Positions 1 to 47,848 of a stretch of 47,848 nucleotides of DNA are shown here, one piece after another. Position 1 is the first letter of the stretch, and every line of letters starts with the position of its first letter. The notes below the pieces were generated by a model. The model was not told where the DNA came from. It saw nothing but the letters and a program-made list of their open reading frames with translations, and did no database searches. The translations under genes and the position numbers were made by a program. Origin of the DNA: Candidatus Sulfomarinibacteraceae bacterium (lineage in GTDB: Bacteria; Acidobacteriota; Thermoanaerobaculia; Thermoanaerobaculales; Sulfomarinibacteraceae); assembly GCA_041552055.1 (NCBI GenBank), contig JBFELO010000020.1, positions 1 to 47,848 on the forward strand, in the 5' to 3' direction.

Positions 1-296
<296 letters not shown>

Positions 297-304
<8 letters not shown>

Positions 305-908
305 CGCTGCGATCCGAAGAAGCGGCCGACCAGCGGGACGCCAGTGGGACGTCGGCCAGCCGCAGGAAGTTGGCCAGCAGGGCCATACCCTCCCGGCACA
401 GGTAGGACTCGGGGTGGAACTGGAGGCCGTAATGAGGCCGCGAGCTGTGCCGCACCCCCATCACCAGACCATCTTCGGTCCACGCCGTGAGCTCGAGATC
501 CTTCGCCAGGCTGTCGCGATCAACCACCAGCGAATGGTACCGGGTGGCCTCGAACGGGTCGGGAATGCCGTCGAAGAGATCCGTCTCGCCATGGCGGATC
601 GGGCTGGTCTTGCCGTGCACCGGCTCAGGGCCACGCACCACACTGCTCCCGTGGGCGACGGCCAGTGCCTGGAGTCCAAGGCAGATTCCGAGCACCGGCA
701 CGTCTTCCGCCGCGAGCACGAGATCCACGCTGATGCCGGCCTGTTCGGGCCTGCCTGGGCCGGGCGACACCACCACCGCCCGCGGCTTCCGCCGCAGCAG
801 CTCCGCCGGGCTCGCGACATCGTTGCGCACCACCTCGACCGCCACCTCGCTGATCTCGGACAGCCCCTGGACGAGGTTGTAGGTGAAGCTGTCGTAGTTG
901 TCGAGCAT
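297..908 (-). CDS. trpG: anthranilate synthase component II (glutamine amidotransferase)
   Basis: MLDNYDSFTYNLVQ...GICLGLQ...HSLVV... is a class-I GATase with a Cys-His-Glu triad. It is flanked by trpE and trpD. The six-frame ORF extends to 965, but the internal Met at 908 matches the canonical TrpG N-terminus. Confidence 0.85.
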
Positions 909-921
909 GAGGATCACGACC

Positions 922-2427
922 TCAGCCCTCCTCGTGCCACGACGCGGCGGCCTCCGCCATCGCAACGGCCTCGATCAGCGCATTCGCCTTGCTGCGGCAC
1001 TCCTCGAGCTCTGACTCCGGCACCGAGTCGTACACGATCCCGGCGCCGGCCTGCACGTGCACGCTGCCGCCGCGCTCGACCAGTGTCCGTATGGCGATAC
1101 AACAGTCCAGGTCGCCGTTGAGGTTGCGGTAACCGACGGCTCCACCGTATACGCCGCGGCGAACCTCTTCAAGCTCGTCGACGATCTCCATAGCCCGCAC
1201 CTTGGGCGCCCCGCTCAAGGTGCCGGCCGGAAAGCACGCGAACAGGGCATTCCAGGCGTCGCTGTCGGACCGCAGCTCGGCCTCGACCTCACTCACCAGG
1301 TGCATCACATGGCTGTACCGCTCCACCTCCATCTCGCGCACGACCCGCACCGATCCAGGCTCGGCCACACGCCCGAGGTCGTTGCGCCCGAGGTCGACCA
1401 GCATCACGTGCTCGGCCAGCTCTTTGGGGTCCGCGCGGAGCTCGTCCGCGAGCCGGGCATCCTCCTCCGGGTTTGCCCCTCTCTTGCGGGTACCCGCGAT
1501 CGGGCAGGCGGTGACGCGACTGCCTCGCACCTGGACGAGCGACTCCGGGCTCGCACCCAGAATGCGTGCCTGACCCGTGTCGAAAAGAAACATGAACGGT
1601 GACGGATTGGTGATGCGCAGCATCCGGTAGATCTCGGCCGCGGTGCACCGCGGCATCCGCCGCCAGCGCCGGGACAGCACCACCTGAAAGATGTCACCGG
1701 CCAGGATGTACTCACGGGCGCGGCGCACGGCGTCGAGGTAGTCAGCCGCCGACGGAGTTTCCGACCAACCAGACCAGGGGTCGTCGCCCGGGCTCGGGAT
1801 GGTGTGCGGACGGGGCCCCTCGGCACCGGTATGGAGCGCCCTGTGCAGCAGCTCCAGCCGATGCAACGCACGCTGCCAGGCCGCCTCGGGATCGCCGTCG
1901 ACCCGGGCAAGTGCGACCAGCTCGAGCCGCTGGCGGACGCGGTCCACCGCCACGACGCCGTCGTAAAGACCGAACCACGCCTCCGGCAGGCCGCTCTCGT
2001 CCCGTCCGGAGTCCGGGATCCGCTCCACCACCCTGACCGCGTCGTAACCGATGTAGCCGACCGCGCCGCCTGCAAACGGCGGCAGCTCGGCGACCGGCGC
2101 TGCGTCTCCGAGGTTCGTCGCCTGCCGCAGCACTTCGAGCGGCGAACCCGTTTGCGGTGCCCCGTCGACGTACACCGTGCCGCCGCGCAGTTCGATCACG
2201 CGAATCGGATCTGCACCGATGAAGCAGTAGCGACCGACACGCTCGCCGCCCTCGACGCTCTCGAGCAGGAACGGGTTGCGCCCCGACTCGGCCAGGCGCG
2301 AGTAGACCGTGAATGGCGTCACCGTGTCCGACGTCAGCTCCCGGACCACCGGAACGACGCTGTAGGTCCTCGCCAGCTCGAGAAAGCGGTGGCGGTCCGG
2401 CCGGAGCATCGGTTCGGTCTGTCGCAC
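922..2427 (-). CDS. trpE: anthranilate synthase component I
   Basis: 501 aa with chorismate-binding-enzyme motifs (…GAVGY…, …LSGAPKVRAMEI…). GTG start at 2427 is preceded by GAGGAG with a 6 nt spacer. Confidence 0.9.
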   Translation of the reverse strand: MRQTEPMLRPDRHRFLELARTYSVVPVVRELTSDTVTPFTVYSRLAESGRNPFLLESVEGGERVGRYCFIGADPIRVIELRGGTVYVDGAPQTGSPLEVLRQATNLGDAAPVAELPPFAGGAVGYIGYDAVRVVERIPDSGRDESGLPEAWFGLYDGVVAVDRVRQRLELVALARVDGDPEAAWQRALHRLELLHRALHTGAEGPRPHTIPSPGDDPWSGWSETPSAADYLDAVRRAREYILAGDIFQVVLSRRWRRMPRCTAAEIYRMLRITNPSPFMFLFDTGQARILGASPESLVQVRGSRVTACPIAGTRKRGANPEEDARLADELRADPKELAEHVMLVDLGRNDLGRVAEPGSVRVVREMEVERYSHVMHLVSEVEAELRSDSDAWNALFACFPAGTLSGAPKVRAMEIVDELEEVRRGVYGGAVGYRNLNGDLDCCIAIRTLVERGGSVHVQAGAGIVYDSVPESELEECRSKANALIEAVAMAEAAASWHEEG

Positions 2428-2429
2428 GG

Positions 2430-2475
2430 TCGTCTCCTCACATCCTCACAATCCTGACAGTCCTCACAATTTCGG
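2430..2475 (-). promoter_or_regulatory. trpE 5' leader containing three TGTGAGGA direct repeats that overlap the ribosome-binding site
   Basis: Minus-strand sequence reads ATTGTGAGGACTGTCAGGATTGTGAGGATGTGAGGAGACGACC-GTG(trpE). The repeated GAG-containing octamers sit immediately 5' of the start codon. Confidence 0.3.
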
Positions 2476-2673
2476 CAATCTCGTCGCACCCCGCATCGCC
2501 GCCCAGGGCTCTCGCGAGTCGGATGAAGGGCAATCATATAGCACCACACGGCTTCTCGGCGGCAGCCAAACTGGGAAGACCCACCTCGGATCCACGTGCC
2601 GTGCCCGGACCGTCGTGTAGAATGCCGACTCCTACGGCCGATTCCGGCTGCAACGACGCCGAGAGGAGCACCG

Positions 2674-3975
2674 ATGACAGCGCCGGTCATCACCATCGCC
2701 GAACTCGCCGAGCATGTCGGACAGGAGGTCACCCTCCGGGGATGGGTGTACAACTGGCGCAAGAAGGGCAAGCTCCGTTTCATCATCCTGCGCGACGGAT
2801 TCGGTTACCTGCAGTGCGTCGTATTCCGCCCGGAGGTGGCCGAAGACGTTTGGGAGACCGCGGTCGAGCTCACCCAGGAGTCGTCGCTGGAGGTCATCGG
2901 AACGCTGGTCGCCGACGACCGCGCTCCGGGCGGATTCGAGCTCAAGGTTGTCGGGCTGCGGCCGATCCAGATCGCTCCCGAGTACCCGATCGGAAAGAAG
3001 GACCACGGCCCGGACTTCCTCCTCAACCACCGCCACTTGTGGTTGCGGTCGCGTCGCCAACACGCAATCTTGCGGGTGCGATCGGAGCTGGAGCGGGCGA
3101 TTCATGACTTCTTTCACGCGCGCGGCTACACCCAGATCGACTCGCCCATCCTCACGCCGGCCGCCGCCGAGGGGACCTCGACGCTGTTCGAGACCGACTA
3201 CTTCGGCGACACCGCCTTCCTGTCCCAGTCCGGCCAGCTCTACCTGGAGCCGGCCGCCGCTTCGCTGGGCAAGGTGTACTGCTTCGGGCCTACCTTTCGG
3301 GCGGAGAAGTCGAAGACCCGCCGCCACCTGACCGAGTTCTGGATGGTGGAACCCGAGGTGGCGTGGTTGCGTTTCGACGGCCTGCTCGATCTCTGCGAGG
3401 AGTTTCTCCGCGAGATCGTCGCCCGAGTCCTCGACCGTTGCAGGGTCGACCTGGATCGGCTCGAGCGCGACATCTCCAAACTGGAGCCGGCGGCCAGCGG
3501 GTCATACCCGAGGTTGGACTACGCGGATGCGATCAACCGTGTGCAGGAACTCGGACACGAGATCCAATTCGGGGACGATTTCGGCGCCGACCAGGAAGCC
3601 GAGTTGACCAGGCAGTTCGATCGGCCGTTCATGATCACCCGCTTCCCGGCTGCAGTGAAGGCGTTCTACATGGAGCCCGATCCGGACGATCCAGAGCGCG
3701 TCCTCGCCGTCGATGTTTTGGCACCGGAAGGCTACGGCGAGATCATCGGCGGGTCCGAACGCGCCAACTCGCTGCAGCACCTCGAGGCTAGGGTGGCCGA
3801 GCACGATCTACCCCGCGAGGCCTACGAGTGGTACCTCGATATCCGCCGGTACGGCACCTTCCCCCACTCCGGCTTCGGCATGGGAATCGAGCGCTGCGTG
3901 GCGTGGCTGTGCGGGGTGCCCCACCTGCGAGAGACGATTCCCTTTCCGAGGATGTTGAATCGGCTGTATCCCTAG
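2674..3975 (+). CDS. asnS: asparagine--tRNA ligase (class IIb aaRS; archaeal-type AspRS not excluded)
   Basis: LRGWVYNWRKKGKLRFIILRDGFGYLQCVV anticodon-binding N-terminus, FRAEKSKTRRHLTEFWMVEPE motif 2 and GFGMGIERCVAWL...IPFPR motif 3. ATG at 2674 is preceded by GAGAGGAG with a 5 nt spacer. 433 aa. Confidence 0.8.
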   Translation: MTAPVITIAELAEHVGQEVTLRGWVYNWRKKGKLRFIILRDGFGYLQCVVFRPEVAEDVWETAVELTQESSLEVIGTLVADDRAPGGFELKVVGLRPIQIAPEYPIGKKDHGPDFLLNHRHLWLRSRRQHAILRVRSELERAIHDFFHARGYTQIDSPILTPAAAEGTSTLFETDYFGDTAFLSQSGQLYLEPAAASLGKVYCFGPTFRAEKSKTRRHLTEFWMVEPEVAWLRFDGLLDLCEEFLREIVARVLDRCRVDLDRLERDISKLEPAASGSYPRLDYADAINRVQELGHEIQFGDDFGADQEAELTRQFDRPFMITRFPAAVKAFYMEPDPDDPERVLAVDVLAPEGYGEIIGGSERANSLQHLEARVAEHDLPREAYEWYLDIRRYGTFPHSGFGMGIERCVAWLCGVPHLRETIPFPRMLNRLYP

Positions 3976-4080
3976 CCCCCGCCAGCCCAGAGCATGTGGA
4001 CGTGGGGTCTTGTGGGCTTGAAGGCGTGTGGGCATGACCGGAACCTCTCTGGGAGAATCCCTCGGGCCCTCAAGCCCAGA

Positions 4081-4104
4081 CCGGCGCTCATGCATGAGTG
4101 CCGG
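4081..4104. terminator. 24-bp near-perfect palindrome (CCGGCGCTCATGCATGAGTGCCGG) between convergent asnS and the Smr gene
   Basis: Seen directly in sequence. No U-tract follows, so its function as a terminator is uncertain. Confidence 0.25.
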
Positions 4105-4140
4105 CTGGCCAAGCCCGCAAGCCCTCAGACCCCGGTTCCC

Positions 4141-4644
4141 TTATTCCTTCAGGTACGCCACGGTGGCGCCCCAGCCCCCCCGATCGGCCGGTGCGTCGTG
4201 GAACTCATCGACCAGAGGGTGGCGCGCCAGCACGCTGCGCACCCGCTCGCGCTGGACCCCGATGCCGCGGCCGTGGATCAGCCGGACCTCGCGGAATCCG
4301 CCCGCATGTGCGGCGGTCAGGTAGTCGGCCACGACGTCGGGAATGTCGCGAGGCTCGAACGGGTGCAGGTCGATCCGATCCTCGACCGGCAGAATCACCG
4401 GTTGATCCGGCTCCACGGACGAGTGCGCATCGGGCTCCTCATACGATTCGGCGCCTTGGTCGGCCCGCCCCGCGATGAGCACGATGACAGTCATGACGAG
4501 GAGAGCCAGGCCGAACACTGCGAGGCCCCACCAGGCGCGAGTGCCGAACACGTTTGCCAGTGGCCAGGTGGCCGCGGCGGCGACGACGAAGACCGCCATC
4601 TTGGTCAGGATGTACGCTCGGCGGGCGTGTGGATCGTGCAGCAC
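4141..4644 (-). CDS. Smr-domain protein with an N-terminal transmembrane segment
   Basis: C-terminal ...FREVRLIHGRGIGVQRERVRSVLARHP... resembles the Smr/MutS2 C-terminal domain. A hydrophobic N-terminal helix is present. GTG start has no clear Shine-Dalgarno. Confidence 0.5.
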   Translation of the reverse strand: MLHDPHARRAYILTKMAVFVVAAAATWPLANVFGTRAWWGLAVFGLALLVMTVIVLIAGRADQGAESYEEPDAHSSVEPDQPVILPVEDRIDLHPFEPRDIPDVVADYLTAAHAGGFREVRLIHGRGIGVQRERVRSVLARHPLVDEFHDAPADRGGWGATVAYLKE

Positions 4645-4713
4645 GCCGTGAGTATATCCGCTAGCGCGAGCGAAGCCGGGCCTCCTTCTTTCGCGCGGCT
4701 CACACAGCGATCG

Positions 4714-5040
4714 TCAGGTGTGCTTCTCTTCCACCGGTGTCGTCTCCATGGCGGTGACGGTGTACCCGAGCTTCTCGATCTCCGCCTTGAGCTGGTCGGC
4801 GGACACCTCACGCGGCTGGTAGGTCGCTTCGGCAACACCCTTCTCGTGTTCGGCGGACGCGGACACCACGCCGTCGACCCGCTCCAAGGTACCGACGATG
4901 GTGGCCGAACACCCGTCGCAGTGAATACCTTCGACCTCGAACGTCGTGCTGACGGTGTCGCCTCCGTCACCTGCGATCGCCATGGCGGCTGCAGCTAACA
5001 CGAGGACTCCCAGCACAACAATGTCGGGACGCAGCCTCAT
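4714..5040 (-). CDS. heavy-metal-associated (HMA) domain metallochaperone-like protein with signal peptide
   Basis: GIHCDGCSATIVGTL is a CxxC metal-binding motif in a ferredoxin-like HMA fold. N-terminal signal peptide is present. The gene lies immediately downstream of arsR. Confidence 0.7.
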   Translation of the reverse strand: MRLRPDIVVLGVLVLAAAAMAIAGDGGDTVSTTFEVEGIHCDGCSATIVGTLERVDGVVSASAEHEKGVAEATYQPREVSADQLKAEIEKLGYTVTAMETTPVEEKHT

Positions 5041-5043
5041 CGC

Positions 5044-5406
5044 TCACTCCGATTCGGGCGCCAGTGCCGGCACGCAGGGAATCTCGTTGCTGGCACCGGT
5101 GCAGCGGTAGTAGGTCGTCATGCCGTCGCGGCGGGCGACCACCAGTCCGCCGATGCGGAGGCGCCCGAGGTGCTGGGACACGGCTGCCGGCGTCATGCCG
5201 AGCACGGTCGCCAGATCGCACACGCAGAGCTCTCCAGCGTACTGGAGCAGCGCCAAGATTCTGAGGCGTGTCTCACCGGCCAGCAGCGAGAAGTGCTCGG
5301 AGGCCCGTCGCATTCGTTCACGGTTGTGCTCCAGCTTCTCTCGGAATCCCACGAGCTCCGCCGGCGTTCGATCCGGCGCCACGCAGTCGACTCGCACACG
5401 ACTCAT
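5044..5406 (-). CDS. ArsR/SmtB-family metalloregulator
   Basis: …ETRLRILALLQYAGELCVCDLATVLGMTPAAVSQHLGRL… is a winged HTH with a CVC metal-sensing motif. Start is preceded by GGGGGA. Confidence 0.8.
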   Translation of the reverse strand: MSRVRVDCVAPDRTPAELVGFREKLEHNRERMRRASEHFSLLAGETRLRILALLQYAGELCVCDLATVLGMTPAAVSQHLGRLRIGGLVVARRDGMTTYYRCTGASNEIPCVPALAPESE

Positions 5407-5445
5407 GTCATCCCCCGCCGAGGAGTTTTCCCTTCCTTGGCCATA

Positions 5446-5478
5446 TCAGTATTTTAGAATTTTCTTAATACTTGTCAA
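5446..5478 (-). promoter_or_regulatory. Divergent arsR/DCC promoter with a putative ArsR operator (AGTATT-N14-AATACT) between -35 TTGACA and -10 TAAAAT on the minus strand
   Basis: This is an AT-rich island in a 70% GC background. The inverted repeat and the -35/-10 hexamers with a 16 nt spacer are seen directly in sequence. Confidence 0.4.
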
Positions 5479-5554
5479 CCTCGTCGTTCGCATATGCGGC
5501 CCGCCGGGAACACTCATGTCCGTGGGCCACGTTACCACCACAGGGAGAGCTTAC

Positions 5555-5905
5555 ATGTCAACCGGTCAGCGGCTCGAGGTCTGGTACGACGGCAACTGCA
5601 ATTTGTGTCGGCAATCCCGCTCCTGGTGTGAGCAACGGGCCGGCCGATCTCGTCTCGGCTTCATCGACTTCCGCGCGGTCCCCGACGATCGGCTACCAGT
5701 TCCGCGTCACAAACTCGAAACCTCGATGTGGGTGCAGACTCTCGACGGTCAGCTCTTGAGCGGGTTCGATGGCTGGCGACGGATTCTCTCCACTGTTCCG
5801 CGCTGGCGTTGGCTGGCGCAGCTCTCCGGCGTGCCGCCGTTCCGCTGGCTCGGCCCACCGTTGTACCGTCTCGTGGCGCACCGGAGGAATCACCTTCCGA
5901 CCTGA
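5555..5905 (+). CDS. DCC-family thiol-disulfide oxidoreductase-like protein (DUF393)
   Basis: WYDGNCNLCRQSRSW resembles the DxxCxxC motif of DUF393/DCC proteins. ATG at 5555 is preceded by GGGAGAG. The rest of the 261-aa six-frame ORF is upstream non-coding sequence. Confidence 0.65.
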   Translation: MSTGQRLEVWYDGNCNLCRQSRSWCEQRAGRSRLGFIDFRAVPDDRLPVPRHKLETSMWVQTLDGQLLSGFDGWRRILSTVPRWRWLAQLSGVPPFRWLGPPLYRLVAHRRNHLPT

Positions 5906-5963
5906 AAATCACCGGGACCAAAGGGGCCCTCGATTTGACGAGGGATCACAGGCGAGATGGACG

Positions 5964-7289
5964 CTACGGTCTCCAGTCGTCAACCGGAATCGGCGGACCG
6001 ATCCTACCTTCGCCCAGCCGCGGTGCCACGTAGATGTCCTGGTCCAGTTCAACCGGTCGGAAATTCGGGATGCATGCGAACACCCACTTGCCGTCACCGG
6101 TGGGCGCGGCATCCGTGATAACGGTTCGGTGCGGACCCGGGACCACGACCGGTCGCAGCTCACCTGCAGCCAACACGAACTGACGATCCCCACGGGTGAA
6201 ATACAGCTCATTTGCCGGCCCGACCCGGGGCGATCTCTCCGGCCCGGCGGTATTGACTTCGGGCTGGAGCGGCATCGGAGTGCCATCGATCGTCGGATCG
6301 TACAGCCACAGATCGGTCGGCGCTCCGGCCAGCCGCTGCACCACGTACACCATCTTGGTGCGACTCCCCGCGAGGAATTGCCCATCGCTCGTCGCCACGT
6401 CACCGAGGCCGGGCATCCGCTCGATCGATCCCCACGGGCCGTCCGGCGAGGACCGTTCAGCCGAGCCCACCCATGTGCCGTCGGGGCTCTCGACCGTGAC
6501 AAGGCAGGTCGTCTCGTCCTCATCGATCCATGTCATACGCACGCTCGCAGTGTCCTCCAGAGCGTCGAAGATCACCGGCGCGGGTGGCGTCCACCCGTCA
6601 TCTCCGAGCTCGGTTCGGTACACCCGTCCGACGCCGACCTCCCCCTCGCCCGGCTGCGGCAAACCGGGTCTGCGGGCACCGAGCCAGTCGTTACTGCCGC
6701 TCGCCGGCGGCCGCAACCGAGCCGTGAAGTACAGCACCTCGCCGCGGGCCAGCGGCAGTGGTGTCCGCTCGATTCCGTCGGAGTTGACCAGACCCGGGTC
6801 GTCCCGCACGACTTCGACGTCTTCGGGGCGGGCAAGCCCGGGGAGCTGCCACCTTCGGAACGACTCGAAGTCAGTGAAATATCGCGCCTCGACCGTGACG
6901 TTCGACGTCCCGATCATGCGGGTGGTGCCGACGACGGGCACCACCGCCACTTCGCTGCCCAGGGCGATGCTCTCGATCGGCACTCCTCCGCCGTGCGCGA
7001 GCACCACGGTATCGCTCGTGACCAGAACATCTGCCACCAGCCCCTCCTCGAGAGACGGGCTCGGCCGACCCTCGTTCTGCTCGGCCTCGAGGAACGCTCG
7101 AGGCATGCCGACCCGCACCCGCGCCAGCCATGCCGGGTCGTCGTGCTCGACCTCTTCGAGTTCGATCAGGTTGCCGAAGACCTCCGTATCCGGGTGCGTC
7201 ATGGGCCGCGCCGGATCGAGCAGATCACACGCGGCGAGCGTCACCGTGATTGCGAGAATGGCCAGTGTCCAACGTCGAGGCATCGTCAT
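5964..7289 (-). CDS. large secreted lipoprotein, function unknown
   Basis: N-terminal LAILAITVTLAAC lipobox. 441 aa with no catalytic motifs recognised. Confidence 0.55.
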   Translation of the reverse strand: MTMPRRWTLAILAITVTLAACDLLDPARPMTHPDTEVFGNLIELEEVEHDDPAWLARVRVGMPRAFLEAEQNEGRPSPSLEEGLVADVLVTSDTVVLAHGGGVPIESIALGSEVAVVPVVGTTRMIGTSNVTVEARYFTDFESFRRWQLPGLARPEDVEVVRDDPGLVNSDGIERTPLPLARGEVLYFTARLRPPASGSNDWLGARRPGLPQPGEGEVGVGRVYRTELGDDGWTPPAPVIFDALEDTASVRMTWIDEDETTCLVTVESPDGTWVGSAERSSPDGPWGSIERMPGLGDVATSDGQFLAGSRTKMVYVVQRLAGAPTDLWLYDPTIDGTPMPLQPEVNTAGPERSPRVGPANELYFTRGDRQFVLAAGELRPVVVPGPHRTVITDAAPTGDGKWVFACIPNFRPVELDQDIYVAPRLGEGRIGPPIPVDDWRP

Positions 7290-7343
7290 CCTCCAATGCT
7301 GCTCTCATGTTACCGCGGAGGCTCACGCGATCGGGGGAATCGC

Positions 7344-7441
7344 CCGTATACGTCTCCGTTTCCGTCTCCGTGCCCGATCTGCCCTTCGAGGCCGCGAGGT
7401 GAGAGTTCGAAGACGGATACGGACACGGATACGGAGACGGG
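7344..7441. repeat. Inverted hexamer-array element A: (CGTNTC)x5 - 35 nt spacer - (GACGGA/GACACG)x5
   Basis: CGTATACGTCTCCGTTTCCGTCTCCGTGCCCG ... GACGGATACGGACACGGATACGGAGACGG. The two arms are reverse-complementary hexamer tandems that could form a long imperfect hairpin. The element lies between the nupC 3' end and the lipoprotein 5' end. Confidence 0.5.
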
Positions 7442-7503
7442 TTGCGCGGTGCAGCCCGGGACCTGCCAGCTCCACGCGACAACAGCGCGAGGTGCGGACC
7501 GTG

Positions 7504-9129
7504 TTACAGCAACATCCCGGCGATGGTCGCCGTCAACCAGGAGGCCACCGCACCGCCGAACATCGCCTTCAGTCCGATCTTCGCCAGGTCCGACTTCCGC
7601 CCCGGAGCCACGGCCGAGATTCCGCCGATCTGGATGCCGATGGACGAGAAATTCGCGAACCCGCACAACGCGTACGTGGCGATAATCACCGCGCGCTCGC
7701 CGATCGCTCCCTCTTGGATATACGACCCCAGAGCACCGTACGCGACGAACTCATTGAGCGAGAGCTTGATTCCGAGCAGATTGCCGACCGCCGCGGCATC
7801 GGACCAGGGGACTCCCATGAGCCATGCGAGCGGTCGCAGCAACGAGCCGAATAGCGTCTGGAGCGATCCCGGGAAGAAACCGACGTACTCGCCCTTGACC
7901 GGAGACCAGAGGGTGTCAAAGGGGTAGGCCACATACTCCCCTCCCACCAGCGAACCGTCGATCAGCCTGTCGAGCACGATGAGCACGCTGTCCACTACGG
8001 CGATCAGCGCGATGAAACCGATCAGCATCGCACCCACGTTGACCGCCAGCTTGAGGCCGTCGGTGATGCCGTTGGCAGCGGCCTCGATCACGTTGCCACC
8101 CACGTCGATCTCGGGCAGCCGAATGTCGCCAGCGGTCACCGAGTGTTCCGTTTCCGGAAACACGATCTTGCCTATTACGAGGGCAGCCGGCGCCGACATC
8201 ACGCTCGCGGCGATCAAATGTCCGGCCGGGATGCCCATGGCGATGTATCCGGCGAGCACGCCGCCCGCGATGGTGGCGAAGCCGCCCACCATGATCGTCA
8301 ACAACTCCGACCGGGTCATGTCGTCCAGGAACGGTTTTATCAGGAGTGGTCCCTCGGTCTGACCGACGAAGATGTTGGCCGTACACGACAGCGTCTCGGC
8401 ACCGCTGGTCCCGATTGTCCACCGCATGAATCGCGCCATCGACTCGATCACCCCTTGCATGATGCCGAGGTAGTAGAGCACGCTCATGAATCCGCCGAAG
8501 AAGATGATGGTCGGCAGCACCTTGAACGCGAACTGGAATCCGAAGCCCGGCCAGCCGGCATCTGGCCCCGGAAAGTAGTGGTCGACGATCGCCAGGTTCC
8601 CGAACAGGAAGCGGGCACCGTAGTCGGACAGGTTGAGGAAGCCCGCCACGCCGTCGCTGAAGCGGGCGAACACTACCTGACCGTGCAGTCCTCTGGAAAT
8701 CAGAAAGCTGACGCCAAGCACCAGCAGCAGCGTAGCGCCGTACCGCTGCGCCGGTTGGGACCAGCGAACCCGAGCGTTGACGGCCAGGCCCACGACAACC
8801 ACCGCCATGAGGTACGGGATGGTCCCGGGCAACCACCTGGTGAACACGAAGCCGAGCAGACCGGCGGCGGCTGTGAGGCCGGCCGTTGCAGCCCAACCGC
8901 TACCCAGGCGGGCGTGGTCCGCCTGCAGCAGGTACACCACGATCAACAGACCGAGTGCGGCCATGCCCGCGAAGCTCCACCAGTCCTGACGCAGGATGAT
9001 GACCGCAAACAGGAACTGCAGTCCGATTCCCCACGCCACCGTGCGCGGCTGAACCCTGGTGCGGTGATATGACATGACCCACGCGATCGCGAGCAACGCG
9101 AGCAGTCCCAGTACGCTGATCAGCTGCAT
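7504..9129 (-). CDS. nupC: NupC/CNT-family nucleoside transporter
   Basis: …FVGQTEGPLLIKPFLDDMTRSELLTIMVGGFATIAGGVLAGY…ASVMSAPAALVIGKIVFPETE… is typical of concentrative nucleoside transporters. ATG at 9129 is preceded by GGAGGGG. The 774-aa six-frame ORF is an upstream read-through. Confidence 0.8.
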   Translation of the reverse strand: MQLISVLGLLALLAIAWVMSYHRTRVQPRTVAWGIGLQFLFAVIILRQDWWSFAGMAALGLLIVVYLLQADHARLGSGWAATAGLTAAAGLLGFVFTRWLPGTIPYLMAVVVVGLAVNARVRWSQPAQRYGATLLLVLGVSFLISRGLHGQVVFARFSDGVAGFLNLSDYGARFLFGNLAIVDHYFPGPDAGWPGFGFQFAFKVLPTIIFFGGFMSVLYYLGIMQGVIESMARFMRWTIGTSGAETLSCTANIFVGQTEGPLLIKPFLDDMTRSELLTIMVGGFATIAGGVLAGYIAMGIPAGHLIAASVMSAPAALVIGKIVFPETEHSVTAGDIRLPEIDVGGNVIEAAANGITDGLKLAVNVGAMLIGFIALIAVVDSVLIVLDRLIDGSLVGGEYVAYPFDTLWSPVKGEYVGFFPGSLQTLFGSLLRPLAWLMGVPWSDAAAVGNLLGIKLSLNEFVAYGALGSYIQEGAIGERAVIIATYALCGFANFSSIGIQIGGISAVAPGRKSDLAKIGLKAMFGGAVASWLTATIAGMLL

Positions 9130-9264
9130 GGCCCCTCCGTGGATGTGACCCGCAGTCACTTTACACCGGCAGCCGACCCTTGTGGCACCTGCCCTCGGCC
9201 GCTGTATAATCCCCGTATAATCCCCACGGGAACGCGTAGGGAAGCACGCAGCGGAGATGTGACC

Positions 9265-9471
9265 ATGTCGATGGACTTCGAGACCGTTCGGTTCATGAGG
9301 CTCAGCTTCGCGGTAATCTTCGCGGCCGTGGGAATCGCCGCCGGCATCAAATACGGCGGCATCATCCCCGGCGCGATCGGGATGTACGGGGCGCCCGCCC
9401 TCGGTGCCGTCATCGGCGCCGTTTTCGGCTGGAATGCGGTCGACCTCATCAAGGGACGCGCCCACAAGTAG
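9265..9471 (+). CDS. small hydrophobic membrane protein (68 aa)
   Basis: MSMDFETVRFMRLSFAVIFAAVGIAAGIKYGGIIPGAIGMYGAPALGAVIGAVFGW has two predicted transmembrane helices. No family recognised. Confidence 0.3.
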   Translation: MSMDFETVRFMRLSFAVIFAAVGIAAGIKYGGIIPGAIGMYGAPALGAVIGAVFGWNAVDLIKGRAHK

Positions 9472-9495
9472 CCGACCACTGAGAACAGCTACCCG

Positions 9496-9891
9496 ATGCA
9501 CCTGACCCGCAACCAGTTCGAGGACATCGTCGGAGAGGCCCTTGATCGTCTTCCGGCCGATTTCGCCGAGCTCATGAGCAATATCGCAATCCAGGTGCGC
9601 GAAGCGCCCGATGCGGAGACTCTGCGCGACCTCGATCTCGACCCTGCGCGCGACACCCTGTACGGCCTCTACACCGGCGTGCCGCTCGACCGGCGCGGCG
9701 GCTGGTACGGCAATGTGCTGCCGGACATGATCGTGCTGTATCGACGACCGCTGCTGAGGAGCAGCAGCAGTCGCCGCGGGTTGATCCGCCAGATCCAGCT
9801 CACCCTGCTGCACGAGGTCGGGCATCACCTCGGGTTCTCGGACGCCGAAATGGACGGTTGGGAGAGCGAGTTCGAGGGGCTGCAGGAGTAG
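9496..9891 (+). CDS. HExxH zinc metallopeptidase-family protein (DUF1025-like)
   Basis: …LTLLHEVGHHLGFSD… HEVGHH zincin motif in a small ~130 aa protein. Confidence 0.65.
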   Translation: MHLTRNQFEDIVGEALDRLPADFAELMSNIAIQVREAPDAETLRDLDLDPARDTLYGLYTGVPLDRRGGWYGNVLPDMIVLYRRPLLRSSSSRRGLIRQIQLTLLHEVGHHLGFSDAEMDGWESEFEGLQE

Positions 9892-9943
9892 CCCTCAGCC
9901 TGCCTACGCGCATAACCCAGGTGCCCTCCAATCGAAGAAACAG

Positions 9944-10852
9944 GTGTCGCCCGCACTGCTCGCCGGCTTCTCGCTGCGGCCGCCCGGCGCGTGCTCTCCG
10001 CCTTCGTCTTCCAGAGATCAGGTATCCTGGGACGCGGTGAGTCAGCCAAACGGGGATCTACATCCGATCGAAGCCTCCCACCTCCACGCTCGGCGGGAGC
10101 GCGTGTTCCTGGTGTTCGCGGGTGTCTTCCTCGGCACGCTCGCGATGCTCAACATCCTCGGTATCAGCCGCTTCATCAAGCTCTACGAATTCACCACCGG
10201 CGGTGGAACGACGCTCACGTTCGCGATCGCGGTCGGGGTGCTGCCGTACCCGATCACATTCCTGTGCACCGACTTCATCAGCGAGTTCTACGGTCGCAGG
10301 CGCGCCAACCTCGTCGTGCTTGTCGGCCTTCTGCTGAACATCTGGGTGGTCTTCGTAATGTGGTTGGGCGGCGTGCTGCCGGGGTTCGAGGCTGTGGATC
10401 CGACGACCGGCGAAATCGTCCGCGACGTCGCCGGACGGTTGCCGGTGTTCTTCGAGGTGCGAGCGCTCACCTTCGGCGCGGTTTCGGCGTCGATGATCGC
10501 GTACCTCGCGGCCCAGTTCTGCGACGTGTACGTGTTCCACTTCTGGAAGCGGGTCACCAGGGGCCGCATGCTGTGGGTGCGCAACAACGGTTCCACCATG
10601 GTCAGCCAGCTCGTCGACACGACCGCGGTCATCCTCATCACCCACTACTACGCACACGCGCTGCCGGTGGACCCGAATTGGTCGGTCGGGCCTCAGCTAC
10701 TCCTGTTCATCGTGACCGGCTATACGTTCAAGTTCGCCGTGGCCGCCGTCGACACGGTGCCGTTCTACATCGGGGTGCGATATCTCAGCAGGTACCTCAG
10801 GCTCAATCCGATCCAGGAGCACTCCGGTCTCGAGATCGGCGAGCCGGAGTGA
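9944..10852 (+). CDS. yhhQ: queuosine-precursor transporter YhhQ / VUT (DUF165) family
   Basis: …LPYPITFLCTDFISEFYGRRRANLVVLVGLL… and several transmembrane helices match the DUF165/YhhQ family. GTG start is uncertain. Confidence 0.6.
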   Translation: MSPALLAGFSLRPPGACSPPSSSRDQVSWDAVSQPNGDLHPIEASHLHARRERVFLVFAGVFLGTLAMLNILGISRFIKLYEFTTGGGTTLTFAIAVGVLPYPITFLCTDFISEFYGRRRANLVVLVGLLLNIWVVFVMWLGGVLPGFEAVDPTTGEIVRDVAGRLPVFFEVRALTFGAVSASMIAYLAAQFCDVYVFHFWKRVTRGRMLWVRNNGSTMVSQLVDTTAVILITHYYAHALPVDPNWSVGPQLLLFIVTGYTFKFAVAAVDTVPFYIGVRYLSRYLRLNPIQEHSGLEIGEPE

Positions 10853-10972
10853 ACGACAGAGTGTTCAGTGTTCAGAACGCACCGTCACGTGGGAGAGGGC
10901 CGCGCGGAACTCTGAACTCTGAGCAGTGATATTATCCCGCGGCTCGCTCGCCTCACTCACACGGAGGAATCA

Positions 10973-11527
10973 ATGAAAAACGTCGTCCTTGCTGGCATCA
11001 CGTTTTTGCTCATCGGGCTACCCGCGATGGCCCAGGAGATTCACATCGACTATGACCGGTGGGCGCGCTTCACGACGTTCAAGACCTTCGCCTGGCACCC
11101 CACCGAGGAGACCTCGCTGGTCGAAGTCTCTGACCTGATGCACGAGCGCATCAAGAACGCGATCATCACCCAGCTCTCCAGCGGCCGGCTGACGCAGGTC
11201 GAGGAGGATCCGGATCTGTACGTTACCTACCACGCCAGCGCACGGGAAGCCATGCGGCTCGACACGGCCTACTGGGGCTACGGATTCCCGAGCAGCTGGT
11301 ACTGGGACCCGTACTGGGGCGGCATGGGAATGACGACCACCACTGCGAGCACCTACACGGAGGGAATCCTGATCGTCGACATCTGGGATGCTCGGGAGGA
11401 AACCCTGGTGTGGCGCGGATCCGCCATCGCCACGGTGTCCGCCAATCCCGAGAAGAACGCCAAGAAGATCGACAAGGCGGTCAAGAAGCTGGCCAAGAAG
11501 TGGGAGAAGATGAAGCCCGGGTTCTAG
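10973..11527 (+). CDS. secreted DUF4136-like protein
   Basis: Signal peptide MKNVVLAGITFLLIGLPAMAQE. The mature domain has a lysine-rich C-terminus. Local GC content is lower than in neighbouring genes. Confidence 0.5.
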   Translation: MKNVVLAGITFLLIGLPAMAQEIHIDYDRWARFTTFKTFAWHPTEETSLVEVSDLMHERIKNAIITQLSSGRLTQVEEDPDLYVTYHASAREAMRLDTAYWGYGFPSSWYWDPYWGGMGMTTTTASTYTEGILIVDIWDAREETLVWRGSAIATVSANPEKNAKKIDKAVKKLAKKWEKMKPGF

Positions 11528-11569
11528 CCCGCGTCCTGCTGATGCCCTTGAGTCAGCTTGGCCTTCCTG

Positions 11570-11729
11570 ACATGCCCCTTCCCGTCCCCATTCCCGTTCC
11601 CGGAAGAATTGGGTCTCGGTCGACCGATCCATGTGGCTGCAACAGGGAGACTTCTGCAACTTCTCGGGGCGCCGTTCGCGTACGGGGCCGGGTTGCACCT
11701 GAGTCGTGGGGATGGGCATGATGTGGGCT
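11570..11729. repeat. Possible hexamer-array inverted element F (CCCGTN units) between convergent genes
   Basis: CATGCCCCTTCCCGTCCCCATTCCCGTTCCCGG … GTCGTGGGGATGGGCATGATGTGGGC. The arms are less symmetric than in elements A-C. Confidence 0.2.
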
Positions 11730-11737
11730 AGCCCGCA

Positions 11738-12505
11738 TCAGAACCGGTACACGCCCGACACCACGGCCGCATGGAACCAGGCGAAGTTGTACACCTCGTC
11801 GGTGTCGGCGCCACCCTCCAAGGTGCGGTAGCCTGCGCGCACCGACCAGCGTTCGCTCACGTCGTAACCGAGCTTGACGGCGAGGTCCTCCGCCCGACCC
11901 GGTCCACCCGCCAGCGCATCGAGATCGAGTACCAGATGCCAGCGGGCGGCGAACCGCCAGTGGGCGGCCAGGTGGAGCAGCGGCACGAAACCGACATCAC
12001 TGTCTCTGGCTGACGCCCCGCCCTGTCGAAGCTCGATCTTGGCATCCCGGATCTTCGCCGTGAAGCCGACCCACCACGTCCAACGACTGCCCTGGTGGAA
12101 CGTGTATCGATAGGAGAGGCGCCACGAGTTGAACTGGTACGTCGCTTCAGTCGGCACGCCGGACTCGAAGGACTCGCCGACGAAATCGACCGGTTCGGCG
12201 AGTACTCCCGTTTCGCTGTAGGAGAGCGGTGCCAGCAAGGCGCGAAGCCCATGGCGTCGCTTGATGTTCCAGGTGACGTACAGACGTCCGCTCGCCCACG
12301 GGCCGTTGCCGGCCAGATCGACCAGCGAGAACCGGGTGCCGTCCTCGTCGTTCGGGATCTGGACATCGTTGCGGCTCTGCCACACGGGGCCCGCTTCGAG
12401 CTCTACGGCAAAGTCCGACTCACCCTGTGCCGCCACGATGGTGGGGCCGGCCGCCACCAGGACCGCCGCCACAACCATGCTCGAAGCCAGAAGCCTGGCC
12501 TGCAT
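11738..12505 (-). CDS. outer-membrane beta-barrel protein
   Basis: Signal peptide MQARLLASSMVVAAVLVAAG. Alternating amphipathic strands throughout. C-terminal …VSGVYRF with terminal Phe, which is the outer-membrane-protein signature. Confidence 0.65.
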   Translation of the reverse strand: MQARLLASSMVVAAVLVAAGPTIVAAQGESDFAVELEAGPVWQSRNDVQIPNDEDGTRFSLVDLAGNGPWASGRLYVTWNIKRRHGLRALLAPLSYSETGVLAEPVDFVGESFESGVPTEATYQFNSWRLSYRYTFHQGSRWTWWVGFTAKIRDAKIELRQGGASARDSDVGFVPLLHLAAHWRFAARWHLVLDLDALAGGPGRAEDLAVKLGYDVSERWSVRAGYRTLEGGADTDEVYNFAWFHAAVVSGVYRF

Positions 12506-12563
12506 TTTCAGGCCTCCTTGTGATAACGCACCGCGGCGGGACATGGACCGGACCGTCGGCGCA

Positions 12564-13103
12564 TCACGGGTGCTCCGGCCGTGCCGGTTGGAGGGTTCGA
12601 TTCAGCGTATCTGGAGTATACCCCTTGGCCCGCAGACCACTGACGATGTCGCGATACTGCCCGTCGTCCATCGTCGGCGTACGGCTCAGGATCCAGAGGT
12701 ACTTTCGAGTCGGCACACCAACTACCGCCCAGCGATACTCGGGATCGAGGTCGATGATCCAGTAGTCGCCCCAGAACGGCCCAAAAAACGAAACCTTGAG
12801 CTTGGAGTTGGTCGTCTGATCCACGACCTTCGCTCGTCCGGTCGATCGTTTGAGGGGGCCATCGAGCGAGCCCTTCCTGCAGCTGTTGACGACACGGATC
12901 AGGCCGTCATCCCGGAGACTGTACTCCGCCGTCACCGCGGTGCAGTTCTTCTGAAACCAGGCGGGATAGCTGGCAATCTCGTACCAGGTTCCGAGGTAGC
13001 GGTCGAGGTCGACATGCTCCACCGCCTCGAGAGCCGGCTGGGTTGCCCATCCACTGCTCACCGTCATCGCGGCCACTATACCAATCACAATCGAGCGCAT
13101 CAT
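12564..13103 (-). CDS. blc: bacterial lipocalin
   Basis: YLGTWYEIASYP lipocalin SCR1 motif. Signal peptide is present. ~180 aa. Confidence 0.8.
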   Translation of the reverse strand: MMRSIVIGIVAAMTVSSGWATQPALEAVEHVDLDRYLGTWYEIASYPAWFQKNCTAVTAEYSLRDDGLIRVVNSCRKGSLDGPLKRSTGRAKVVDQTTNSKLKVSFFGPFWGDYWIIDLDPEYRWAVVGVPTRKYLWILSRTPTMDDGQYRDIVSGLRAKGYTPDTLNRTLQPARPEHP

Positions 13104-13239
13104 GACGCCTCCTCGCGGATCCCCGGCGCTTGGAATCTCGAGCGCGCACGTCCCGCTGTGACAACACAGCCGGTCGGATGAGGTTTCCCGACCGCCTCGG
13201 GAGGATCCTCGAAACCCGAACGCCCGCCTGGCGAATCGC

Positions 13240-14904
13240 CTACCGGGTCGCGCTGTCGTAGTCGGCCGCGATCGGAAAGCGCCGTCCGATCCCGAACGCC
13301 TTGGAGGTGATCTTGATACCCGGCGCTGCCTGACGACGCTTGTACTCGGTTCGGTTGATCAGGGCGACCACGTGTACGACCACGTCGTGATCGAGTCCCT
13401 CGGCCACCATCTCCTCCACTGACCGGCCGTGCTCCACGTAATCCTCGATGATCCGGTCGATCACCTCGTACGGCGGCAGCGAGTCCTGGTCGAGCTGATC
13501 GGGCCTGAGCTCGGCCGACGGCGGCTTGTCGACGATGCTCTGCGGGATCAGCTCTCGGTCCGCGTTCAGGAAGCGCGCGAGTCGATAGACCAGCGTCTTC
13601 GGCACATCGCTGATGACCGCCATGCCGCCGCACATGTCACCGTACAAGGTGGCATACCCGACCGCCTGCTCCGACTTGTTGCCAGTCGCGAGCAGCATCC
13701 GGCCGAATTTGTTCGACAGCGCCATCAGCACGGCACCCCTGATGCGCGCCTGGATGTTCTCCTCGGTGACGTCTGGTTCCTTTCCCTCGAAGGTCGGTTG
13801 CAGGACGTCGAGGTAGGACTGAAAGATGTCGTCGATCGGGATCACCCGATAGTCGATGCCGAGGTTGCCCGCAAGCTCCCTGGCGTCTGAAAGGCTGTGC
13901 TCGGATGAGTAGCGCGTCGGCAGGGCCACGCCGAGCACGTTGCCCCCGCCGATCGCCCGCGCCGCGATGGCGGCGGTTAGCGCGGAGTCTATTCCGCCCG
14001 AAAGACCCAGCACCACCTGGTTGAACCCGCACTTGGCAAGGTAGTCGCGCAGACCGAGCTCGAGCGCGCGGAGCGCCTCCTCCTCCTCGCATCGGGCCAC
14101 CTCGCGAAGTTCGCCCGCGACCTCCCCGGCGCCGTCGATCGGGACCTCACACACCAGGAGGTCCTCGGCAAAATCACGCGCCCTCACCACCACGTTGCCG
14201 CTCGGATCGACGACGATCGAGTGCCCGTCAAAAACCAGCTCGTCGTTGCCACCCACCTGATTGGCGTAGACGAAGAAACGGCCCGACTGTGCCGCGTAGC
14301 GACGCACGAGATCCCGGCGCTGGGCCGCCTTGCCCAGTGAGAAAGGGCTCGCCGACACGTTGATCAGGATGTCGGCATCCCGGTCCACGAGCTCCATCAC
14401 CGGATCCCGGTGGTAGATGCTGCGGCCATCGAGATCGGGATCGGACCAGACGTCCTCGCACACGGAAACCCCGAGGCGCACCCCGTGGAAGTGCAGGACG
14501 CGGACCTCGCCGCCGGGCTCGAAGTAGCGCGCCTCGTCGAACACGTCGTAGGTTGGCAGCAGGCATTTGTGGTACCGATCGACCACACGCCCACCGACGC
14601 ACAGGGCAGCCGCGTTGCGCAGCGGCTTGCCGCTGCCCGATTGGTTTTGATCGACGAATCCGACGAGAATCCCGAGGCCGTCATCCGACAGCGCGGCGAT
14701 GCGATCCAGCTGGCTTCGGCTGCGGTCGAGGAAATCGGTCCGCTCGAGCAGATCGCCCGGCGGATACCCGGTGGTCGCCAGCTCGGAGAACACGACCAGT
14801 TCAGCCGACCGGCGGCGCGACTCCAGCACAGCGGTGCGCATTGCCTCGAAGTTCGCGTCGAACGCGCCGGTGGTGTAGTCGAGTTGTGCAATCGCGATGC
14901 GCAC
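13240..14904 (-). CDS. nadE: glutamine-dependent NAD+ synthetase
   Basis: N-terminal CN-hydrolase domain (IAIAQLDYTTG…ELVVFSE…) plus C-terminal synthetase domain with GLSGGIDSALTAAIA PP-loop. Likely GTG start at 14904 (GGAAGGAG with a 6 nt spacer). The six-frame ORF extends to 14958. Confidence 0.85.
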   Translation of the reverse strand: MRIAIAQLDYTTGAFDANFEAMRTAVLESRRRSAELVVFSELATTGYPPGDLLERTDFLDRSRSQLDRIAALSDDGLGILVGFVDQNQSGSGKPLRNAAALCVGGRVVDRYHKCLLPTYDVFDEARYFEPGGEVRVLHFHGVRLGVSVCEDVWSDPDLDGRSIYHRDPVMELVDRDADILINVSASPFSLGKAAQRRDLVRRYAAQSGRFFVYANQVGGNDELVFDGHSIVVDPSGNVVVRARDFAEDLLVCEVPIDGAGEVAGELREVARCEEEEALRALELGLRDYLAKCGFNQVVLGLSGGIDSALTAAIAARAIGGGNVLGVALPTRYSSEHSLSDARELAGNLGIDYRVIPIDDIFQSYLDVLQPTFEGKEPDVTEENIQARIRGAVLMALSNKFGRMLLATGNKSEQAVGYATLYGDMCGGMAVISDVPKTLVYRLARFLNADRELIPQSIVDKPPSAELRPDQLDQDSLPPYEVIDRIIEDYVEHGRSVEEMVAEGLDHDVVVHVVALINRTEYKRRQAAPGIKITSKAFGIGRRFPIAADYDSATR

Positions 14905-14933
14905 GGCCACTCCTTCCGCAGTGGGGAGTGTAT

Positions 14934-14991
14934 CGTCGTTCTTCGTCTTCGTCTCCATCTTCGTCTTCGTCTACGTCTGCGCCGTCTTCGT
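14934..14991. repeat. (TCTTCG/CGTCTT)n hexamer array; reads (GACGAA)n on the nadE coding strand, in the nadE 5' region
   Basis: tcgtcgttcttcgtcttcgtctccatcttcgtcttcgtctacgtctgcgccgtcttcgtg. Confidence 0.45.
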
Positions 14992-15106
14992 GACCGCTCA
15001 CGTCCTCATCCACGGCATGGCTCCCCCTCCAAGAACCAGCCATCGTAACCGTGTAGACTATGTCCCCAGACTTTTCTGTAAACCATGTACCCGGAAAGTA
15101 CCCTGC

Positions 15107-15136
15107 GTACTGCCTACTGCTTACTGCTCACTGCTC
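15107..15136. repeat. (TACTGC)x4-5 hexamer array
   Basis: gtactgcctactgcttactgctcactgctc. Confidence 0.4.
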
Positions 15137-15149
15137 TCAAAGCCCTCCT

Positions 15150-15187
15150 GAAAAAAAACGACCCTGCCGGTGGCGCCCGACAGGGTG
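15150..15187 (-). terminator. Rho-independent terminator oriented for the minus strand
   Basis: Minus strand reads ACCCTGTCGGGCGCCACCGGCAGGGT followed by CGTTTTTTTT. This is a perfect 6-bp stem extendable to ~9 bp plus a U8 tract. No annotated minus-strand gene lies upstream of it. Confidence 0.55.
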
Positions 15188-15431
15188 TTCTGGAAGGAGG
15201 TGAGCCGATGCGCGATTTCGCTTCGTCTCGACTGTTAATACGTTTTCGGAACACCAGCCGTTGAGTCCGTTCGCTGCGGGTCGAGCCCACCCACCTCACG
15301 TTCGGGCGGGCGATCTCTCGGCACCTGGAAGGTCGGCTGCATCAGGACCGGAATACGGTTCCCGATGTACCTGATCGGCCCGTGGCGAGAAGTCGTACAA
15401 TAGGGCCCAACCGTCCCGCAGGAGATCCGTG

Positions 15432-16253
15432 ATGCTGATTTCCGTCGGCTCTGTGCTGCTGTCTCTGGCGCTCCAGGCTGCCGAACCCGCACCGGTTCCC
15501 CCACACGGTCTGCCGTTGACCGGCGTGGAGGCGGAGGAGTTCCTGCGCACCGCCGAAATCCTGGAACTCAGGCAATTCGACACGCGCGGCGTCACCAGGC
15601 CGCGCCGAGCCGTGCTGTCGAACGGCACCCGAGAATTGCGGGCGGTGTTCAAGAATGTCGACGAGTCGAAACCCAAGAAGGTCTTCGCCGACGGCGAGGT
15701 GATCTTCATGTTTCGGGATTCCTACCGCCACGAGATCGCGGCCTATGAGCTCGACAAGCTGCTCGGGCTCGGCATGGTCCCGCCCTGCGTCCGGCGTCGC
15801 ATCGGTGCCGACGTCGGCGCGCTCTGTCTCTGGGTCGAGGGCGCCATGACCGAGTGGGAACGAAAGATAGAGCATGATCTCCCGCCGCCGGAGCTCGAGA
15901 CGTGGAACAAACAGATGCACACCCTGCGTCTGTTTCTCCAGCTGATCTACGACCTGGACTACAAGAACATCTCCAACGTGCTGGTGGATCCCGACTTCAA
16001 GATCTACAAGATCGACTCGTCGCGCGCGTTCCGTAACGACTTCGAGCTGCGCAAACCTGCGTCGCTCACGCACTTCTCCAGATCGGTTCTCGACGCCCTC
16101 CGGAGGCTCGACCACGATGACGTCGAGACACACCTCGGCGCGTGGCTGAGCACGGCACAGATCAACGGACTCATGGTGCGGCGCGATCTGATCCTGGAGC
16201 TGGCCGCCGCACGGGTCGCCGAACGGGGCGAGACGGAGGTGCTCTACCGATGA
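15432..16253 (+). CDS. secreted protein with protein-kinase-like motif pattern, paralog 1
   Basis: Signal peptide MLISVGSVLLSLALQA. Motifs RAVFK (VAIK-like Lys), HEIAAYELDKLLGL (alphaC Glu), DLDYKNISNVLVD (D-x-K-…-N catalytic-loop-like) and KIYKIDSSRAF (DFG-like). TACAAT -10 at 15394. AGGAG Shine-Dalgarno. Confidence 0.6.
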   Translation: MLISVGSVLLSLALQAAEPAPVPPHGLPLTGVEAEEFLRTAEILELRQFDTRGVTRPRRAVLSNGTRELRAVFKNVDESKPKKVFADGEVIFMFRDSYRHEIAAYELDKLLGLGMVPPCVRRRIGADVGALCLWVEGAMTEWERKIEHDLPPPELETWNKQMHTLRLFLQLIYDLDYKNISNVLVDPDFKIYKIDSSRAFRNDFELRKPASLTHFSRSVLDALRRLDHDDVETHLGAWLSTAQINGLMVRRDLILELAAARVAERGETEVLYR

Positions 16254-17182
16254 GTGCGCCGCCGCTTTTCGTTCCGCAACCGACACGAATAACGGGCGGG
16301 GAGGACCGAGAGGTGCCTCCCTCGGGCCCCCACGCCGGTCGGACCGCTACGCGGTTGACCGCCGCCGTGGCGACCGTGCTGGTGCTCGTAACCTTCCTCA
16401 CGGCTCGCAGCGCCGCGGCAGAAGAGCCCGGCGACGCCCTACCGCTGACGGGCGACGCGGCCGAGAACTTCCTGGCAACGGCCAAGGTGCTGGAGCTGAA
16501 ATCGTTCAAGACCAAGGGCGTGACCATGCCGCGCAAGGCCACCCTGTCCGACGGGGAGCGCACGCTGGACGCGCTGTTCAAGGACATCGACAGGTACAGC
16601 CCCAAGGAGACGCTCGCCGGCGGTCAGCTGGTGCTGCGGTTCCGCGACTCGTATCGACACGAGATCGCCGCCTACGAGCTGGACAAGCTGCTCGGCCTGG
16701 AGATCGTTCCGCCCTGCGTCAAACGTCGCATAGGTGGCGGCGCCGGGGCCCTCTGCCTGTGGGTCCAGGGCACCATGACCGAGTGGGAGCGGCTCGCCCA
16801 GCCCGAAATCACACCTCCCGACACAGAGGGCTGGAACAGGCAGATGATGACCATCCGGCTGTTCCTCCAGCTGATCGACGACATCGACTACAAGAACGCG
16901 TCGAACCTGCTGATCGACGAGCGATTCAAGATCTACAAGATCGACTCTTCGCGTGCCTTTCGTACCGATCGCGAGCTGCGGGACCCTGCCGAACTCACGC
17001 GGTTTTCCCGTGCGGTGCTCGACGCCCTCGGATCCCTGACGTTGAGTGACGCACAGGCGTCGCTCAAGCCCTGGTTGACCAAGGCGCAAATCAAGGGGCT
17101 GCTGGCGCGGCGCGATCTCATCCTCGAGCTGGCCGAGGCACGGGTCGCCGCACTGGGCGAGGACGAGGTGCTGTACCCCTGA
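16250..17182 (+). CDS. secreted protein with protein-kinase-like motif pattern, paralog 2
   Basis: ~55% identical to paralog 1 with the same motif set (ALFK, HEIAAYELDKLLGL, DIDYKNASNLLID, KIYKIDSSRAF). ATG overlaps the stop of paralog 1 (ATGA). A hydrophobic signal-anchor is present. Confidence 0.6.
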   Translation: MSAPPLFVPQPTRITGGEDREVPPSGPHAGRTATRLTAAVATVLVLVTFLTARSAAAEEPGDALPLTGDAAENFLATAKVLELKSFKTKGVTMPRKATLSDGERTLDALFKDIDRYSPKETLAGGQLVLRFRDSYRHEIAAYELDKLLGLEIVPPCVKRRIGGGAGALCLWVQGTMTEWERLAQPEITPPDTEGWNRQMMTIRLFLQLIDDIDYKNASNLLIDERFKIYKIDSSRAFRTDRELRDPAELTRFSRAVLDALGSLTLSDAQASLKPWLTKAQIKGLLARRDLILELAEARVAALGEDEVLYP

Positions 17183-17195
17183 GCCTCTAGATTTC

Positions 17196-17888
17196 CTAGT
17201 CCCTGCTCCCCCCGAGCAGACCGGCGCGAAACAGGAAGTACAGCAGCGTCATGAGGGTCGAAACGACCGCTGCCACGTAGGTCAACGCTGCCGCGTTCAG
17301 CACCTTGTCCACGCCCAGCCGTTCCTGGGCGGAGACGATCCCGTACTCCCCGACCAGGGCCTTGGCGCGCGCCGACGCGTCAAACTCCACCGGCAGGGTG
17401 ACGATCTGGAACAGCAGCACCGCCGAGAACAGCAGCGCTCCACCGAGCACCATGTTCGTCGAGCTCATGAAAAGGCCGATGAGCATCACCATGTAGCCGA
17501 GGGACGAGCCGATCTTGGCAGTCGGCACCAAGGCCGACCGTAGCCCCAGCCACCGGTAGCTGTGGGCGTGCTGGATGGCGTGTCCCGCCTCGTGGCAGGC
17601 CACACCGATGGCGGCGATCGATCGCGAGCCGTAAACACCCTCCGAGAGGTTGAGAGACTTGTTGGCCGGGTTGTAGTGGTCGGTGAGCAGGCCCCGGGTC
17701 GGTCTGACGGCGACATCGCCGATCCCGGCTCCGTCCAGCAGTCGCTGCGCCGCCTGCGCTCCGCTCAGTCCCGACGCCGCCGGCACTCGCGAGTACTTCT
17801 TGAAGCTGGATTTGGTCTTCGCGCTCGCCCACAGCGAGAGCAGCAGTGCCGGCGCGATGAACAGCAGGTACATGGGATCGAAGATCAT
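17196..17888 (-). CDS. membrane zinc metallopeptidase (YugP/zinc-metallopeptidase family)
   Basis: …GVACHEAGHAIQHAHSY… HExxH with flanking transmembrane helices. 230 aa. Confidence 0.75.
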   Translation of the reverse strand: MIFDPMYLLFIAPALLLSLWASAKTKSSFKKYSRVPAASGLSGAQAAQRLLDGAGIGDVAVRPTRGLLTDHYNPANKSLNLSEGVYGSRSIAAIGVACHEAGHAIQHAHSYRWLGLRSALVPTAKIGSSLGYMVMLIGLFMSSTNMVLGGALLFSAVLLFQIVTLPVEFDASARAKALVGEYGIVSAQERLGVDKVLNAAALTYVAAVVSTLMTLLYFLFRAGLLGGSRD

Positions 17889-17996
17889 GGGTTAATTCCT
17901 CCGCATGGATGCGGCGGCACGACCTGCCGCCCGTGTCTCTTGTCACAACGCAAGAATACGCCCGATTGTTCTCGCCTGCCGTTCGCCCGTTCACCC

Positions 17997-18029
17997 TTGA
18001 CATTCGGAGCAAAAGAATGTATTAATACA
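17997..18029 (+). promoter_or_regulatory. gntR promoter: -35 TTGACA (17997-18002), 17 nt spacer, -10 TATTAA (18020-18025), overlapped by perfect palindrome TGTATTAATACA (18018-18029)
   Basis: Seen in sequence. The palindrome fits the GntR-family operator pattern (GT-N-AC core). Confidence 0.5.
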
Positions 18030-18069
18030 CTATGACAATAGTAAACTAGAACAATCGGCGGAGGAGCTG

Positions 18070-18447
18070 GTGGCCATAGAACTCAAACTCGACCTCAAGA
18101 GCGGCGTTCCCTTCTACCGCCAGATCATAGACCAGATCAAGAGCGCCATCGCGACCGGCGCGGTGGAGCCCGGTGACCGGCTGCCGACGGTGCGGCAGCT
18201 CGCCGTCGACCTGTCCATCAACCCCAACACCGTGAGTCGAGCCTACACCGAGCTCGAGCTCACGGGCCTGGTCGAAACCCAGATGGGCTCCGGCACGTTT
18301 GTCGGACAGCGCGGCGTGGAGCGCAACGACGTGGAGCGTCGTCGGTTACTCGACCAGCTGTGTCAGGAGTTCCTGTCCAAGGCCTCCACGCACGGTTTCA
18401 AGCTCGACGAGATCCTCGAAAACCTCGGTCAGCGCAAACGTCGCTGA
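18070..18447 (+). CDS. GntR-family transcriptional regulator (short YtrA-like subtype)
   Basis: …LPTVRQLAVDLSINPNTVSRAYTELELTGLVETQMGSGTFV… is a GntR winged HTH. 125 aa. Confidence 0.8.
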   Translation: MAIELKLDLKSGVPFYRQIIDQIKSAIATGAVEPGDRLPTVRQLAVDLSINPNTVSRAYTELELTGLVETQMGSGTFVGQRGVERNDVERRRLLDQLCQEFLSKASTHGFKLDEILENLGQRKRR

Positions 18448-18461
18448 GAAGGGAGTGCATC

Positions 18462-19598
18462 ATGAACCCGCTGAAGGATCCCCTCCGACTCGATATCCTG
18501 GAGCGCTTCGCCGTCTCGTTTCGCGCCGACTTCCGTTTCGCTCCCGTGAACATCGCCATCCTGGTCGTGTTGTGCCTGGCGGGACTGGCGATCCACCTCG
18601 CCGTGCATCCGTTCGAACTCGAGGCGGTGATCTCGATGGTGGCTGTCGCAGTCGGACTGGCAGTGCTGTTCCGCTTCTCACAGATCTGGGAATCGGTGCT
18701 GGTCGGTTCGGTGCTTGCCGCGCTCGGGGTGTACCTGCGGCACCGACCGGACAGCGGCATCCTGGTAACGACCGTCGTGGTTGCCGGCCTGCTCGCCCCC
18801 TGCCTGCAGGTGGCGTACCAGTGGGAGCGCGCACTGCTGCTCAGGTTCGGGAAGTTTCGCGGCCTGCGCGGGTCTGGCCTCTTCACAGTGGTCCCGGTGA
18901 TCGACAAGGTCGCCAACTACGTGGACCAGAGGATCCGGGTCACCGACTTCAAGGCCGAGACGACGCTGACCAAAGACACCGTGCCGGTGAACGTGGACGC
19001 CATCGCGTTCTGGATGGTGTGGGACGCGGAAAAGGCGGTGTTGGAGGTCGCCGATTTCGACCATGCCGTGACGCTGTCGGCGCAGACCGGTCTGCGGGAC
19101 GCGATCGGCAAGCACGAGCTCGGCGAGATGCTCTCCCGCCGCGACCGCCTGGGCCAGGAGATCCAGCAGGTCCTGGACGTCAAGACCAATGCCTGGGGGA
19201 TCACTGTTCAGTCGGTCGAGATCCGGGACATCATCATCCCTAAGGGCCTCGAGGACGCCATGAGCAGGCAGGCGCAGGCCGAGCGTGAGCGTCAGTCCCG
19301 GATCATCCTGGCCAATGCCGAAACCGAGATCGCCGAGAAGTTCGCCCAGGCCTCCGAACACTACCGTCACAATCAGGCGGCGCTCCACCTGCGGGCGATG
19401 AACATGGTGTTCGAGGGGCTCAAGCAGAAGGGCTCGATGGTGATCGTGCCCTCGACCGCAGTGGAGACCATGGGGCTCGGCGCCATGGGCGGCCTCACCG
19501 CGTTCGATCGGATCCTCGGCGGGGGAACCGGGGACGTCGATGCGCAGCCCGCGACTCCCCCAAAGGAATCGACCGATGATGCGGAGCAAAACGACTGA
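18462..19598 (+). CDS. SPFH/band-7 (stomatin/prohibitin-like) membrane protein
   Basis: N-terminal transmembrane helices then ALLLRFGKFRGLRGSGLFTVVPVIDKV…VNVDAIAFWMVWDAEKAV… SPFH core and a coiled-coil Ala/Glu-rich tail. ATG is preceded by AAGGGAG. Confidence 0.85.
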   Translation: MNPLKDPLRLDILERFAVSFRADFRFAPVNIAILVVLCLAGLAIHLAVHPFELEAVISMVAVAVGLAVLFRFSQIWESVLVGSVLAALGVYLRHRPDSGILVTTVVVAGLLAPCLQVAYQWERALLLRFGKFRGLRGSGLFTVVPVIDKVANYVDQRIRVTDFKAETTLTKDTVPVNVDAIAFWMVWDAEKAVLEVADFDHAVTLSAQTGLRDAIGKHELGEMLSRRDRLGQEIQQVLDVKTNAWGITVQSVEIRDIIIPKGLEDAMSRQAQAERERQSRIILANAETEIAEKFAQASEHYRHNQAALHLRAMNMVFEGLKQKGSMVIVPSTAVETMGLGAMGGLTAFDRILGGGTGDVDAQPATPPKESTDDAEQND

Positions 19599-19782
19599 AT
19601 CGCTGGTGTCCGCGCTGGTCATCCTGCTGGTCACCCTGCTGCTGTTCCTGGCGCGGGCGACGGCCCACGGCTACTCCACGACCTCGTCAGCCCTGACCGG
19701 CGTCACGACGACGGACGTCGATCCGACCGGCCCGCAACGGACGGTGTGTCGGGTCGCGTCGGATGGTGAATACCTGCCATGA
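19576..19782 (+). CDS. small membrane protein overlapping the SPFH gene 3' end (NfeD-like partner possible)
   Basis: MMRSKTTESLVSALVILLVTLLLFLARA. It is translationally linked downstream by an ATGA overlap at 19779. Confidence 0.3.
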   Translation: MMRSKTTESLVSALVILLVTLLLFLARATAHGYSTTSSALTGVTTTDVDPTGPQRTVCRVASDGEYLP

Positions 19783-20261
19783 GTGGCTCGGCCCCATCCG
19801 TGCCGCGCGCTCGGCGCGATGAGACCACCGAACCCGGGGGCCTGGCCCGGTGCTGGGGTACGTGCTGGCTCGCCCTGTGCGGGGCGCTGGCCGTCCACGT
19901 CTTCGACGAGGCGTCGACCGACTTTCTCGCGCTATGGAACCCTCTGGTGGCGTCGATTCGTGGTCAGATCGGGTGGATTCCACTGCCTTCGTTCGACTAC
20001 GGGACCTGGCTCGGCGGCCTGATCCTCGGCATCGCCATTCTCGTCGGCCTCTCTCCGTTCGCCTTCGGAGGCGCTCGCTGGATGCGGCCTCTGTCGTACG
20101 TGCTGTCCGTCATCATGATCGGCAACGGGCTCGGCCACATCGCCGCGTCGATCTACCTGAAACGGCCGGCGCCAGGTCTCGTGTCCTCGCCGCTGCTGCT
20201 CGCCACAGCCGCGTGCTTGCTGTGGGCGACGCGGCAGCACACAAATCAGCGATCAAGTTAG
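19779..20261 (+). CDS. integral membrane protein, function unknown
   Basis: Four predicted transmembrane helices. The ATGA start overlaps the upstream ORF. Confidence 0.45.
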   Translation: MSGSAPSVPRARRDETTEPGGLARCWGTCWLALCGALAVHVFDEASTDFLALWNPLVASIRGQIGWIPLPSFDYGTWLGGLILGIAILVGLSPFAFGGARWMRPLSYVLSVIMIGNGLGHIAASIYLKRPAPGLVSSPLLLATAACLLWATRQHTNQRSS

Positions 20262-20468
20262 CAGCGGAGGCTGCACCATCGGCGGCGACTTTGAGCTACA
20301 CTTCCCGGGAGAGGTGCCGTGATGCGTGTGTGCTGCGACCGCGCCCATCCGACGCGACGGGTCCCCCGCCGCGACCGGCCCTTTCTGTTCGGTCCCCCAA
20401 AGTAGCCGTGTCCGCCTGATTCCGGCCCATTCCGCAAGCGTCCATGACAACGATTTCCGGAGGCCCTC

Positions 20469-21797
20469 ATGACCCATACCGCCGTGACCCCAGACCGCAT
20501 TCACTCCACGCTCGGTGAGCACATCCTCACCGACGGGTTTCACGTGGCGATCGACCTCGAACGATCCCACGGCTCCTGGATCGTAGACGCCGTGTCCGGG
20601 CGCGAGATCCTGGACTTCTACTCCTACTTCGCGACCCTGCCGATCGGCCACAACCACCCGGAATTGCTCGAGGACCGCGAGTTCATGGCTGCCCTGACGA
20701 GGGCCGCGGTGGCGAACCCCGCCAACTCCGACATCTACACCGCCGAATACGCCGGCTTCGTCGACACGTTCGGCCGAATCGCCAAGCCGGTCGAATTCCG
20801 CTACCTGTTTTTCATCGCCGGCGGCGCACTCGCCGTCGAGAACGCGCTCAAGACCGCCTTCGACTGGAAGCGCCGCTCGAATCTGACGGCCGGCCGCCCC
20901 GGCCTCGGGTCCCAGGTGATCCATTTTCGCGAAGCGTTCCACGGACGCAGCGGCTACACCATGTCGCTGACCAACACCGATCCGATCAAGGTCGAGGGCT
21001 TCCCGAAGTTCGACTGGCCGAGGATCACCAACCCGAAGCTGTCGTTTCCGGTCACGGAAGAGGTGATCACTCACACGACGGGGCTCGAGCGCCAGGCCAC
21101 CGCCGAGATCGAGCGGGCGTTTGCCGACCACCCCCACGACATCGCCGCGATCATCATCGAGCCGATCCAGGGCGAGGGCGGCGACAATCATTTTCGGGCC
21201 GAGTTCTTCGCAGAACTCCGGCACCTCGCCGATCGGCACGAAGCGCTGCTGATCGTTGACGAGGTGCAGACGGGCGTCGGGTTGACCGGCAAGTTCTGGG
21301 CCTATCAACACTTCGGGGTCTCGCCGGACATCCTGGTGTTCGGAAAGAAGACCCAGGTATGCGGCATCATGGTGTCCGACCGGATCGACGACGTCGGCAG
21401 CCACGTGTTCCGAACTGCGGGGCGCCTCAACTCGACGTGGGGAGGGAATCTGGTCGACATGGTACGGTGCACCAAGTACCTTGAGGTCATCGAGGCCGAG
21501 CGCCTCGTCGACAATGCGGCCCAACAGGGAGCCAGATTTCTCGCCGGTCTCGAACAGCTGGCCGCCCATCATCCGGTCATGTCCAACGTCCGCGGCCGCG
21601 GTCTGTTCACCGCGTTCAGCCTCCCGACCGTCGAGCAGCGTGACCGGCTGCGCGGACTGCTGTGGCAGCGGGGCCTCGCCAGCCTGGCGTCGTGGCCGGA
21701 CTCGGTGCGGTTCCGACCGTGTCTCAACGTCACTGCCGACGAGATCGATGGGGCGCTGACCAGGCTCGACGAAGGGCTCTCCGAACTGGCCGACTGA
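20469..21797 (+). CDS. lat: class-III aminotransferase, L-lysine 6-aminotransferase-like
   Basis: N-terminus …IHSTLGEHILTDGFHVAIDLERSHGSWIVDAVSGREILDF… and FFIAGGALAVENALKTAFDWK closely resemble actinobacterial LAT. PLP-binding Lys region …LVFGKKTQVCG. GGAGG Shine-Dalgarno. Confidence 0.75.
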   Translation: MTHTAVTPDRIHSTLGEHILTDGFHVAIDLERSHGSWIVDAVSGREILDFYSYFATLPIGHNHPELLEDREFMAALTRAAVANPANSDIYTAEYAGFVDTFGRIAKPVEFRYLFFIAGGALAVENALKTAFDWKRRSNLTAGRPGLGSQVIHFREAFHGRSGYTMSLTNTDPIKVEGFPKFDWPRITNPKLSFPVTEEVITHTTGLERQATAEIERAFADHPHDIAAIIIEPIQGEGGDNHFRAEFFAELRHLADRHEALLIVDEVQTGVGLTGKFWAYQHFGVSPDILVFGKKTQVCGIMVSDRIDDVGSHVFRTAGRLNSTWGGNLVDMVRCTKYLEVIEAERLVDNAAQQGARFLAGLEQLAAHHPVMSNVRGRGLFTAFSLPTVEQRDRLRGLLWQRGLASLASWPDSVRFRPCLNVTADEIDGALTRLDEGLSELAD

Positions 21798-21869
21798 AGC
21801 CGGGCTCAGCGCGGAGTTCGCTGCGGGGACTCCACGCCGTCACGGGTAGAACCGCACACTGGAGGCTCG

Positions 21870-23147
21870 ATGGCCGGGAAGCGACGTCCGCTCGTCACGC
21901 ACATTCTGGTCCCGCTGCTGATCCTGGCGGCGGCGATCTTCGCCGTCACGCGATTCGTGCGCATCGAAACGGTGATTGGCGATGTCGTCATCACCCTCCA
22001 GCAGGCCGACGAGCATTCGTTCCCGGCTCCCGATCCAGGGGCTCGACCGGGCGCGGTTGAACGCCGGTCGGAACCGCTGCCGGATCCCACGGTCGCGCCG
22101 CGCAACGTGGTCCTGATCATCGGTGACGGTATGGGCATCGGCCACATCAGCACGGCCTCGGCGCTGTTCCTGGGTCCCCACGGCCGGCTGGCGATGGAGA
22201 CGGCTCCGGCGACGGCCCTGGTCAAAACGTCCAGCGGAAACGCTCTGGTGACGGATTCGGCGGCCGCGGCGACGGCCATGGCCACCGGATTCAAGACCGA
22301 CAACAAAATGGTCTCACGGCTGCCCGACGGGCGGGAGCCGTTGACCCTACTGGAGGCGGCCGAGGCGCGGGGGTTCGCGACCGGGGTGATCACGACTGCG
22401 GGACTGGCAGGTGCAACTCCAGCCGCGTTCGTCACCCACGCCGAATCCCGCAACGACTACCGACAGATCTTCGAGAAAACGATTTCCTCCGAGGTCGACA
22501 TCCTGATCGGTGGCGACTGGCAACGCTACCGCAAGGCCAGGGTCCGGCCGGATTACATCGAAGCGGTACGAACTGTCGAGGCGACCGTGGGCGGCAGATA
22601 CACGGTCATCCGCGACGAGGAGGCACTCGCCGCAGCGCAGATCCCCGTGCTCGCTCTCTTTCCGGCCCGCCCGGGATCTCGGGAGTCGCACGGTCCCCGC
22701 CTGGCACGTTCCGCCGGCTTCGCCCTCGACCGACTCGTGGAAGCGGCCGGCGGTTTCGTGCTCGTCCTCGAGTGTGAGGACACCGATGAGGCGGCGCACA
22801 CAACCGACCTCGCGGGCGTTGCGGATGCGATGGCCGAACTGGACGAGGCGGTGGCGGTGGTGCTCGAGTTCGCAATCGAACGGGGCGATACGCTGGTGCT
22901 CATAACAGCCGACCACGAAACCGCCAGCCCGGCCATCGTCGACGGGGAGTATGCGGATCGCACCGCCGAGGTGCGTTGGCTCACCGATAACCATACCGCC
23001 AACTGGGTACCCTTGTTGGCCCTCGGCCCCGGCTCTGACCGGTTCCACGGCGTGTTGGACAACACCGAGATCCCGCGGATCATCGGCCGGCTGCTCGAAC
23101 TCGACCGTTTTCCGGATGCAGAAGGACATACACCATTCATTGACTGA
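21870..23147 (+). CDS. phoA: alkaline phosphatase (PhoA family), membrane-anchored
   Basis: …VVLIIGDGMGIGH… DSAAAATAMATGFKT …VLITADHETA motifs. N-terminal transmembrane anchor. Confidence 0.85.
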   Translation: MAGKRRPLVTHILVPLLILAAAIFAVTRFVRIETVIGDVVITLQQADEHSFPAPDPGARPGAVERRSEPLPDPTVAPRNVVLIIGDGMGIGHISTASALFLGPHGRLAMETAPATALVKTSSGNALVTDSAAAATAMATGFKTDNKMVSRLPDGREPLTLLEAAEARGFATGVITTAGLAGATPAAFVTHAESRNDYRQIFEKTISSEVDILIGGDWQRYRKARVRPDYIEAVRTVEATVGGRYTVIRDEEALAAAQIPVLALFPARPGSRESHGPRLARSAGFALDRLVEAAGGFVLVLECEDTDEAAHTTDLAGVADAMAELDEAVAVVLEFAIERGDTLVLITADHETASPAIVDGEYADRTAEVRWLTDNHTANWVPLLALGPGSDRFHGVLDNTEIPRIIGRLLELDRFPDAEGHTPFID

Positions 23148-23229
23148 GTTCCACACATTTGGTACGATTCCCACCCACTGAGTCGTGATTCTGTCGAATA
23201 CGACACGATTTCACCCCTAGGACTGTGAA

Positions 23230-23424
23230 ATGAACATGCGCGACACACTCAAGAGGATCCTGGTCGGACCGCAGGAGGACGAGGTCCCCGATCTCGGCCG
23301 CAACGAACGCTGCTGGTGCGGCAGCGGACGCAAGTACAAGACGTGCCACCTCGCCGCCGACGACCGCAAGCGTTCGGCGACCCGTTCCGCACCCGTGCAG
23401 CGGGCACCGTCGCGGGGGTTCTGA
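23230..23424 (+). CDS. SEC-C motif mini-protein
   Basis: …NERCWCGSGRKYKTCH… is a SEC-C metal-binding motif. 64 aa. Confidence 0.65.
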   Translation: MNMRDTLKRILVGPQEDEVPDLGRNERCWCGSGRKYKTCHLAADDRKRSATRSAPVQRAPSRGF

Positions 23425-23517
23425 GGCGTCTCTCCTCCACGCCTGTCCAACGAAAACCTCGAGCTCAAGCGGAACGAAATTTCGCCTGACCCTGTTTCAC
23501 AGGTGAGGAGCCGGGCG

Positions 23518-24480
23518 ATGTCCGAGATCAACTTCATCGAAGACCACCACGGACCCAGGACGGTCGATCAGGTCTTGCCGAGGGTCGTCGAGCGGCTCAG
23601 GGCGCAGGCCGACGAGCTCGCGACCCCTCTGCGCAGGACGTTCCGCGGCCAACAACTTCCGTCGCGCGACGAGATCGTTCTGATGGTCGAGCTGCTGCGA
23701 TCGGTGATCTTCCCGGGCTACTTCGGCAATCGGGACGTCACCGAGGGGAGCCTCACGTTTCACGTCGGCGCGGTTCTGGATCGGGTGGCCCTGATCATGG
23801 CGGACGAGGTCAAGCGGGGCCTCTGCTTCTCCTGTATCAAAGCTCCCTCCGACAGGATTCCGGTCGAGTGCGAGAGTCGCGCCAGGGAGGTCACCGCCTC
23901 GTTTCTCGAGCGGCTGCCGGAGCTTTGCAGAATGCTGGCGCTCGACGCCGTCGCCGCGTACGAGGGCGACCCGGCCGCGTCATCGCCGAGCGAGGCCATC
24001 TTCTGCTACCCCGGGGTCTCCGCGCTGACCAGCCACCGCATAGCCCACGAGCTGTACCGGCTCGACGTCCCGCTCATCCCGCGCATCATCTCGGAGCATG
24101 CCCACAGTCAGACCGGGATCGACATCCACCCGGGAGCGCGCATCGGCGAGATGTTCTTCATCGACCACGGCACCGGGGTCGTGATCGGCGAGACCTGCGT
24201 GATCGGCGATCGAGTGCGGGTCTACCAGGGCGTAACTCTCGGCGCCAAGAGCTTTCCGCTGGACGACGAGGGTCTCCCGATCAAGGGCATCGACCGCCAC
24301 CCGATCATCGAGGACGAGGTGACGATCTACTCGGGGGCCACCATCCTCGGTCGGGTGACCATCGGCAAGGGCTCGGTGATCGGCGGCAACGTCTGGCTCA
24401 CCCGAAACGTCTCGCCCGGCAGTCGGATCTCGCAGATGCGGCCGGTCACCGAGGTGTTCGAGAACGGCAGCGGGATTTAG
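23518..24480 (+). CDS. cysE: serine O-acetyltransferase (long N-terminal form)
   Basis: Left-handed beta-helix hexapeptide repeats …IDIHPGARIGEMFFIDHGTGVVIGETCVIGDRVRVYQGVTLGA…. N-terminal SATase helical domain. GAGGAG Shine-Dalgarno with a 7 nt spacer. Confidence 0.85.
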   Translation: MSEINFIEDHHGPRTVDQVLPRVVERLRAQADELATPLRRTFRGQQLPSRDEIVLMVELLRSVIFPGYFGNRDVTEGSLTFHVGAVLDRVALIMADEVKRGLCFSCIKAPSDRIPVECESRAREVTASFLERLPELCRMLALDAVAAYEGDPAASSPSEAIFCYPGVSALTSHRIAHELYRLDVPLIPRIISEHAHSQTGIDIHPGARIGEMFFIDHGTGVVIGETCVIGDRVRVYQGVTLGAKSFPLDDEGLPIKGIDRHPIIEDEVTIYSGATILGRVTIGKGSVIGGNVWLTRNVSPGSRISQMRPVTEVFENGSGI

Positions 24481-24485
24481 TCACC

Positions 24486-24582
24486 CCGTATCCGTATCCG
24501 TGTCCGTTTCCGTCTCCGAATCTAGCCAAATCATCGAGGGGCGATCCGGGCACGGAGACGGAGACGGAAACGGGCACGGGTA
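24486..24582. repeat. Inverted hexamer-array element B: (CCGTNT)x5 - 28 nt spacer - (CGGNNA)x6
   Basis: CCGTATCCGTATCCGTGTCCGTTTCCGTCTCCG aatctagccaaatcatcgaggggcgatc CGGGCACGGAGACGGAGACGGAAACGGGCACGGGTA. Same unit and orientation as element A. The element lies immediately after the cysE stop. Confidence 0.5.
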
Positions 24583-24737
24583 CTCCCCCAGGGTCGACCC
24601 AAATGGCATCGCCCTTCCCACCCACCGGCCGCCTCCCAAGGTAGTCGATTCCCTCATGTTGCAGCGCGCCCGCGATGGGATCTCCCGCCGGACCGTGTAC
24701 AATCTCGCGACTCGAGTACCGCCGACGAGGAGGCACC

Positions 24738-26795
24738 GTGGAACACCCCGAGAGCGCGACCATCGAAGGCCTGCCCGACAACGCGCGCCGGCCCCTCGAG
24801 CCTGGCGAGATCTACGTCCCGATCGTTCCGGACGAGACCGGAGTGTACGAGGTCACCGCCCGCTCGGTCACGTTGGGGCTCGTCTTCTGCGCCATCTTCT
24901 CGATGGCGGCCGCCTACCTGGCGCTCAAGGTCGGACAGGGGATCGAGGCCGCGATCCCAATCGCAATTCTGGCGATAGGTCTGTCCCCGCTGTTCTCCCG
25001 CAAGAGCACCATCCTCGAGAACGTGATCATCCAGTCGATCGGTGCCAATTCGTCACACGTGGTGTCAGGCGCGGTGTTCACGATCCCCGCCCTGTACATG
25101 CTGGCGGCACAGCCCGGCACAGGCGTCGCGCAGCCGACTATCGTCCAGGTCATCGCGGTGTCGTTCCTCGGCGGCTGCCTCGGCATCCTGTTCCTGATCC
25201 CGCTCCGGTACCACTTCATGGTGGAGATGCACGGCCAGTTTCCGTGGCCCGAGGGGACCGCCACCACCGAGATACTGCTCTCGGGCGAGCGCGTCGGCGG
25301 TCAGGCCAGGATCCTGGCCCTGGCCGCGGGCCTCGGCGCGCTGTACGACGGGTTGGTGACCACATTCCACGCCATGGCCGAACTCCTCACATTTCGGGCT
25401 GTCGGGCTCGGCCAGTTGCTGCAGCGCCAGTTCATGACGCTCAGGATCCTCAACAACGCGGCGATCGTCGGCATCGGCTACATCGTCGGGATCCGGTACG
25501 CCGCCATCATCTGCGCCGGCTCTTTCCTGTCCTACTTCGTGCTGGTGCCGATCGTGCACGCGATCGGCGCGTCGCTGCCGCACGCGCTCGCTCCTGGGAC
25601 GATCCCGATCGCCGACATGAGCGTCGAGGAGGTGTTCAGAAACTACGTCCGGATCGTGGGTGTCGGCGGCATCGCGGGTGCCGGGATCCTGGGAATCGTG
25701 TCGTCGCTGCCCTCCATGGTGCGCTCGATCGGCGCCAACATCGTCGGCATGAGTCACCAGGACACGCGCACATCCGAAGAGGTGCCTCGCGTCGATCGCT
25801 CGCTCAGCGGCGGCTTTACGATCGCCGGGTTGTCGGTGTTCGCACTCGCCGCGTTCCTGTTCTTCTCGTTCGGCCTCGGCATCGGTGACTCGATCACCTA
25901 CGCCGCGGTGTGCACCGCGCTGGTCATGTTGATCGCGTTCCTGTTCGCCCCGGTGGCCGCGCGAGCGATCGCCATCGTCGGCACCAACCCCGTCTCCGGC
26001 ATGACCATGCTGACACTCATCGTCACCGGCTTCGTGTTGCTCAAGATGGGTCTGGAGGGTGGGAACGGCATGTTCATCACCATGATGGTGGGCGGCGTCG
26101 TATGCACCGCGCTGGCCGCCTCGGGGGCGCTCGCATCGGACCTCAAGGTCGGCCACTGGATCGGCGCGACTCCGGCCCGACAGCTCGGCCTCAAGTTCGT
26201 CGGCACCCTGGTGGCAGCGACCTTCTGCGGCCTCGCCATGTGGGTCATGGCGCAAGCCGATCCCGGCCAGGGTTTCGGCACGTCGGCGATCCCGGCACCC
26301 CAGGCGTCGGCAATGAAGGAGATCCTGGTCGGAATCTTCGGCGCCAACGCCGCTCCGCTGCAGTGGTACCTGTTCGCGCTCGGCGTGCTGCTGTCGCTGA
26401 TCCTGCGCATGGCCGGGGTCCCTCCGCTCGCGTTCGCCCTGGGGATGTATCTGCCGATGGAGCTCAACACCCCCGTGCTGCTCGGCGGCATCCTGTCGTG
26501 GATCGTCGGCCGTCGACGTGAGGGCGAGGACGATCCAACGGTCAAGGCCCGGCAGGATCGAGGTGTGCTCGTCGCTTCGGGCCTGATGGCGGGCGGAGCC
26601 ATCATGGGCGTGATCGACGCCATCGCCAACGCGGTCATCAAAGGAGCCGCCGGCAGCACCGCTCCGAAGGCGGCGATTCACATCCTGTCGGAGGCGGCGT
26701 TCGGGGGTCTCCCGGGGGAGGTGGTCGGCACCGTCGCGCTGGCCGCGCTGTGCATCTTCGTGGTCGTGTTTGCGCGCCGCGCCAAGCCGGGCTAA
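24738..26795 (+). CDS. OPT-family oligopeptide transporter
   Basis: …PGEIYVPIVPDETGVYEVTARSVTLGLVFCAIFSMAAAYLALKVGQ… and ~16 transmembrane segments match bacterial OPT transporters. GTG at 24738 is preceded by GAGGAGG. Confidence 0.8.
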   Translation: MEHPESATIEGLPDNARRPLEPGEIYVPIVPDETGVYEVTARSVTLGLVFCAIFSMAAAYLALKVGQGIEAAIPIAILAIGLSPLFSRKSTILENVIIQSIGANSSHVVSGAVFTIPALYMLAAQPGTGVAQPTIVQVIAVSFLGGCLGILFLIPLRYHFMVEMHGQFPWPEGTATTEILLSGERVGGQARILALAAGLGALYDGLVTTFHAMAELLTFRAVGLGQLLQRQFMTLRILNNAAIVGIGYIVGIRYAAIICAGSFLSYFVLVPIVHAIGASLPHALAPGTIPIADMSVEEVFRNYVRIVGVGGIAGAGILGIVSSLPSMVRSIGANIVGMSHQDTRTSEEVPRVDRSLSGGFTIAGLSVFALAAFLFFSFGLGIGDSITYAAVCTALVMLIAFLFAPVAARAIAIVGTNPVSGMTMLTLIVTGFVLLKMGLEGGNGMFITMMVGGVVCTALAASGALASDLKVGHWIGATPARQLGLKFVGTLVAATFCGLAMWVMAQADPGQGFGTSAIPAPQASAMKEILVGIFGANAAPLQWYLFALGVLLSLILRMAGVPPLAFALGMYLPMELNTPVLLGGILSWIVGRRREGEDDPTVKARQDRGVLVASGLMAGGAIMGVIDAIANAVIKGAAGSTAPKAAIHILSEAAFGGLPGEVVGTVALAALCIFVVVFARRAKPG

Positions 26796-27769
26796 CCGTC
26801 AATCTCGCCAGTGAACCTGTCGAGTTCCTCGACGATCGGTGCGTCGTGCATGTACAGATTGGTGGGACACTCCACTGCTCTGCCGTGCGGCATACCGGCG
26901 ACAATCTGCCGTACTTCCTGCTCGCTGTGCAAGGTATCGCTGCCGGCGTACGCGATCGCTACAGGGACCTCGATCGTGTCGAGATCGGGCCATACCCGAT
27001 AGTCGAGGATCGCCCTGGCGGACAGCTTGAGCCGCAGCGGATGCGCGGCGCGCAACGTCCTCTCGTACCTCTCCATCTGCTCCGGCTCCGAACGAGTATC
27101 GATCCTGAAGTGGCGCAGGTACCAGAACACGAAGTACTTGATCGGGTGATACAACCAGGCCGGCCCGTACAACACCGGCCGGCCCCACGCCGGGATCCGA
27201 AACGACGCGTTCGGGCCCACGAGGAACGCCGCCCTCGCCGCGAGCCGGCCGCGTTTGAGGGCCTCGAGAATGGCGTTGGATCCCATCGAACTCCCGAACC
27301 ACACCGCACGCCGGTCGTCCAGACCCAGCGACCGGGCGGCCGCGATCAGGTCGAGCGCGAGCCTCTCGACGGTGAACTCCTCGACCCGCATGCGGCGCCG
27401 GTCGATCCGCGCCGACCGCTTCTCCCGAGTCTCGATGTACAGTACCGGACGTGTCTCGACCATTGCCTCGAGCACCGGCAGCCACCCTTCGACGACCGAA
27501 ACCCAGCCGGCGACGAATACCAGCGGTTCGCCATCGCTGGAGTCGCGCGGCCACCAGTGCAGAACGCGCAACTCGATTCCGTCGTCAACGGCGAGCCACC
27601 GCTCGTCGAATTCCGACTCGACAACACCGAGAGGATTGCTCGGCCGCCCGAAGTACGTCGAAGTTTCCACTGCCCATGCACCTGTGCTCTCACGATGATA
27701 GACCGATCTCGCACGTGCTGAAGCCGGCCTCGTGTGAGAGATCGCCGTCCCTGCCCGTGTGGCTCCCAC
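26792..27769 (-). CDS. alpha/beta-hydrolase fold protein
   Basis: VWFGSSMGS nucleophile elbow (GxSxG). Alternative GTG start at 27670. Confidence 0.6.
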   Translation of the reverse strand: MGATRAGTAISHTRPASARARSVYHRESTGAWAVETSTYFGRPSNPLGVVESEFDERWLAVDDGIELRVLHWWPRDSSDGEPLVFVAGWVSVVEGWLPVLEAMVETRPVLYIETREKRSARIDRRRMRVEEFTVERLALDLIAAARSLGLDDRRAVWFGSSMGSNAILEALKRGRLAARAAFLVGPNASFRIPAWGRPVLYGPAWLYHPIKYFVFWYLRHFRIDTRSEPEQMERYERTLRAAHPLRLKLSARAILDYRVWPDLDTIEVPVAIAYAGSDTLHSEQEVRQIVAGMPHGRAVECPTNLYMHDAPIVEELDRFTGEIDG

Positions 27770-27818
27770 ATTTCCTTCGGGTGACCACCACCGTGAATTA
27801 CGCTGCTACACTGGCTCG

Positions 27819-28148
27819 ATGAGCGATCCACGGGATCACGAGCTGCCGATTGTCGGGCAGGATCAAGGGTCTAACCCGTCCAACGACCTGCCATCGTGCT
27901 CGCCCGAGGTCTACGTCACCAACGAGGAGGCGTCTCTTCTGGCGGCGATGCGGGCGATGAAGGGTCGCGCCACTGAGATCCGCGAGCGCCTGGCGGACCC
28001 TCTGTCCGGTGACGAGCGCAGCGCGCTCTCGGCCGAGCTGGAAGAGCTGCGCACTCGCCGGACCGAACTTACCCGGCGCCGGGACCGAGCCTACCGCCGC
28101 AAGATGGTCATGCTCGGCCACCTCCCACCCGACGCCCTCGTGGACTGA
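27819..28148 (+). CDS. hypothetical protein (109 aa), coiled-coil-rich C-terminus
   Basis: ATG ORF with no recognisable family. Confidence 0.35.
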   Translation: MSDPRDHELPIVGQDQGSNPSNDLPSCSPEVYVTNEEASLLAAMRAMKGRATEIRERLADPLSGDERSALSAELEELRTRRTELTRRRDRAYRRKMVMLGHLPPDALVD

Positions 28149-28317
28149 CCCTCCCCCGTTAACCTCCATCGTCGTTGTCATCGACCGCCACCCGTCCGTC
28201 GCTGGTCGCTGGTCGCTGGACCACCCAGCCGCCCGGGGCATGCCGCGATGCGGCTGTACGGCAATACGGCTCCTCCACCCGCCCAGAGCACCCTCGTTAT
28301 CGACCACCTGACTTCCC

Positions 28318-28451
28318 GTCATCCTGAGGGAGGAGCGAGCCGTAAGGCGAGCGACGAGTCGAAGGATCCCCCGAAGCAAGAGCGCCGACGCGATCGGGTC
28401 GTCTCTCCGGAGATCGGAGGGGATCCTTCGGCCTTGCGGCCTCAGGATGAC
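28318..28451. repeat. 134-bp nested palindrome: outer 12-bp inverted repeat GTCATCCTGAGG/CCTCAGGATGAC, inner stems CGAAGGATCCCC/GGGGATCCTTCG and CCGACGCGATCGGGTCG, centred on GATC
   Basis: All three stem pairs read directly from sequence. The element sits inside a ~740 bp non-coding gap (28149-28885). Confidence 0.45.
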
Positions 28452-28761
28452 ACTCGGTTTCGGTGCCGCCGCGTAGACTGCTGCGGCCTCGAGCCTGGCG
28501 CTGTCGCGCGAAGGAGTGCTGGTGCGGTGCCCCGCCCTGCTCGCGGGCGGGAGGGGGCCCAAGCCCCGAGTCCCTAGCCCCGAGCCCCTTGGTGCGTCCT
28601 GCTAGCCCGCGCTTCTCACCAGTGTTCGTCGCGAAGGCGCCGAGGTGCCGTGCCCAGTGGGGTTTTCGACCCAGAGCCCCGGAGGGGCCGGCGGGGGCTG
28701 GAGCACACCGAGGGGAGAAGTCTCCGCTGGGTCAGGAGCATCGTTCGATCCCGATGGCGAG

Positions 28762-28824
28762 ACCGATAGCGATACCGACGAATCTGGTCGGTATCGGAAT
28801 CGGTTTTCGGTATCGGTATCGACT
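28762..28824. repeat. Inverted hexamer-array element C: (ACCGAT/AGCGAT) units inverted against (ATCGGT/TATCGG)x6
   Basis: ACCGATAGCGATACCGAC gaatctg GTCGGTATCGGAATCGGTTTTCGGTATCGGTATCGAC. Confidence 0.45.
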
Positions 28825-28885
28825 ATCCCCGTTCGATCTGAGCGGCGGTTCGCGGCCGCAGCAGGAGACTGGTGAGAAGTGCGGG

Positions 28886-29572
28886 TTACATCTCGACCCG
28901 ATTTCGCCCCGATCGCTTGGCCACCGAAAGCGCGCGGTCGGCCGCGGCGATCAGCGAGGTCGGATGCTCCTGGGGACTCGGCACGATGGTGGCAGCACCG
29001 ACGCTGACCGTGATCCGGTGCCCGTCGGTCTCCGGCCCCGAGGTCATCTTGAGGTCCTCCACCGCCTGCCGCACCCGCTCCGCCACAGCGAGCCCACCCG
29101 CGGCGTCGGTCTCCGGCAGCAGCACGGCGAACTCGTCACCGCCGTAGCGCGCCACCACGTCGCCGGGCCGCTGGAGCTGCAAACGCACCGTCTCTGCAAT
29201 CTGGCGCAGGCACTCGTCCCCCGCCTGATGCCCCCGGCTCTCGTTGTACAGCTTCAGGTCGTCCACATCGACAATCAGCAGTGTCAGCGGCAGTCGCGAC
29301 CTGGCGGTGCGGCGCCACTGTGCCTTCAGGTTGTCCTGGAATGTTCGGTGGTTCGCGATCCCGGTGAGTGGATCGCCGTCGGTCATCTCCCGGAGCGCCT
29401 TGTTCGCCTTTTCGAGCTGCTGCGACCGTTCCTCGACCGTCCTCTGGAGCTGCCCGGCGCGTTCATCGAGCTCCCCGATCCGCCGGCGCAGTCGTCGATT
29501 GACAATCCAGGCTACCACCAGCACGAGTGCAGCCGGCAACCACACGATGGGTTCGGTCAGGGTCTCCAGCAT
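28886..29572 (-). CDS. GGDEF diguanylate cyclase with N-terminal transmembrane helix and coiled coil
   Basis: …DPLTGIANHRTF… RYGGDEFAVLL catalytic motif. Confidence 0.8.
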   Translation of the reverse strand: MLETLTEPIVWLPAALVLVVAWIVNRRLRRRIGELDERAGQLQRTVEERSQQLEKANKALREMTDGDPLTGIANHRTFQDNLKAQWRRTARSRLPLTLLIVDVDDLKLYNESRGHQAGDECLRQIAETVRLQLQRPGDVVARYGGDEFAVLLPETDAAGGLAVAERVRQAVEDLKMTSGPETDGHRITVSVGAATIVPSPQEHPTSLIAAADRALSVAKRSGRNRVEM

Positions 29573-29579
29573 GGTCCTC

Positions 29580-30155
29580 TCATCCCATCTCCGCCACCTC
29601 GGAGTGGCGGAAGCACGTCACAAGGTGATCGTTGACCATCCCCGTTGCCTGCATGTGGGCGTAGACGATCGTCGGCCCCACGAACCGGAAGCAGCGGTTC
29701 CTGAGGTCGCGTGAGATAGTCTCGGCGAGTGGCGTTGTGCTCGGAATCTGATCCATCGTGCGCCATGAGTTTTGGATCGGACGACCACTCGTGAACGACC
29801 ACATGTAATCCGAAAAGGTCCCAAACTCCGCCTGCACCTCGAGGAACGCCTGGGCGTTGGAAACCGCGGATCTCACCTTCTGGCGGTTGCGGACGATTCC
29901 CGGATCGGCGAGCAGCTCTGAAATCCTGTCCTCGCCGAACTTCGCCACCTCGGCGGGTTCGAAGCCGTCAAACGCGGCACGGTAGTGCTCTCGCTTGCGC
30001 AGAATCGTGATCCAACTGAGGCCCGCTTGCGCACCCTCCAACACGAGAAACTCGAACAGCGCCCTGTCGTCACGGACCGGCACACCCCACTCGATGTCGT
30101 GGTAGGCCACGTACACGGGGTCGGTTCCACACCAGCCGCATCTTTTCCGCTTCAT
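29580..30155 (-). CDS. tag: DNA-3-methyladenine glycosylase I
   Basis: MKRKRCGWCGTDPVYVAYHDIEWGVPVRDDRALFEFLVLEGAQAGLSWITIL is the Tag signature. Start chosen at the internal Met (30155) matching the Tag N-terminus. Confidence 0.8.
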   Translation of the reverse strand: MKRKRCGWCGTDPVYVAYHDIEWGVPVRDDRALFEFLVLEGAQAGLSWITILRKREHYRAAFDGFEPAEVAKFGEDRISELLADPGIVRNRQKVRSAVSNAQAFLEVQAEFGTFSDYMWSFTSGRPIQNSWRTMDQIPSTTPLAETISRDLRNRCFRFVGPTIVYAHMQATGMVNDHLVTCFRHSEVAEMG

Positions 30156-30538
30156 GCTCGAGCCCTGGCCACCGACGTCACGTCCGATCGATTCGAAATC
30201 ATGGCGAGCCACCCACCATCACGAGACCCTACGTTGGCGCTCGTCCTCGTCAAACCGGAGGCGCACCTTCTTTTCGAACAACGTCGAGAACAGCTGTGAT
30301 TTCTTCGTGAACGACCACCCCACACGCAATGGAAACGCGACCTCGCCGTCAACAGCCGATCCCTTGCTCATCATCGACCTCGTGTGGGTGAGCCTTTCGG
30401 CTCTCGTTGCGGCCTATTTTACTCCGCCCCGCGGATTTCGCGCCGCACCATGTGCCCGCAACCGCTCCGAACGCTCACGAGGCGATGGACTGGAGGTCCC
30501 GCACACCCGTCCAACATGTCAGAAGGAGCCCGTCCGCT

Positions 30539-31036
30539 CTACACCAACGCCTTCACGACCTTCGGCGTCACCAGCCAGCGGAGCACTCCCCGCCCGGGCG
30601 CGATCTCCCGCCACGATCCTCCACCGAACTCCAAGCACGCCACCGCAGCGGTCGGCATCCGCACGCGGCCTCCGCCGAGTACCGCTACCAGGTCGGACCA
30701 GGCAGGTTCGTGACCGGCGATCAACACTCGCTCGGGGAGGTCTGACGCCGCTGCCAGTTCGTCCAACACGGTCTCTGGATCGCACCCGTAAAACGAACCC
30801 ACGGACCTGATGTCGCAACCCCAGCTTCCGGCCGCGGCCGCCAGTTCCGCCGTGGCTCTGGCACGCTCGGCCGTGGAGGTGAACACCAGCTCGGGCGCCT
30901 GTCCGCATCGCGCGAGAAACCGCCCCATTGCGCCTGCCGCCTCGACCCCACGCGGAGCCAGCGGCCGCTCGTGGTCGGTCATCCCACCGACGCTCCAGTC
31001 GGACTTGGCGTGGCGCATGATCAACAGTACTGCCAT
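30539..31036 (-). CDS. sixA: histidine-phosphatase superfamily protein (SixA-like phosphohistidine phosphatase)
   Basis: LLIMRHAKS RHG motif. ~165 aa. Confidence 0.7.
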   Translation of the reverse strand: MAVLLIMRHAKSDWSVGGMTDHERPLAPRGVEAAGAMGRFLARCGQAPELVFTSTAERARATAELAAAAGSWGCDIRSVGSFYGCDPETVLDELAAASDLPERVLIAGHEPAWSDLVAVLGGGRVRMPTAAVACLEFGGGSWREIAPGRGVLRWLVTPKVVKALV

Positions 31037-31037
31037 G

Positions 31038-31859
31038 TCAACCTCCCCTCGGTGAGATCGCGTCCGAGGTCGGCTCGCTGATCATCCGCCCGTCGTCGGG
31101 GCACCAGGCGGTCAGGCTTCCACCGTACACACAACCGGAGTCCAGGCAGAGAGCCCCGCCGGATCGGTGCAGACCGAGCTGGGCCCAGTGGCCGAACACC
31201 ACTCGCATCCCCCGTTCGACGATGTCGGAGCCCTCGAACCACGGTTTGCAGCCATCCGGGGCGGCTTCGGGGGGGCCGGTGAAGCCAAGTTCTGGCTCAC
31301 CGTCAGGCCCCACCACCCTCGCGCGGGTGAACACGGAGACCGCCGCTGCGATCCGCTCGTCGCCGCCGATGCTCGCTCTCCACCTGGGCCGCGGCTTGCG
31401 GCACAGCTGCTCGAGGAATTCACGGTCGCCATCGTCATTCAGCCGGTCGCGGGCCTGGTGGGCCAACGCCAACGCATCGTCCTCGTCCCAGCTCGGCATC
31501 AGTCCGGCGTGGACCATCATCAGGTCACCGCGTCGGTGCACGAAGGGCTGCCGCCGCATCCAGGCGAGCAGCTCATCACGATCGGGTGCTGCGAGCACCT
31601 CGCGCAGGTTGTCCTCTGGCCGGGGGCAGAGGAGCTCCTCGGCTCGCGCCAGCAGGTGCAGGTCGTGGTTCCCGAGGGTCGCCACCAGACGCTTCTGCCC
31701 CGCTGCCCAGCGCAGCACCTCGAGCGACTGCGGCCCCCGGTTGACGAGATCACCGACCAGCCACAGTTCGTCGTGGAGAGGATCCCAGCCGATCCGCTCG
31801 AGCAGCCGCTGCAACGTCCGCCAGCACCCGTGGATATCACCGATAACGTAGGTCGTCAC
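31038..31859 (-). CDS. apaH: bis(5'-nucleosyl)-tetraphosphatase (symmetrical) / ApaH-type metallophosphoesterase
   Basis: TYVIGDIHGCWRTLQRLL … LVGDLVNRGP … GNHD metallophosphatase motifs. Confidence 0.8.
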   Translation of the reverse strand: MTTYVIGDIHGCWRTLQRLLERIGWDPLHDELWLVGDLVNRGPQSLEVLRWAAGQKRLVATLGNHDLHLLARAEELLCPRPEDNLREVLAAPDRDELLAWMRRQPFVHRRGDLMMVHAGLMPSWDEDDALALAHQARDRLNDDGDREFLEQLCRKPRPRWRASIGGDERIAAAVSVFTRARVVGPDGEPELGFTGPPEAAPDGCKPWFEGSDIVERGMRVVFGHWAQLGLHRSGGALCLDSGCVYGGSLTAWCPDDGRMISEPTSDAISPRGG

Positions 31860-31914
31860 GATCTTCGATCCCGCCGAATGGTCTCACATCGCCTCCGCCG
31901 ACACCCCGGCCCCG

Positions 31915-31997
31915 CTCTTCGTCTTCATCTTCGTCTTCATCTTCGTCTTCATCGTTGTCGCTGTCGTCATCGTCATCGTTGTCGTCATCGTCATCGG
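31915..31997. repeat. (TCTTCGTCTTCA)x3 + (TCGTCA/TCGTTG)n hexamer array; reads (GAYGAM)x14 on the apaH coding strand, 56-140 nt upstream of the apaH start
   Basis: cttcgtcttcatcttcgtcttcatcttcgtcttcatcgttgtcgctgtcgtcatcgtcatcgttgtcgtcatcgtcatcgg. Confidence 0.5.
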
Positions 31998-31998
31998 C

Positions 31999-32330
31999 CT
32001 GCCGTTCGCGTCGACCATCTGACACCCAACGCGCCCTCTCCCCAACGCGCTCCCCGCGGTTGCCACCTTCAACAATCTTGGGCGTGAATGACGGCGATGT
32101 GGTGTGCTGAGACGATCCCAAAATTGTTGAAGATGGCACGCCCGCACGACGCGCGGTCTTCGCCCTGCCGTTCACCTCGACCACCTGACACCAGAGGCGC
32201 CCTCTCCCCGGCGTGCTCCCCGAGGGTGCCCCCTTAGACAATGTTGGGACCCGACGAACCGCCCTACCCCGCTGGCGTTGCTCCCAACATTGTCAAAGAC
32301 GGCACACCCGCACGACGCCCTGTCATCGGT
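31999..32330. repeat. Tandem duplication (2 x ~165 bp) of a structured element, each copy with an outer TGCCGT/ACGGCA stem and an inner 13-15 bp stem
   Basis: Copy 1 runs 31999-32160 and copy 2 runs 32161-32330. Inner stems are TTCAACAATCTTGGG/CCCAAAATTGTTGAA in copy 1 and AGACAATGTTGGGA/TCCCAACATTGTC in copy 2. Compensatory changes preserve pairing. Flanks are conserved and loops are divergent. Confidence 0.5.
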
Positions 32331-32459
32331 CTACTATTCGCTTCGATCAGGAGACCCCGGGCCTATGCCCGGCACGCCCGATCTACGCGCTGTCGTGCAG
32401 ATTTGGCCTCGCGCCATACTGCGGGCGTCGTACGGTCTCGAGAAGTCTCGGCTGCGGCC

Positions 32460-34370
32460 TCAGCTCGATTCGGCCTGTTTCTTTCGCATACCCGCTCGCA
32501 GAAGCCGCTGCGCGTCTATCGAACCCTCGTCGAAGAACCCCTCCGGCCAGTCGTCGAACCCACCGAAGCGGTTCGTCTCCAGTCGCCTGAACCGCGTGGC
32601 GCCCTCGCGGCGCTCGGTGGACACCAATCCGACGAGGTCCAACAACTCGTCGTGCTCGTCCTCCGCGATTCGCCGCCGCAACCTGGTGACGAGATGATCA
32701 CTGTGCGTTTCGACGATGACCTGTCGCCCGCTGTGGACACACGCCAGCAGGAAATCAGCCAAAGTCTGCTGCGTGGCTGGATGGAGGTGCAGCTCGGGTT
32801 GTTCGATGGCCAGGACCGTACCCGGCGTGGCGTGGAGCCCCATCACCAGCACCGGAACCAGCTGACTCACGCCAATGCCGACGGCAGTCATGTCCAGCGG
32901 TCGTTTCACGTCGGAGATCGAGATCCGAGGTTCGAGCCCGAGACGCGGACGGTCGATCGTCTCGATTCCAGCGGCCATACCAAAGGCATCGAGCCAGTGA
33001 TTCACGGCCGCTCGGAGCGGCATTCGTGCCGTGCCGCCGGTGGTCAATGGGCAGAGGATCTCGCGCTCCGCGTCTCTGTGGAGCACCGCGAACGCGAACT
33101 CTCCCTTGGTGCCGACGTAGCCCGGTTTGTCGGTCGGAACCGAGAGGTAGAGGACCTGTGGATCCTGACGAAGCGGACCGAGGTACACCACGCGGTCCGA
33201 GAAGAACCTCGCGACCGCGCCACCACCCAACTCGAGCAGATTCGCCGGTCCCCGACTCGGTTCGAGTTCCTCGCCCGGGAGTAGGACGGGGCCACCGGCG
33301 CCGAGGCGGCGCTCGATCGACCGAGCGAACTTGGAATCGCTCACGAGAGAGTGAAGCTGCGGCCAGTATCCGGCGTCAATCGCCTCGGACCTCGAGGAGT
33401 CGAGACTTTCCATCAGTTCGGTGGCCGCCGCGGTGCCGGTCCTGTCCAAGTCCCGTTCCGCCTCGACAACATCGACGATGAGATCAATCAGCCGATCGCA
33501 GGCAGTGGTGGCGAGGTCGTTCATCCGAACCTCTTCCTGCCTCCCCTCGCCCTTCGGCGGTTCACCGATGTGGCGCTGACGAATTCGATCCCAAGCGGTT
33601 CTCGGATTCCTTCGTCGATCCCGCAAGACCTGGCGCGCCCTGCGCACCCACTCGGCGGTCAGCACGGCGTGGAGATCCCCCTGTACGAACACGGCGACCG
33701 GTATCCCCGCACGATGACTGACTCCCACCGTGCGAAAGCTGCGACGCTGGTCGGCGGCGTCGAAGCCCGTCACACGCCCTTCCAGCCGGACGACCGGCTG
33801 GAGATGTGTGCGGCGCGGCGTCACTCCGAGGTCGAGGTGCCGTCGGGACAGCACGGCCGCCCGGTAGTCCAGTGCCTCCACCCCATTGTTCGACATCGAA
33901 TCCTGACCGCGATCGATCGAGAACCTCACGCCTCGTATCCGAGCCCTGCCCGGCAAGTTTTCTCGGCTTGTGTTCAGGAGCTCCACATCCCACTCCATGA
34001 CCGTCCGCTTCGAACCGTCCCGGTCGTTCTCCCGATCCCGTTCCGGACGGATACGACGATCCGGAGTCGAGAGTTCGAAGGTTCCTCCGAGCCCGATCCT
34101 GTCGCGTGCCGTCGCACCGGCGTGACGCAGGTCATCGAATTCCCCCAACTCGACGTACGGCCCGTTCAGGGGAAGATGCTCCTCACACGACTGCCCCTGC
34201 ATTGCTTGCACCACGAGCAGGATCGATTGCAGGAGACTGCTTTTTCCCGACGAGTTCGCGCCGACAAACACTGTCAGGGGGGACAGGTCGACCTGGGCAC
34301 ACGCGACCGACTTGAAGTTCCTGACTCGCCAGCTTCGCAGTGGTTGGACGATGCCGCCAGTTCCTTTCAT
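32460..34370 (-). CDS. SMC/ABC-type (AAA_21/AAA_15-like) ATPase with DUF3696-like C-terminal tail
   Basis: Walker A VFVGANSSGKSSLLQS near the N-terminus. ~480 aa insertion. VLAIEQPELHLHP (Walker B/D-loop) and ETHSDHL (H-loop) near the C-terminus. Tail …FGGFDDWPEGFFDEGS…. 636 aa. ATGA overlap with the upstream gene. Confidence 0.7.
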   Translation of the reverse strand: MKGTGGIVQPLRSWRVRNFKSVACAQVDLSPLTVFVGANSSGKSSLLQSILLVVQAMQGQSCEEHLPLNGPYVELGEFDDLRHAGATARDRIGLGGTFELSTPDRRIRPERDRENDRDGSKRTVMEWDVELLNTSRENLPGRARIRGVRFSIDRGQDSMSNNGVEALDYRAAVLSRRHLDLGVTPRRTHLQPVVRLEGRVTGFDAADQRRSFRTVGVSHRAGIPVAVFVQGDLHAVLTAEWVRRARQVLRDRRRNPRTAWDRIRQRHIGEPPKGEGRQEEVRMNDLATTACDRLIDLIVDVVEAERDLDRTGTAAATELMESLDSSRSEAIDAGYWPQLHSLVSDSKFARSIERRLGAGGPVLLPGEELEPSRGPANLLELGGGAVARFFSDRVVYLGPLRQDPQVLYLSVPTDKPGYVGTKGEFAFAVLHRDAEREILCPLTTGGTARMPLRAAVNHWLDAFGMAAGIETIDRPRLGLEPRISISDVKRPLDMTAVGIGVSQLVPVLVMGLHATPGTVLAIEQPELHLHPATQQTLADFLLACVHSGRQVIVETHSDHLVTRLRRRIAEDEHDELLDLVGLVSTERREGATRFRRLETNRFGGFDDWPEGFFDEGSIDAQRLLRAGMRKKQAESS

Positions 34371-35392
34371 GATCCCGCCTCCAGATTGTGCCGGATGATC
34401 AGCATCTCGGCCCCGTCGGCCATCACGGCCCGCGCCATTGCCATCGATTCACGGGACTGCCCCGTCCAGGCATCGGGCAACGTCAACAGACGTACCGTAC
34501 GCCTGCCGCGCTTCGACGCTGCGGACAGCATGCACATCAACTCACGATCCATCGCCTCCGAAGGCCGACTGCGACCAGGTTCGATCTCGAGAGGTCCCTC
34601 GTACCCGGGTGCCCGGTCAGCGAGCACCCGCTCGACCAGCGGCAGCAACGCCCGCACCCCATCGGGTCCCCACGGCCGAGGCCCGAAACCGCATGTCTCC
34701 AGGCTCGAGGAGAGCACGACCACCGGAACCGTCGCGGCCTGCGATTGGGAAACGATCTCCGCAGCAGCCAACCACCGCTCGATCCTACGGCTCTCGGGTT
34801 CTCCGGTGGCGAGATCGAGTAGAACTGGATCGACCACAGTCTCAGATCCTGCTCCGTGCCGTCCGAGGGCGGTGCGACAGTCCTCGGAAAGGGCCTCCAG
34901 CTCCCTTTGCTCCCGCTCTTTGAACAGCGACCGCTGATCGAGCCTCGCATTCTCCTCTTCGACGCGCGGCGAGTCCGCTGCGATCGTCCGTTCCGCGATG
35001 GCTCCCAGTCGGGCATCTCGCGCCAGTTCGGAACCGAGCTCCGCAACGAGTCCACCCAGCTGAACACACCACATTCGCTCCACTACACCGGCTTCCACCA
35101 TGAAATCGAAGGGAAGGCCGGAGGTCCCTGCGGGCACCACCACGTCCGCGTCGGACGCGAACTCGGTCTCGTTGGACACCAGCGCCACGTCGGCAACGCC
35201 GATCTCCGGATCGAGTCCGATGACGAGCACCATTCGCGGATCACACCGCCCAGGCAGCGTGGGGTCTGCGATCCGCAGGTCACCGATCCGCGGGAATCGC
35301 GGCCAATCGTCATCGACCTCGAGCGGGCGTCGGACGCTTTCACGGAGTCGCGCCGTGCCCAGCCACTCCGGCAACTCCTTGTCGCTCATCAC
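34367..35392 (-). CDS. hypothetical protein (341 aa), middle gene of a three-gene operon
   Basis: No recognisable motifs. Start directly abuts the stop of the upstream gene (35393). Stop overlaps the ATPase start. Confidence 0.5.
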   Translation of the reverse strand: MMSDKELPEWLGTARLRESVRRPLEVDDDWPRFPRIGDLRIADPTLPGRCDPRMVLVIGLDPEIGVADVALVSNETEFASDADVVVPAGTSGLPFDFMVEAGVVERMWCVQLGGLVAELGSELARDARLGAIAERTIAADSPRVEEENARLDQRSLFKEREQRELEALSEDCRTALGRHGAGSETVVDPVLLDLATGEPESRRIERWLAAAEIVSQSQAATVPVVVLSSSLETCGFGPRPWGPDGVRALLPLVERVLADRAPGYEGPLEIEPGRSRPSEAMDRELMCMLSAASKRGRRTVRLLTLPDAWTGQSRESMAMARAVMADGAEMLIIRHNLEAGS

Positions 35393-36505
35393 TCACCCCT
35401 TCCTGCCCTCCCAGGGTGCATCTCCCAGACTGTCGACGACCGCCACACGCATCTCCTCGGCCAAGGGCGCCAGGACGCGCTCGAGACGGCGGAACAGACG
35501 GTGCTTGTGCTTTGCCACCGTCGGCCGACTCATCCCGAGCTGGCGTCCGATCTCTCGGTCTGAGGCACCCGCGAGTTTGAGGCGCAACACCTCGCGGGCG
35601 ATCCCGGTGCAGCTCGACATGATCGAACCCGAGACCTCGGCGACGATCGCTCGCTCCTCCACACTGAGATCGTCCACCGCAGGGCGCAGATCTCCCCGTT
35701 CACCCTGCTCAAGGAAGCGTGGCAGCCAGGATGTCAACAGGAAGGACAGAATTCGGTCGAGATCGGCCACGGTGACCGCGTGCGGGAGTGCGGTGGCCAC
35801 GCCTTCCAGCAACTCCACCAGCACTTCGGTGCTGTAAACCATTGGGGCGCGCATCGTCGGGTTGGACTTGATGGTGGGGAACCCCGTCAGCGACGCGGCG
35901 ACGTCTCTCAGTGCGGCGGCTGAAGGAATACCGGACTCGACCTGCTTCCCTGCAACGGTGTAGCTCCAAGCTGGAGGGGTCGCCACCAGTCGAAACGGCG
36001 ACTCCATAACGAGGGTTTTGCAGCGCTCCAGAATGTTGTCGACGATGGTCCGCTGTCGCCGTCGCGCCAGATGGTGACGGAGCTGCCGCGCGAGTAACCT
36101 TCTGAAGTGCTGAAGATCCGCCGCAACAGCCAACGCGTAGTCGAGCTGCCCCTGTCCGATCAGGACGTCGACGCAGAAGTCCTGGACGAGATCTTCGATG
36201 CCCTCATCCCATCGCCACACCCGGCCGTACACGATCGGGTCGTACCCCCGCACGACGGAGCGCACGATCTCTCTCGCCTCACGTAACAGCAACCGGCCCA
36301 TGACCTCGGATCTGTACTCGGTGACCAGCAGGCCCAGGGCTTCCAGGCCCTGCTGACAGCCTTCAGGGTCACGGTGTCTTCTCGGCAAGGGACACCCATG
36401 ATGCCACGAACCGCTGGCCGGGCCGGCGGGCGCCTCCCGCTGTGCCGGGACCGCGGGCTCGCCACCGGTACTGTCGCCGGCTTTCACACCGAAGGCTGAT
36501 AACAT
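35393..36505 (-). CDS. sigma-70/ECF-like protein: region-2-like segment plus C-terminal region-4 HTH, with long intervening linker
   Basis: …DEGIEDLVQDFCVDVLIGQ… (region 2-like) and …LSVEERAIVAEV…SDREIGRQLGMSRPTVAKHKHRLFRRLERVL (region 4 HTH). 370 aa. Start is uncertain (alternative Met at 36301); no Shine-Dalgarno at 36505. Confidence 0.5.
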   Translation of the reverse strand: MLSAFGVKAGDSTGGEPAVPAQREAPAGPASGSWHHGCPLPRRHRDPEGCQQGLEALGLLVTEYRSEVMGRLLLREAREIVRSVVRGYDPIVYGRVWRWDEGIEDLVQDFCVDVLIGQGQLDYALAVAADLQHFRRLLARQLRHHLARRRQRTIVDNILERCKTLVMESPFRLVATPPAWSYTVAGKQVESGIPSAAALRDVAASLTGFPTIKSNPTMRAPMVYSTEVLVELLEGVATALPHAVTVADLDRILSFLLTSWLPRFLEQGERGDLRPAVDDLSVEERAIVAEVSGSIMSSCTGIAREVLRLKLAGASDREIGRQLGMSRPTVAKHKHRLFRRLERVLAPLAEEMRVAVVDSLGDAPWEGRKG

Positions 36506-36573
36506 TGATAGTCGGGGAATGGAACGCCCATCACCGCGCTCGCGGGATCGGCGGCCGGACCCGGGGAGTCACA

Positions 36574-37863
36574 TTGACGCTCGACCAACTGCTGGAACAG
36601 CTGCCGGTCTGGGAGATGACGCTGGGTGCGACCGTCGTTGTGGCCGTCCTGACCGTCTTTCTGCTCGGCCGGCTGACCGGATTCAAAAGAGGTCAGCGCG
36701 CCACGCAGACGCAACAACAGGCGGAGCAACGCCCATCAGTCGGGAGTCCCATCCTGCGAATGGAGCGGGATATGGATTTCCTGGTGGACTTCATCAAGGA
36801 GTTCCCCGCGATCATGCTCGACCTCAACCGGCAGTCCAACGTGCGCCAGATCCCCTCGGTGCTTCTCAACGCGGTGGTGCGGATTTTCCGTGCGGAACAA
36901 GCGGCGGTTCTGGTTCGCCGCAAGAGCACCCTGATGGAGCCCGAGCGGTCGAACCGACTGATCGTGGCCGCGGTTTCGTCGAGTGAGCGCGGTCTCGACG
37001 TGGGCACCGAAATCGGGATCGGCGAGGGACAGCTCGGAATGGTGGCCGAGAGCCAACGGATCATGGACCGATCCGACTTCACCAACAGCACCGACACCGG
37101 GCAGTTCACAATGGGCGGCTCCCGGCTCCCGGTGTTCGAGGTCGCCGCGCCGATGGTGCACGAGGATGAGACGCTCGGCGTGCTGGCGTTCTCCCGGCCT
37201 CAGCGCCACCATCCGCGCGAGAAGGAGATGCTGCACATGATCGCCCAACTCGGTGCGATCACCTGGCACAACACGACCGCCTACCGCAAGGTCCAGGTGT
37301 CCGCCGATGTGGATGAGCTAACCGACATCTACAACAAGCGGGCGCTCAAGTTTCGGCTCAGCGAGCTGGTATACGAAGCGCGTCAGGCCGGCGGCCGAGT
37401 GTCGGTGTTCCTGTTCGACATCGACCACTTCAAGAATTACAACGACCTCAACGGACACATCGCCGGCGATCAGGCGCTGAAGCTGCTGGCGCAGATCGTC
37501 AAGGAGACCGTCCGAAGCGACGACATCTTCGGACGGTTCGGGGGTGAGGAGTTCCTCCTGATCATGCCCGGCCGGACTACCGCTCAGGCGATGAGCGCGG
37601 CAGGCAACATCCGGCAACGAATCGCAAACTACGAGTTTCCGTTCGGCGACCGACAGCCGATGGGGAAGGTCTCGGTCAGCGGTGGCGTGTCGACGTTCCC
37701 CGATGATGCGCAGGACGCGGTCGAACTGCTGTTGGCCGCAGACAACGCTTTGTACAAGGCGAAACAGGCCGGACGGAACCAGGTGTTGCGCGCCGAGACC
37801 GGCATGAATCCGATCACGGCGACACCGAAGAACGTCACATTCGAGGACGACTCGGCGAATTAA
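36574..37863 (+). CDS. transmembrane GAF-GGDEF diguanylate cyclase
   Basis: Transmembrane helix, then a GAF-like region, then …GRFGGEEFLLIMPG… GGEEF motif. Proposed TTG start at 36574 (GGGGAG 5 nt upstream). The six-frame ORF begins at 36442 and would overlap the divergent gene. Confidence 0.7.
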   Translation: MTLDQLLEQLPVWEMTLGATVVVAVLTVFLLGRLTGFKRGQRATQTQQQAEQRPSVGSPILRMERDMDFLVDFIKEFPAIMLDLNRQSNVRQIPSVLLNAVVRIFRAEQAAVLVRRKSTLMEPERSNRLIVAAVSSSERGLDVGTEIGIGEGQLGMVAESQRIMDRSDFTNSTDTGQFTMGGSRLPVFEVAAPMVHEDETLGVLAFSRPQRHHPREKEMLHMIAQLGAITWHNTTAYRKVQVSADVDELTDIYNKRALKFRLSELVYEARQAGGRVSVFLFDIDHFKNYNDLNGHIAGDQALKLLAQIVKETVRSDDIFGRFGGEEFLLIMPGRTTAQAMSAAGNIRQRIANYEFPFGDRQPMGKVSVSGGVSTFPDDAQDAVELLLAADNALYKAKQAGRNQVLRAETGMNPITATPKNVTFEDDSAN

Positions 37864-37944
37864 CCGGCCCCCACTCGGGTCGCGGAATACAGCTGAGTTG
37901 CCGGCTGTTTCCCTCCACGATCCACGTCCTCACCGGGAGGAACC

Positions 37945-38421
37945 ATGAAACGCTTGACACTGTTGGCGTTGGTCGTCACCGCGATCGTCGGATCGCCCGT
38001 GCTGGTCGGAGCCCACTGCCAGATTCCGTGCGGAATCTACGACGACGAACTGCGGGTGCAGTTGATCGAGGAGCACATCGGCACGGTCGAGAAGGCGATG
38101 CAGCAGATCATCGCACTCGGCAAGGATCAGCCGGCGAACATCAATCAGCTGGTTCGCTGGGTCGACAACAAAGAACAACACGCCCAGGAAATCCAGGACA
38201 TCGTCACCGCCTACTTCATGGCACAGCGGATCAAGCCGATGGCCGAGAACACGGACGGGCGTGCGTCCTACGTGGAGCAGTTGACGCTGTTGCACGACAT
38301 CCAGATCCGCGCGATGAAGGCCAAGCAGTCCACGGATCTCGCGCAGGTGGAGGCGCTGCGTGCGCTGGTCGTGCAGTTCCGCAAGGCCTACTTCGGCGAG
38401 CAGGGGACCCACGCTCACTGA
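37945..38421 (+). CDS. sodN: nickel superoxide dismutase precursor
   Basis: Pro-peptide MKRLTLLALVVTAIVGSPVLVGA followed by HCQIPCGIYDD. This is the Ni-hook motif H-C-x-x-P-C-G-x-Y at the predicted mature N-terminus. 158 aa. Confidence 0.85.
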   Translation: MKRLTLLALVVTAIVGSPVLVGAHCQIPCGIYDDELRVQLIEEHIGTVEKAMQQIIALGKDQPANINQLVRWVDNKEQHAQEIQDIVTAYFMAQRIKPMAENTDGRASYVEQLTLLHDIQIRAMKAKQSTDLAQVEALRALVVQFRKAYFGEQGTHAH

Positions 38422-38594
38422 CCCGCGCCCGTCGAACGGCCGTCGGACCCCGAGGAGCCCCGGGATCATCCTCGGTGCGTCTCACCCGATGCCGACGACC
38501 TCGAGCATGAAGGCGCACTTGAACGCGGTCTTCCGGTACCTGCCGAATCGGCCGCTCGGGCCCCCGTGTCTACTCGTGATGTCGGTCTTCAAGG

Positions 38595-39035
38595 TCAGGG
38601 ACCGAGAGCACGATCGAGCTCGTCAAGGAACTCGGTCACCGCACGGTCGAGGAGGCCGATCTCGCCCGGCGAATTGACCGTCCCACCGCTCGCCTGCAAA
38701 GCGACCCTCACGACCTCTCCGCGTTGATCGATCCGCACATCCAACACGACCGCGCGGTACGCCGGGTCGGCCGCGGACTCCGCTCGAATCCGGCCCTGCT
38801 CGCGGTCCTCCTCGTCGATGATGTATCCGGTACTCGACAACGACCACACCACCGCCCTCCAGACGCGGTCATACGGCAGGACGTAGCTCCGCGACCAATC
38901 GTCCCCGTTCGCCAGCACTTCCGACGTCGCCGAACACCCGATTGCAGACAGTCCGACAACGACAAGGCTCGACAGAAGCAGTTCGCAGGGCCACGCCCGC
39001 CTCAGTCGTTCAGCGCGCACCATGGGCGTCACCAT
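38595..39035 (-). CDS. lipoprotein, function unknown
   Basis: …LSSLVVVGLSAIGCS… lipobox. Start at 39035 is preceded by GGAAAGG. The rest of the 349-aa six-frame ORF is read-through. Confidence 0.45.
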   Translation of the reverse strand: MVTPMVRAERLRRAWPCELLLSSLVVVGLSAIGCSATSEVLANGDDWSRSYVLPYDRVWRAVVWSLSSTGYIIDEEDREQGRIRAESAADPAYRAVVLDVRIDQRGEVVRVALQASGGTVNSPGEIGLLDRAVTEFLDELDRALGP

Positions 39036-39037
39036 TG

Positions 39038-39553
39038 TCAACCTTTCCGGCGTTCTGGGTCGCAGCCGTCCGTGCCGGCGAAGCGTCCGTCCGCGACTCC
39101 TGTCTGGCTGCGGTTCGATACGCCCTCCATCCAGCCGATGCGGCAGCGCTCGCGATGGTCGACCTCCGGGCTGAACGGTTTGATGTCCAGCACCGGTGTG
39201 CCGTCGAGGATGTCGAGATCGGCCACGCGCAGTCGCGTCCCGGTGATGCCGAGCAGGCGCACCACGGAGAGCCCGATCGGGTTGGGACGACGCGGCGCAC
39301 GGGTCGCGAACAGCCCCCTCTGCTCCGCGCCCATGTACGGAACGACCGCGAGCGTATAGCCTGAGGAACAGTGCAAGTGGTAGATCAGGTGGATGTGTGA
39401 GAACCCGTCCAGGTCGGCAAGGCCGGGTGCGAAATCCTCGAGCACCTCGACAGTGCCCTCCGCTCCGTCTGCGAACCGGGGCTGGATCGGCATGCCGATC
39501 GGTTCCGTGAATGGGCTGTGAACGAATCCAATCGGGCGGTACACGATCTCCAC
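39038..39553 (-). CDS. trmO: tRNA (adenine37-N6)-methyltransferase TrmO (YaeB/TsaA-like)
   Basis: MEIVYRPIGFVHSPF…GLFATRAPRRPNPIGLSVVRLL…LDGTPVLDIKPF is the TrmO/YaeB signature. Confidence 0.8.
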   Translation of the reverse strand: MEIVYRPIGFVHSPFTEPIGMPIQPRFADGAEGTVEVLEDFAPGLADLDGFSHIHLIYHLHCSSGYTLAVVPYMGAEQRGLFATRAPRRPNPIGLSVVRLLGITGTRLRVADLDILDGTPVLDIKPFSPEVDHRERCRIGWMEGVSNRSQTGVADGRFAGTDGCDPERRKG

Positions 39554-39727
39554 AACTCCTCCCCACGATCTGGGCCTCTCCGCTCACAGAGCGGTTGCAT
39601 ACGGGCCAGATCGTCTGAACGACATGATACGGCGTCCGCTTCACGACTCACGCCTCGGCCGGAAGGCACCAACCCGCTGGAGTGTTGTACCTGCCGCTCG
39701 GTATAATGCATGCATCCCGGAGGAAAG

Positions 39728-40546
39728 ATGCGGTCTCTCACACTCGTGCTGTTGATGGTGACCGTTGCCGTCGCGATACCCCTCGATCTCGCGGCGCGGA
39801 CCGACCCTCTCGAGCATCCGGCCACAACGAAGGTGCTGGAAATGATCACCGCAGGACAGACGGACGAGGAGATTCTCGATCAGATCGATGAGCTTGCCCC
39901 CTTCCCGGAGTTCAACGGCCACGACCTCGCAGAGCTCAAACGGCGCGGAGTCTCCGACCGAGTCCTGCTGCGGATGCTCGAGATGACCGGCAATGGCGCG
40001 GCCGCCCGGCCGACGTCAGTGACGACGCCTCGAGAGACATCCCCGGAGCTCGCTCCAGAGGCCCGCGGTGGACTGATCCGCGTCCTCGTCGACTGTCCAT
40101 TCGACGTCAATTACCTCGAGGTCGCCCTGAATGGAGAGATCCAGAGCACCAGGGGTGAACTGTGGAAGGGCTCGGTGGGGACGGGCGAGCATCTCGACCC
40201 ACCCCCCGACGTCGCCGATCAGGAACTCGCCGTCTTGTTCGAGTCTCCGGTGGCACCGGGCCGACACATCGCTGCGGTTGGTTTCGCGGTCACCGAGGTC
40301 AGGCAGGATCCCAGCGAGGTCTGGGGGCAGGAGGCAGGCGAGCACTACGAGACACGCGGCATCCGAGCGATACCGTCCGTCCTCCCCGGACAGGCGCCGA
40401 GCGGTAACGTCGGCGCGGTGTGCGACATCGGGGCCGGCCAGCTGTGCGAGGTCGTGGCCACGCCGCAGTACACTTCGTCCACATTGCTGCGCGGCGCCTC
40501 GGTATACAACGTGCGCTACCGAGTCAGCGTCGTGGACCGGCGCTGA
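39728..40546 (+). CDS. secreted hypothetical protein
   Basis: Signal peptide MRSLTLVLLMVTVAVA. No family recognised. Confidence 0.45.
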   Translation: MRSLTLVLLMVTVAVAIPLDLAARTDPLEHPATTKVLEMITAGQTDEEILDQIDELAPFPEFNGHDLAELKRRGVSDRVLLRMLEMTGNGAAARPTSVTTPRETSPELAPEARGGLIRVLVDCPFDVNYLEVALNGEIQSTRGELWKGSVGTGEHLDPPPDVADQELAVLFESPVAPGRHIAAVGFAVTEVRQDPSEVWGQEAGEHYETRGIRAIPSVLPGQAPSGNVGAVCDIGAGQLCEVVATPQYTSSTLLRGASVYNVRYRVSVVDRR

Positions 40547-40561
40547 CCGAACGCACGCTTC

Positions 40562-41545
40562 TCACCGTCGCTCGCCCCGGGCCCCCCGCTCCAGTCTTCG
40601 CTCGTCGTCATGCTCGTGGTGGTGTGTGTGACCCCGCAGCAGATCGAGCGCATGCTCCAGCACCGGGAGGATGACCGTCAGATTCTCGGTCGCAGCCCTG
40701 CGGCTCCCGGGCAGGTTCACGATCAGCGTCGCCCCTCGGATTCCGCACACTCCACGTTGCAGCCACGCGTTCGGCGTGATCACGGCCGACGCCGCGCGCA
40801 TCGCCTCGGCCAGCCCCGGGACCTCCCGGTGGATCACCGAACGGGTGGCCTCCGGCGTGTGATCGCGCTCGGCACATCCGGTGCCGCCCGTCGTCACTAC
40901 CATGCCGAGGCCGCGATCGCTGAGGTCGACGAGCCGGCCGGCGATCTCGTCCTGCTCGTCCGGCACGATCATCGTGGTCGCGATGTGCCCACCGAGACCT
41001 CTCTCGATCAACTCGGCGATGGCGGGGCCTGCGGTGTCGCGCGCGGCCCCTGCCGACGCGCTGTCCGACACCGTGACCACGGCCACCTGGATCACCGATC
41101 TGGACACCTCGCACAGCACACGAATCGACTCGCCTGGCCGAACCTCACCGCCGCGAACCACGCTGGCGAATACGCCGTTCCGCGGCATGATGCAATCGCC
41201 GGCCTGGGCGTAGATGGCACATCGCGTGTGACATGCCTTTCCGATCTGAGTGATCTCGAGCTCGGCATCGGCCACGGACAGTCGCGACCCGATCCCCAGC
41301 CTCTCGAGCCCGCAACCGTCCACCACCAGATTCTCTCCGAAATCACCGGGCTCGAGCTCCAATCCACGATCCCGCATGTCGTCGATGTCAGATCCCGAGA
41401 GCAGGCTCACCTGACGGTGCCAGGGGCCGGCGTGCGCGTCCCCCTCCAAGCCGTGTCCCGCGACCAGAACCGCCCGTTCCACTGCCCGCTTCTGCTCACC
41501 CTTGGAGGGCGCAATACACACCGCGATGACTGATCCGTGAGTCAC
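40562..41545 (-). CDS. moaB: MOSC-domain / MoaB(MogA)-domain fusion protein
   Basis: N-terminal half …GLEGDAHAG…PGDFGENLVVDG…GKACHTRCAIYA…VRPGESIRV is a MOSC domain. C-terminal half …VVTVSDSAS…MVVTTGGTGCAERDHTPEA… is MoaB/MogA. GTG start forms a GTGA overlap with the moaC stop. The 416-aa six-frame ORF N-terminus overlaps moaC and is rejected. Confidence 0.7.
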   Translation of the reverse strand: MTHGSVIAVCIAPSKGEQKRAVERAVLVAGHGLEGDAHAGPWHRQVSLLSGSDIDDMRDRGLELEPGDFGENLVVDGCGLERLGIGSRLSVADAELEITQIGKACHTRCAIYAQAGDCIMPRNGVFASVVRGGEVRPGESIRVLCEVSRSVIQVAVVTVSDSASAGAARDTAGPAIAELIERGLGGHIATTMIVPDEQDEIAGRLVDLSDRGLGMVVTTGGTGCAERDHTPEATRSVIHREVPGLAEAMRAASAVITPNAWLQRGVCGIRGATLIVNLPGSRRAATENLTVILPVLEHALDLLRGHTHHHEHDDERRLERGARGERR

Positions 41546-42036
41546 GGATGGTCGTCCAGGACCCGATCGGTCGCCCGGTAGTCCCCGGATCGCCCCCCCG
41601 ATTTCTCGACCAGGCGGACACGTTCCAGAACCATGTCTTTCGAGAGCGCCTTGAGCATGTCGTACAGGGTGAGACCAGCCACGGTCACAGCTGTCAGGGC
41701 TTCCATCTCGACACCGGTCGCGGCGCGGGTGGCAGCCGCGGCCTCGATCGAGATCCGATCGTTCCCGACCAGAAACTCGATCGCGACATGGTCGAGCGGC
41801 AGCGAGTGGCACAGCGGTACCAAGTCGGCGGTTCGCTTTGCCGCCATGATGCCGGCGATTCGGGCCGTCGCCAACACGTCACCCTTCGGCGTCGAGCCTG
41901 ACCGCACCGCCTCGATGACCCGCTCACCGACGACCAACTCCGCCGCCGCGACGGCCCGACGCCGGCTGTCCTGCTTGTCGCCGACGTCCACCATTCGAAC
42001 CCTCCCGTCGCCGTCGACGTGTGTCAACTCGGCCAT
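41542..42036 (-). CDS. moaC: cyclic pyranopterin monophosphate synthase accessory protein
   Basis: MAELTHVDGDGRVRMVDVGDK…VPLCHSLPLD… is the MoaC signature. Confidence 0.85.
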   Translation of the reverse strand: MAELTHVDGDGRVRMVDVGDKQDSRRRAVAAAELVVGERVIEAVRSGSTPKGDVLATARIAGIMAAKRTADLVPLCHSLPLDHVAIEFLVGNDRISIEAAAATRAATGVEMEALTAVTVAGLTLYDMLKALSKDMVLERVRLVEKSGGRSGDYRATDRVLDDHP

Positions 42037-42039
42037 CGA

Positions 42040-43023
42040 TCAACCCCCCATGGACACCATCGGCAGGTCCGATTCCATAGCCGACGAGGCGGTCTTGCCC
42101 GCCAGGTAGGCGTGGAGCCGGCTTCGCACCTCCGGCTCGATCGTTGTCTCGAGCAATCCCGCGAGATCGAACCGGACCGGATCCATCAGGCATCGCCGCA
42201 CCCGGCCCCTGGCGTCGAGACGCAGCCGCGAACAGCTGTCGCAGAACGGACGGGACCTCGGCGTGATCCACCCCACCCGCACCGCAACGCCTCGCCACCG
42301 GATCATCGAAGGGCGTGCCGGTCCCGGCGACGCCGATCGATCGTCGACGACCTCGGTGCGGCTCCCTAGCCAATCCCGCACCTCGTCCGCCGACACGTAC
42401 TCCCGCTCGGCCCACGCGACCTCGGTGCCCGTGCGCATCAGCTCGATGAACCTGATCTCGAGTCCCTGCCTGCCGGCGAAGTCGAGCAGTAGCGGCACGT
42501 CGGATCGCCAGTTCGACGAAAGCAGCACCGCGTTCATCTTCACTGGAGTCAGGCCACAGTCCAACGCGGCGCCGATCCCGGCCAAGGTGTCAGCCAGCCG
42601 ACCGCCGCGTGTCAGCTCTGCGAACCGCCGTTCGTCGAGGCTGTCCACGGATACGTTGACCCGGGACAGGCCGGCCCCACGAAGCGACGGTGCCAGATCC
42701 ACCAGTCGGGCGCCGTTGGTGGTCGCCGACACTTCGGAGACCCCTGGGATCGCCGCCAGTGATTGCACGAGACCGACCACGCCGTCCCGTAACAACGGCT
42801 CACCGCCAGTCAGTTTGACCCTGCTCACGTCGAACTCGCGGCTCAGCCAGGCGACGGTGTCGGCCAGCCTTTCGAGCGGCAACAGATCTTCACGGCGGAG
42901 CTTCCCGATTCCGGCGGCAGGCATGCAATAACGACAGCGCAGGTTGCAGCGATCGGTGACCGACACCCGGATCACGGCATCTTCAGGGCGCTGCCGGTGC
43001 GGCCCTCGCTGTCCGGTCACCAT
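42040..43023 (-). CDS. moaA: GTP 3',8-cyclase (radical SAM)
   Basis: …IRVSVTDRCNLRCRYCMP… CxxxCxxC radical-SAM cluster and MoaA C-terminal domain. ATG at 43023 is preceded by GGAAAGGAG. Confidence 0.85.
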   Translation of the reverse strand: MVTGQRGPHRQRPEDAVIRVSVTDRCNLRCRYCMPAAGIGKLRREDLLPLERLADTVAWLSREFDVSRVKLTGGEPLLRDGVVGLVQSLAAIPGVSEVSATTNGARLVDLAPSLRGAGLSRVNVSVDSLDERRFAELTRGGRLADTLAGIGAALDCGLTPVKMNAVLLSSNWRSDVPLLLDFAGRQGLEIRFIELMRTGTEVAWAEREYVSADEVRDWLGSRTEVVDDRSASPGPARPSMIRWRGVAVRVGWITPRSRPFCDSCSRLRLDARGRVRRCLMDPVRFDLAGLLETTIEPEVRSRLHAYLAGKTASSAMESDLPMVSMGG

Positions 43024-43339
43024 TCGGTCTCCTTTCCAAGCCGGGAGGCCGCCGCGTTTCCACCGCGACCCTTGGGGCTCCGGAGCGCCACGCTCCGCCC
43101 ACCGTTCGACGACCCATGGGCATCTGTCCGTTAGGCTCGTCGAATCGGAGACTGCTTCATTCATAGGATATAGGAGTTTTCGGGCCCGTGCGCAAGTCCC
43201 AACCGTCCCCGTTCCCGAATCGACGACGATCTCAACATACCCCTGCCCCCGAAGAATTGACCTTCCCCCGATCTCGGGAAACCCCGATCGAGTACCGAAA
43301 CGCGCGACACCCGAACTCTGAGGTCAGAGCTGTTCAGGG
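43024..43339 (-). ncRNA. long 5' leader of moaA; candidate molybdenum-cofactor (Moco) riboswitch
   Basis: A 316 nt untranslated gap lies upstream of the moaA-moaC-moaB operon. On the minus strand there is a TATATC-like -10 island, several hairpins (GGAGCGTGGCGCTCC; CGCGGTGGAAACGCG) and a GGCCUCCCGG…AAAGGAG segment that could pair with the ribosome-binding site. Confidence 0.3.
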
Positions 43340-44539
43340 CTAGAGCGGATAGCACGGGATCGGATCGCCGACCTCGTATGCGGCGCCGACATCCAGCCTC
43401 GCGAAGGCGTTGGCGGCGGCGGCTGCCACCAGGTCGTGCGAGCCCCGCCACGGCACGACGCGAGCCGACAGGCGGTCTTGACCTCTCGTGAGAACCGCCG
43501 GACGTAACTCGACACGATCGCCCCGGTTCGTCACCGCTTCCTCGAGCTCTGCGAGCATCGGTTGCTCGTTGAAAGCCGCGGTGTCGCCGCTCAGGGTCGC
43601 CGCCAGAGGCCATCCGAACAGACGCCAGCCCGCCAGCACCGATACCGGGTTCCCCGGAAGGCCGAGCATCCAGCAGCCATCGAATCGGACCGCCAGCAGC
43701 GGCTTGCCCGGCTTGACCGAGACTTGGTGAAACAGCACCTCGCCACCGAGCGAACGCGCGACCTCGGGCACCAGGTCATAGTCACCGACCGAGACGCCGC
43801 CGGAGGTCAGCACGAGATCGGCGTCGGCGATCGAGCTCGACAGCGTGAGGCTCAGGTCGTCGGTCGTGTCCCCCGCGGAGACCGACTGCGGTGCTCGCAG
43901 GCCGGCAGCTCTCACCAGCGCATCCAACATCGGACCGTTCGAGTTGCGGATCTGACCGGGTCCCGGCACCTCCGAGACCGGAACCACCTCGCTACCCGTG
44001 ACCACGACCGAGACTCTGGGTCTGGGGATGACCGCGACGCGATCGGCGCCGGCGGCCGCCATAAGGGCCACCAGCTGCGGTGTGACGAGCTCACCGATCT
44101 CGGCGAGCGGTGCACCGACCGCCAGGACCTCGCCGCGGCGCCGAACGTGCGAACCGGCCGCGAGCGACTCGAGACGCACCACACCGTTCTCACCCACCGA
44201 GGCCTGCTCCTGCGGCACGACGGTGTCGGCACCCTCCGGGAGCACGGCACCGGTAAAGATGCGTGCCGCGCACCCCTGCGGGAGATGACCCGCAACGGTT
44301 CCTGCCTGTACCTCGAAGGCTACCGGCAGGGTGCCTCCACACCCCACATCGGCGTGCCTCACGGCATAGCCGTCCATGGCCGACACATGGCCCGGCGGCG
44401 AGTCAACGTCGGATCGAGGAGGCTCCGCGATTCTGCATCCCAGTGCCTCGCCGAGCGGCACCACCACCGGATCGAGGGCGGCCACTCGAGCCGCGACAAG
44501 GCCACGCGCTTCGTCGAGTGTGATCACGCCCGGTAGCAT
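43340..44539 (-). CDS. moeA: molybdopterin molybdotransferase
   Basis: MLPGVITLDEARGLV…SAMDGYAV…GGVSVGDYD… is the MoeA signature. GGAG Shine-Dalgarno. Confidence 0.85.
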   Translation of the reverse strand: MLPGVITLDEARGLVAARVAALDPVVVPLGEALGCRIAEPPRSDVDSPPGHVSAMDGYAVRHADVGCGGTLPVAFEVQAGTVAGHLPQGCAARIFTGAVLPEGADTVVPQEQASVGENGVVRLESLAAGSHVRRRGEVLAVGAPLAEIGELVTPQLVALMAAAGADRVAVIPRPRVSVVVTGSEVVPVSEVPGPGQIRNSNGPMLDALVRAAGLRAPQSVSAGDTTDDLSLTLSSSIADADLVLTSGGVSVGDYDLVPEVARSLGGEVLFHQVSVKPGKPLLAVRFDGCWMLGLPGNPVSVLAGWRLFGWPLAATLSGDTAAFNEQPMLAELEEAVTNRGDRVELRPAVLTRGQDRLSARVVPWRGSHDLVAAAAANAFARLDVGAAYEVGDPIPCYPL

Positions 44540-44577
44540 ACCCGAACTCCAACCACAGCTTCGAGGCTACCTTCCAT

Positions 44578-44618
44578 GGTCGCCATCGTTATCCTCATCG
44601 TCATCGTCAGCGTCGCTG
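44578..44618. repeat. (ATCGTC)n hexamer array; reads (GACGAT)n on the moeA coding strand, ~40-80 nt upstream of the moeA start
   Basis: gtcgccatcgttatcctcatcgtcatcgtcagcgtcgctg. Confidence 0.4.
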
Positions 44619-44725
44619 CAGAACTCAGCCGCTGCGACACGATCCCGATTCCGAGGTCTCGATCAGTCACAATTCACAACGCCGGATCACGTATCGAGGT
44701 CTCGAAGCGGAGGTGCCGGGAGGGC

Positions 44726-45766
44726 TCAGCGCCGCAAGGCTTCGTACTCTTCAAGCGTGTTCACACTCCGCCAGCACTCGGCGACCTCCGTCGGAGGTAC
44801 CGGACATTCGACCTTCGGATGATCAGAGATCGCGCTTGGGGCCGTCTCCGCATTCCCGATACAACCCTCCAAGAGTGAGAGTGCCTGAGGCTCGTACAGC
44901 GCGAGGAACGGCTCCACCGCGCCTCCACTCGGCCGCGGCATGACCGCCCAGCGTCCCGGCGCACGCCGTTCCAGCAGCCAGGCGACCGCTTCCGAGCGGA
45001 CCAGCGGCTGATCGCATGCGACGATCAGCCATGCGGCATGCCGATGCCAGCGGAGAGCCGCCACCAAACCGGCAATCGGACCCTGCAGCCCAGGGGTGTC
45101 CGGCAGCCGAGGGACATCTCGATGGGAAGCCGGGACCTGTCCCGACCCGATCAAGGCGATGGCTTCGACGTGACCGTCGAGGGAACCCGCCACCCACTCC
45201 GTGAAGGTGCGGCCGGACACCTCGAGGAGTTGCTTTGGACGCCCCATCCGCTCGGACCGGCCACCGACCAGGATGCCCCCGAACACCGGCCGGCTGGACC
45301 AAGCGTCGTCCAGCTGTCGTCGGATCACGGCGTCGGCGCGATCGACTCGGTCGCGGTCCCAGGGCAACACACAGCGGACCTCCGACAATCCCGGTGGAGG
45401 CTCGGACTCACCCTCGCGGCACAGCCAGATCTTCGGCAGCGGAGTGCCTTTGTGTCCCTCGACCAACACCAGATCGTGGTCGGCCAGCAACGACGTCACC
45501 GTTCGCTCGAGGCCGACATCTGAATCACGATGCGAGCGGGCAAACGTCTCGGCCGGCCCCCGCAACACGACGTCGGCACCCGCACGGAACAGCCGATCGG
45601 AGTCCTTCCCCGCGCGATCAACATCGACCCCATGAACATCGTGCTTCAATACCGCCACGGAAAGCCCCCGCCGACGGAGGATCGGGATCACGGCCTCCAG
45701 CAGCGTGGTCTTACCCGAGCCGCTGTAGCCGCTCAACGCGAACACCGGACGAGACTCGGTATTCAT
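44726..45766 (-). CDS. mobA: MobB-MobA fusion (molybdopterin-guanine dinucleotide biosynthesis adaptor + molybdenum cofactor guanylyltransferase)
   Basis: N-terminal PVFALSGYSGSGKTTLLE (MobB P-loop). C-terminal GGILVGGRSERMGRPKQLLE (MobA). Start at Met-12 (45766) chosen; ATG at 45799 would overlap hslO by 8 nt. Confidence 0.7.
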   Translation of the reverse strand: MNTESRPVFALSGYSGSGKTTLLEAVIPILRRRGLSVAVLKHDVHGVDVDRAGKDSDRLFRAGADVVLRGPAETFARSHRDSDVGLERTVTSLLADHDLVLVEGHKGTPLPKIWLCREGESEPPPGLSEVRCVLPWDRDRVDRADAVIRRQLDDAWSSRPVFGGILVGGRSERMGRPKQLLEVSGRTFTEWVAGSLDGHVEAIALIGSGQVPASHRDVPRLPDTPGLQGPIAGLVAALRWHRHAAWLIVACDQPLVRSEAVAWLLERRAPGRWAVMPRPSGGAVEPFLALYEPQALSLLEGCIGNAETAPSAISDHPKVECPVPPTEVAECWRSVNTLEEYEALRR

Positions 45767-45791
45767 TTCTGTGCGACGGTCTCGGAACGAA

Positions 45792-46775
45792 TCATCCATG
45801 AGTTCGCTTTCCGCGTCGTCGAGCAGGGGTCTCTGCTTCGATTTCCCGCAACAGCTCGCCCAGCCGCTCGGGGGTCACCTCGTACCGGGTGTGACAGAAC
45901 CCGCATGTGAGAACTGCGGGTGTCTCGCCGTGTTGGTCCCGCAAACCCCGGACCTCGTCCGCGCCCAGGAGCTTGAGCGCCGTCTCGACACGATCCGGCG
46001 AGCAGCCGCACAGAAACCTGGCGGGGGTTTGTTCGAGGATCTCGATGTCATCCCGGAACACCGTCGTGATCCAATCGACCGGGAGCTCTCCGACGATCAG
46101 ATGCGAGGTCACCGCCCCAAACGACCGGACCTGACGGGTCAACGTGTCGGCTTCGTCGTCGGACACACCCGGCAGGAGCTGCACGAGAAAACCACCGGAG
46201 GCACCGGCCCGGCCGTCACGATCGACATACACACCGAGGACAGCTGCGGCAGGCGTTTGCTCGGATTCGGTCAGATAGAACGCGATGTCCTGCGCGATCT
46301 CGCCCGAACGGATCGGGACCACCCCGCGGTACGGTTCGCCGATGCCGATGTCACGGGTCACGATGAGGTCTCCCTCGGTGCCCACGACCCCGGCCACGTT
46401 GAGCTTTCCGTTGACTACGGGGTCGGCAGTGGCCTCCGGATTGGCCACCATAGCCCGCACCCAACCCGCTGGCGACGCGGTGGCCATCAGGCGCCCCGCC
46501 GGCCCACCGCCATCCACCTCGACAGTGAGCATCGGCTCCCGCTCGGTCACCTTCTCGAGGCTCGTGGCCAGCAGCAGGGCGCCGGTGGCCAGCCGCCCGA
46601 GGGCCGCGGTCGTGGGTGCCGAGGGCTCGTGAATGCGGCGCAGCTCTTCCACCGTTGCGGTGGTATCTCCTGCCACCACACGCACCCGGCCACCCCAAGC
46701 TATCGCCCGGATCAGATGGTCTGCCAAAACGACCTCCACCGCCGCGGCCGGGTGGGGCCGCGAACGGCTCGTCAT
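45792..46775 (-). CDS. hslO: redox-regulated chaperone Hsp33
   Basis: C-terminal zinc centre FLCGCSPDRV … LTCGFCHTRYEV (CxC…CxxC). Hsp33 N-domain is present. Confidence 0.85.
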   Translation of the reverse strand: MTSRSRPHPAAAVEVVLADHLIRAIAWGGRVRVVAGDTTATVEELRRIHEPSAPTTAALGRLATGALLLATSLEKVTEREPMLTVEVDGGGPAGRLMATASPAGWVRAMVANPEATADPVVNGKLNVAGVVGTEGDLIVTRDIGIGEPYRGVVPIRSGEIAQDIAFYLTESEQTPAAAVLGVYVDRDGRAGASGGFLVQLLPGVSDDEADTLTRQVRSFGAVTSHLIVGELPVDWITTVFRDDIEILEQTPARFLCGCSPDRVETALKLLGADEVRGLRDQHGETPAVLTCGFCHTRYEVTPERLGELLREIEAETPARRRGKRTHG

Positions 46776-46800
46776 TTATACCACTGGCCTGCCGGGAAAT

Positions 46801-47199
46801 TCACTGTCCTGACGCGGCGGCTGACTCGGGCTGGAATCCGAGCAGCTCGTTGACCACGACCACCAGCTGCTGGACCGTGAATGGCTTTTCGAGCCTGCGG
46901 TCTGCACCGAGCATCTCGGCCCACCTCAGGTAGCCGTCCGGCACGAAGCTGCCACCTCCAGAAATCGCGAGAATTTTCACCGAAGCGTCCATGGCGCGGA
47001 GCTCGATGATGGTCTCGAGACCCTCCATCTCCGGCATAACGATGTCCGTGATCACGAGGTCGGTGACGCGGTTGCGGAACTGCGCGAGTGCCTGGACGCC
47101 GTCACCCGCGTCCACAACGTGATGACCGTGGAGCTCGAGGGCCTGTCGGATCATCCGCCGCACCTCGTTGTTGTCGTCGATGACCAGAATACGGGCCAT
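46801..47199 (-). CDS. single-domain response regulator (CheY-like receiver)
   Basis: MARILVIDDNNEVRRMIRQALE…DLVITDIVMPEMEGLE…KILAISG receiver motifs. ATG at 47199 is preceded by AAGGTGAGGA. The six-frame ORF N-terminal extension is rejected. Confidence 0.75.
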   Translation of the reverse strand: MARILVIDDNNEVRRMIRQALELHGHHVVDAGDGVQALAQFRNRVTDLVITDIVMPEMEGLETIIELRAMDASVKILAISGGGSFVPDGYLRWAEMLGADRRLEKPFTVQQLVVVVNELLGFQPESAAASGQ

Positions 47200-47655
47200 A
47201 GTCCTCACCTTCGGGGCATCGGCTTGGCCAATCGGCCGCCGCTGTCGAGAAATAGGTGGTCCGAGAACTGAGAAAAAATACCGGGAGGTCGCAACTCGCA
47301 AAATCGAGGCCATGTCCATCGGGCGCCGAGCTGCCCCGACCCTCAGAAGACAGGCAATTGACAGATCATCGTTCGCGGAACACCGGACGACGTTGTCAAC
47401 GACGAGCGTCCCGGAACGAAATCACAGCCCTCCCTGGCCCGCTCTACGAATATGACCTCTGACGGGCCGGGCGCTTCGTCGTCCGACGCGCCCTCTATCC
47501 GGTGCAACAGTTTCCGACCCGGCAGAATCGGAAAGAACCTCCCGACAGCACAGGCCGCACCGGGTCATTCCCAACGTGTGTTAATATCCCTAATCAACGA
47601 TGTTCAACGAACATTAACGTGCAGAACGACTATTCAACGAGGATCAAGGGAGGAA

Positions 47656-47848
47656 TGATGGCCACGAAGAAAGCGACCGGAGCAAAGAAGAAGACTGCCG
47701 CCAAGAAACCGGCCGCCAAGAAACCAGCGGCCAAGAAAACCGCCGCCAAAAAACCGGCCGCCAAGAAGAAGGTCGTGACCAAGAAGGCCGCCGCCAAAAA
47801 ACCGGCCGCCAAGAAGAAGGTCGTGACCAAGAAGGCCGCCGCCAAAAA
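47656..47848 (+). CDS. lysine/alanine-rich histone H1-like nucleoid protein, 5' part (continues beyond the window end)
   Basis: GGGAGG Shine-Dalgarno then ATGATGGCC… encoding MMATKKATGAKKKTAAKKPAAKKPAAKKTAAKKPAAKKKVVTKKAAAKKPAAKKKVVTKKAAAKK, with AKKP/KKAAA repeats. The reported minus-strand ORF 47630-47845 is its antisense artefact. Confidence 0.65.

Follow-up and report, generated by a model that had tools for sequence, protein, structure and literature searches.

What is the long palindrome that lies between two convergent genes of a Candidatus Sulfomarinibacteraceae bacterium, and which process placed it there? The stretch of DNA analysed here (the window) comprises 47,848 nucleotides. 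A first-pass annotation had drawn attention to a 134-bp triple-nested palindrome in one of its non-coding gaps, for which a structured small RNA, a MITE-like element with 12-bp terminal inverted repeats and a cruciform-forming regulatory site were put forward as candidates.

The gap and its neighbourhood

The palindrome lies within a spacer of 737 bp (28149-28885) that separates the convergent 3' ends of a plus-strand gene, ending at 28148, and a minus-strand GGDEF gene, the stop codon of which occupies 28886-28888. The description of this spacer as the longest gene-free stretch holds within the 20.6 kb that carry JGI gene calls (L123) and is plausible for the window as a whole, the gene density of which was judged by a crude codon-composition check only. 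The neighbourhood comprises the following features.

27819-28148, plus strand: upstream flank, a 109-aa conserved hypothetical protein; start as in public assemblies (P0001, 100% identical).
28149-28190, no strand: ancestral part of the spacer, aligning with the short gaps of relatives (...CATCGTCG..GTCATCGACC).
28191-28885, no strand: lineage-specific extra DNA of ~690 bp that holds the hairpin pair; left boundary approximate.
28744-28847, no strand: a further unit of ~102 nt, outside the hairpin pair, which holds a strong hairpin at 28762-28804; DNA MFE -18.1 kcal/mol, z -4.6.
28886-29572, minus strand: downstream flank, convergent, a 228-aa GGDEF diguanylate cyclase (PF00990, E 2e-44).

The window is 99.8-100% identical to contigs of several JGI metagenomes and to two NCBI MAGs, and homologues of the 109-aa protein show 44-83% identity. 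Relatives in which this protein is 66-75% identical share the gene arrangement of the window (an OPT transporter, a 294-aa gene and the 109-aa gene, followed by the convergent GGDEF and adenine glycosylase genes) with total gaps of 58, 97 and ~103 nt, and no hairpin arm was found in these short gaps. The comparison across relatives that had been suggested as a check of conservation therefore shows syntenic relatives without the element. The segment directly past the stop codon of the 109-aa gene (28149-28190) is common to the loci L133, L138, L139 and L141. As only these first ~40 nt of the window gap can be aligned with the relatives, the remaining ~690 bp, including the hairpin pair, represent lineage-specific extra DNA, of which no copy was found elsewhere in the window. 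Short-read assembly contigs terminate beside the gap.

Two small tandem arrays were reported in the gap by Tandem Repeats Finder: GTCGCTG in 3.1 copies (28198-28219) and a 14-mer in 2.3 copies (28558-28589). The second lies where CCCCGAG triplet repeats had been noted (28555-28600); a repeat is indeed present there, in the form of the 14-mer or of a 7-mer x4.4 at 79% match. The ~102-nt unit at 28744-28847 is a single copy in the window and a tandem duplicate in L123-L128, which are other assemblies of the same population. Long-range inverted repeats in the gap (I1, I2 and I13) stand in the wrong order for one helix and were treated as GC-rich chance; a 16-nt match at 18473-18488, at the start of a coding region, was likewise treated as chance.

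Two inverted copies of one hairpin unit

Both 12-bp inverted repeats of the palindrome are exact and 100% complementary, pairing 28318-28329 with 28440-28451 and 28360-28371 with 28419-28430. The innermost of the three proposed layers, CCGACGCGATCGGGTCG, amounts to just a 4-bp CGAC/GTCG stem, which in our reading is a chance expectation in GC-rich DNA. The portrayal of a triple-nested structure centred on GATC is accurate in so far as the two 12-bp pairs are nested, and overstated in its concentric symmetry: the centre of the outer pair falls at 28384.5 and that of the inner pair at 28395, because the stem-loop of the left arm is 21 nt longer.

What looks like a nested palindrome consists of one hairpin unit of ~30-50 nt, present in two inverted copies, with the consensus yGTC-AT-YCT-GA-GG...stem-loop...CC-GA-AGR-AT-C. 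Each half reads on its own strand as GTCATCCTGAGG - stem-loop - CGAAGGATC(CCC), in which ATCCT can pair with AGGAT and the GA/GA dinucleotides can form a tandem G.A step. Both arms carry GTC-AT at the 5' side and end in ...GGAT-C.

28318-28368, plus strand: left arm, GTCATCCTGAGG-(30-nt extended stem-loop with a GTAA loop)-CGAAGGATC; model R1 30.3 bits, E 2e-6.
28369-28421, no strand: 53-nt spacer between the arms, starting with CCCC and ending with GGG, which extends the dyad symmetry.
28422-28451, minus strand: right arm, the canonical unit GTCATCCTGAGG-CCGCAAGG-CCGAAGGATC; model R1 48.6 bits, E 1.5e-11.

The scores are those of a covariance model, R1, built from 84 arms of other organisms, the matches of which span 28315-28373 and 28417-28454; besides the two arms, no score above 10.7 bits was obtained across the 47.8-kb window. 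The two inverted repeats thus exceed chance by a wide margin. The right arm alone folds as DNA into the exact family structure (-7.3 kcal/mol, z -2.3). The left arm also matches the strict family pattern, and its long insert would, as judged from its sequence, pair through four tandem G.A/A.G steps interleaved with Watson-Crick pairs; a nearest-neighbour fold fails to recover this pairing, and the canonical left-arm fold is not the MFE structure. The spacer contains the weak CGAC/GTCG mini-stem around GCGATCG.

As a DNA fold, the 140-nt stretch 28315-28454 beats 200 of 200 shuffles (z -3.9 and -3.6), while the 151-nt stretch 28310-28460 folds as RNA better than most shuffles on both strands (z -2.5 and -2.4). 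The ~60-bp interrupted hairpin envisaged from the nested pairing is hence thermodynamically possible and favoured in the window copy, both arms of which carry a C..G pair, without being the conserved structure. It is a by-product of inverted duplication that is not separately maintained, since 22 of the 42 pairs in the genome loci listed, about half, join one C..G arm to one T..A arm, a combination that would mismatch from arm to arm.

A covarying hairpin family in many phyla

Genomes sampled at one per species were scanned for the exact pattern GTCATYCTGAGG N5-35 CGAAGRATCC, which gave at least 120 loci; more than 15 phyla are named among the matches listed, with Acidobacteriota, Firmicutes, Chloroflexota, Patescibacteria, Omnitrophota, Synergistota, Melainabacteria, Planctomycetota and Proteobacteria as examples. 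One arm subtype was also searched for in metagenomes, again giving at least 120 loci; among the matches listed, no arm came from the source samples of the window. The unit is also present on two viral contigs, and a blastn search of the element against plasmids gave no match.

Within the arms, the Y and R positions of the stem covary. Strict pattern matches present T..A in 81 cases, C..G in 60 and another combination in three, and the corresponding pair in alignment A1 is UA in 48 arms, CG in 32, UG in one and other in three. The covariation score of A1 was reached by none of 500 shuffles, and the pairing is lost when the partner column is shifted. The same holds for 182 arms that the search patterns had not selected, in which the Y/R pair is Watson-Crick in 95%. 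These unselected arms also define the flanks of the unit: G at -3 in 92%, T at -2 in 92%, C at -1 in 96%, C at +1 in 94% (171/182) and Y at -4 in 93%, with Y favoured at +2 too. No conservation was seen outside yTGTCAT...ATCCc. Membership of the two window arms in the family is shown by sequence, structure and covariation.

No Rfam family covers the GA-type hairpins: searches at gathering and permissive thresholds, run on the window and its gap as well as on 12 arm-rich loci, gave just a sub-threshold twister-sister match. The GA-type consensus was not found printed in the literature searched. The arm repeats can generate spurious open reading frames; the arm upstream of the Ssn gene in L194, for example, reads through as VILSEAKD.

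Association with a GIY-YIG nuclease

All-against-all clustering of the open reading frames in the loci of the genome scan (at least 120), followed by Pfam assignment, identified one family that recurs beside or between the arms among the loci listed, a ~95-aa single-domain GIY-YIG protein (PF01541). A profile of the arm-linked proteins gives seven strong hits (E <=1e-42) in the 240 arm-selected loci listed. All seven are bordered on both sides by arms at a distance of no more than 83 nt, as compared with four of 3861 control open reading frame segments of similar length. One metagenome locus, L231, presents two GIY-YIG genes and 15 arms in 3.3 kb.

Proteins of this size and domain have been described recently. 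According to Chenal et al. (Nat Commun 2025, PMC11893778), SsnA from Neisseria is a 94-aa single-domain GIY-YIG protein (cd10448) that binds and cuts a hairpin repeat, the NTS (CGTCATTCCCGCGMAVGCGGGAATCYRG), as single-stranded DNA only and not as RNA, the cut falling a few nucleotides upstream. The same account has cleavage governed by the three nucleotides 5' of the palindrome (GTC) and names the C just 3' of it as the key nucleotide for binding. It further reports Ssn homologues in many phyla, flanked by Ssn-related motifs (SRM), and likens the NTS-ssnA-NTS layout to insertion sequences, REP/BIME repeats and IS200/IS605 (PMC11893778).

Viral contigs encode homologues of the arm-linked proteins (43-51% identity), and the genes for these are bordered by convergent pairs of other SRM variants, the hairpins of which share the GTCAT...ATC frame and differ in their stems. 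Those of L144 and L145 match the published SRM string, while those of L142 and L143 are NTS-like (GTCATTCCCG...CGGGAATCC); a further type on viral contigs, GTCATTGCGAGG...CGAAGCAATC, also carries a G.A step. The putative assignment of the arm-linked proteins to cd10448 (CDD) is based on their homology to proteins flanked by string-matching SRMs. Searches of NCBIfam and of PDB sequences gave no specific family name for them, the PDB matches being distant UPF0213 structures only (1ZG2 and 1YWL). In the 47.8-kb window itself a profile search found no Ssn-like open reading frame, and tblastn of 12 Ssn-like proteins against the gap and the window, as a search for a decayed ssn gene, returned only noise.

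Arrangement of the arms in pairs

Arms no more than 120 nt apart were taken as adjacent. By this definition convergent pairs, in which the GTCAT 5' ends point outward and the ATC ends inward, number 42 in the genome loci listed, as against 13, 5 and 2 in the other orientations, and 49 in the independent metagenome loci listed, as against 10, 7 and 2. The window pair has this same layout, and its spacer of 53 nt falls inside the range of 4 to ~110 nt seen across pairs. In the 42 pairs of other genomes the spacers measure 4-89 nt and differ in sequence, often with a C(C) start and a (G)G end; no conserved motif was seen in them. Arms are also found singly, in tandem and in other orientations. 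No target-site duplication was detected in 87 pairs, in which direct flank matches of 1-5 nt occur at permutation expectation.

Comparison with known repeat systems

Like the NTS and SRM, the arms of the window type are oriented hairpin repeats of ~30-50 nt, mostly intergenic, found in many phyla and present on both sides of ~95-aa single-domain GIY-YIG genes. As in the NTS described by Chenal et al. (ATTCCC...GGGAAT), the palindrome has AT at both ends, and the GTC directly 5' and the C directly 3' of the GA-type arms coincide with the cleavage and binding determinants established there by mutagenesis. The stem, however, is different: that of the GA-type arms contains a tandem G.A/A.G step (CTGAG...CGAAG), whereas the NTS stem is described as GC-rich. 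The published SRM string, HGTCWYN(0-2)YYVSBRHN(0-5)WNVSBRGN(0-2)RNCYNB, matches the NTS and NTSvar positive controls and none of 140 GA-type arms, nor does it occur in the window. The GA-type arms also differ in occurring mainly as convergent pairs, an arrangement absent from the main text of Chenal et al. Furthermore, in contrast to NTS-ssnA-NTS, the window pair has no ssn gene nearby and is the one pair in ~52 kb of source sequence, made up of the window and ~4 kb beyond it that hold no arm.

A second likeness is to the REPIN or BIME elements and their RAYT enzymes (Nunvar et al., 2010, PMC2817692; Bertels and Rainey, 2011, PMC3116915), where REPIN is used as defined in PMC3116915 and PMC3337134. 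In both cases two inverted palindromic repeats are separated by a short spacer, lie in intergenic DNA without target-site duplication and are recognized, in the GA-type case by prediction, as single-stranded DNA hairpins, and in both a single-copy gene flanked by the repeats encodes the presumed mobilising or maintaining enzyme. The differences lie in the enzyme, a GIY-YIG nuclease rather than an HUH/Y1 transposase, in the lack of the GTAG tag of REP sequences, and in the range of the repeat. REP sequences are species- or genus-specific, whereas the sequence of the GA-type hairpin is conserved across phyla.

With bacterial MITEs such as the Correia elements (PMC10969869) the window element shares its small non-coding nature, inverted-repeat ends and intergenic position. 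It differs from them in lacking a target-site duplication and in that its conserved parts are self-folding hairpins and not transposase-binding ends, and no DDE-transposase parent element was found.

The palindrome is probably a gene-less convergent REPIN-like pair of GA-type hairpins of the Ssn-related (SRM) class, the arms of which are predicted nuclease targets. As such it belongs, as a variant, to a kind of repeat described recently and does not form a new class. It goes modestly beyond the published description in two observations, namely that a G.A-step type falling outside the search string is very widespread and that convergent pairs without target-site duplication predominate.

Alternative explanations

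A transcribed RNA, either a structured small RNA or a self-cleaving ribozyme of, for example, the twister-sister type, would be consistent with the better-than-shuffled folding of 28310-28460 on both strands and with a weak match to twister-sister (RF02681) at 28369-28444 on the minus strand (17.6 bits, E 0.9), within which CGCAAGGCCGA and GGCGCUC fit the consensus. This score nevertheless reaches just half of the gathering threshold (34 bits). The matched CCGCAAGGCCGA sits in the variable stem-loop, where other members present AGCGAAGCGA, GCGAAGC and the like, and the P1 helix would hold a C.C mismatch and two G.U pairs. The small RNA candidate of the first-pass annotation also finds no Rfam family at threshold in the gap or in the 12 arm-rich loci. 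As the arms lie on both strands, any transcript would carry one of them as a U.C/C.U hairpin instead of a G.A one; SsnA, in the account of Chenal et al., ignores RNA (PMC11893778), and the element is absent from relatives. Transcription of such an RNA from the gap therefore appears extremely improbable. A hammerhead reading of CUGAGG...CGAAGG was also considered and rejected, with no hammerhead family reported even at E values up to 10. The core of that ribozyme requires CUGANGA...GAAA.

Two further readings retain the idea of a mobile element and assign it to another enzyme. If the palindrome were a classical MITE, it would derive by deletion from an insertion sequence of the DDE-transposase type, and the 12-bp repeats would be its terminal inverted repeats. 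The perfection of these terminal repeats, the lack of coding capacity and the location in DNA that relatives lack would all fit. Against this, target-site duplications are missing from the 87 pairs, what is conserved is a self-complementary hairpin that covaries internally and occurs singly and in tandem as well, and the sole associated gene among the loci listed encodes the ~95-aa GIY-YIG protein and not a DDE transposase, which together make a classical MITE very improbable. Of the three original candidates the MITE-like element is nonetheless the nearest, in that the palindrome is a gene-less copy of a repeat within DNA that relatives lack; what does not stand is its identity as an element bounded by terminal inverted repeats. 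Mobilisation by a RAYT, an IS200/IS605-like Y1 transposase, in place of a GIY-YIG protein would account equally for the layout of two inverted hairpins with a short spacer and no target-site duplication. Yet GIY-YIG is the sole recurrent neighbour family in the at least 120 genome-scan loci subjected to clustering, the arm consensus lacks the GTAG tag, with CGTC present only in the minority of arms that have C at -4, and the 5' GTC and 3' C fit the Ssn determinants mapped by experiment (PMC11893778). We see hardly any chance that a RAYT is responsible.

The hairpin might instead be selected by the host independently of any nuclease, whether to terminate transcription in both directions, to stabilise mRNA 3' ends or to form a cruciform. 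Its position between convergent 3' ends and the very stable long hairpin available on either strand favour such a role. E. coli REP elements can act as terminator- or stabiliser-type hairpins (reviewed in PMC2817692). No terminator-like site with a U-tract, however, was found in 27700-29300, and the syntenic relatives manage with a gap of 58-103 nt and no hairpin, so that the neighbouring genes do not need one. A regulatory hairpin would also leave unexplained the recurrence of GTCAT...ATC in more than 15 phyla and the flanking of GIY-YIG genes. We regard host selection as quite unlikely to account for the element, while a terminator or stabiliser role is possible as a secondary, co-opted effect.

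Proposed mechanism and implications

For the REPIN-like pair of Ssn-related hairpins, the following course of events can be envisaged. Each arm would fold on its own strand into a 5-bp AT-Y-CT/AG-R-AT stem, a tandem G.A/A.G step, a GG/CC segment and a variable stem-loop, bracketed by a 5' GTC and a 3' C that would correspond to the positions governing NTS cleavage and binding. When the DNA becomes single-stranded during replication, repair, uptake or conjugation, a cognate nuclease of the Ssn type would bind each arm and nick it a few nucleotides 5' of yGTCAT, at around positions 28312-28315 of the top strand and 28454-28457 of the bottom strand. The inverted arrangement of the arms would place the two nicks on opposite strands so as to bracket the element; copying or excision of the REPIN-like unit could follow, with no target-site duplication. 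Between convergent 3' ends such an insertion would be harmless, which would account for the position of the element, any terminator or mRNA-stabilising effect being secondary. It is by analogy with the NTS and SsnA that binding, cleavage, mobility and these nick positions are predicted for the window pair. The window element may be a lone relic, or may have arrived with the surrounding ~690 bp.

A broader proposal can be put forward tentatively, as a possibility on the unlikely side. The GA-type pairs may be the non-autonomous version of a mobile element that spans phyla and for which the ~95-aa Ssn GIY-YIG protein serves as 'transposase', nicking single-stranded DNA 5' of each outward GTCAT so that copying or excision of a pair, or of a pair-ssn-pair unit, leaves no target-site duplication. 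This element would be a GIY-YIG counterpart of REPIN/RAYT and IS200/IS605 that the published SRM string does not match, and its copy in the window would have been inserted recently.

The analysis replaces a vague designation as palindrome, small RNA or MITE with a specific, testable identity, that of a candidate binding and cutting site of a site-specific single-strand DNA nuclease. It suggests that a very widespread hairpin variant of the Ssn/SRM system, marked by a tandem G.A step, is missed by the published string, and counts based on this string would leave out the GA-type arms. The dominance of the convergent REPIN-like pair bears on whether Ssn genes and their repeats together constitute mobile elements, and each GA-type hairpin might serve as the recognition sequence of new tools that cut single-stranded DNA.

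Further repeats in the lineage-specific DNA

The gap between the convergent 109-aa and GGDEF genes holds, besides the pair of hairpin arms, a second repeat of about 102 nt, which varies in copy number and is unrelated to the hairpin pair. The elements considered here are the following.

28198-28219: tandem array (GTCGCTG) x3.1, copies perfect, inside the lineage-specific DNA
28330-28359: 30-nt insert of the left arm, candidate 'G.A zipper' pairing
28558-28589: tandem array CCCTAGCCCCGAGC x2.3, inside the lineage-specific DNA
28744-28847: ~102-nt unit with a hairpin at 28762-28804, abundant in CGATAC/TCGGTA repeats

The hairpin of the ~102-nt unit is strong, with a minimum free energy as DNA of -18.1 kcal/mol (z -4.6), and is followed by TTTT. 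The window has a single copy of the unit, but further assemblies from this population (L123-L128) carry it as a tandem duplicate, the second copy being ~96% identical. Within the population, several Logan (short-read) contigs stop at 28852-28859, and the contig of the closest relative (L137, 83% identity) ends 23 nt past the stop of the 109-aa gene; assembly breaks seem to adjoin the gap (28149-28885).

On reading its sequence, the left-arm insert can pair as four tandem G.A/A.G steps separated by one or two standard pairs, one G.T among them, with a GTAA loop closing the end and one G bulged. This 'G.A zipper' was not recovered by nearest-neighbour folding.

Elsewhere in the window, the sole Rfam family to reach threshold is the molybdenum cofactor (Moco) riboswitch RF01055, at 43013-43162 (-), which scores 68.8 bits where the gathering score is 36. 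At 11278-11337 (-) the arrangement GTCGTCATTCCC...34 nt...GGGAATCC is similar to the dRS3/NTS frame of Neisseria, but it is located in a coding region and its score is just 10.7 bits (E 0.6), so it is probably a chance match.

Arms and Ssn-like genes at other loci

At locus L194, a stop-to-stop frame (1356-1685, -) upstream of an Ssn-like gene reads the arm as 'VILSEAKD'; arms read through in this way probably give rise to tiny hypothetical ORFs and to spurious N-terminal extensions of annotated genes. On the viral contig L146 a sister hairpin type, GTCATTGCGAGG...CGAAGCAATC, flanks an Ssn-like gene, at 2835-3000 and 3280-3460. It shares the GTCAT/ATC frame and the G.A step with the GA-type arm, but its stem is TGC/GCA where that arm has YCT/AGR. 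This suggests that the hairpin types form a co-varying series. In the metagenome locus L231, a stretch of 3.3 kb (7787-11024) contains 15 GA-type arms together with two paralogous GIY-YIG genes of the Ssn-like kind, a dense nest suited to studying the spread of arm/Ssn units.

Follow-up and report, generated by a model that had tools for sequence, protein, structure and literature searches.

REP sequences are units of 20–40 bp, in which a 5–13-bp stem carries a loop of 2–20 nt, and they are grouped into GTAG- and CGTC-tagged families (Di Nocera et al. 2013, PMC3733652); according to the same work, Acidobacteria encode a distinct TIRYT group. The locus described here lies in a Candidatus Sulfomarinibacteraceae bacterium, within a stretch of 47,848 nt that was analyzed as a whole (hereafter, the window), and is probably best regarded as a locally amplified array of a non-autonomous, REP/MITE-like, dispersed and non-coding structured intergenic repeat. 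In the full unit, of about 166 nt, a conserved 5′ module is followed by a long interrupted hairpin P1 (about 26 bp, with an apical loop of 30–36 nt that exists as heritable types), by a second, short hairpin P2, whose 8-nt loop is purine-rich, and by a 3′ module; the array itself would comprise two such long units, one degenerate short unit, and a junction-derived microsatellite.

The array occupies a gap of about 600 nt separating two minus-strand genes of the window, directly downstream of the ATPase gene of a candidate defence-like system (HTH protein, 341-aa protein, and AAA_15/DUF3696 NsnB-like ATPase) and upstream of apaH, on the same strand as both (Table 1). Pattern and covariance-model searches place the element at this single locus in the 47.8 kb, with two full copies. 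The first-pass annotation had described two tandem homologous units, which are real, their natural phase being that of Table 1, about 9 nt off the earlier bounds with the content unchanged; the conserved flank strings it had quoted are also present, and only at these two places in the window (0.01–0.19 expected by chance). Direct repeats at 166-nt spacing cover 31990–32082/32156–32248 (93 nt, 82% identity) and 32116–32192/32282–32358 (77 nt, 74% identity), the array matches itself at 72% over 196 nt (E = 2.7e-23), and alignment of unit 1 with unit 2 gives a mean column identity of 86%, with the central loop region of about 34 nt essentially unalignable. The covariance-model core scores 121.8 bits in unit 2 (32190–32312), which is near the family consensus, and 101.6 bits in unit 1 (32024–32146).

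Table 1 Positions of the array components and flanking genes in the 47,848-nt window
Feature	Position	Strand	Basis or remark
AAA_15/DUF3696 ATPase gene	34370..32460	minus	best PADLOC match NsnB, 2.8e-69
Calcineurin-like phosphoesterase gene, named in sources symmetrical bis(5′-nucleosyl)-tetraphosphatase, ApaH	31859..31038	minus	
Degenerate short hairpin-less unit, upstream of unit 2	32320..32394	minus	third partial copy D5; short units in L122, L052, L079
Long unit 2, 166 nt: 5′ module, hairpin P1, hairpin P2, 3′ module	32156..32321	minus	period-166 repeats; nhmmer, 132 bits
Unit 2 P1 5′ arm, CGGGTGTGCCGTCTTTGACAATGTTGGGA	32282..32310	minus	inverted repeat I1; family covariation
Unit 2 P1 apical loop, 32 nt	32250..32281	minus	97% identical to L122 loop
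Unit 2 P1 3′ arm, TCCCAACATTGTCTAAGGGGGCACCCTCG	32221..32249	minus	inverted repeat; family covariation
Unit 2 P2, short stem (CGCC/GGCG core) closing purine loop GGGGAGAG	32196..32215	minus	
Long unit 1, 166 nt, architecture as unit 2	31990..32155	minus	period-166 repeats; nhmmer
Unit 1 P1 5′ arm	32117..32144	minus	inverted repeat I2
Unit 1 P1 apical loop, 34 nt, unrelated to unit 2 loop	32083..32116	minus	
Unit 1 P1 3′ arm	32055..32082	minus	
Unit 1 P2, 8-bp stem AGCGCGUU/GGCGCGUU (3 pairs G.U) closing GGGGAGAG	32028..32051	minus	
(GATGAC/GAAGAC)n microsatellite abutting the array	31916..31996	minus	TRF

Since a degenerate short unit precedes unit 2, the order of the window array is short-long-long; the first-pass annotation had noted neither this unit nor the connection with the microsatellite. 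This short unit consists of a 5′ module, GACAGCGCGTAGATCGGGCGTGCC, followed by a 3′ module, ATCGAAGCGAA...CCGATGACAG, and contains a 3-mismatch match (32371–32388) in the pattern search of the window, whereas the microsatellite at the other end repeats the unit-junction motif CCGATGAC. Tandem arrays mixing long units with hairpin-less short units of about 75 nt are also found in the close relatives L052, L079, L120, L122, and L126, where the short-unit junction reads GTGCC followed directly by GGGAGAAG, and tracts similar to the microsatellite lie beside the arrays of L079 and L126. Other subgroups have flanks with varied microsatellites and a separate GGTGCCAGGCACC...GGTGCCTGGCACC hairpin module. 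A sigma-54-like reading of the GGTGCCTGGCACC module, which belongs to one subgroup, was rejected: by eye, its distance from a TGC differs from copy to copy, and the module forms a hairpin in its own right that occurs alone in L142.

Each long unit contains the inner inverted repeat reported previously, although the repeat is larger than the 13–15 bp then assigned to it: the arms of unit 1 (32061–32082/32117–32138) are 22 nt long and 91% complementary around a 34-nt loop, and those of unit 2 (32221–32249/32282–32310) are 29 nt long and 83% complementary around a 32-nt loop. As read from the sequence, the stems of the two units differ at four positions, with both arms changed every time; one of these is a true compensatory change from A-T to G-C and another replaces C.A (read as G.U on the minus strand) with G-C, whereas the remaining two are C.C and A.A on the plus strand of unit 2 (G.G and U.U on the minus strand) and are paired in unit 1. 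The proposed compensatory nature of the stem changes thus stands for two of the four positions and fails for the other two, and with only half of the both-arm differences compensatory, the two window units alone cannot establish covariation. In the minus-strand fold, the stem of unit 1 is "perfected", with the family-conserved G.G replaced by A-U and U.U by C-G to give 22 contiguous pairs; this closure of mismatches fits selection and arm-to-arm correction within a palindrome equally well. The outer TGCCGT/ACGGCA pairing that had been thought to enclose each unit finds no backing in the family, being paired in 55.5% of cells in 26 members, without covariation and at the level of shuffles; unit 1 reads ATGGCA in place of the motif, which lies within the arm of the main hairpin, and the outer helix would compete with pairing at the P1 base.

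The family was recovered by a metagenome scan with a pattern of the hairpin core (ACAATNTTGGG-N20-50-CCCAANATTGT). Most matches listed were unrelated hairpins, but about 30 of them, all on contigs of 58–69% GC, resemble the units far beyond the search pattern, and the matches listed contain no fewer than 31 additional copies, spread over about 25 genomic contexts. A profile search and a P1+P2 covariance model gave at least 33 copies scoring 74–130 bits (bit scores are unaffected by the quick calibration, which makes the corresponding E-values rough). In the orientation of the window minus strand, the consensus reads CGCGxTGxxCGGGCGTGCCGTCTTTxACAATGTTGGG-[loop]-GGGTCCCAACATTGTxxxAGGGGGCAACCTCGGGGAGCGC, continued directly by xxxGGGGAGAxGGGCGCGCTGAAATC..ATCGAAxCGAACG. 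All but a few members were retrieved through a pattern that demands the P1 core, so the constant sequence of this core and the presence of the hairpin in every member reflect the way in which members were ascertained. The UvrB, transketolase, and ApaH proteins encoded beside the copies have their nearest named relatives in MAGs of Acidobacteriota, Thermoanaerobaculales, and Holophagae, and judging from these sequences, the family is found in high-GC, Thermoanaerobaculales-like Acidobacteriota. A second, unrelated hairpin repeat family is present in the same genomes. Rfam 15 gave no relevant match at gathering or at permissive thresholds (E ≤ 10 for the window gap, E ≤ 0.1 for six other member loci), tRNA and tmRNA scans found nothing at the locus, and BLAST found no match to the gap in plasmid and phage collections. 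Three patterns run against viral contigs yielded chance matches or none, and a search of the genome collection with the flank block CTGACACC-N2-6-GCGCCCTCTCCCC returned two chance matches only, one in low-complexity and one in coding sequence. No account of the family was found in the searchable literature, and we regard it as previously undescribed.

From the window itself, the array might be taken for a purely local tandem duplication, either of an intergenic hairpin or of a gene for a small acidic protein, whose "compensatory" differences arose by chance: there are only two full copies, half of the both-arm differences between them are non-compensatory, as described above, and JGI annotates a 115-aa ORF that spans unit 1 and the microsatellite. 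However, the homologous copies elsewhere, in unrelated contexts, already refute this reading, and the ORF carries no coding signal in GC3 (0.59, within an overall range of 0.59–0.65, compared with 0.74–0.82 in real, neighboring genes), is out of frame between the units, the period of 166 not being a multiple of 3, and is absent from the nearest species, L004. We therefore give local duplication almost no credence, and a coding repeat or small acidic protein is ruled out by GC3 and frame.

In the 33-member alignment, P1, with 26 modeled pairs, is 95.7% paired, as opposed to 44–51% with slid partners, and six of its pairs have changed on both sides (e.g., GC16/AU12/CG2, UA17/CG11, and GC26/AU6). 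The covariation score of the whole structure is 0.153, compared with 0.085 in shuffles (0/500). The alignment behind these values had been fitted to the model, and the search pattern itself prescribed the inner 11 bp of P1; informative covariation is accordingly that outside the pattern-fixed P1 core and that in one diverged copy, unit 2 of L120, which was not selected by the pattern and in which A-U has become G-C and G-C has become U-A with the core still paired. P2 is a stem of 5–8 bp closing a purine-rich 8-nt loop (GGGGAGAG, GACAGAAG, or GAGAGAAG), with stem variants GCGCC/GGCGC, GCGAU/AUCGC, GCGAC/GUCGC, and GCGUU/GGCGC; three of its pairs covary, 79% of its cells are paired in the model alignment, and the slide and shuffle controls were passed. 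An all-against-all column scan for other helices gave G.U-rich noise apart from P1. At the level of sequence comparison, family covariation thus supports the P1 hairpin and, more weakly, the small hairpin P2. The view in the first-pass annotation that the stems are selected for base pairing is supported.

The distribution of non-Watson–Crick cells further distinguishes between the strands. On the window minus strand, P1 holds 49 G.U/U.G cells against 2 A.C/C.A cells, and the whole structure 67 against 10. A symmetric duplex site or a cruciform would treat G.T and A.C alike; therefore, the fold is selected in one single strand, the window minus strand, whether as RNA or as single-stranded DNA. 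Both strands of the units form much more stable folds than shuffled sequences do (z = −2.8 to −5.1), with the minus-strand folds more stable by about 8 kcal/mol and the minus-strand hairpin cores, mostly P1, reaching −54 and −62 kcal/mol. Within P1, an invariant U.G stands beside an almost invariant G.G mismatch. The other option raised at the outset, a protein-bound symmetric DNA dyad, is disfavored by the same excess of G.U over A.C in P1. In such an array of double-stranded sites, the near-palindromic arms would bind a dimeric protein (nucleoid-associated, gyrase or IHF as at BIMEs, or a regulator) that keeps the arms symmetric, and the long arms, AT-richer than the genome and highly conserved in sequence, as well as the tandem or clustered layout resembling BIME clusters (PMC3733652), would agree with it. 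However, the arms are invariantly asymmetric (GCCGTCT versus GCCCCCT), the conservation reaches into non-palindromic modules and the covarying P2, and the sequence invariance of the core is an artifact of the search pattern, so that we consider a duplex binding site very improbable.

Every copy, at about 30 loci, is intergenic and may stand in either orientation. The neighbors, judged by sequence, appear to include transketolase, transaldolase, UvrB, superoxide dismutase, cytochrome bd, a MeaB-like GTPase, ABC transporters, a tRNA, and others; across these loci, the only recurring neighbors come from the same locus in different strains. Orientation relative to the neighbors is about 50:50, and the adjacent gene ends were tallied as about 20 3′ ends versus 17 5′ ends; there is thus no preference for neighbor gene, gene end, or orientation. 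Two copies lie 2.3 kb apart in L081, at least nine distinct sites are occupied in the metagenome Ga0272441, and 17 of 29 members are located within 300 nt of a contig end, where 6.8 would be expected; the Logan assemblies of the window locus likewise break 81 nt upstream of apaH. The MITE/REP-like distribution that the earlier reading had suggested looking for is therefore present, with copies dispersed over the contexts counted above. These data show a family that multiplies within genomes and whose copies insert, or persist, exclusively in intergenic positions.

Occupancy of the sites also changes quickly between related genomes. Four orthologous sites (upstream of apaH in the window, tkt/GTPase, uvrB/antiporter, and FHA/isochorismatase) carry a copy in one genome but are empty, or filled differently, in its relatives, at 81–92% protein identity or 73.5% identity of the flanking DNA. 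Conversely, copies in different contexts are up to 91% identical, with loops that are 97% identical: the loop of unit 2 closely resembles that of L122, which otherwise shares nothing with the window, whereas the loop of unit 1 has no counterpart in the sample. Because the unit 2 loop recurs in the unrelated context of L122, the loops are to be understood as inherited types rather than locus-specific "spacers". Recent spread is indicated by such similar copies in different contexts and by the closest relatives, which have nothing but the element in common with the window. At the window locus, contigs from five independent JGI assemblies of near-identical strains have a 601-nt gap that is 100% identical, without copy-number variation, so there is no sign of ongoing instability.

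The position of the array between the ATPase gene and apaH, on the same strand, makes it tempting to assign the element to one of these neighbors, either as the noncoding RNA part of the adjacent defence-like system (compare retron msr-msd or the repeat of a type III antitoxin) or as a dedicated apaH leader, and both the tandem repeat architecture and the match of the ATPase to defence models (Table 1) could be cited for the former. In L004, however, whose ApaH is 81% identical, the same order of HTH, 340-aa protein, ATPase, and ApaH genes occurs without the element; its gap of 325 nt aligns to that of the window only over the last 60 nt next to apaH. L005 (ApaH 76% identical) likewise has the same gene cluster and apaH without the element, a cNMP-binding gene filling the gap there and in L006 (ApaH also 76% identical). 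The covariance model found no match in L004 or L005, and putative short-unit remnants in the L004 gap were not significant (score 30, compared with a shuffle mean of 29.6). Since these orthologous loci do without it, the element does not belong to the candidate system, nor is it a conserved leader of apaH, contrary to the tie implied in the first reading. Moreover, at least 30 other copies stand beside housekeeping genes without such a system, in unrelated contexts, and no reverse transcriptase or toxin-like neighbor or domain lies nearby. An RNA dedicated to either neighbor is, in our estimation, barely credible.

Neither a sigma-70-like promoter nor an intrinsic terminator was found in the window gap, and because both flanking genes and the favored fold lie on the minus strand, the array is probably carried, as far as can be judged from the sequence, inside an ATPase–apaH read-through RNA. 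This arrangement, in which the favored strand is the sense strand of both neighbors, also agrees with a host-functional structured RNA family, that is, a cis-element of untranslated or intercistronic regions (an mRNA stabilizer, a processing site, or a terminator without a U-tract) or a multi-copy small RNA, with P1, P2, and the conserved loops under host-level selection. Covariation in both P1 and P2, invariant non-canonical positions (U.G at 14/84, the G.G mismatch, and the purine-rich P2 loop), the G.U excess over A.C as a mark of single-strand selection, and stable folds with z-scores of −3.1 to −3.5 all agree with this reading, and the conserved unpaired positions (G.G mismatch, P1–P2 linker, and P2 loop) would fit it too. 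On the other hand, the even orientation and the roughly equal placement at 3′ and 5′ gene ends, the absence of the element from orthologous sites of close relatives at four loci, neighbors without a common function, and the lack of any conserved promoter- or terminator-like sequence flanking the units speak against it, as do the persistence of hairpin-less deletion variants in arrays and the lack of an Rfam match. We regard a host-functional RNA as unlikely, though it is the alternative that deserves the most serious attention.

Returning to the dispersed-repeat reading, the element would be a selfish, REP/MITE-like, non-autonomous one, whose hairpin may be recognized or required in single-stranded form, either as DNA during mobilization or replication or as a transcript. 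Mobility is deduced only from the distribution and the presence or absence of copies, because no target-site duplication or terminal inverted repeat was identified, the inverted repeat being internal to the unit. No transposase or other mobilizing gene was found next to any of about 30 loci. Comparison of filled and empty sites at uvrB and tkt revealed no clear duplication, the flanks being microsatellite-rich and diverged. One IS3-like integrase is located 350 nt from L079, probably by coincidence. The tandem array may have arisen by unequal recombination or slippage at the CCGATGAC junction. Long palindromes are known to be unstable, and the junction of the short units is such as a deletion of the hairpin would leave; for these reasons, the short units may represent hairpin deletions between GCCG microhomologies. 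In a read-through RNA, the hairpin cores could block 3′ exonucleases or transcription, presumably as a by-product and not as a dedicated function.

A more specific proposal is that the P1–P2 unit serves as the recognition module of a putative single-strand-specific mobilization or processing system in Thermoanaerobaculia-like Acidobacteriota, in which either a HUH/Y1 (TIRYT-like) enzyme acts on single-stranded DNA or a dedicated protein recognizes the heritable loop types and the invariant non-canonical positions of a functional multi-copy RNA. We put this forward as a speculation with a rather small chance of being correct. If the reading of P1–P2 as a recognition module were true, the element would represent a new structured nucleic-acid class, not merely another junk repeat, and if a dedicated enzyme does read the strand-specific fold, it would offer a handle on the spread of non-autonomous repeats in the phylum.

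The comparison removes a tempting but wrong link between the structured element and the neighboring defence-like ATPase system or apaH, and it documents an undescribed family of structured repeats, together with a covariance model that can be used to search for it, in a little-studied, uncultured clade of Acidobacteriota. Repeats of this kind break up metagenome assemblies, lead to false gene predictions (the 115-aa "acidic protein" ORF is an instance), and, in covariation screens, can be mistaken for regulatory RNAs. The analogy with REP and ERIC suggests that hairpins of such high stability could likewise influence adjacent transcripts, in their stability or in their read-through.

Two further readings were rejected. 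The array is not a CRISPR array, since its variable segment of 32–34 nt lies between inverted arms inside the 166-nt unit, not between direct repeats, and the loops recur as types at unrelated loci. The arms are also not attC-like; inspected by eye, unit 2 has no GTTRRRY/RYYYAAC cores, and there are no cassettes.

The element is worth comparing with REP and BIME sequences. Like these, it is multi-copy, strictly extragenic, hairpin-forming, and often clustered or in tandem; it exists as stem and loop subfamilies and as mosaics with other repeat modules, its occupancy varies between related genomes, and the single-stranded fold is thought to matter for both. The multi-copy and extragenic character is seen in the number of contexts, in the two copies on one contig, and in the enrichment at contig ends. 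In contrast, with its unit of 166 nt, its 26 modeled pairs in P1, and its loop of 30–36 nt, the element is far from REP size, and its CGTC (in GCCGTCTT) is found at the stem base but inside the stem, where A5 columns 12, 14, and 15 take part in pairs and the G.G mismatch falls in column 13, instead of forming an unpaired terminal tag. Membership of the REP class was rejected on size and tag. In addition, the units here are direct tandem repeats and not head-to-head or tail-to-tail dimers, no bias toward gene 3′ ends is seen, and no RAYT was found nearby at about 30 loci.

In size and in the absence of coding capacity, the element resembles the MITE, ERIC, Correia/NEMIS, RUP, and RPE repeats (70–300 bp), with which it also shares long inverted repeats that would give robust RNA hairpins when co-transcribed, insertion next to genes, and presence/absence polymorphism at orthologous sites (four in this family). 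In MITEs, however, the inverted repeats are terminal, 15–30 bp long, and accompanied by target-site duplications, whereas P1 is internal, being flanked by at least 20 nt of conserved sequence on the 5′ side and at least 60 nt on the 3′ side together with a second conserved hairpin, and neither a target-site duplication nor a parent IS was identified for the family.

A third comparison concerns the subterminal hairpins of IS200/IS605, PATEs, and the TIR repeats of TIRYTs, which are likewise strand-specific imperfect hairpins with conserved mismatches, are recognized as single-stranded DNA, and have non-autonomous derivatives dispersed in intergenic DNA. In the present family, by contrast, there is no Y1/HUH transposase beside any copy, and no conserved cleavage tetranucleotide was defined; the P2 loop of the window type (GGGGAGAG) fits the GGGGWSAS of some TIRYT TIRs, a weak lead in that it is not conserved across subgroups. 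Altogether, the element falls outside the definitions by which REP/BIME, ERIC, and Correia-type repeats are recognized, but by analogy it appears to work like them.

The intergenic elements that contain P1-P2, the dispersed hairpin repeat of ~166 nt, are mosaics of independent modules, because a distinct hairpin module, in which CCGGTGCCAGGCACCG and CGGTGCCTGGCACCG are separated by ~45 nt, frequently lies 3' of P1-P2 in one subgroup of the family (L140, L099, L082, L118 and L087) and stands by itself at the tkt/GTPase site of the relative L142. A second family of long-hairpin repeats, unrelated to P1-P2, is built of nested inverted repeats (GTCATCCTGAG...GTCGAAGGATCC...GGATCCTTCGAC...CTCAGGATGAC); its copy in the window sits in a 1.1-kb intergenic region rich in repeats. 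At the uvrB/antiporter site, this second family is found in the relatives L145 and L146, and P1-P2 in L047 and L136.

Members of the P1-P2 family are also adjoined by short microsatellites of varied unit sequence (including GATGAC/GAAGAC, GAAGAACGAA, GTTGAAAGTC, GGCTATGA, GGATGCC and AATTAGG/AATTCTC), as is one orthologous site that is devoid of P1-P2; the hairpins may give rise to these tracts, or the tracts may attract the elements. A 76-nt stretch of the window, containing (GTCGCTG)3, is 80% identical to one in L110; it lies in the repeat-rich region of the window and immediately upstream of P1-P2 in L110, and may represent another small repeat family. In L110, a tRNA gene is encoded ~55 nt from P1-P2 on the opposite strand. 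Among ~30 loci, the only transposase-like neighbour of P1-P2 is an IS3-like gene, called by eye from the sequence, at a distance of 350 nt from the element of L079.

The three-gene cluster that borders the ATPase-apaH gap, where the window carries its P1-P2 array, is not a recently acquired island in the window, since it is syntenic with a GGDEF gene and apaH in relatives (L004, L005 and L007) down to species with 76% ApaH identity. This gap holds the gene of a cNMP-binding protein, instead of the repeat array, in the species whose ApaH is 76% identical. All short-read assemblies containing the exact ApaH of the window stop 81 nt upstream of apaH, within the microsatellite adjoining the array; the assemblies are broken at this locus by repeats.

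Features of the window and of related loci
Feature	Locus	Positions	Strand	Remarks
Three-gene cluster	window	32460-36505	minus	
GerE/LuxR-type HTH protein	three-gene cluster			370 aa
Protein without family match	three-gene cluster			341 aa
AAA_15/DUF3696 NsnB-like ATPase	three-gene cluster			636 aa
cNMP-binding protein gene	L005; L006	4375-4866; 514-1005		163 aa
Logan SRR22923163 contig	L001	1		position 1 corresponds to window ~31940
Microsatellites near P1-P2	window; L079; L126	31916-31996; ~650-720; ~840-860		
Microsatellites in 5' flanks of P1-P2	L085, L082, L039, L099, L087, L081, L034			
Microsatellite at site without P1-P2	L144	3150-3255		
Shared 76-nt stretch	window; L110	28188-28263; 348-423		
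Second hairpin family	window; L145 and L146	28318-28451; 4520-4684		
Separate hairpin module	L142	4540-4625		
IS3-like transposase gene	L079	944-1861		
tRNA gene	L110	719-791		
Molybdenum cofactor (Moco) riboswitch	window	43013-43162	minus	Rfam RF01055, 68.8 bits, full length
Tandem repeat	window	47688-47848		15/48-nt

The tandem repeat (AAGAAGGCCGCCGCC...) with which the window closes continues past the window end, and one of its frames would give a putative Lys/Ala-rich repeat, similar to the tails of histone-like proteins.
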